Positions 1-64,000 of a stretch of DNA of 64,000 bases are shown here, piece by piece. The stretch spans positions 33,542,001 through 33,606,000 of the forward strand of contig NW_026889750.1 of the NCBI RefSeq assembly GCF_033153115.1, read 5' to 3'. The notes below the pieces were generated by a model. It ran no database searches. It was not told the origin of the DNA and saw nothing but the letters and a program-made list of their open reading frames with translations. This stretch comes from Saccostrea echinata. Its lineage: Eukaryota. The translations under genes and the position numbers were made by a program. Each line of letters opens with the position of its first letter. Position 1 is the stretch's first letter.

Positions 1-160
1 ATTGTATTTATTGCTTGAAAGTGAGAGCATACTATTTAGTGTGCTATTGTGATTGATAACTAAAACAAGATTTTTTCCCTTTTCTTAATACCGATTGCTA
101 GAACAATGTATCGATATGTATGTTTTATATCTATTTTAGATTAACAAAAATAATAATTAC

Positions 161-3048
161 CTATACTACTTTTATTAATCTCATTACGATGATTTGATGA
201 GTGTATACTTGCATCTGTTGTCACATTGTGCGTTTGTTCAAAGCGGCGAGATGATGATGATTTTGATAACTCTGTGGACAAAACTGATGACGTAGGAATG
301 TTGAATGTAGACGGTAAAATCGTTGATATCAAATTTCTTCTCAGAGTCATGGTCGACTTAAAAAGAGGCTCTAATGTTGATGGTGTTTTTGTTGTTGTTG
401 GCGGTGTCGATGATGATGATGATAAAAACGAAGATGATAACGATGATGGTCTCAGCATTGAAGGCCTGTCTTTGTATGACGTGTACTTTCGTGTTTGAGG
501 TAATGAAGTCGATGATTTTGTAGAACTAAATTCTGTTAATATTTCATTTGTGAGAAGATTCGTATTTAAGCTGGCATTTTGTGTTAAATGTGACTGATCT
601 TGTTTTTCTGTTGTGATACTGAACTCTGTCCTTTCTGAAAAAATATTTGAATTCAAATTCTGAGTCGACTTCACTGCAATTGCTGTTAATTCACGAGTTG
701 GCAGAATCGTAATCGATGCAGTTTTTGTGCTTCCTTCTGTGGATTCAGTGTTTGTTACCATAGGTTTTGTAGAATAGCTCTTTTCTTGTGTTGAAGTAAA
801 ATCATACTTGGTTGTCGATGTCTCAGCTATTACTGCTTCTGATGATAAAGAAAAGACTAGTCCATACAAAGATATTTACAGAAAAAAAGTAAAGTAAAGT
901 TGTTCCAAATAAGTTTCTTTTACTTTTATTACTTACGAGTTTTTTTAACTTTGATCCGAAATCCATGTCCCTGGTTTTTGAAATCAGACACAAATCTAAT
1001 ATTTACATAATTGTTCCGTGTAGTCACTTTCATTGGTCTATCAGTAACTCCACATTTTCTATAAGATTCCCCAAGAGAAACAGCCAGATAGTCACTACTA
1101 CACGATAAGCTGTTCTCTATATCCATGTCCACTATTATTATCGTCATGTTTTCTGTTTTGGGGTTCACTATTTCCCAGGAACAGCTAAGACCGGGAGGGT
1201 AGAAATCAGGGTATCCAGGGGACACTATTTCTACTTCTGACTTTGATAATTTGACCTTCCTGTGACATGCTTAAAACACAAATCACCAAATTGCTAGGCA
1301 TAAACTACAGCACTAAAAATTATACATGTATTTTTAAAAGCTTAAGAATGTTATTGACACAAAATGCAACAAAAATTCTTTAGCAGCTAAGAAATATGAA
1401 TTAAAAATTACTTACAGGCCCTAAAATATAATTCCTTGCTTTCTTCTCCTTTTGTTTTACTTATGTTGGCAAATACAGAAATCATGAGAAGTTGTCCTTT
1501 GAAATTTCGGGTATCAATGCTAAACCATGTAGTTCTGGGAGAGAGCACGATTTCTCTCTGGTAATTTGTTAGACGATATTTCAGGGTGTATGAGGTCAAA
1601 GGTATGTAATGTCCAACTGGTGGTAACCATTTGATAAACACGCCGGTTTTGGATGACGTCATTGTAATATTAACTGGTGGTCCAGGTGCTTTAACTAAAT
1701 GATATCATTATGATTCTCTAGAATGACATATTAATGATATTATTTATCAAATATTTGGCGAATGCTGGTTGTATTGAATCGACCGTACAAAATCACAATG
1801 GCTTCAACTTAAAATATGAAAACAGCTTAGAGATTTTCATAAAAATTTCACTAGAAAACTTTGTGAAAGATAATAATCTTACCTTTTGCTGTAACCAATA
1901 TTTGAAATCCTGTGATATTGATTCTCTTCATTCCACTAGAAAATAAAACTGTTTCCATTGAACTGCCATTTAAGTCAGAACTGTTTCTGCAAATTTTATG
2001 CAAACTGTCCCCTACTGATATAAACGCGTCAGTACAAGGCGGATGCTTTGTTGAATTATTGTTTTCTCCAAGATCGATTTGGAGAAAATGAAAATGCAAT
2101 ATATGTGTTTCTTCTGTTTTGATATCCCATTGACAGTGCACTCCCCTTTTTACTAGACTTGGGAAACCTGGAGAAGAAATTGTCTTCCTAGATCCTGGCA
2201 CCATGGTGATTTTCCTTCCACAGGCTAAAAAAAATCCAATTTTTTTTTATCTCTTAACGTTAACGCAAAGGGGGTAACAGAAGTATTTTTTTTTTGTAAA
2301 TTTTGTCCTATTTATTGCAATATATATAAAGTAGAATAAATAGAGTCTTTTACTAACGTTTTCGTATATAAAATGGTCTGGAAGGTTTGCTTAGGCCATT
2401 CTTGTTCTCAGCTGTCACTGTGATAAGGAACATTCTTCCAGCCTGCAAAGATGCATCTGTAAAGGAATTAAAAGGATGTACGTACTTAGAATTATACCGG
2501 TATAATTCAGATATGTAGTTTAAATATCGTTCCACACTCACCTATGATTGCCATAGGTATATTTGATCTGTATGTAGTGTGGCTCTCTTCCGGTAAAATG
2601 GTCGCCAGTAGCACGTAATTGGTGATGTTTCCGTAGGTTTGTGAAGGAACTTCCCAAGTAACAATAAAAGAATTGTCTCTATTCACAACATGGACGTTTT
2701 GGGGCTGAGAAGGTGGAGAACAATCTGTCATAAACAATGAAGAATTTTGATATTTTAATAACTTCAAAAGGCATATGATATTCTAGGTATAGCACTATCA
2801 TTCTAAATAATCTTTTAATCGGAATTTCTTTCAAAAAATCATTTCTTTCTCTATATTCATTTTTTGTGTTAGTAATTTTCAAATAAACAGTGTAACAAGC
2901 AAACATTGCAGAAATATGTTGATTTATGTGCGTTCTAGCATGTGCTGTCACTGCATCTTGTATATTCTACATAATGATCATGAAGATAAGAGACTTCCGG
3001 CTTGCCTTGTCAATATGCATTATAATGTTTTGCTATCTAATATATATA

Positions 3049-3136
<88 letters not shown>

Positions 3137-4483
3137 GGTATATATAAACGACAGATTTTTTCATAAAAAAAAATATTTCATTTGAAAATCCCGCATTTTT
3201 CAATGCAAAAATGAACCATAGTTTTTTCAGTTTAAATTCTTCAAAATCGTTTTTATCGAAGGGTACCTCTACAAAATCACTTTGTTTGTGTGTTTAATAG
3301 TTAAACGAACGATTCAGCAAATTTTGACAGCTAGGCTAAGCTTAAATATTTTGAAATAGGGGATTTTATTGTAAGTTGGTTGAATTTTTTTGTACTCCTC
3401 ATCAGCCAAAGAGGGGTAACTTTAGGAACTTCCTGTCCAAATTCGACTCTAACGATGTACATACACATAGTAGATATTGTCATGTATAAGATATACAAAA
3501 ATAGCGAAAATTAAACGACAGGAAATTTTTGGGGTAGGTGTGTTGTACATCCTTAACAAGATATTGAACACAAATCGTTGGATATTTGGTTATCAATCCT
3601 TTTTTCATTTCGACACCGTGATACACATGAAAATAGACTTGAACCACAGGTCAATTCAAACAATTTTGCAGAAAAAAAGAAAGAAGTGGGAGCTAGGTTG
3701 TCCCTCAGTTTTCCTGAATAAAAAAAAAAGATGTTTTGTATGAGAGTCTCTGACATTTCCTCAGTGCGCCTTGGGATTCAGTGACAATATATCCTTTTGT
3801 AGATAGGAAAACTCCACTTATTGTTGATTAAGATACTAATTAGTCTTTTAAGAATTGTTATTCATAAAAATGAATTTTCAAATAATACTTTAGAACAGCT
3901 CAATGTAAAATCATCATTGTTTTTTGTAGACCAATGTTCTTGGATTTAGTGGGCTACCCTTACACACGAATTAACACCCCACTAAACAAAAATGTTGTCC
4001 ATATTTCAGTTTATACGTGTTATCCAGGAAACAACGTTCCCAAGAACCATTAAAATTTCCATTGCCGACAAACATTGAACCCCCCCCCCCCCGCCTCAAA
4101 TGAAATGATGCCACAGCATGCACTAGATGGAGTTAGTAACTTAGTGGCAAAAGGGGTATTACTTCCTGATCAATTTTATTAGAGAAAGTAGAACCATTTT
4201 AATTTGTGGGGGTAAGTGCTAAAAGTTTACTAGTTTACTAGTTTGTGTGGACGTAATAATGTAAATTAGTCGTAAATACAGAACAGAAAACTCGTAGAAA
4301 CCAATACAATGATAAAAATGTTGTCCTTAGGGTGATCACCACGAGATCCAAGAACATAAGTCTATACGAACATTGACGATTCCACAATATTATACAGAAT
4401 TTCATACTGTAAAATTGATTGCATATAGACTTACCTGCAAATTCAATAAATTTAATGGCAAAGAAAATGATGAGCCAGCTCAT
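161..4483 (-). CDS. Partial gene for a secreted/cell-surface FN3-CUB-FN3-CUB protein with a mucin-like Ser/Thr stalk; 3' end lies beyond position 1
   Basis: Exons 4483-4435 (MSWLIIFFAIKFIEFA, signal-peptide-like), 3713-3558 (Cys-rich, weak GTTAAG donor, uncertain), 2724-2542 and 2456-2358 (FN3: PSQPQNV..VTWEVP..NY..VTAENKNGLS), 2224-1883 (CUB: CG..ISSPGFP..CQWDI..GF), 1694-1416 (FN3: APGPPVNI..IKWLPP..Y), 1269-937 (CUB: C..VSPGYP..YP..CSWEI..CSSDYL..CG..FVSD..GF), 838-161 (Ser/Thr-rich). All introns are GT-AG phase 1 and all internal exon lengths are multiples of 3. Confidence 0.85.
3052..3134. repeat. (TA)n microsatellite
   Basis: Uninterrupted TA run of about 80 nt. Confidence 0.97.
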
Positions 4484-5311
4484 TTTCTCGACATTTAAAT
4501 ATCATTCTCATGCAATAAATTCATAAAAGATGATTGTTCCAAGATTCTCCCCTTTGATATTTTAATGACCTGCCAAGCATTGTGTCAAAAGGAAATAAAA
4601 CCATAAGTTTCTTACACCCTCTGCACTGTCAGGACATTGTCCTACTATCCTATATGTCGTAACATCGAGCAGGTGCACGTTATCCGGAAATGATAAGTGC
4701 AAGATAATACGATCTTGTATACATCCATCTCAACGAGATTTTCCGAATGGTCAAAGTGATGTTATCATTGACAAACAATTCCCCGGCTGACCATCCTTCC
4801 ACAATGGTCAGATTTATTGTTTCCTTTTATAGAAGAGTTCACACAGGTATGTTATGCTTTGGTACTATTACACAATAGTTTGCTTCTCTTTACTGATAAA
4901 TGTTCTAGATATCACAGAGCTCACTTGCTTTATTTGATATAAATTACTGATATTGGAAGACAAAAATGCATGTTCACTGATATAACATTCGATGGGCATT
5001 AATAGTTTCTTAATTTCAGCGCAGTTGCAAAGACCACTGAATTCGATGTTGCAAGATCCGTTATTATACATTGTATATAAACAAAATGGCCTTATACTAA
5101 ATAGTATCTACATGTTCTTAATTATAATGTTCACGCTTAGTAAAATAGTTCTCTAAGAAAACAGAGATTTCTGTGAAATAAACAAAATTGCTTATTCATA
5201 TACAATAATCATTTAAAAAGCTATTTTTTCAGTCAAATTATTAAAATAATCAGGAAAAATTATTAGAAATGACGTCCACTACTTTTGTTAATAAAAGTTA
5301 AGACTGTATTG

Positions 5312-5468
5312 CATAGGCGTCGGAAGCAAATTGAAAAAAAGGGGGGGGGCTAAACCAACGAAAAAAGGTAAGCCCCAATTTTCAATGCCTATATTATGTG
5401 TATCTTTGCAAAAAAAAGGAGGGGGTAAGCCCCCCTAGCCCCCCCCCCCCCCCGTTCCGACGCCTATG
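5312..5468. mobile_element. Short non-autonomous TIR element (MITE) with 5-bp target-site duplication
   Basis: TIR CATAGGCGTCGGAA...TTCCGACGCCTATG, flanked by TATTG on both sides (5307-5311, 5469-5473); internal poly-G/poly-C tracts. Confidence 0.8.
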
Positions 5469-5535
5469 TATTGATTCCTGAAATGCTTACTCTAACACAT
5501 ATTGTACATACTTATTTTGTCTTTTTACTAATTGT

Positions 5536-6917
5536 TCATATCTGCTGTTGTGTGTTAAAAGATACATGTAAATCAATGTCACTGTTATGATGTAGAGTAG
5601 AATCTCTCGTAGTTTTTCTGTCTTCACCCGTTTGTAACACAATGTCAGTTGTGAGATTCTCACAGTTTATCAATGCAGTGGAGACACTGGCTGCACTGTT
5701 TGTGACGTCATTATTGTTCTGAGTTTCATTATTGTTTGCTGAACTTGAGTCCATAGCAGAACTTTCGCTGGAGATGGAAAATACTGCCGAACCAGTTCCC
5801 TCCGATAAATTATTCACTGCTCGCCTGTCTTGCTCCATTTTCATTGCTGAGTCATAAGAAGGGAGATAATTTACATTTGTCTTTGAATATTTCCCAGGAT
5901 ATGGTGGTGGTGGGTCATCGTATCCAAAGCAGGAAATGGAGGATATAGTTCGATCTGCAATACGGACAAAATTTTTTGATTGCATTAAAGCTATTTGCAA
6001 AAACACTTTTTTTATTCTCTGTTCTATTCTGCATATGAAAATTCATGTTTTGTGATCCACGGTTTTCTTTTCTATAATATAAAGCAAGATATGATGTGCG
6101 TTTGATGTTTAAACATTTAACAAAAAGAAATTTGATAAATCTTTGAAATTTGCAATGTAAGCCACAGACTTACGAAGTCTTTCAATTCTTGTGCCCTCCA
6201 TTTCTGACCTTTCACCCGAGAGTTTATTGATAAGCACCCTGAGGAAGATTACTATCACAATCGCTGCCATACCGCCCAGGACGGAAAGAATCACTGGATC
6301 CTCCAGTACATCCGTCTGGTATCCTAGCAACGGGTCAAACAATACTTATATTGACCATGTGCATATCTGGGTTGACTATCATGTTGTTAATTTTGAAATT
6401 ACTGAAAAGAGGTAAATGCAAAATTATCATGCTTTAAGTTTAATTTTCATTTAACTCCACCCAGTAATTTCAAATTTTGAGGTATGATATAACTAATACT
6501 TATAGACATCAGGCTAGAAATAGGCTGCTCATCCCTAAAACCATATTCATCGAAATCGCATCCTATGAATTAGTCAGTAATAAATGCTGTATGGGTAAAG
6601 CAATTTTTAAAGAAAACTAATTATATACAGACATGTATATACATTAATCATGAAGTGGATTTTTTTATATAAAACAAGCCATATTTAATTTCTTCGCTAA
6701 ATATTACTACAGAGATACTTACGGTACTTATTGGGATTAACAGTTGTAATATGACTGGGCACAAGAACCACAGTTGTATCATCTAGGCATAAATAAATAA
6801 ATGAATAAGTTAAAATATTTGAAGGTTATTGGACCCTAATATCCATTTGAAATACCAAAAATGCCATCGATTCAATTATTACATGTCTTGTCACTTACCT
6901 GTGCTATTATTTGCCAT
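5536..6917 (-). CDS. Single-pass membrane protein with PPxY and LPxY motifs, paralog A (about 215 aa)
   Basis: Exons 6917-6899 (MANNST), 6782-6723, 6323-6174 (TM: PVILSVLGGMAAIVIVIFL), 5954-5536 (DDPPPPYPGKYSKTNVNYLPSYDSA); three phase-1 introns, all with GTAAGT donors; 648 nt in frame to stop. Confidence 0.85.
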
Positions 6918-7223
6918 CTTTAATAATTCATGCACTTACACTGGAATATTTAAAGTGTAAATTTTAAATTCAAGGACAAAGATATCCAAAACAGGAAATG
7001 GACTAATATAGAAAAGGATTTGGAAGGTATATACATTTGTAACATATTGAAGCTGTGAATTTGTTTACTGTGCAATACAAAAAATAAGAAATTAATTATA
7101 AAGCGGTTTCAATCTGAGAATTAAGTATACCATTTCCAAGATGTTTTTCAATGTAAAACTTCTTGGCCCCTTTTTTAATTCCCTTTATGTTTTGAAGAAA
7201 ATGGTTCAGTAATCCTTATGATG

Positions 7224-7225
<2 letters not shown>

Positions 7226-7312
<87 letters not shown>
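7226..7312. repeat. (TA)n microsatellite
   Basis: Uninterrupted TA run of about 85 nt. Confidence 0.97.
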
Positions 7313-7318
<6 letters not shown>

Positions 7319-8093
7319 AAAGTCATGAAATTATTTACTCTGATTCAAAACATATATACCGGGTATGTTGATAATAAACTGAAATTGAAAAGTAATGCAA
7401 GGTCTCGTAACTATATAGACACAGTATATAATACATCTTACCTTGTTCTATTGCTTAATATAGACACCTCTTTTTTACCATGATGCAAATATAGACTGCA
7501 ACAGCCGTCAATAGAATTTCACCAAATCACTAAGTTTAGATTTCTAAATATAGGGAGAATTTTAAATTCATCATCATAAAATGTTTCTGGCTACCACCCC
7601 TTCACTAGGGAAATCCTCAACACGTTTCCCTAATAGAAAGAACTTCACTTTTCTGTTAAATTTCTCCCAAACAATATGATATATTATGAAGAATATACAC
7701 CCTAATGCTGCATTCCAGCATAGAACAAGTTTTGTTTTCGTCTGTGGCCAAGTACGTGTGACCAATGTTCCGCTCCAGTGCCAACCACAGAAGATTTAGT
7801 CAACAATTTCAATCATTGCATATGTACGTGTGAATTATGCAATTCGTACTCCGTGTAGAAAGGACAACAACTGAAAAGTGGCCTGCTCAACTCAATACAA
7901 TGCACATTGTTTAAATGTGTTCAAAACTTCGTCCTCAAATTAAGGTCTACTATTCTTAGGGTTACCATGTTTCTGCATATAAATTACATTGAATTAAAAA
8001 TAAAACAGTTTAGAAGATATGTTTACCGTTTATATATTCTTTCTAAGATGTCGTTGAATACATGTATTTACCTTCACCAGAAATCACAGAATC

Positions 8094-9566
8094 TAAGGCC
8101 ATCATAAAAAAAATCTTTGTTTCCCCTAACCCGACCCTAAAATCTCAAGTTGGGTAGGTAGGTAGGTAAATATTTTTTTTTCTGACATCAGCTTTGAAAA
8201 TACATTCTGAAATTTAATGGAATAATACCTTTGTAAATAAGAAAAGTACAAAAGAAAGCGATTTGTAAACAGAATATCATACAAATGCCGCTTAAAAGCA
8301 AAATTTAAGGTAGATTAATTCACAACTATCATTCAATTGAATTTGTGAAATATCTCACAGTGTGCAGTGTAAATTTAATGAAATTTAATATTTAAAAAGA
8401 CAAGATTCTCTGATATGCAAAGATCGGACAACCTAGTATATTTTTCAAACCTAATATCAGCTTCCAGTGCTTAAACATGCAATGTACTTTTTCAAGGGCC
8501 TTGAATTGTGCAGTGGTTCTAGAGCATTTCGTTTTGGAGTCTCGAAGTAAGGAGCTGGTTCAAATCCCAATGCGGGACGTTGAGACCAGTCCTTCAAATG
8601 AGACTGTAAAAACTTAGGTCCAGTGTCGCAGTAGATGCTGACACGAAAAAGGTCCCTCACTGCTCAATGGCCAAAATTGCCGAGTACAAGTCTAAATTTG
8701 AGCTCTTCACCGGGCAAATGTTGTCATCCTAACAATTCTCAAAGGAATTTAAAGCAAAGAAACAGCCAATCTTCAATGGCCTAATTAAAGAAAAATACTC
8801 TCAGGAAGCTGTATCATGATTTCAAAAATAGTTAGAAAGAGTATGTAAACAACATTTAATTGAACCAAACCATATCAAAAAAATTATAAAAATGTATACA
8901 CAATGTCATAGTGACGCAGTTTAACCCAAGAATAAAAGGCATGAAGAAAGGACGTCTGAATTCTATTCATCAGGATGAAATATGCATATGCAGACTTCTG
9001 TGGTCCCATATAGTAAACACAGAAACATAGATGAACTGTTTATTAGATCAAAGCTCAAATTAAATAAAATACAGTGAAATTGAATGATGTGTTCATAAGG
9101 TGGGCTCCTCGTCTGCTCATGAGGCGGGCCTTACCATGCTTACTACGTAAATTAATTTTAAAAGACATGTTTGTAAATACCACCGAAACACTCTTTATTA
9201 GTCATGGTATATTTTATTAACGAAGTGTTTCAAGAGTGTAGGATTCTAATAAGCTAAGGGCAGAAGGTTGATATGTCTCCGTTGTTTTATAATAACATGA
9301 ACTAAGTCACTAACCCTCTGTGACCACATGTTGTGGGTACCATTTTGTTTCCAACAAATGCTTGAAAATCACAGTAGAACAAAATCTGCCGTTCTGATAA
9401 AAACATATTTTGATGAAATTGTATTTCATAAAAGTTGATAAACATAAAAAAGAAATATTTGAATAGTTTTAAAAAAAAAAAAAAACACTTTTCAGTCGAA
9501 GCTATTTAATTTAAATGGGTCGGTCGTGTTAGGGGAAACAAAGGTATTTTTTTTATTTTGGTCTTA
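8094..9566. mobile_element. Non-autonomous DNA transposon with imperfect TIRs of about 45 bp
   Basis: Left end TAAGGCCATCATAAAAAAAATCTTTGTTTCCCCTAAC matches the reverse complement of the right end GTTAGGGGAAACAAAGGTATTTTTTTTATTTTGGTCTTA; TA at both outer ends. Confidence 0.7.
8496..8772 (+). mobile_element. Degenerate tRNA-derived SINE nested in the TIR element
   Basis: A-box-like CAGTGGTTCTAGAGC and B box GGTTCAAATCCC (8557-8568), then a body and A-rich tail; a similar tail fragment near 23215-23260. Confidence 0.5.
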
Positions 9567-9970
9567 GATGAAAATCATGTTTAAATTTTTATTTTCAAGT
9601 GTATCGTGAATTAAGATTTTACAAGATGCAGATTTCCATTACATTTTGGAAAGTAATAAATATCTAACACTGCATTAAGAGGTATAAAGAAGAATGATTT
9701 AAGAAACATCACATCACCGCTGTTTGCATCTTTCGTTGAATTTGCATTTCAAATATCTACAAAAATGTACATGTAAATATGATAGTATAAGTTAAAAAAA
9801 GTGAACAAAGCGCTATGCATTTCATTTTATTTATTCTGTACCTTGATGTTTCCCAATTCAATACCGTATGTAATGCAAGTACTTAATCCAAAAGCATTTA
9901 GATTTAAATATGGGGAGGTCCACATTATTTTAACTGTTATTGTAAGAGTTGGATTGTATTACACATGTAA

Positions 9971-11449
9971 TTATATATTCTCTTCATCACTGGACCTTCT
10001 GGGATTTAAAGTTATTCCATCAACACATATAGATGTCTGACGTGGGGAACGTTCAGTTTCTTCACTAAACACCTGTTGATCATCTGTTCTAGGTTCACAC
10101 TCTCGATTTGTCAAAAGTTCATGGCACACTTGGTTAGAGACCGAATCATTTTCTGTCTCTTCATTGTTCATATGATCGCTATGGTCTAAACCAACACTCT
10201 CATCCAAGACAGAAAATTCCGATTGTGGAGTCATTTCATTGATACTGCACATCCGCAACTCGGGTGCCATTTTGATTGCGGAGTCATAAGAGGGGAGATA
10301 ATTGATGTTGGTTTTGGAATATTTTCCTGGATAAGGTGGAGGGTCATCGGAAAATGGAGTCGGTGATGGTGATACTGCTGGTTCGCTTTCGTGATCTGTA
10401 CAATAATACTGAACACTTAGAACTCTTAATAAACAAGATACTTTTGACGAGGGTAGGATAATCTAAGAAATGCATCTATTCTTTATCATTCAACGATGGC
10501 TTGAAAATAATGTTTTAAAATTCTCCATCTAATCATCTGCTTCATGTTTCTATGTTGTCTAGGATCTAAGCTCTTTATGTTTAGTCCACTATATAGACAA
10601 CCACTTCTGCATGTTAGTAGAATGACTTTATCTCATTGAAACATTCTCTTATCTTATTGATACAATGCCAATGGTCCTCAATGCTATATTATTTATTTAA
10701 GTTTTTTTTTATTCTAATCTCATGTTTGTAGTCTCTATGATTTGTTGTGTCTAATTTTTTACCCAGTAAACTGGTTCTCTTACCTCCCCTCCTGGTTTGT
10801 CTATGGTGTCTGTACTGCCGATTTTTAATTCTACTAATAATTTCCCTCCCTAGAAACAAAATTCCAATGAAAAGGATCACCCCGGTAATAGCCATAAACA
10901 CTGGGTCCTCCATTATAAAGACCTTTTGTTCTGAATTCAAAAAACGCCCTAGTTTGTATCTTTTTCAAGCATTCGAAGATGGAGATGGATGAGTTACATT
11001 CAAGAATACATAGATTTTTATAAACAATGTGAGCGACATGGTTAAAGTGAAGATAAATATAACAAAGCTAATTTTTTCCATTTTACTGAGAAGATGAGCA
11101 TACAGAGAGGGTCTTGACAAAGTCTAATACTTAATAGGGTGATAATGATGGTGTCAGTGTTTTGAGACCCTTTATCTATCCTGCTATTTCCAAATTTATG
11201 ATATTATTTCCCTACCTTTTATGTTCGTTATGATAATATGACCCACTCCATTGGTTGGCAAGGAAGCCTGGGGGTCTTCTTCTACAAAAAAAAAACGAAT
11301 TAAGATTTTTTTTTTTTTTACTATAATATTCTACTTTCCGTGCAAAATCTGAATCATTGTGCATTATTGATGTTTTAAGGAGCCATTTCATTCAGCACTC
11401 GATGCTTTTGTTTCCCTACACTATCCATACCTGTACCATTTGTATCCAT
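9971..11449 (-). CDS. Single-pass membrane protein with PPxY and LPxY motifs, paralog B (about 218 aa)
   Basis: Exons 11449-11431 (MDTNGT), 11281-11216, 10930-10784 (TM: PVFMAITGVILFIGILFLG), 10395-9971 (DDPPPYPGKYSKTNINYLPSYDSA); all phase 1; 657 nt in frame; same exon layout as paralog A. Confidence 0.85.
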
Positions 11450-12985
11450 CTGTATTCTACATCAGCTGCCAAAAAGAAAATAAGACTTTTAAAGATGAAA
11501 ATCGAATTCCCATATTTTTAAATTAAATTTGCACATGTTAACAGAATAGCTACATATTATCATATGGTCAATCGTTAGTTATACATGTACGTTGTGGAAT
11601 TAAACCTTTCAAAAACAGTTTTTGACCATTCATCCCTGTTTGTGTTGATTTTTATTCACATTACCCCGATATATATTTGAATGCAGCTGTAAAAGCGTAT
11701 TTATGATTCAAGAGATTCAGTCTGTTAATATATGCTCTTTAAAACTTGCCTTACTCTGTACCTTTATTTTCTTCTCAGAGACATAACTGGCCAGAACTGT
11801 CCGTATATATATTATTTTAAATCTTGTTTTTAAAGTTTGTCTTTACAACTACTCTCCTTAACAAAGAAAGCCCACTTACCGTCATAAAATCTGCATATCG
11901 CGTCCATAAATATGTTGTCACGAGACAAAATTCAATTGGGTATTGTAAATTCGTTGTTGACATTCTTCTGTACTTACAGTACTAAAAGTACTAACTTTTG
12001 TCAATCTTACTAAAAAAATCACTCTATAATCAATCGTATAGTCCTGTATTTCAATGTCACGATCCGTTGAGCACTGAAACGTGTATTTTGATAGTTGTTT
12101 ATAATTCGTTATCTCTGTTCCACACCGCTTTTCACTTCACTTTTAAAACACTTATAACATACTTGTTATACTCGTAAATTACGCAATCACGACAAATGTT
12201 CAGTTCTATGTAAAATAGTTGCTTATAACTTCTTCTTTCTTCAACAATAAACATAGATCCACATTGTCTGTTTATTTGAACTTACTTGAAGTGTCGTGAC
12301 AAAAAAACTAGGTTACTTTGTCATTCGACGTAAAATTGATAGTCGAGTGTACGTTGTAGAGTTCTGTGCAACACTTTCATTAAATTTTCATTGCTGAAGT
12401 ATCCTTTATCTTAAAAGTAAATTTCGTAAATACCATTATCTCATTTTGTTCGTGTCATAAGCAAATTGTAAAATTTTATAATTCTACATTGTTCTAAAAA
12501 CTATTTGTGTCAAGATATCAATGGAGTAAATTTTATCTGTTTATAATTTGCAAAAATCCAAAAACAGTAACAGTTCTCTAAATATCCTCTAAATGTTAAT
12601 GTAGACTTGGGTATTGTAGCTCGATCTACTAAAAAAATATACCTTCCTCAGCTGCCAAGGAAATTATTAAAGTGTTTTGTTTTCGTTTCCTTTTTATTCT
12701 TTACTATACGCATTTATTCATTTATCCATGAATGTCGTGCGTTTTGTCCTTGCACTCGCACCAGTAAACTGATCTTTGATTTTTTGTTCGAGTTTGACCG
12801 CTTTAATGACAATGGCTTAGAAGTATTTTCAGTTTCTGTGCATTTATTAATCTTAACAATCGAAGACGTCTTTGTCAGCAAATGTCTGTAATCAGTGCGT
12901 AGGAAATTGTTGCTCTGCTAAATATATAATCAACTGTAACACTGAGTAGACTTTGATTTCCTATATACATGTACATACGTATGTT

Positions 12986-13757
12986 TAACCTCATTTACAC
13001 AGAGGTTGGCGACCGTTGAGATTTGGATAAATGCCTAAATGACTTTCAACAGATACTCGGCCATCGCCATGATCGCAGGGTCTACATTGTGTCTTCAAAG
13101 TTTTGACCATACCCAAACCAGTCTCTCAAGATAACAAAAGGCGCCTTTACATATGTATAGATTGTTGAAAAACATTTGTTCGATGTTGTTCGATTTCTTT
13201 GCGATCTCTGGAAGCCTTGAAAAGCTCGCCTCTGTGTAAAATCAAAATTGAAAGAGATCAGAAGAGAAAAAACTTGTATTATAAAATTGGGGATACTGTC
13301 ATATTTCATAGTGATCTGTCCAGATCAATTTGCGGTCAAGGAACGTGCACTAAAAGATCTCTCAGAGACTAATGGTTACATTGCTTTCTGTTAGCATCCT
13401 TTGAGTTTGCTAAAAGTCTGCTTTGCGACCAATCGAGACCACTGAGAGATCTTAGAAGATGACCGAGAATTCAATTGTGACCAAGAGATATCATTGAAAG
13501 ACCAAAAGAGATTTTTGATAAATAAACCTCGAGAGATCATTAGGAGATCTTTGAGCTATCTTTCTGCACTCTTTGAGAGACAGATTACCAATGACAACGT
13601 TGCTAGATTGTTTTGAGGAGAGTCAAAATTTTGAAGAGCTCTGAGAAATCCCAAGAGATTGTGGTAATAACTGGGTGACTGTTAATATATTGTTCAGACA
13701 TCTACATGTAGCCAATTCTGCCTCCACGGTCGCTATCTCTGTGTAAGTGGGATTTAA
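12986..13757. mobile_element. Non-autonomous TIR element, possibly PIF/Harbinger-like
   Basis: TTACACAGAGGTTGGCGACCGTTGAG on the left versus CTCCACGGTCGCTATCTCTGTGTAA on the right; T(T)AA flanks; decayed GAGATC-rich internal repeats. Superfamily assignment is a guess. Confidence 0.55.
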
Positions 13758-16058
13758 GGGAATCAGTCTATCAAAGAATGCCTAAAAAGCGCAGAAAATC
13801 GCCCAAATATCTTTTCTTTACCTCCCAAAGATCTTTTTAGGACTTTCAAAGAAATGAATGTTTTGAGCGACTAAGATCTCTTAGTGATATCTTTCAGTCA
13901 TGCACTGTTCTCACACATAATCTTTCAGTAAACTGCAGTGTATCAATCTCATTGATACTCTCGTGTGCTAACGCTCAGTAAACTCTCAGAGGATCCTAGA
14001 GAAAGCAAGGTTTTCATTTATATTTGAGGGATTATTCAGTTTGTTCAGTGTGATCTCCTTATTGGATTTACACTAGTGTATACAGAGACTTTTCGAGGCT
14101 TTGAGAGATCACGAAGAGATCAAACAAAATGTAAATTGCCAAATTGCATCTATTCTTTATAACATACATGTACTTCATCAATTTTAGATTTTTATTTTTA
14201 TCCAACATGAGACACATGATCAATATAAAAATGTGACTGGGAAAATATGCTTTTGTTTGTCCGTCTTTATCAAACGAATTTTATAATTGGTATTCGTTAC
14301 AAATTTTTCGTGATATATAATTTATTATTATACTAGTATACTGAATAACCTAAAGCTCCTCATATATTCAATGCGTATGTATAATTTTTTATACATTTTT
14401 AACTCGTATCACGTCAGATCTTTATATTATATATTTTTTATGCAAATTATTCATTTGATTCTTAAAGGAAGTTAAATGTACATTTTTTAATTATTTAAAA
14501 AAAATTAACTTAAGTTTGAGTTTATAAAAAATGCAAATTTGATTTGGCTTTTGTTCCTGTTTGATGAAGGATGGAGCATTAATATGCATGGTAAGAACCG
14601 GTGGCTTAGTAATGTAATGCCAACGCTCAATTAGCATTATTCCATTGAGATGGTTACTCAAGTTTTTTTCAAATTCATAGCTAGAGACTTAAGATTTATA
14701 AAATGAATTGTCATTGTTTTGTATATACCGTATGTACGATTGTAGTGTTCATACCCTAAGATAAGATAAATTGATATTTTTTTTTAATTTATCCTTTTTG
14801 TCTTTTATATTAACACCATGTTATTAACTCTTGCCTATAACATTACCTTTAAAAAAACGAATTGTATTTTAAAAAATCGTTTTTGTATTGATCATTGAAT
14901 TTTTTTAAAGAATCAAAATTGCACTTGAAAATGCGGAAAAGGTGGAAATATTTCAAAACCTTCTTATTTAGGAAAGGAATATGTAGGAGAAAATTCATTT
15001 GGTATCCCATACCTTCTTTAAGATAACAGATAAGCCATTATACGTATCATTTTTCGGAATTATACAGGCGCTTGAGTTCTCTTTCAAGAATGCCCCGAAC
15101 TTGTATGATAACACACCTGACAACACACCTGGTACATGACTTAATGTAAATTTTGTTTAATGTCGTCGAGGGTACAAATTCACCAAAAACACAAATCTGA
15201 AGGGGGGTTGTTTGTTTGTTTTTCAAATGTCTAACTAGTATTTACTTTGAGCTATCAAAGAAGACTTTGAGTTATATAAAGTAGACTTTGAATTATAAAG
15301 AAGACTTTTTAAAATACTTTTGATGGAACACAATAATAAATGGTCGAGTAACATAGGAGTAATGAATTATAACATTTTTTAAAAAATAAAATGGAAGACT
15401 GCATCTTATATGAATAACTTTATCTTTATTAAAAGATTTTAGTGATGCGATTTTTGTATTAAATAATTTCCTCGACTTAGAAATGTCGATTTATTTCTTT
15501 TAGGACTTAGTCTTTGAAATAAAACCAAAATTATGATTTAGAAACCATTATGGCTGAGATATTGTCACAATTTTCAGCTACTTTCAATTTGTTTAGAGCA
15601 CTCTGTATTTATTATAAATTAACAGCTAGAAGTCTAAACTAAGTGCGTGTAAAACAAACAATTTAATTTTGCTTTTGTCTTTTATTAAATAAGTAAACAA
15701 ATTGATCACAATAAAATGTATTCATACACAAGCATTTGATGTTATTGACAGTATAACAACAAATTCATGTTCATGTATATAAATTAATACATGAGTAATC
15801 TCTCTTAATAAGAATACCCACATCAGTCACAGTAACGCATATGGCACTTTTCGTGACTTCATTCATAATGTATAAAACAGAACTTCAAATAATCAAGATA
15901 AAAGGCTTGATATATCTATTTTATGTAAAAATAATGTATTTGGAATATACATGACATTGACAAAACAAGCATAGTTTAGAAGGTGTGTACATTATAACAC
16001 TGGGCATTAAAATTTACCTTCAACAAAACATGAAATGTTTCCCTATCACCCAGTGTCA

Positions 16059-18255
16059 TTACAGCCGAGACTGATTATTAGGAACGTCTAAATCGTTCAC
16101 AATCTCTCCCACATTATCTGCTTCAGAGTTTAGTGATAGGCTTCCAGTAGCCCCTTGTAAATCACTTTCTACAGTCATACCTTCTCCTCTTTCAATATCT
16201 ATAGAAGTATCTGTTGGTGGGTGTACAGTGCTCACCTGTCTATCAATGTCGTAATTCACAAAGTTTTCTTGAGATGTTTCTAAGTCTCCACCCACCATGA
16301 ACACTACTACATCATTACCGCTTTCACTTGTTACTTCTGATGTAAGCGCCTTTTGGTCAACTTCCTCCTCCTTGGCCCTTGCCACTTCCGCTGCGTCACG
16401 GACCCACTGCAGACGTCGATTAATTTCAATTGCCGATTCGTAAGAAGGAAGATAATTCACATTTGTCCGGGAATATTTACCAGGGTAGGGAGGAGGTTCG
16501 TCAGCAAGCCAGTGGAGAAAAGAAGGACCGGGTCGAATACCACCTAATAAAAGAAAAGTCATGTTGCAATATTTCTTTCAAAATTTTATATGGGTTATTT
16601 TTTATAAAAAAAGATTCTATTTGATCTCAGAAACCAAGATTTACATAATCTGCAAAAATATCAAAAGTCAAGAAGCTGCAACATGAATCTTAGGGATTTT
16701 AATCTTCAATATTTTCAGAAATGGAAACACGTTAGCAGCAATAATTTTTGATAAGGGTTTTCCATACAATCATTTCCTGATTTTCATAAAAGGTTGATAA
16801 TTTGAAAGTTTAAATTAGAATTTGACCATCTGTTGTCTAGTTATTTTTTTTAATCGAATGATAACAGATTCAGTAGATAATTCACATTTGAAAAAGCAAA
16901 ACGAAAAGTTAACTAGAATTATATTATATTCTTAAGCTATCCGTCTTTGAAAAGTGGTACACAGTACTTCATTCATTACACATTCTACAACGTACAATAT
17001 GTAAGAAATAAGATTGCGTATATTTACAAATCCCATATACTGTTTCTGCTTGAATATTTTTCTAAATCAATATACACGTAAAAACAATAAAGGTATATAC
17101 GTAAAGCAGGCATAACATTTTAATCCTTGGATGTTATACTAGACTTCAGTACTTCCGATACCTATGGACCTTTACGGAAAAAACAAAAATTTTCCAATTC
17201 TACAAAAAGATATAGAAGATTGCAAAAAAAGGTCATTTTCTATAATATTAGAATAAATTGCAAATAAGTTTTTGAGAGAAAAAGTTAAAAGATTTGTATA
17301 AAAAAAGGGGGGATTAGAGACTTGTCAATTGTTTATCTGAGGCATAAGATCCTTTTTGAAAAGGTAGGACTACTGGTTTAACATTGTCATACGTACTACA
17401 TGTGTTGTTATTGGGTCGTCGAGGAGTCCTTATAAAGGATATGATGGATTTAACAGTAAATATCATCCCTATGAATACAATAACGCTGGATACCACGGCA
17501 ACCAGATGGACAGTCCCTTCTTCGTCATATCCTGTAAGGGGACACAACTTTCACTGTAATCCTACGTATTAATACAAGATTTTAGAACAATTAATTATGT
17601 GAAGAAACATCATACGTGTACCTTCACACATTGATTGAGTATATGAAATACGTAGTCGTGTATATATAAACTTCTTTGACCTTCAATCCTGTTATCAATA
17701 AATTATTTCATTTTTCAAAGTTAATTTACTTTGCTTTGGTGTATCATAAAAGTCGTGGTGGACTGATGGAAGTGTGGTTGTTGTTTTCTCAAGTAATGTC
17801 GATGAGTCACCTGAAAGCAATATTGAGTGCTGACCATGCATAAATATTTCTTGTGGAAATTTGAAGTAAGTGAATATTTACTTGTAATCACATGAATTCA
17901 AAGATCGCTCACAACTAATGCTCTCATGATCAATTTTATTAAGCCAGTTGGCAAGATAAGAGATAACCAATTAATGACTTGCATTGTCCTTCTACCAAAA
18001 ATGTTGAAAATAGTCTCTAGATTTTTTGACAATTAAAACTTTGTCAGAAGAACAAGATCTAAGAAACGAGAAATATAGCAAAGTCTTGGGATATGTTTGC
18101 ACTTATGAAAGAAGAAAAAATAATTATTTCTGCAGTTCGATATAAAAAAAATTATTGTCTATATGGTAAATAGCTTCCCCTGTGATCTACTTACCAGCCA
18201 ATAGAATTGAAGTGCTGCTGTTCTCATCAGCTACACCTGTAACATTGTCGTGCAT
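16059..18255 (-). CDS. Single-pass membrane protein with PPxY and LPxY motifs, paralog C (about 253 aa)
   Basis: Exons 18255-18195 (MHDNVTGVADENSSTSILLA), 17810-17730, 17531-17397 (TM: VHLVAVVSSVIVFIGMIFTV), 16543-16059 (DEPPPYPGKYSRTNVNYLPSYESA); all phase 1; 762 nt in frame. The exon 2 and 3 donors (GTAAAT, GTACGT) are less certain. Confidence 0.8.
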
Positions 18256-18939
18256 TGTTGGACAATACCATAATGAAAACAATGCTTAAGTGTCCGTAGA
18301 AGTAAAGTTAGAACCATTCAGGTATTTCCAGTATGTTCTAGATATGTCTACGTGTTGTCTGTATATATTTAAACACATAAACAAATAATCTATTTATACT
18401 TCAAGGTTCCGCAGGTAAACATTGCGAGCTGAACGCATTCTTACGTTGCGTAGCACTATATGTATCAATTAAAATCTAAATAATTATGTTTATGCTACAG
18501 TGCGATATTGAACAGTTTCTTAGTACAAACAGGTTTTTGCTCAGTATATTGATGGTTTTTTAGGTGATCCTCTAAAAACTAAAGAAGCGACAAAAATATT
18601 AACATCGACGTGTGTCTTCGTAATTCTTTTTTTCAACAAGTATTATTTTTCACAGGACTCCTCGTGACAAGGGATCAGATTATACCAAAATCCTATACCA
18701 ATTATGATGTTTTCATCATATTTGTTTTATCGTCTACACATCTCGGTTAATCAATTGTCCTTGATTCAGGTGCTTAGCCACATAGAAACCCTTCCGTCAA
18801 GTATGATAAGAATGGGGTTTTTTTTAAAATTAATTTTGGCCCTGAAAAAAATGATGGCAGACACTGACCTTTTCAAAATGGTCTTGGGTCATGACATTTG
18901 TGATGGCCATTCCCGGTCATACAATAATGATTTACACAA

Positions 18940-19322
18940 TAATGCAATTCCAAGTTGTTTCTATGTTTAGCGTCCGCGTGCGCCTTGTTTTTTGACACCC
19001 CATACCACAAAAAACAAACAAAATCATGACTCCTCAAATTGAATATTCTGGTCAAAATCACTGAATTCAGTCAATTTCTCAAAATATTTGAATACAATGT
19101 CATATTAGGAATATTGTAAGCATTGAATACCTTGATTTTGCTGAAGAAAAGGTTTTTAATAGATAAAATAGATTTATGAAATCAAATCCTTTGAGTGACG
19201 TCATTTTTATGACCATAAAGTCTGTGTTTTATTTTTTGGTTTTTATGTTTTTTGCGAATAGGTAGGTAGGTTTTTGAAAGATGGGTGGATGCTAAACAGA
19301 GAAAAAACTTGGAATGGCCTAA
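18940..19322. mobile_element. Non-autonomous TIR element
   Basis: Left TAATGCAATTCCAAGTTGTTTCTATGTTTAGCGTCC matches the reverse complement of right GGATGCTAAACAGAGAAAAAACTTGGAATGGCCTAA. Confidence 0.6.
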
Positions 19323-19529
19323 TGGCTTGTACTCCAGGGTTCTCACAATAGCTATTACCCTTTCACTAAACAATGGAAGAAACATTTTTTGAATCAGAGT
19401 GAACAAAAGCAGCAATTTTTAAGATGTCATTTACTTGTATCTTTTCCCATAGTCCTTAATACAGAAATGAGTAGTCACTATGTTATACGTGTGACTTTTT
19501 GTTAAATTCATATAATGAATATGGAGCTA

Positions 19530-21890
19530 ACGAACAGTATTCAAGCTCATAGTCCACTTAAACAATACAAATCGGGAGCAGAGCAAACACGTACCACCAA
19601 AAACATCATAGAAGGGATCAGGTGCCATGGAGGAGTAAGCATCCGCTGTCGACCGGCCACACCCGCCGAGTGCTCCTTGTCATGATCGGGTAAACGGAAA
19701 AATCCGCACAAATTTTAGTGTAAATAATGGCCTAACAATCAGTATGAAAATTGTCAGTCAGCATTTGACATAATGATAGATATCGTATTTGCCGATAAGG
19801 TCATTGTATCGACCATAGAACTTGCGAAATGATGACTTCAAATGAAATTGTTGATATCCTTATTTCATCAACTCATTGGTTAATAGCTTCTTTCCTTTCA
19901 AAAATTAATCGTACGTAAAGCATGCTCTTGCATATCGAATCAACTGGGAGACGTAAACCCCATATTCAGATGATCAGGGTATATTGCTACATAAGTAAGG
20001 GAAGTTGACGATAGAAAAGTTGAAGTCATCACGTTTATCATAAAGTTTTATTGTTAAGTTACCATTAACGTCTTTTTCTAGTGAAATATCCTAATATAAA
20101 ACAGATGTGTAAGAATCTGTGGTGTCTTTTATTTCAAGTTCACTGGGATATATCGAATCGACATAAGAATGGAAGTTGCTATTTGTTAAAGGTGCTTAGA
20201 CACAGAGTTGAACTTAATATTTTCTCAAATTTTCTGTATAATATCACGACTTATATATTGCAATAACATTTCACACGAAAATATAATTAAAAACTTATAT
20301 TTTATCTGGAAATTATTGGAACTACGAATTCTGGGACGCGTTTGATTAACACATCTTTGTACTTACACGAATTTAACTTTATCCTTAATATTTAAGAAAA
20401 GAAGCGATTTTGTTATGTATTAATGAAAAATATTACATCTATAATCCAGAAAATTCAGAGTAGAAATGTTCGAAAGCAAAACCAACTCATCAGTATTGTC
20501 AGTCCATGCTCTGTGACGTGTACAGACTTTAACAAATTGAACACACCCGTGAAACGTAAACTGTTTTTGTAATCAGGGCACGAGCTCTGTTATTGTTAAT
20601 GTTTACGATTCATCGAGTATGTTCAATTGTTAAACTCTGCACACACCACTGAGCACGGACTTACAATACTGTGTGTGGGTTTTGCTTTCGAACATTTCTA
20701 CTCTAATTTTCTGGGTTATAGTTTGAATATTTTTCATTAATACACAACAAAATTGCCACTTTTCTTAAGTATTAAGAATAAAATTAAAATATGTGAAAGC
20801 GCAAGGATGTGTCAATCCAACGCGTCCAGAAATTCGAAGTTTTAATAACTTCGAGATGAAATAAGATTTTTATTAAATTTTAGTATGAAATGCTATAATA
20901 GCAACATATAAGTCATGAAATTATACAGAAAATTTGAGAAAATATTAACCTCAAATCTGTGTCCAAGCACCTTTAATTTATAATACGTCGTCGATACATC
21001 TAAATGTCCAGTTGAAGGCCACATATCGCGTTTTCTTCTTCTCATGTAGAAGTTTATGAAAAAAAAATCTGCTTCAAATGAATACCAAAATAGGTCTGCT
21101 AATAACAGGGGTCCAATTGGTATCCATGGGAATTCCAACAGATCGTGGAAGACCTGATCTTCAAAAACTACAAAGATATATCTTGTCAATCAGAAACCCA
21201 AGCATCTTTTTAATATCAACTTCAGAGTTCTTGTGTGTACAATCAGAATGTTTTGACAAAACAATTTTGCAAATGACCAATGACAAGGTAAGTATATTTA
21301 CGAGTTCCCTTTTTATTGAAAAAGCAGCTAACTATGATGTCAAATAGAGTGGACTTCAAATTAGGGGGGGGGGGGGGGGTGGCTTTATTAAGTGTTGAAA
21401 AGTCGTACGTTTTGATGTTATTGATTTTGTCAAAAATTTGTGATTTCAAATTTTCTAAAAGTTCCTTGTTTATAAGAATCCACATCTGATTTACACCACT
21501 TCTCAAATATACTGTTGTACAGTACTCCTCAAGTTTCTCCTTCACTGCTGTAAATATTTTAGTGAAGAGTAATCAAAGAGGCAGGACATTTACTGGAAAT
21601 CCGCTATGTATCTTTGTTTGTAATGATTTTTATGGAGTTTTGAAATCCAGTATAGGTATGGTATTTCACATTCATTCTGATTGTTGGGAATATTAAAATA
21701 TTTAAAACTGACATAAGGCTCAGAAGAATTTCCACCTTAGAAAGGGAGCTATGGGTATACGTTGGATTACCACTTGCAGAATTAAATCCTAGTTTCTCTA
21801 AAATACAATTCAAATAATGAGCCTTACAAACAAAGACAATGTTGTTACCTGTTTTGTCAGCTGGGACCAGTACATATATACTGATCGTGT
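19530..21890 (-). mobile_element. Decayed, 5'-truncated Penelope-like retroelement (reverse transcriptase pseudogene)
   Basis: Frameshifted RT motifs in order: VPADKTGNNIVFVCK, GVNQMWIL, IKTYDFSTL, GIPMD (GIPMG-type)..PLLLADLF, CIDDVL (YIDD-type), FHSYVDSIYPSELEIKDTT; continuous across the 20190-20972 insertion; conserved 3' motif at about 19610-19670. Confidence 0.8.
20190..20972. mobile_element. Foldback non-autonomous DNA transposon, Kolobok-like
   Basis: Imperfect inverted arms of about 370 bp; termini AGGTGC...GCACCT; TTAA on both sides (20186-20189, 20973-20976). Confidence 0.85.
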
Positions 21891-21919
21891 AATCTATTTA
21901 ATTCTTGTTACTCTTGTTG

Positions 21920-22476
21920 AAATCAGGGAACCAGATTTTTGTAGGAAAACGTCATTTTTCAACCTCTTATCTCTCCCCAGGGTGAAAATCAAAATTTCAA
22001 AACCATATTGCACATTTACAGCACACCACGAATCATATTGCAAAATATGAATCGGCTACTGCAAAAAATGTTAGATGGATTAAGGGAACCTTTTTTTGTT
22101 AGAAAAATCGTTTTTCGACCCCACATCCATCCCCTAAGGTTAAAAATGTAAGAAGGGTTCAGGGAACCAGTTCCTATTAAAAAAAAAAAGTTGTTTTGGC
22201 CCCCACGGTGAAAATCGAAATTCCGAAAACTTATTGCACTCAATAGCACACCACCAATCGTATTCCAAAATATGAAAAGGTTACTGCGAAAAATGTAAGA
22301 GGAGTTCAGGAAATCGGGTTTTTGTAGAGACCCGTATTTTGACACACATTTTGCCCCTAGGGTAAAAATGAAAGGCCACTGCTTAAAATGAGAAGAGTTT
22401 GAGAAAGAAGATACTGTGATGGACGGAAGGACCATGATATCAATATACTCAAACTTTCTTTAGAAAGTGGTTAAAA
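21920..22476 (-). mobile_element. Truncated Helentron-associated non-autonomous element with internal tandem repeats of about 170 bp
   Basis: Reverse-complement homology to 24309-25027, including the ACTTTCTTAGAAAGT terminal hairpin and the repeated GGCTACTGC.AAAAATGT unit. Confidence 0.6.
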
Positions 22477-22641
22477 TGTTAACCGATGATTTCTTTACAT
22501 GGTTCACTTTGGGTGAATTAAGAATAACTTTTAAAAAAATGTCGATTTTATTGATATCGGCGCTAATCACTCACTGAAAATGGTAAAGATCTACATATAA
22601 GGCAAGACAGGAACATTCTTAGTTCAAACATGGCTATAAAC

Positions 22642-22827
22642 NNNNNNNNNNNNNNNNNNNNNNNNNNNNNNNNNNNNNNNNNNNNNNNNNNNNNNNNNNN
22701 NNNNNNNNNNNNNNNNNNNNNNNNNNNNNNNNNNNNNNNNNNNNNNNNNNNNNNNNNNNNNNNNNNNNNNNNNNNNNNNNNNNNNNNNNNNNNNNNNNNN
22801 NNNNNNNNNNNNNNNNNNNNNNNNNNN
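22642..22827. other. Assembly gap
   Basis: Run of N. Confidence 1.
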
Positions 22828-24308
22828 GGTTATTCGAGTACTCGTCGAAAGGTCCGAATATCGAAAACTAAAATCAGTATTCTAGTTGTTGAAGAAAACA
22901 TGCAACATCTTTTAATAATTTTCGTTATTTTTCAAGCACATTTAATTTTCAGAAATCATCTTTTCATAATTTCAAAAATCTAACTGTATTAAAGACCCTG
23001 ACATGTCTTGACAACAATTAAAGTCTTTAGTATCTCAGGAAATGGCAGCGCGTTATTTTGACTTTATTAGATTTTACAGTTCAATACGATAAATTATATG
23101 GTCTCTTTTATAAGTAGCAAACATGCTTCAATCTTCTTAAGTCTGAAACTTACAATTCTAAATCTATAAAATTTGAACAATTAAAGCTTAATTTACTTTC
23201 ATTGGAGCGTCTCCATATGAGTGAAAAATTCTTGAGAGGGACGTTAATCAACAAACAAACATAAAAACTTTCATTGGAGACACAATAAATTATAGTAAAT
23301 CATAGTTCTATAATTATAAAATTATAGTTCTAATCATAGTGACATCGAAGTAATACCGTGTAACAGTTATTTTAAGCTTTCTAAATTCTCCGCACATTAA
23401 AATATCATCAGACATGCATTCTGACATAATGCGAGGCAAATATCTAACTGGCGGTTTACATGTACATGACGTTGCGAATGGTCAACATGAATTTTATTGA
23501 AAGGTAAGTTCATTTTGATATTGATATTCATTACTAAGTATCATGAAATCAAAATTGAATTTTTATAATACTTAAGTTACGTCTATTTATACCTGTACTT
23601 GCTAAAATCATTTGAATTTAATATTCTTTTTTTCACACTATGACTAAAATAACATTCCAGTTAGAACCTGCAATTTCATTTAATCAAGAGAATAAGATTC
23701 AGTGGATTTGACAACCTATATCCAAAGAATGCTCCCATAAGAAAGTTACTTTAAAAAAAAAATACAGAACACCTGTCAATTATTTAATGATTTAGCACTA
23801 ATAAATTTGTTTGACTTTTTGAATGGTGAAGACTATGATCTTCTCTGCAGACTATGTAAGATGGTGAGCTCATGAGGTACAGATGAATAATCTTACTAAT
23901 TTTGTCTATTTTTTTATGTTTCTTGTATAAAATTGGTTATCATATATATCATAATGTCATCGTATAGAATTTTATACATTTATTATGTGTTGTATATGTA
24001 TTTTGAATTGCACTAAGCATATGTTCTCGTTGCTCTTTGCTTTCAATCCATACACATGTACATTATCTCGTATCTAAAGACATTAACTCATACAATATTT
24101 TGTATTTCTATAGCAGTGTATAATTTTCATTATAATGTTATTGTACTTACAACATATATATGTAACATTGGCATATAGCTAAAAGTAAGAGTGGACCAAT
24201 CAGTGTCCTACAGCTCCGCCTCTTGTATTTTTCCTGTTTTTTCTTTGCACATGTATGTGTAAGTATTTATTTATTGATTTTTAACTTGTTTATTTGCCAT
24301 TATCTTTA

Positions 24309-25027
24309 TTATACCCGTACTTTCTTAAGAAAGTTCGAGTATATTGTTAACCTGGTCTGTCCGTCCAGCTGTCACACTATCTTCCTCCTCAAGCTACTCT
24401 AATATTTAAAGCAGTAGCCAAATCTTTTGGAATATGATTGGTGCCTCTATCATGTGAAGAAAGATTATGAAATTTTCAATTTTCCCTGGGAGCCAAAATA
24501 GGGACCAAAAACATTTTTTTTTCTACATATACCTGGTTTTCTGAACTGCTCTTACATTTTTCGCAGTAGCCCATTCATATTTAAGAAAATGATTGAGGGT
24601 GTTCTGCAAATGTGCAATAAGGTTTCAGAACTTAAAATTTCACTCTGTGGGCAATTTGCGGTCAAAAAATAACGTTTTTCTACACAAACCTGCTTCCATT
24701 AACTCTTCTTATATTTTTTGTAGTAGCCAAATCCTCTTTCGGAAGGTATTGGAAGTGTCCCGTAGATGTGCAGTGAGGTTCTAGAATTATGATTTTACAG
24801 TAGCCCATTCATATTTTTGAATAAGTCTGGGTGTATCCTGTAGATGTGCATTTAGGTTTTGGAATTTTGATTTTCACCCGGCCTGGAAAGGATTAGGGGC
24901 TTAAAAAAGAACTTTTTGTTAATTATAGAATTATTGTGGCTTCTTCCCTTGGTACCGAAATATGAAGGCGAGTCCATTTAGAGACAAGCCCATAAGAGTG
25001 GGTAATGCTGTCTTATGACAGCACTAG
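24309..25027 (+). mobile_element. Complete Helentron-associated non-autonomous element (HINE/pearl-like)
   Basis: 5' TATACCCG-ACTTTCTTAAGAAAGT-CGAGTATA inverted repeat, short GTCC tract, tandem units of about 165 bp, 3' hairpin TGCTGTC-TTAT-GACAGCA followed by CTAG. Confidence 0.75.
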
Positions 25028-25665
25028 TAAATTTTGATATACCTATACAATTTTCTTCGAACAAAATTGAGCATTATTAATATGACTCTGTCTCTTATGC
25101 ATCCTGCTATCTTTTAGTAACCAAGGATATGTGTATTTAAACTACACACCACGGGTGTAACTTTTTTTCTACTCATAATGTTACATTCACCGTTTTGTAT
25201 AAATGCTTACATATATAAATTATTATGTTAATTAACCTTTTACCTTTTGCACATTATTTTTTCAAGTTGTCTCTAGTCATCATAACATATTATACAAACT
25301 GAACTAAGAGTTGATTCTCTAAGTTTCATTGTATCTAGTCATCATATCATTCTATTACTATACAAAGTGAACAATGAGCTTATTAGTTACATGTACATTG
25401 TACTAAACCGTTATATGTGCATTATTATATAATCATAAATTGTTATATGTCATGCCCCATGAGGTCCTAATTTGGAAATCTCTCTCACTCTCTCTCTCTC
25501 TCTAAATATGCGTTGATCAGTCCACGTAAACTCAATTTTATGTTACATCGTTAAGATAACTGACGATATCAAACGTAAAATATTTTTATCACTTTAAATT
25601 ACAGAATCACTGTCAATCTTGAGCAGTGTTTCAATTCTTCTGCAGCAATTAACCTGACGTCAGAC

Positions 25666-27895
25666 TCAACTTCCACAACCTCCACATCCCCCACCACACC
25701 CTCCACCTCCCCCATCCCCTCCCCCTCCATCACCGTCTCCATTTTCTCCTCCCCATCCAGATATACCCCAGCCTCCACCACTTTCTTGTTCAAAATATCC
25801 ATCACTATATTCACTTTGATCAATGTCATAAGTTCCCAAAATCGCCTCATCATCATTTTCGGATGGTTGACAAAGTACTTGCAAAACATTGATACAAAAT
25901 ACAAGTGCAATATTTTCCGCACTATCTGTACGAGAAATGTTTAAAGTACCTTTGGAAAAATCAGTTATAAAACTCTGAGGTTTGACTTTAAAGTCATATC
26001 GCAACTGTTCACTGTAAATGTTTTTTTTCGAAGGCTTCCCAACTGTAGGCAATCTAAATAATGTGACCTCTAAGTGTCCTGGACTTCCTTTATGTGCTCT
26101 ACCTGCCTTATGTTTGGTGGCTAAAATACAAAAAATTCCAACATACTGGTAAAATATAACACCCTCTGAGAAAGACAAATTATAATTATATACTTTACAA
26201 TTTACCTTTTACTCCTGGAACACCTTTCCTGACACCTGTCCATCGTCCAACTAATATAGCCCAGTCACCTTCATTATTCTTTATTATCATTGCTTGTTCA
26301 CCATCTTGTGGTGAGAGAGAAATTGGGGGATTCTCCACAGAGGACTGAACCTATTAAAATACAAAATAAACTTTTTGCAAAATTTTCTTGCAGCTTTTGA
26401 AAAAAATATGTATAATGTATGTGCTTTATTTGAGACACTGAAAACTTGTTTATTTGTAAATGTACAAACTCTCGTAAAACTAATAAGTAGAATTTTTTCA
26501 AACCTGAGATGGAGTTGGCAGAGTGTCAGAACCTATCAAATGGCAGACGACACTCAACTTATCGTGATAGTACACGTGAACCACTGACGTCATCAGTGAC
26601 GAACTGTGTATTACGCGTGCTGTGAACATCACTTCTCCGTCTGCGTTTCGTATTCTGAGAAAAAAATAATAATTTCAGAGGAGTGTTATTAAAATACCTT
26701 TATCTATGAGCGCTTTATAACAAATATTTTAGTTTTCCTTTCAACTTACCTGTGATTTGCCACAGAACAACTGTTGTCCACTCCTTCAGGAAGGCGAGGT
26801 AGAGGCATAGGTCCCCAGAGGACTTCGTTGTGTTCCGGAATTAATGTCATCTCAAAGTTTCCTGCTTCCACCTTCAAAACACAGTCTCTGGATTCTGTAA
26901 TCTTGATCGTGTGATGAAGATCAATGGATTCTCCGTTAGATAAACGCACAGTTGAAGACACTTCTGATGAAAGTCTTTTACAATCCTGCAATAATTCTCT
27001 ACAAGTTACTCTGCCGCTTCCAACTAAGGTTTTACTTCCAAATTTCCCAAGAGCGCCGTACTTAAAAAGTTCGATATTGATGGATTCAACCATCTCTGTG
27101 TCGATGTCATATATAGGTATATTGTGGGAGGATGTGCTCCATACCCCTGGACATGCTTCTTTAGCATCAAAAGTTCTTTAACTACTCCATTTCTGAACAC
27201 TGCACTAAGTTTCAGTTGATGAACTTTCAAAGCAGACGTGTAGTCTAAAATTTCTACTTTGTTTAATTGAAGTTTTAAGTGTTTGAAACAGTGCTTGTCA
27301 ATTACTTTGCTGGAAACCGTGAACAGATGACCTTCCGGTGGTTTACCTCTGTACATGGCACCGAATTCTGAAAAGTTCGTTCCAAAAGCTTCCCGCCATA
27401 ACATTCGTGTCTCCTTATCAGAGACTACGAGTTTTGATCCTTCTCTCCTATCATTGACGGAATCATCGTGGTTAAACAATTTCATTAATAATTAGCAGTC
27501 ACATTTAAATTGCTTTAACATACAAGTGGGGGACTTCTTTTGCAATCGCTGGCAATTGATTCATACGATATTCTCATGGACCTACTAGAACATGTATATC
27601 AACATTCAGGTACACACACCACAATGGTCTCCTCTAAACAGGTTTATCAACATACTTTCGACCACAAAGGAGAAGCGTTATTATACGGACAGAGACAGGT
27701 GACGGACAGACAACCAGGCAAATCATATTAATCAAAGAATAAAACTTAATGTCTGAGGCACCTGAATATGGCGAATGTGAGGACAGGTCCTCCATAGAGA
27801 GAAGGGTATTTGTCTATTCTTGTAAGAAAGGCCAGTTCTTTAGTGGCTGCTGCCTGCAAGTCAAAAGAGAATACATAATTCTCCATTTCTCTCAT
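25666..27895 (-). pseudogene. Damaged tandem duplicate of the GRDP/DUF1399 gene
   Basis: Exons 27895-27762, about 27482-26750 (remnant), 26654-26504, 26350-26206, 26120-25666 match the copy at 36221-46342. Lacks about 520 nt of exon 2 including its acceptor and both WHxH motifs; 1-nt deletion near 27145 (CAG GGG TAT versus CAG GGT GTA). Lies between two assembly gaps. Confidence 0.8.
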
Positions 27896-28545
27896 AATGG
27901 TGATCTTTCTCCTAAAATAAAATACTTTATTTGATTGTTGTATTTTCCATCAGATAAATCACAAGTAGTACATGTGTTCCTTATTGTAAAAACAGTGGGA
28001 GCAGTTTGGCGATATTGTGGGGATAATGTGTTGTTTTTTTTCTGTGTGCTACTTTAATCTCGCTTATATATTTATCATATTGTGTTCTATTTTTCATCAG
28101 ATCTTTCGTGAGAAAGTTGCGATAGCAGAATTTTATGTCCACTATTTCAACAACAGTTACGAAAAATTACAAACAGTATCTGTGGTGGGGTTTTATTGCT
28201 GTGCAATAATTTACAATTAACGAGTACTTCTTCCTTTGGAAGGTAGAACAAAATAAGCCTAACTTATGTTCAAAGATCACTTGAATGTAAAGGAATCTAT
28301 CATATTATGTCCATTTACATATATATTATATTGCATAACCTAACAAAGAACACGGTCATATCCGACGAAAATCATTTGTTATTAGACATTCAATATTTAT
28401 TTTTAGAAGCTTCAAAAGTTTTAATGCACAATTTAGGCTAGGGTGTATATTTTATGCATTGAAACGTGCATGCAGTCCTGCTATACTTGGAATTCTACAC
28501 TGTACACTAAGAAGCGATAGCTTATAATAATGATAGGCTCTTTTC

Positions 28546-28685
28546 NNNNNNNNNNNNNNNNNNNNNNNNNNNNNNNNNNNNNNNNNNNNNNNNNNNNNNN
28601 NNNNNNNNNNNNNNNNNNNNNNNNNNNNNNNNNNNNNNNNNNNNNNNNNNNNNNNNNNNNNNNNNNNNNNNNNNNNNNNNNNNNN
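28546..28685. other. Assembly gap
   Basis: Run of N. Confidence 1.
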
Positions 28686-29155
28686 ATTACTGACTTGTCT
28701 TCCAGACCTGTCCATTTACACCTCTTGATTGTAAGGGAAAGTTTGGCCCAAGACCGTATGATGAAATTTCTATATATAGTTTCGTACATGTACATCTGAA
28801 ACACAATCAAATGCCATTAATTTATTAGTTTTTTATCACAAGTTTCTTAAATACAAAATATACACATACATTATGTTTATAATGAGTTAAACAATTGTTT
28901 ATAAAAGATTGTTTGTAAAAGGCCAAGCTACAATATTTCCAGAAGGGGAAAACCCTTACAGGATTTCAGATTTAAACGTAGCTCAAGTATGTGCGGAAAA
29001 GAAATGTCAAAATAGGTTATTTTTTAAGCAAAATCAATGATTTTGAACTGTTTAAAAAATTAACAAGTCCTTACTGTTTCAAACTAGGATGTATATACAT
29101 GTACTTACTTTCTTTTCTATGAATTTAAACCTGCATGTAAGCCTTCTAATCATGC

Positions 29156-29408
29156 TAATTGGTGACACATAAAAAAGAACGGCATGACTGCCTTTGTGGT
29201 TGTCATAAACAATTTATGAAGTTCTGGAAACGTAAAGAAAGTTTCTCGATCAACTCAAATTATTCCGATATCCGCAAACAAGGTTGTTATTCTTAATTTT
29301 TAGCTCAGCTGAGCCAAGGATTTTCTAGAGACTTTCTTTACGTCTTCCCAATCTCATAAATGTTTATGACAACCACGAAGGCAGTTCTTTTTTATGTGTC
29401 ACCAATTA
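29156..29408. mobile_element. Palindromic MITE
   Basis: TAATTGGTGACACATAAAAAAGAAC..GCCTTTGTGGTTGTCATAAACA is mirrored by TGTTTATGACAACCACGAAGGC..GTTCTTTTTATGTGTCACCAATTA. Confidence 0.8.
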
Positions 29409-29441
29409 CATTTAGCATGTTAAGTAGGATAACGGGGGTTG

Positions 29442-30509
29442 CAGGCGCGTAGCCAGAATAGAAATGATGTGTACGCAGAGAACGGCAGGGGTTGGTAGGG
29501 GCAGGGGGTTCTTGACCCACCCACCCCCCCCAGTGTTTAGGGGCTCTGGTCAGGCACGTAATATAGTTTTTGCCAGCCAGGAAAAAATTACAACTTTAAA
29601 AATTTTGAGAAGCAAGGACGAAACGGAAGATTGTCAAAATTCGAAGTCCTATTTCTTGTGTGTGTGTTTATGTGTTTGTTGAGGGGGGGGGGGGGGGGAG
29701 GGGATGGGTGTCCATCTTTCACAAACCAAATTTTTATTAATACATTACCAAATTACCATGATTTAACAATGGTGCAACAAACAGTGGGGGCCCACCCTTT
29801 CAATGTACACTGATTTTCAATAGTAAAAGGTTAGGTTCTGGGAATAAGTTGGGGGGGGGGGCTCCCCTGATACTACGTGCCTGCTGGTGAGGGACCAGAA
29901 GCTCCGGAGTTTTATCAAATATTTCATTCATTTTCTTGAAATATAAAAATTATGCCATTTAGTTTTTGTTTAGGAAATAAAAGACATAGTAATACTTATT
30001 GTTTTAACGAAAATTAATATTCCATGGAAACTTATTGTACATATAATTGAGGCTAAAAATTTAACCGATATAATAATTGGTATCATATAATCATTCTTAA
30101 CGTTTAAAAACAGGTATACAAAATTTAAATAATGAACAAAAAAATATTGTATTGTAAATCATACTAGTAGCTTAGAGTAATCAACGATGTGACTGAAATT
30201 TAATTTTTCAAAGATCTTTAAAAAAAAATATCAATGTATTATAGAACAATGACAAAATAATGAATGATTTATTTGGATTTGGCAGTTATTAAATAAAAGA
30301 TTTCAAATCTTATCATACAGCCATGATAATTTAAAATTTAAATCGACACAGTATGGCACAGAATAATTTGAAACACGAATATTTGTTGGATGGTACTGAG
30401 ATTTTTTTTCTCCGAATAATTCTCTCTTTTTTCCCTTTCTTTTTTTTCTTTTTTCCTGAAAATGATGTGTACGCACTTGCGTATTTGCGTATAGACAGCT
30501 ACGCGCCTG
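29442..30509. mobile_element. Non-autonomous TIR element with 5-bp TSD (outer)
   Basis: TIR CAGGCGCGTAGC...GCTACGCGCCTG; TSD GGTTG at 29437-29441 and 30510-30514; subterminal direct repeat AAATGATGTGTACGCA near both ends. Confidence 0.85.
29551..29883. mobile_element. Related TIR element with 5-bp TSD nested in the previous one
   Basis: TIR CAGGCACGTA...TACGTGCCTG; TSD CTGGT at 29546-29550 and 29884-29888. Confidence 0.85.
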
Positions 30510-30524
30510 GGTTGATTCAAATGT

Positions 30525-31265
30525 AATGTCACAGCTGCTATATAAAATCTTTAATAATCAAAAGTTATGAATAAAATTTGACATACTAATACCCGTATCT
30601 ATTTTAATTTTTGCCTAAAAATTTTATTCGATTACATAAAATACTTTTTTAAAATAATAAGATAAACACAACGCTAAGTTTTGTCTATCGCCGCGCAGCG
30701 AGAATGATACCAACGTCGTTATGACGTTACCTTTCGGCACTCATTTCCTGTTCATCCGCAAATTCTTTTAACCTCTCACGTGCTTCTTCTTAATAACATT
30801 ACTGCCATTTTGCTATAAATCGTCTTGTTTTGAGGTATGGTATTAAAATTATTTAAACTTTGTCCAAATGTTATTTCTAAATTCTTGGAAGTGACAATCC
30901 ACCTTAATTTTTTTATACTCTCTGACAAAAAAAATTCAGCAAATGTATACATATATATATGATGTAGTGAATAAAATAAATAGAAATAGAATCATTTTTA
31001 TAGCTTCCTTTTTGTCTAAATCTTATGTTTCATCAGATTCAAAGTGGGTGTTGAAGAGAAACGTCAAAATAATTTAACGTCGGTACATCCTTGCCGCGAG
31101 GCGTTAGACGAGACCCAACGATGTATTTACTTTAATATTTTAAAAAGTACTGTATACATCTGAATGAAGTTTTAGAGCAAAGACAAAATAGACAGAGGAA
31201 TTAAAATTTTGAAAAAATTATGGAAACTTTTGATTATTAAAAGATTTTATAGCAGTTGTGACATT
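30525..31265. mobile_element. Foldback MITE with long imperfect TIRs
   Basis: AATGTCACAGCTGCTATATAAAATCTTTAATAATCAAAAGTT versus AACTTTTGATTATTAAAAGATTTTATAGCAGTTGTGACATT; inner mirrored CGCCGCGCAGCGAG / CTTGCCGCGAGGCG. Confidence 0.75.
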
Positions 31266-31299
31266 CCTTTTGTTTGCAAGTTTAAATTCATTAAAACAA

Positions 31300-32150
31300 A
31301 ATGGGCGATTAAAGTTTTACAAAGGAATAAAAAGGAAAAAATCTTTTAAAGTCTTCTCAAGAACCACTGTGCCAGAAAGGTTAAAACTTGTGTGAAAGCT
31401 TCTTTATATATATAGTGTAGATTCAAATTCATTCAAATCATGGCCCCCGACAGTGGGAAGGGAAGGATGGGCCAATTTTTGAGCGATCAATGTTTTACAT
31501 AGGAATATACAGGATAAATATTTTAAAATCTTTTTCTCAATAACAGCATATGGCATGTTTAGTCATATTGATATTGAAGCATCCTCAGGTTGTTCGAATG
31601 AAGACCACTACCGGGGGAAAGGGTCGGGCCACAATGGAAGATCAAAGTTTTACACGCAAATATACTGGTTAAAAAATTAAAAATCTTTTCAGAACAGCAA
31701 AGCCATGATTAATCATGTAGATATGGAAACATCCTCAAGTAGTGTACATTCAAATTTATTCAAATCCTGAGGATTAATCATATGGATATGGAAGCATTTT
31801 CAGGTAGTGTAGATTCAAGTTTGTGCAAATCATGATCCCTGGGGTGGAGTGGGGCCAAAATATGTGACCAAAGTTTTACATATGCATATATATTTGGAAA
31901 AATGGAGAAAAATCTGTAATAATTTTCTCTTCTCAAGAAAATAAAGGCACGATTATTAGTCATATAGATAGGGAAGCATCTTTAGGTAGATTATTTTTTT
32001 TTTCAAATCATGAGCCCTGGATGTATATTTAGGGTGGGGCAACAAAAGGCAACCAGTTTTACATAGGAATATATAGGGGGGAAATCTGCTGGTGAAAAAC
32101 AGCAGGGCCATAGTGACTCAGGTAAGCGTTGTGGTCCACGGGCTTCTTTT
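31300..32150 (+). mobile_element. Helentron-type element carrying decayed 166-bp Cg170/HindIII-like satellite monomers
   Basis: About five units of GAAGCATCCTCAGGTAGTGTAGATTCAA.TTTGT.CAAATCATG..CCC.GGGG..GGGCCA; 3' end GACTCAGGTAAGCGTTGTGGTCCACGGGCTTCT typical of this oyster family (recognised from memory, not searched). Confidence 0.75.
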
Positions 32151-32789
32151 CTGTTTTGAGGTCAAGTTCTATTAAATGAGCTTAACCTGTTTCTTTGATG
32201 CTAGATTCCTCACGATTTCATAATTGATTGAAACTTACTCTCCCCCGTACTTTTCTGGATTATTTGAAATATGTAAAAAAAAAAAAAAAAATGAAGCATT
32301 CTCGTTGCATTCAATTTGCAATCACATGAAAATTAATCTGGATATCCATATTCAACATACATGTAATATCATTCTAGAACTGGGGTCAAGAAACCATTTC
32401 CCGATAGACTGTAGGTAATCTGAATACATTTCATTTCTCTGATATGAAAAAAAAAACTCTGTCTAAATACTCTTACTAGATGTTTTATGTATTCCAAACA
32501 ATTCCATCTAAATCACTGCTTCCAATGTAATATTTGAACTAGTACTCATTGAAAATTACAGATAAAACATTTTTTATTGTGTTTTCCAACAAATTATGCC
32601 CCGATACACCTTATTAAATTTTGATCAGCCTATAGTTAAAAAGGCGTCATTAAAAGAATTTTATACAAATAAGAATATAACGTCATAGACTTCTCCACTG
32701 CGTAACGAAGTCAAAATCAAAGTTGTGGAATGATGAAAAAAGATGAGTATCATAATTCTCTTTTTAATATATCGGTGATATTACTCAAC

Positions 32790-32950
32790 GTAAAAGGTAA
32801 AGATAACGAACAGTGATCGATCTCAAAAAAATCCAAGAACAATACAAATATGTGAAGAGGCCTTAAAATACAGACCCCTGGAAATTCCAGAGGTGGGATC
32901 AGGTGCCTAGGAGGAGTAAGCATCTCCTGTTGACCGGTCACACCCGCCTG
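32790..32950 (-). mobile_element. Solo 3'-terminal fragment of the Penelope-like family
   Basis: GGTGGGATCAGGTGCCTAGGAGGAGTAAGCATCTCCTGTTGACCGGTCACACCCGCC matches 19612-19667; a more decayed + strand copy lies at about 33510-33600. Confidence 0.75.
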
Positions 32951-35028
32951 TAAAATGCTAGTAATAACACAGTTCTAGAATGGGTATGAGGAAAATAATA
33001 GATTTCATTTGGGAGGGGGGAGGGCATAATTTTTTTTATTTTCTTTATATCCATTCCATTATTGTAAAATATATTCCCTACAGCACAAACTACATTAGTG
33101 AAACATAACCTCGAAGCATACTACTTGTACTCTTTTTCAATCAGGTACTTACTAGTAAATTTAAATGGTAATTAGTCTTTTATGTTTGCCAGTCAAAATG
33201 AAAACAAATATGTGTGGCAGGGGAACATGAGGGAACTTAGAAGGCTAGACTATTACAAGGCCATCAGACGGAGAGGTGTATCCACTGTATAAAATAAATC
33301 TCGAAAATATCTTTAAAACAAAAAAGGTTCGTTATTCATCTGTTTAAATTAATGCTGGTAAATTTTGTTTACTTAATTTTCAAAAACTAACTTCCAGAAT
33401 GTACCAGACCACACAAAATGACACCCATTTACAAAACTTTTCTGGCTTAGGAACCCTCTAAGACTCTCTCCGAACCCACCTTTCCAGAAACCTGGTGACG
33501 GTCCTACATTGATGGACAGGGGATACTTTAATACTCCTCCATGGCACCTGATCCCCCCTCTGTGTTTTTTAGCTTGATTACTGTTTTATCGCCATTTTTC
33601 ATAGCATTCATATGGAAACTTGATCTACTAAAATTCTGGATCCTGGGGCTAGAATATAATGGTAAGATCAGACGTCAATTTTTACTTTATGCATGTGAGC
33701 TACTGGGCAGAACAGCAAAGCCAAGTTTTACTTAGTCAAAAGGATAATGTAACATCCCAAGAATGTTTGGATTTAAGCTAGGTTTTGTCAAGAATCTCCG
33801 GGGCTAGATTGGGCCACAGTATGGGGTAAAGATTGTTTCAGATCATTAAAGTTAGGAAATATATACATGTATATATAATTTTTAATATCAGTTGGGTAAA
33901 AGTGACTCTGGTTAGGACTGTGGCTAATGGAGTATTTTTGTTATACAATTCATTGTTTGTTTTTATGAAGTGCTTGTCGTTGTTTCCTTCCATCATTTTG
34001 AAAAATCAAGGACACTTTTGTCATCGTGATCGAAGAGCTGCTGTTTAAGATTTTAATTGTGTTTCCATTTACACTCAAATCAAGTATACTTGATTTACTT
34101 GTACTTGATGTACTTGTTATTACTTATACATGTTCTTAGCTTGGCATTTACTAAAGATAAAGAATATGTTCTGATATTGCACAAAACCTGAAAATATTTA
34201 CCATGATCGTTAAATTAATTAATACATTATTAACTGTAATATACCTTTTTTTACCTTCCAATAACATGTAATATGTGTGAGATAACTTTAATTCTTGAAT
34301 AATGCTGTAAAAGTTTAAAAATTAGCTCACATAAAATTAAGCGCAGTCTTCCTTTTTATGGCTTGTATTAGTTAAAATAAGGTATAAACTTCTACATTGT
34401 GAATCAAAACACAAGAAGAAGCGCAAACGGCGTTCAAATATCGCTAAAACAAGTACCTTAACAGTATTCCAGGTAAAGTGGTTTTATTACTTGACGCATC
34501 TAAAATATTTGAAAAAAAAAAGTTGTTGTCAAAGCTTAAAAAGTTATCTTTAACATTTATTGTAGATAATACAACATTTACAATATACATACTACAAAAT
34601 CACAACAAATGTAATAATAACTTTTGAAGAAACTGTTTAAAACTGCAAATATACACTTTAATGAACAAAATCAAAAAGAAAAAGAAAATTATATAAAATA
34701 TTAAGGTTGTTCTAAAATCAATATATATGTATATAAGTATATATCCATTCGGAAGGAAATTCACATTCACAGTTATGGGGACATGCACTACAATTAAATA
34801 ACTTGAGGAACACAAAAATACTGTGTACATTAATAAATATTGTTCTAAAAAAATACACGTATATACCCATAGCACCAGGAATAGTATATCTAAGACAGGT
34901 TTTAATTTGTATTACTGTTTATCTTTTTAAAAAGCATTAAATCATTCAGCCTGCTTCACTTGCAGACATCTCAAACAATCTGCATCAAATTCAGATACTA
35001 GTATTCAACACATACAACTTATTTTCAA

Positions 35029-35850
35029 CTGCAGTTTTGCATTACCGAAAATTAATCGATATTGCACTACCAAAACTATTTCTAATCAAAACCAAAAATA
35101 TTGTCAACAAATATTTTATTAGGTACAATCTTAGAACCAATGTGTAAAATTTCCGAAAATCTAACTTGGACACATTTACTTCTTCCATTTACAAGGATGT
35201 ACCGCACCCCAGACTCATCGCGGGAAGTGGAATAGGATTTAAGAAGGGCGATTTCAATAAATTTAATTAAAAATAAGCATATTTTTTCTTATGAAAATCC
35301 ACTGGCGTTATCAATTTCTAATTAGAACCGGTTTCTAAAGTCATCTGTATGAAAGATTTCGAAAGAAATGGGCTCTTCTATCGGTGTAAAGTACTGACAA
35401 ATAATACAATCATATTTTTGGCACTTTCGCCCACTTTTTACAAAATATTTATATGGATATAAACATAATAAACAATAAAATCTCTTTGTGTGTTTGTTAA
35501 TGCAGGAATGAGTTAACAATTTTCAACATGAAAATACATCGATTACTATAATAACTTTTACAGCCTCAACTCGAGCTTCATTAACAAACTTTCATCGTCT
35601 AGTGCTTCATTGACAAACTTTCATTGTCTAGTGCTTATAGTCTCGTATCTGTTTCTGGCTGATATAATCCAAAAACAGATAGATACTTGGATGACTGATA
35701 TTAAATAATTGGGCACTGAATTTCCAGTGGAATACTCCATTTTGAATTTTCTGTAATAAAATCTAATGTTTTTTTTTTTGGAAATGAAATATAATTAGTT
35801 TTGGTTATGATAACAGGTAAGTTATAAAAATTTTCGGTAATGCTATGCAG
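35029..35850. mobile_element. Non-autonomous TIR element with 10-bp TSD (MULE-like TSD length)
   Basis: TIR CTGCA..GCATTACCGAAAATT / AATTTTCGGTAATGCTATGCAG; TTATTTTCAA at 35019-35028 and 35851-35860. Confidence 0.75.
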
Positions 35851-36220
35851 TTATTTTCAACGCATTCAATTCTGTCTTATTCTCTAAAATGTATCAAAAA
35901 GATATATGTCAATAAAATTGAGTTCAAAAAAAGTTTTCAAAAATTTGTATTTTAATTGCTGCAGTGTTCATTAACAATGACCAAAGCATCACTATATTGT
36001 GAAGATAGCTAATGATTAAAAAAAAATACACACTCTCTCTCTCTCTCATACATTCACCGACAGAGGAACGAAACGACTACTCTACTACGGAGATTGAATA
36101 AAAATATTCATTTCATTGATATACCAAAACGATAGTCTATTTTTTATTTATAAAAAGGAAGACAACTTAAACCATTTATACACGGTTTCAAATTCTGTAT
36201 AATTAACTTGGGGCTAGACT

Positions 36221-37503
36221 TTAACCCCCACAACCACCACAGCCTCCACCACAACCTCCCCCATCTCCCCCACCACCACCATCCCCTCCCCCTGAATCAC
36301 CACCCCATCCCCCTCCATCACCGCCGCCCCCACTGTCACCTCCCCATCCACCGCCACCATCATCTCCTCCTGTATCTCCACCCCAGCCACCACCACCACC
36401 ATCATCCCCGCCGTATCCTCCAGTGTCTCCATCCCAGCCACCACCACTTTCTTCTCCCCCATGCCCGTCGCCCCCTCCACAGCCACCACAACCACCACAT
36501 CCTCCTGGATCGCCATCAGCAGTGTCCACATTCCCATCATCACCATCTTCATCTGCCAACATATTTTCAAAATCCTCATCTTTACAACAAAACATTGCTG
36601 CCTCCCACTGGTCAACCTCTTTATCATCGTCATTGTCATCGTCGTCGTAAACATCTGGCTCATTGAAAGGAGTATCAGATGAATGCATTGGCTCACTCAC
36701 AGTGCCACCAGCATAAACGGGCGTCACATGCTCCTTATCTTCTTTCTTTTTCTTGAAGTGCTTTCTTAGCAGATGATTTGATGGTGAACAAATTTGGAAT
36801 CCAAAAGCCATGACCAAAGCTAGTTTGTCTACCGGAAATTCTTTCTTCCTGCTAACATACGCAGGCATGTCTAGCGTAGTTTCCTTGACTGGTTCCCAAT
36901 CTGGCGGTCTGGGTTGACAAAGTACTTGCAAAACACTAATACAAAATACCAGCGCAAGATTTTCGGCTCCATCTGTTGGAGAGATATTAATTGTACATTT
37001 GGAAAAATCTGCTACAAAACCGTGAAATTTGACTGTGAAATCATAGTAGCGGAATTGTTCACTGTCAAGTTCAAGTATCGAACGCTCCCCAGTAGGTAAT
37101 CTATACATCGTGACCTCTAAGTGGCCTGGACTTCCTCGTATTGGTGCTCTGCCTGCTTTATATTTGGTGGCTAAAATAGAGGAAATTCAGATTGAACATT
37201 GAAGTTTAATAATAACCCCTAGGCCTACCTTTAATTTCTAGAAAGACAATTATAGTTTATGTTAAACAATAGATTTACCTTTCACCCCCGGTACACCCTT
37301 CCTGACGCCTGTCCAGCGTCCAACTAATATAGCCCAGTCGCCATCGTTATTCTTTATTATCATAGCTCGTTCTCCTTTTTGTGGTGAGAGGGTAATTGGG
37401 GGATTCTCCGCAGAGGACTGAACCTATTGCAATAAAATTACACAAGGAAAGTAACTTATTATGTTCCCCAAACGGAGTTTGGGAACATATTGTTTTTACT
37501 CTG

Positions 37504-37538
<35 letters not shown>

Positions 37539-61040: not shown

Positions 61041-61945
61041 AAGAAGATTTAAGAAAATCAGTATTTCGTTCAAGCATTATTTAGTTTTTTTAAGGACAAG
61101 GTAAATAAGATGATGCAATCAATTACTGTTTTTCAAAATGTCTTAACCTGGCATACGAACAGCTGATGTAAGAAAAAGCCACATCATGAAGCATCAACAT
61201 GATCCCTGAGTGACCTTGGCATTGTCAATCAATACCTACCAACAAATTTTAAAACTGGGTAAAAATAATAAATAATTCTAATGAATATATTCCAATCTGA
61301 ACATAATCAATAAAGACTTGTATTGACACATTTCATGTCCAATATCAAGACATGTTTAATGTATTCATATAATCATATAACACTTTTATTAAGTGTTGAC
61401 ATGCTTGGTGTGTAGTACTTATGTATATGATTTGGGGTGAACAAATCTCATATAATATTAATATGTAATATTAAGATTACTGAAATATTCGGCCCTCAGG
61501 AAACTGTCATAAAAGCAAACAGTTAACATGGTTACGGTTAAAGAAAAAGAGTCTGTAATGCATACTCTTCTATTTGTCAATTTTTATTTCAAAATATTTC
61601 CACTTTAAAATTAATAAATTACATTGACATTTTTTTTTTATCTTCAGCTTAAAAGAGCTAAACTTCTTTACAAGATCAATTTTTTTTTTTTTCATAATCC
61701 GGTGTAACCGGCAACTGGTGGTGATGCAATATTGATCTCACTCAGTCACAAAGTGCAGTGTTAACATTATCTATATTTAGAGTGACTTCCCCTTTCTTTT
61801 TGCCACCGACTAAAAAAAACAATTTGATTTTCTTACCTTTGGATATAAAGCCACGACTCATGGCCTGTGCCATTCGGCCAGCCCCTATAAATCCTATGGT
61901 CATGCTCTCACTGACTGTGAATCTCTGATCTTCTGTTCGAGCCAT
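56215..61945 (-). CDS. PYCR: Pyrroline-5-carboxylate reductase, about 309 aa
   Basis: Exons 61945-61837, 59895-59831, 58471-58292, 57475-57263, 56776-56684, 56484-56215 (930 nt in frame). Motifs [43 protein letters not shown]-like [23 protein letters not shown]. Subfamily (PYCR1/2 versus PYCR3) not resolvable by eye. Confidence 0.96.
56954..57175. mobile_element. MITE in a PYCR intron
   Basis: Termini TACTGTGAAATCA...TGATTTTACAGTA; similar decayed copies near 3900-4115 and 60590-60807. Confidence 0.6.
60996..61035. repeat. (CT)n microsatellite
   Basis: About 20 CT units. Confidence 0.95.
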
Positions 61946-62004
61946 AATAAGGTTTTATTTGGACACACGTTGTAGGATGCAACGTGCAATCAACTGTAAC
62001 GACC

Positions 62005-62060
62005 TCTCCGGAAGTTGGTCAAAATTGAAAGTAGATTTGCATTTAAAATGGGGGCGTGGT
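62005..62060 (-). promoter_or_regulatory. Putative PYCR proximal promoter
   Basis: ETS-type CCGGAAGT (62008-62015), octamer ATTTGCAT (62035-62042) and GC box GGGGCGTGG clustered 60-115 nt upstream of the ATG. Confidence 0.45.
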
Positions 62061-63371
62061 TATCGAGAACACATGTGGATGATGCAATATTTCACTAGTT
62101 ATTCTACTAAACGATATATTAAAGGAAATAAAATCATTATACTATGGGTGAAAAATTTAATACATAAACAAGTGTCTCTGATTCAGAGAACTATATGGTC
62201 TGTTTGAATACACAGGCACTTGAAGTGTCTCAAAAAATATGAGATTTCCCTGTCAATCACATCCACATTTCATTCCATGCAAACAGACTGTACTTTTTTC
62301 AAGTTTAGGGATTGGCCATACATTCGGTATAATAATTTTTTTCATGATTACACCGTATACAATGAAAAAAAACCGAGGACTAGAAAGAATAGAATAGGAT
62401 TTATTACCAAATCAGGGCCCAATGGGCATAAACATATAACGTGTATAATTACAGATAAGATAACAGACAGAATACAACATATAATGAAGAGCAATTCTTC
62501 CATTTAGTACATTCATTTGGTGGTGTTTTGAGTTTCATATGTTGACATAGGTTGTCTTGATTTAGGATATATCTCTACTCTTAATTGATACAACTTAATG
62601 TGCAATGATGTGCATTACTATTACTAATATTATACATATAACTGAACATATAAAAAATGTCTGATACATCAACAAGAGGCAGCAAGAGTCGGTGCTAAAG
62701 GATATACAGAAATCCACTTCTGCCTCATGTAGAATAAACAGATACATATATGTTCATATTAATTTAAGATGTATCCTTCATCACAATTTGAGGTGTGTAT
62801 ATAACTAAATATCAAAAGCCCATTTAGTTAGTTATGATAAAGTAGGGATAAAATGACCAAAAGGTACGCATGGGACACAATGCTCACCTATGTCACCTCA
62901 AGTTGGCCTTGTTCCTCCCAAAACGCGGGATTTTAACCTCTTTATTCCCTAAGAAGAAATTAACCCCATATTGTGATCCACCCTAATCCTGATGGGAAAC
63001 TAATGACTTACTAATGAATTGATTATATGAAGCTGCAATAATGTAGTTCTCACTAGTATTTTTAATACATATGTTTTCAAGGGCCGGAGCGCCCCCCCCC
63101 CCCCCCCATCCTCGCGTTGGTCCAACTGCAAAGTGTAGACTCAGGACCCCTGGCTTGCGAGGATGCCCCCCTCCCCCAAATGAGATGACTACGACTACAT
63201 TATTGCAGCTACAATACAACATATTTTATTGAATCATAATCAATTGGATCGGGCACGTTTTTCCAACTTAGATTGTCAGTCTCTCCGATACAAAGAAAAT
63301 GAACTATAAGTGTACAAGGGTTGACTACGAAAGCCTATTAGGATCAAACTACGGTAAAAAAAAAATTTTGT

Positions 63372-63481
63372 AAAGGCGCAATAACTCCTTTCCAAAAGGC
63401 GTTATAACGCGAAAAAAGGCGTTATTACGCCTTTCCAAAAGGCGTTATTACGCCTTTCCAAAAGGCTTATTATTACGCCTC
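63372..63481. repeat. Short tandem array of a palindromic unit of about 23 bp
   Basis: About five copies of AAAAGGCGTTATTACGCCTTTCC without spacers. Confidence 0.8.
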
Positions 63482-64000
63482 TTTTTTTCAATACATGACT
63501 TACTTAGCCCACCTTGGGGGCTGATTATAATTAGATTTCCAGGAAAAAAGATTTTTTAATGTGTAAAATATTTTCAGTGTTAAACCAACTTAGTCCTTTT
63601 CTGATGCCAGACGCCTCTACCAAGGTGCATGGATTTCAGAAATTTGGTTGAAGGCTAATTGCTCATTATACCTATGCAAATAGTTTGCCTGTTTTTTTCC
63701 AAGAGGAGAGAAAAATATTTCAAATTTGACATGAATTTTTGATACGTGGCTAGCAAAGCCCAAAGCTGGTTCTGCCTATATCCTGGATTTTCAAAAGTAG
63801 AGTGTTGACTTCTCTTAATAAGCATGCAAAATGCAAACAACTGTCTGCGAGATGTGCAGGAATATAGAGAATACTATAATTTATAATATAATTTATAATA
63901 TTAAAACTATAATCTAAATATTGCATAAATAAAGATGGCTTTGGTTCAATCTTTCATATATTTACTATTTTAAAATAATGCCTTTCCATTTTTGGATATA

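What the first reader, a model, noticed from the sequence alone, without database searches (positions are those of the whole stretch)
5536..18255. Tandem triplet of orphan Commissureless/PRRG4-like PY-motif membrane adaptors
Seen: three co-oriented genes, each with four coding exons (all phase-1 introns), no signal peptide, a short Thr/Ser-containing N-terminus, one TM helix and a cytoplasmic tail. The proteins are barely alignable except for a near-invariant block D[DE]PPPYPGKYS[KR]TN[VI]NYLPSY[DE]SA. Established: PPxY and LPxY bind WW domains of Nedd4-family HECT ligases; a PPxY followed by LPSY[DE]xA in a single-pass protein is the layout of Drosophila Commissureless, and LPSY also occurs in vertebrate PRRG4, both of which down-regulate Robo receptors. 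Inference: a lineage-specific family of Nedd4 adaptors in which divergent ecto/TM parts pick different cargo and a fixed double-PY module recruits the ligase. The conserved 11-residue linker (with Lys and Tyr) suggests tandem-WW binding or a ubiquitin/phospho switch.
Basis: partly seen in the sequence, partly recalled or inferred. Interest (0 to 1): 0.8.

Follow-up and report, generated by a model that had tools for sequence, protein, structure and literature searches.

The report
Oyster-only PY-motif membrane adaptor genes
Three neighbouring, expressed oyster genes encode small single-pass membrane proteins that share only an almost invariant PPPY...LPSY tail module, most likely a docking site for Nedd4-type ubiquitin ligases. 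The family is undescribed and found only in oysters, it resembles fly Commissureless in layout, and common descent with Commissureless is not shown.

Summary
The window is Saccostrea echinata chromosome DNA. It holds three minus-strand genes, each with four coding exons and only phase-1 GT-AG introns, exactly at 5536-18255. They are NCBI LOC133178513, LOC133178523 and LOC133178535, all named "uncharacterized protein".

Spliced contigs from four public runs (two studies) carry the junctions of genes A and B. A fourth paralogue (D) lies on another contig.

Each protein has an N-terminal N-x-S/T sequon, no cysteine in the ectodomain, one transmembrane helix and a disordered acidic tail. The tail holds D-x-PPPYPGK-x7-YLPSY-x-SA, with an 11-residue spacer that never varies in length. 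About half of the identical residues use different codons between paralogues, so selection on the protein keeps the block, not gene conversion.

An exhaustive profile search of 1.84 billion proteins and three word searches found relatives only in Ostreidae, in four old orthogroups.

No curated family is met. Pfam Comm gives weak co-linear hits (at most 18.4 bits, cut-off 27), and an unrelated TM+PPxY protein scores 13.1.

Verdict: a new, lineage-restricted family within the known class of PY-motif membrane adaptors of Nedd4 ligases. Comm-like layout is real; homology and any Robo link are unproven. Another PY-tail (CYYR1-like) family was noted earlier elsewhere in this genome; it is distinct.

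The parts
5536..6917 (-). Gene A (LOC133178513, 215 aa). Coding exons 6917-6899, 6782-6723, 6323-6174 and 5954-5536 (stop codon 5538-5536). All introns are phase 1.
   Evidence: P0001 is 100% identical to the window and maps exon by exon. Spliced contigs join 5954|6174 and 6323|6723 with GT..AG on the minus strand in 4 runs.
7442..7835 (-). Non-coding 5' exon of gene A, spliced to 6940 (5'UTR intron 6941-7441).
   Evidence: Joint 6940|7442 (CT..AC on the plus strand) is seen in runs X1, X2 and X5. A 1235-nt contig in X2 spans 7835-7442, exons 1-3 and 5954-5450.
5839..5916 (-). Conserved block of gene A: DPPPPYPGKYSKTNVNYLPSYDSAMK.
6174..6323 (-). TM exon of gene A (helix at about residues 36-64).
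   Evidence: Kyte-Doolittle peak 2.70 at residues 36-54. AlphaFold2 gives a helix at 36-64 with pLDDT 94-96.
9971..11449 (-). Gene B (LOC133178523 isoform X2, 217 aa). Coding exons 11449-11431, 11278-11216, 10930-10784 and 10395-9971. All introns are phase 1.
   Evidence: P0004 maps exactly. Joints 10395|10784 and 10930|11216 are seen in 4 runs. Loose ends at about 11283 read on into exon 1, the ATGGATACAAATGGTAC sequence.
10271..10348 (-). Conserved block of gene B: DDPPPYPGKYSKTNINYLPSYDSAIK.
16059..18255 (-). Gene C (LOC133178535, 253 aa). Coding exons 18255-18195, 17810-17730, 17531-17397 and 16543-16059. All introns are phase 1.
   Evidence: The model read from the sequence equals P0107. 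The orthologue XP_062595753.1 in S. cucullata is in the same 90% cluster as P0017.
16425..16502 (-). Conserved block of gene C: DEPPPYPGKYSRTNVNYLPSYESAIE.

Best explanation
The three genes belong to an oyster-restricted (Ostreidae) family with four orthogroups. The proteins are small type III membrane glycoproteins: N-terminus outside or in the lumen, one TM helix, C-terminal tail in the cytosol. The tail carries a rigid two-part class-I WW-domain ligand. It consists of PPPY, an 11-residue spacer of fixed length (PGK-x3-T-x2-[ND]-Y), and then LPSY-[DEN]-S-A-[IMLV], which runs straight into a short helix. The most likely mechanism is that this module docks the WW domains of Nedd4-family HECT ubiquitin ligases, possibly two WW domains at once. 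The protein and the membrane proteins it associates with through its divergent ectodomain and TM helix would then be ubiquitinated and sorted to endosomes and lysosomes, as with Comm, NDFIP and other PY adaptors. Shown here: the genes are real and spliced, A and B are transcribed, the family has old paralogues, the block is under strong purifying selection, the one-TM topology features are present, and WW+HECT ligase genes exist in the same genome. Inferred: WW binding, ligase recruitment, cargo selection and subcellular site.
For: Gene models equal the NCBI proteins, and spliced contigs from 4 runs in 2 studies carry the junctions. In 33 family members from four orthogroups, PPPYPGK, YLPSY and SA are invariant and the spacer has no indel. 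Between paralogues, 10-14 of the 19-23 identical residues in the block use different codons, and there is no DNA repeat of 40 bp or more across the three genes, so the conservation is selection on the protein. Topology: one hydrophobic segment, acidic N-flank, basic C-flank, a conserved N-terminal N-x-S/T, no hydrophobic signal-peptide-like stretch near the N-terminus (max 10-residue Kyte-Doolittle 1.15-1.94) and no ectodomain cysteine. AlphaFold2 gives a TM helix at 36-64 (pLDDT >90), a helix at 110-124 starting at the Tyr of LPSY (pLDDT about 86), and disorder elsewhere. LPSY-D-[ES]-A-hydrophobic is the extended motif reported as critical in Comm (GLPSYDEAL) and present in PRRG4 (GLPSYEQAV) (PMC5578492). 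Comm's PPCY and LPSY are needed for Nedd4-dependent Robo1 ubiquitination (PMC12101832). The language-model atlas places both P0001 and P0107 nearest to PY-motif single-pass families: Comm first among named clusters, then BEAN1, TMEM52B, WBP1L and LDLRAD4. The genome has at least three loci with 3-4 WW exons next to HECT exons: C54 at 63.86-63.87 Mb, C9 at 40.745-40.769 Mb and C37 at 0.62 Mb.
Against: No binding, localisation or functional data exist, and no paper names these loci. PPxY and LPxY are short linear motifs that also bind non-ligase WW proteins such as YAP, MAGI and WWOX. The invariant linker residues (G, K, T, [ND]Y) are not explained by known WW contacts and may serve another partner. 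No curated family or solved structure matches.
Confidence: 0.6

Rival explanations
1. The block is a membrane tether for non-ligase WW-domain proteins, such as Yorkie/YAP, KIBRA, MAGI-type scaffolds or WWOX. The proteins would then act by sequestering or scaffolding signalling components at a membrane, not by ubiquitin-dependent sorting.
For: The same PPxY/LPxY motifs bind many class-I WW domains. The abstract of PMC3764795 (listed) says PRRG-initiated signalling most likely depends on proteins with WW domains. Two PY motifs at a fixed short distance would suit a tandem WW pair. The genome has WW exons away from HECT loci.
Against: The LPSY-D-x-A-hydrophobic extension is the form characterised for Nedd4 binding in Comm. 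All the nearest look-alike families are ligase adaptors or substrates.
Confidence: 0.15
2. The family is the lophotrochozoan branch of the Commissureless family by true common descent, and it down-regulates Robo receptors in oyster neurons.
For: Comm is the Pfam family hit by most members: 5 of 33, at 13.5-18.4 bits, always co-linear from the TM helix to LPSY against model positions 7-87. Comm clusters are the top named atlas neighbours of two paralogues that share only about 24% identity. Both families lack a signal peptide, have one TM helix, and place PPxY upstream of LPSY-D-x-A-hydrophobic.
Against: All scores lie under the 27-bit cut-off. An unrelated 95-aa TM+PPPPY protein without LPSY (P0130) scores 13.1 bits on the same model, so most of the signal is generic. 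The atlas's own rule (2 of 10 named neighbours agree) flags the family call as probably wrong. The spacer is 11 residues here against 5 in Comm, and the ectodomain is much shorter. No intermediate relatives turned up in 1.84 billion proteins. The Comm profile finds nothing over its cut-off in this genome.
Confidence: 0.1
3. The conserved tyrosines (four in 16 residues) make the block a phosphotyrosine docking site, so the proteins would be transmembrane signalling adaptors that recruit SH2/PTB proteins. The PY resemblance would be secondary, or part of a phospho-switch.
For: Y95, Y106 and Y110 are invariant and Y99 is frequent. The proteins have the build of transmembrane adaptor proteins: a tiny ectodomain and a long disordered tail.
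Against: None of the tyrosines sits in a recognised ITAM, ITIM, YxN or NPxY context (read directly). The invariant prolines and the Leu of LPSY are what WW ligands need and are not explained by SH2 docking.
Confidence: 0.07

Closest known systems
Drosophila Commissureless (Pfam PF15957 Comm)
   Same: No signal peptide, one TM helix and a cytoplasmic tail with PPxY upstream of LPSY. LPSY is followed by an acidic residue, x, Ala and a hydrophobic residue (GLPSYDEAL in Comm, YLPSYDSA[IM] here). Comm is the best weak Pfam hit and the best named atlas neighbour.
   Different: The Pfam cut-off is not met (at most 18.4 bits against 27). The spacer is 11 residues against 5. The ectodomain is about 20-55 aa against about 130. 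Comm is reported only from insects/arthropods. No Robo link has been tested.
Vertebrate PRRG1-4 (proline-rich Gla proteins)
   Same: Short single-pass proteins with LPxY and PPxY in the tail. PRRG4 has GLPSYEQAV, and two PRRGs lack signal peptides (PMC5578492).
   Different: There is no Gla domain here (no Pfam Gla hit in 33 members). The motif order is reversed: LPxY comes before PPxY in PRRG.
NDFIP1/2 (Nedd4 family-interacting proteins)
   Same: Membrane adaptors that recruit Nedd4-family ligases through several PY motifs (PMC12101832). From memory, unchecked: one of these motifs is an LPSY-D-E-A type.
   Different: From memory, unchecked: NDFIPs have their PY motifs N-terminal to three TM helices. 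Here a single TM helix precedes the motifs.
CYYR1 / Shisa-like adaptors, including the CYYR1-like tandem array on contig C29 of this genome
   Same: Small single-pass proteins with PY-rich tails, encoded in tandem arrays in the oyster.
   Different: The ectodomain here has no cysteine. The tails of the C29 array are P/G/Y-rich repeats without the block. The CYYR1 profile does not hit the window genes.
Other small PY-motif single-pass proteins (BEAN1, TMEM52B, WBP1L, PMEPA1/LDLRAD4, MLANA)
   Same: Overall build, as seen by the protein language model (scores 0.86-0.91).
   Different: No sequence-profile match to any of them. All of them are chordate families.

Membership tests
Commissureless (Pfam PF15957) | Scores over the curated Pfam gathering cut-off (27 bits) | tested here: not met
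   5 of 33 members hit, at 13.5-18.4 bits. The three window proteins do not hit. The unrelated control P0130 scores 13.1 bits. The genome-wide scan with the profile finds nothing over the cut-off.
Commissureless (Pfam PF15957) | Signal-less single-pass protein with PPxY followed by the extended LPSY motif (GLPSYDEAL) in the cytoplasmic tail | tested here: met
   PPPY, then 11 aa, then LPSY-[DEN]-S-A-[IMLV], all after the only TM helix. Comm's motifs are taken from PMC5578492 and PMC12101832. The spacing differs: 11 residues here, 5 in Comm.
Commissureless (Pfam PF15957) | Diverts Robo receptors from the cell surface to late endosomes | not testable with these tools
   Needs cell or in vivo assays.
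PRRG (proline-rich Gla proteins) | N-terminal Gla domain; LPxY upstream of PPxY | tested here: not met
   No Gla family appears among the Pfam hits of 33 members, even at E up to 10. The motif order here is PPPY and then LPSY.
NDFIP | PY motifs in an N-terminal cytosolic region followed by three TM helices | tested here: not met
   There is one hydrophobic segment only, and the PY block lies 35-40 residues after it. The NDFIP architecture is from established knowledge, not checked here.
CYYR1 / Shisa-like transmembrane adaptors | Cysteine-rich ectodomain; matches the CYYR1 or Shisa profiles | tested here: not met
   No Cys residue lies N-terminal of the TM helix in A-D. CYYR1 hits 1 of 33 members at 13.5 bits against a cut-off of 31. 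The window is not among the genome's CYYR1 hits.
PY-motif membrane adaptors/substrates of Nedd4-family ligases (a functional class, not a homology family) | Cytosolic [PL]PxY motifs on a membrane protein, with cognate WW-HECT ligases in the same organism | tested here: met
   Two invariant PY motifs lie on the predicted cytosolic side. At least three WW+HECT loci are present.
PY-motif membrane adaptors/substrates of Nedd4-family ligases (a functional class, not a homology family) | PY-dependent physical binding to WW domains and ligase-dependent ubiquitination or sorting | not testable with these tools
   Needs biochemistry.

The most novel reading that the evidence does not exclude
Commissureless is not an insect invention. 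On this reading the oyster family is the surviving lophotrochozoan branch of an old protostome Comm-type adaptor, kept recognisable only by TM helix, then PPxY, then LPSY-D-x-A-hydrophobic. At least one paralogue would control Robo or another guidance receptor during oyster neurogenesis.
Probability: 0.1. Interest if true: 0.75.

Novelty: new member of a known kind. Interest (0 to 1): 0.4.

Why it matters
PY-motif membrane adaptors decide which surface proteins Nedd4-type ligases remove. Each known adaptor (Comm, NDFIP, PRRG4, PMEPA1) turned out to control an important receptor. This family is undescribed. It has four old paralogues whose outer parts have diverged freely around one frozen 25-residue module. 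That makes it a natural experiment on how cargo choice and ligase docking are separated.

The fixed 11-residue spacing gives a clean test of tandem-WW recognition. [quoted passage not shown] On present evidence the resemblance is best read as convergence on the same short motifs.

The practical value is modest: four unnamed gene families in commercially important oysters gain a function hypothesis.

Tried and rejected
- **Curated family membership:** Pfam scans of the single exons by reference and of 33 family proteins found no family over its cut-off.
- **Solved structures:** the PDB sequence search with the family profile gave 0 hits at E up to 10.
- **Comm in this genome:** the Comm profile run against the whole genome found nothing over its cut-off and nothing at the window.
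- **Part of the CYYR1-like PY-tail array noted earlier in this genome:** rejected. That array is on contig C29, its tails are P/G/Y-rich and lack the block, and the CYYR1 profile does not hit the window.
- **Block kept identical by gene conversion or recent duplication:** rejected. Block DNA identity between paralogues is only 65-78% with many synonymous differences, and there are no direct repeats of 40 bp or more.
- **RNA genes in 4500-19500:** none at Rfam gathering scores.
- **Literature on the orthologous LOC ids:** no paper found. A search for Comm in lophotrochozoans surfaced nothing relevant among the 15 papers listed.
- **Structure search of the AlphaFold model:** not run, because 109 of 215 residues have pLDDT below 50 and only two helices are confident.
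- **The look-up of encoding contigs:** Synteny in other oysters and transcript contigs for gene C could not be fetched.
- **Joined exon models:** none was sent to any search tool. Searches used single exons by reference or database protein ids. Exons were concatenated only inside a script to check that they equal the annotated proteins.


Full report
**What is there**

The window is G000:C1:33542001-33606000 of an oyster genome. The last exon of the first gene is 100% identical to NCBI protein LOC133178513 of Saccostrea echinata.

A six-frame pattern search finds PPxY...LPxY three times, all on the minus strand. Reading the DNA and mapping the annotated proteins P0001, P0004 and P0107 back gives three genes. 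Each has four coding exons, GT-AG introns and phase 1 throughout.

- Gene A: 6917-6899 | 6782-6723 | 6323-6174 | 5954-5536
- Gene B: 11449-11431 | 11278-11216 | 10930-10784 | 10395-9971
- Gene C: 18255-18195 | 17810-17730 | 17531-17397 | 16543-16059

All three genes are annotated only as "uncharacterized protein".

**Transcript support**

Logan contigs of four public runs (two studies, two organism labels) were laid on 5450-11449.

- They carry joints 5954|6174, 6323|6723, 10395|10784 and 10930|11216.
- All four joints have CT..AC on the plus strand, which is GT..AG for minus-strand genes.
- A further joint, 6940|7442, reveals a non-coding 5' exon of gene A.
- Loose ends at about 11283 read on into gene B's first coding exon.
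- One 1235-nt contig holds all five exons of gene A.

The runs are only guessed to be RNA, but contigs lacking the introns at the annotated boundaries show a spliced form. It is backed by the identical annotated protein and by an orthologue in S. cucullata.

**The proteins**

Each protein has these features:

- a polar N-terminus with N-x-S/T at residue 3-4;
- no ectodomain cysteine;
- one hydrophobic segment, with an acidic N-flank and a mostly basic C-flank (net charge 0 in gene A over the 15 residues tested);
- a 140-180-residue acidic, Ser/Thr-rich tail.

AlphaFold2 with a 33-sequence alignment gives a confident TM helix (36-64). A second helix (110-124) starts at the Tyr of LPSY. The rest is disordered. 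This fits a type III orientation, N-terminus out and tail in the cytosol. That orientation is an inference.

Paralogues share 22-31% identity overall. In 33 family members PPPYPGK, YLPSY and SA are invariant. The 11 residues between the Tyr of PPPY and the Leu of LPSY never gain or lose a residue, although the middle of the spacer varies in Crassostrea A-type proteins.

**Selection, not conversion**

Within the 26-codon block, 10-14 of the 19-23 identical residues use different codons in any pair of paralogues. DNA identity there is only 65-78%. No direct repeat of 40 bp or more links the genes.

**Distribution**

An exhaustive HMMER profile search of 1.84 billion cluster representatives gave only 26 hits. 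Three word-indexed searches, including one built from the most divergent subgroup, added more.

Every hit that carries a name is from Ostreidae: Saccostrea echinata, S. cucullata, Magallana/Crassostrea gigas, C. virginica and Ostrea edulis. The unnamed hits are short Logan, ENA or JGI contigs.

A maximum-likelihood tree resolves four orthogroups, each with several genera:

| Orthogroup | Support (ultrafast bootstrap / SH-aLRT) |
|---|---|
| A | 96/98 |
| B | 79/78 |
| C | 97/96 |
| D | 100/100 |

The duplications therefore predate the split of these genera.

The D paralogue of S. echinata (LOC133191368) lies at G000:C23:5029573-5031669. It has three coding exons, again with phase-1 introns flanking the TM exon. 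So the family is old within oysters and so far invisible outside them.

**Comparison with known families**

No Pfam family reaches its cut-off and no PDB chain matches.

Comm (PF15957) is the family hit by most members: 5 of 33, at 13.5-18.4 bits against a cut-off of 27. Each hit is co-linear from the TM helix to LPSY.

The protein-language-model atlas puts a Comm cluster second for P0001. With only named clusters searched, Comm clusters rank first and second for P0107. BEAN1, TMEM52B, WBP1L, LDLRAD4 and MLANA follow.

As a control, an unrelated 95-aa TM+PPPPY protein without LPSY (P0130) scores 13.1 bits on the Comm model. Most of the Comm signal is therefore what any small TM+PPxY protein gets. 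The atlas's own agreement rule also warns against the family call.

From the literature:

- Comm has PPCY at 220-223 and LPSY at 229-232.
- The extended motif GLPSYDEAL is critical in Comm, and PRRG4 has GLPSYEQAV.
- Both PY motifs of Comm are needed for Nedd4-dependent Robo1 ubiquitination.
- Comm homologues are stated to be unknown outside insects (PMC5578492, PMC12101832).

The oyster motif YLPSY[DEN]SA[IMLV] reproduces that extension, with PPxY upstream as in Comm. The spacer differs (11 against 5 residues) and the ectodomain is far shorter.

Three other families fail defining features:

- PRRG has a Gla domain and the reverse motif order.
- NDFIP has three TM helices after its PY motifs.
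- CYYR1/Shisa-like proteins have a cysteine-rich ectodomain.

The CYYR1-like tandem array that an earlier report of this scan describes elsewhere in this genome sits on C29. Its tails are P/G/Y-rich and lack the block. It is a different family.

**Mechanism**

The best reading (confidence about 0.6) is a family of PY-motif membrane adaptors or substrates of Nedd4-type ligases. The partners exist: at least three loci combine 3-4 WW exons with HECT exons.

The fixed spacing, and the helix that begins at the LPSY tyrosine, suggest a two-site ligand, possibly for two WW domains at once. That is inference.

The rivals are tethers for non-ligase WW proteins (0.15), true Comm homologues acting on Robo (0.1) and phosphotyrosine adaptors (0.07).

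**Limits**

- No Comm, PRRG or NDFIP sequences were available from a tool, so no profile-profile test was run.
Exon references or database protein ids were used. Exons were concatenated only inside a script to check identity with the annotated proteins.

**Verdict**

"Comm/PRRG4-like" holds as layout, not as kinship. This is a new, unnamed family within a known kind of system, and the interest is moderate.

Noticed in passing
G000:C23:5029573-5031669 (loci L004, L021): This is a fourth paralogue (D, LOC133191368, 184 aa) with the same block (DNPPPYPGKLSRTNINYLPSYNSAVQ). It has three coding exons instead of four, again with phase-1 introns around the TM exon. D-type proteins end in a conserved SP-x-VFTL.
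   Followed up: yes
window 8050-8850 and 9250-9650: The intergenic stretch between genes A and B is a dispersed repeat. A DNA search with 8450-8850 raised 5803 first-look candidates; all of the scored matches are copies on other contigs, mostly at about 80% identity. It shows very high contig depth in all four runs. A non-canonical joint 8211|9392 (AT..CG, with one extra letter) is present in every run. No Rfam family matches.
   Followed up: partly
proteins P0001 residues about 133-142, P0004 about 134-142, P0107 about 168-176 (tail exons of the three genes): A second, weaker conserved element lies 20-45 residues after LPSY: hydrophobic-x-F-[ST/x]-hydrophobic followed by Ser or acidic residues (VFSISSES, EFSVLDES, VVFMVGGD). 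It may be another short linear motif. Its function is unknown.
   Followed up: no
window 7219-7324: A long (TA)n microsatellite lies in the 5'UTR intron of gene A. The read tool cut reads there.
   Followed up: no
window 1851-2204, minus strand: An open stretch here matches the CUB domain (PF00431, 29.2 bits, over the cut-off). It is an exon of a neighbouring, unrelated gene downstream of gene A.
   Followed up: partly
protein P0131 (ENA contig, organism unknown): A 102-aa protein has a TM helix, then DPPPPYPG, and about 30 residues later PPSYDSI. The layout is similar to this family but the protein falls outside it (E 2.8). It might lead to more distant relatives.
   Followed up: no
window 10368-10760: Low-depth contigs cover the last intron of gene B. 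This may be retained intron or pre-mRNA, or the other annotated isoform (the mapped protein is isoform X2).
   Followed up: no
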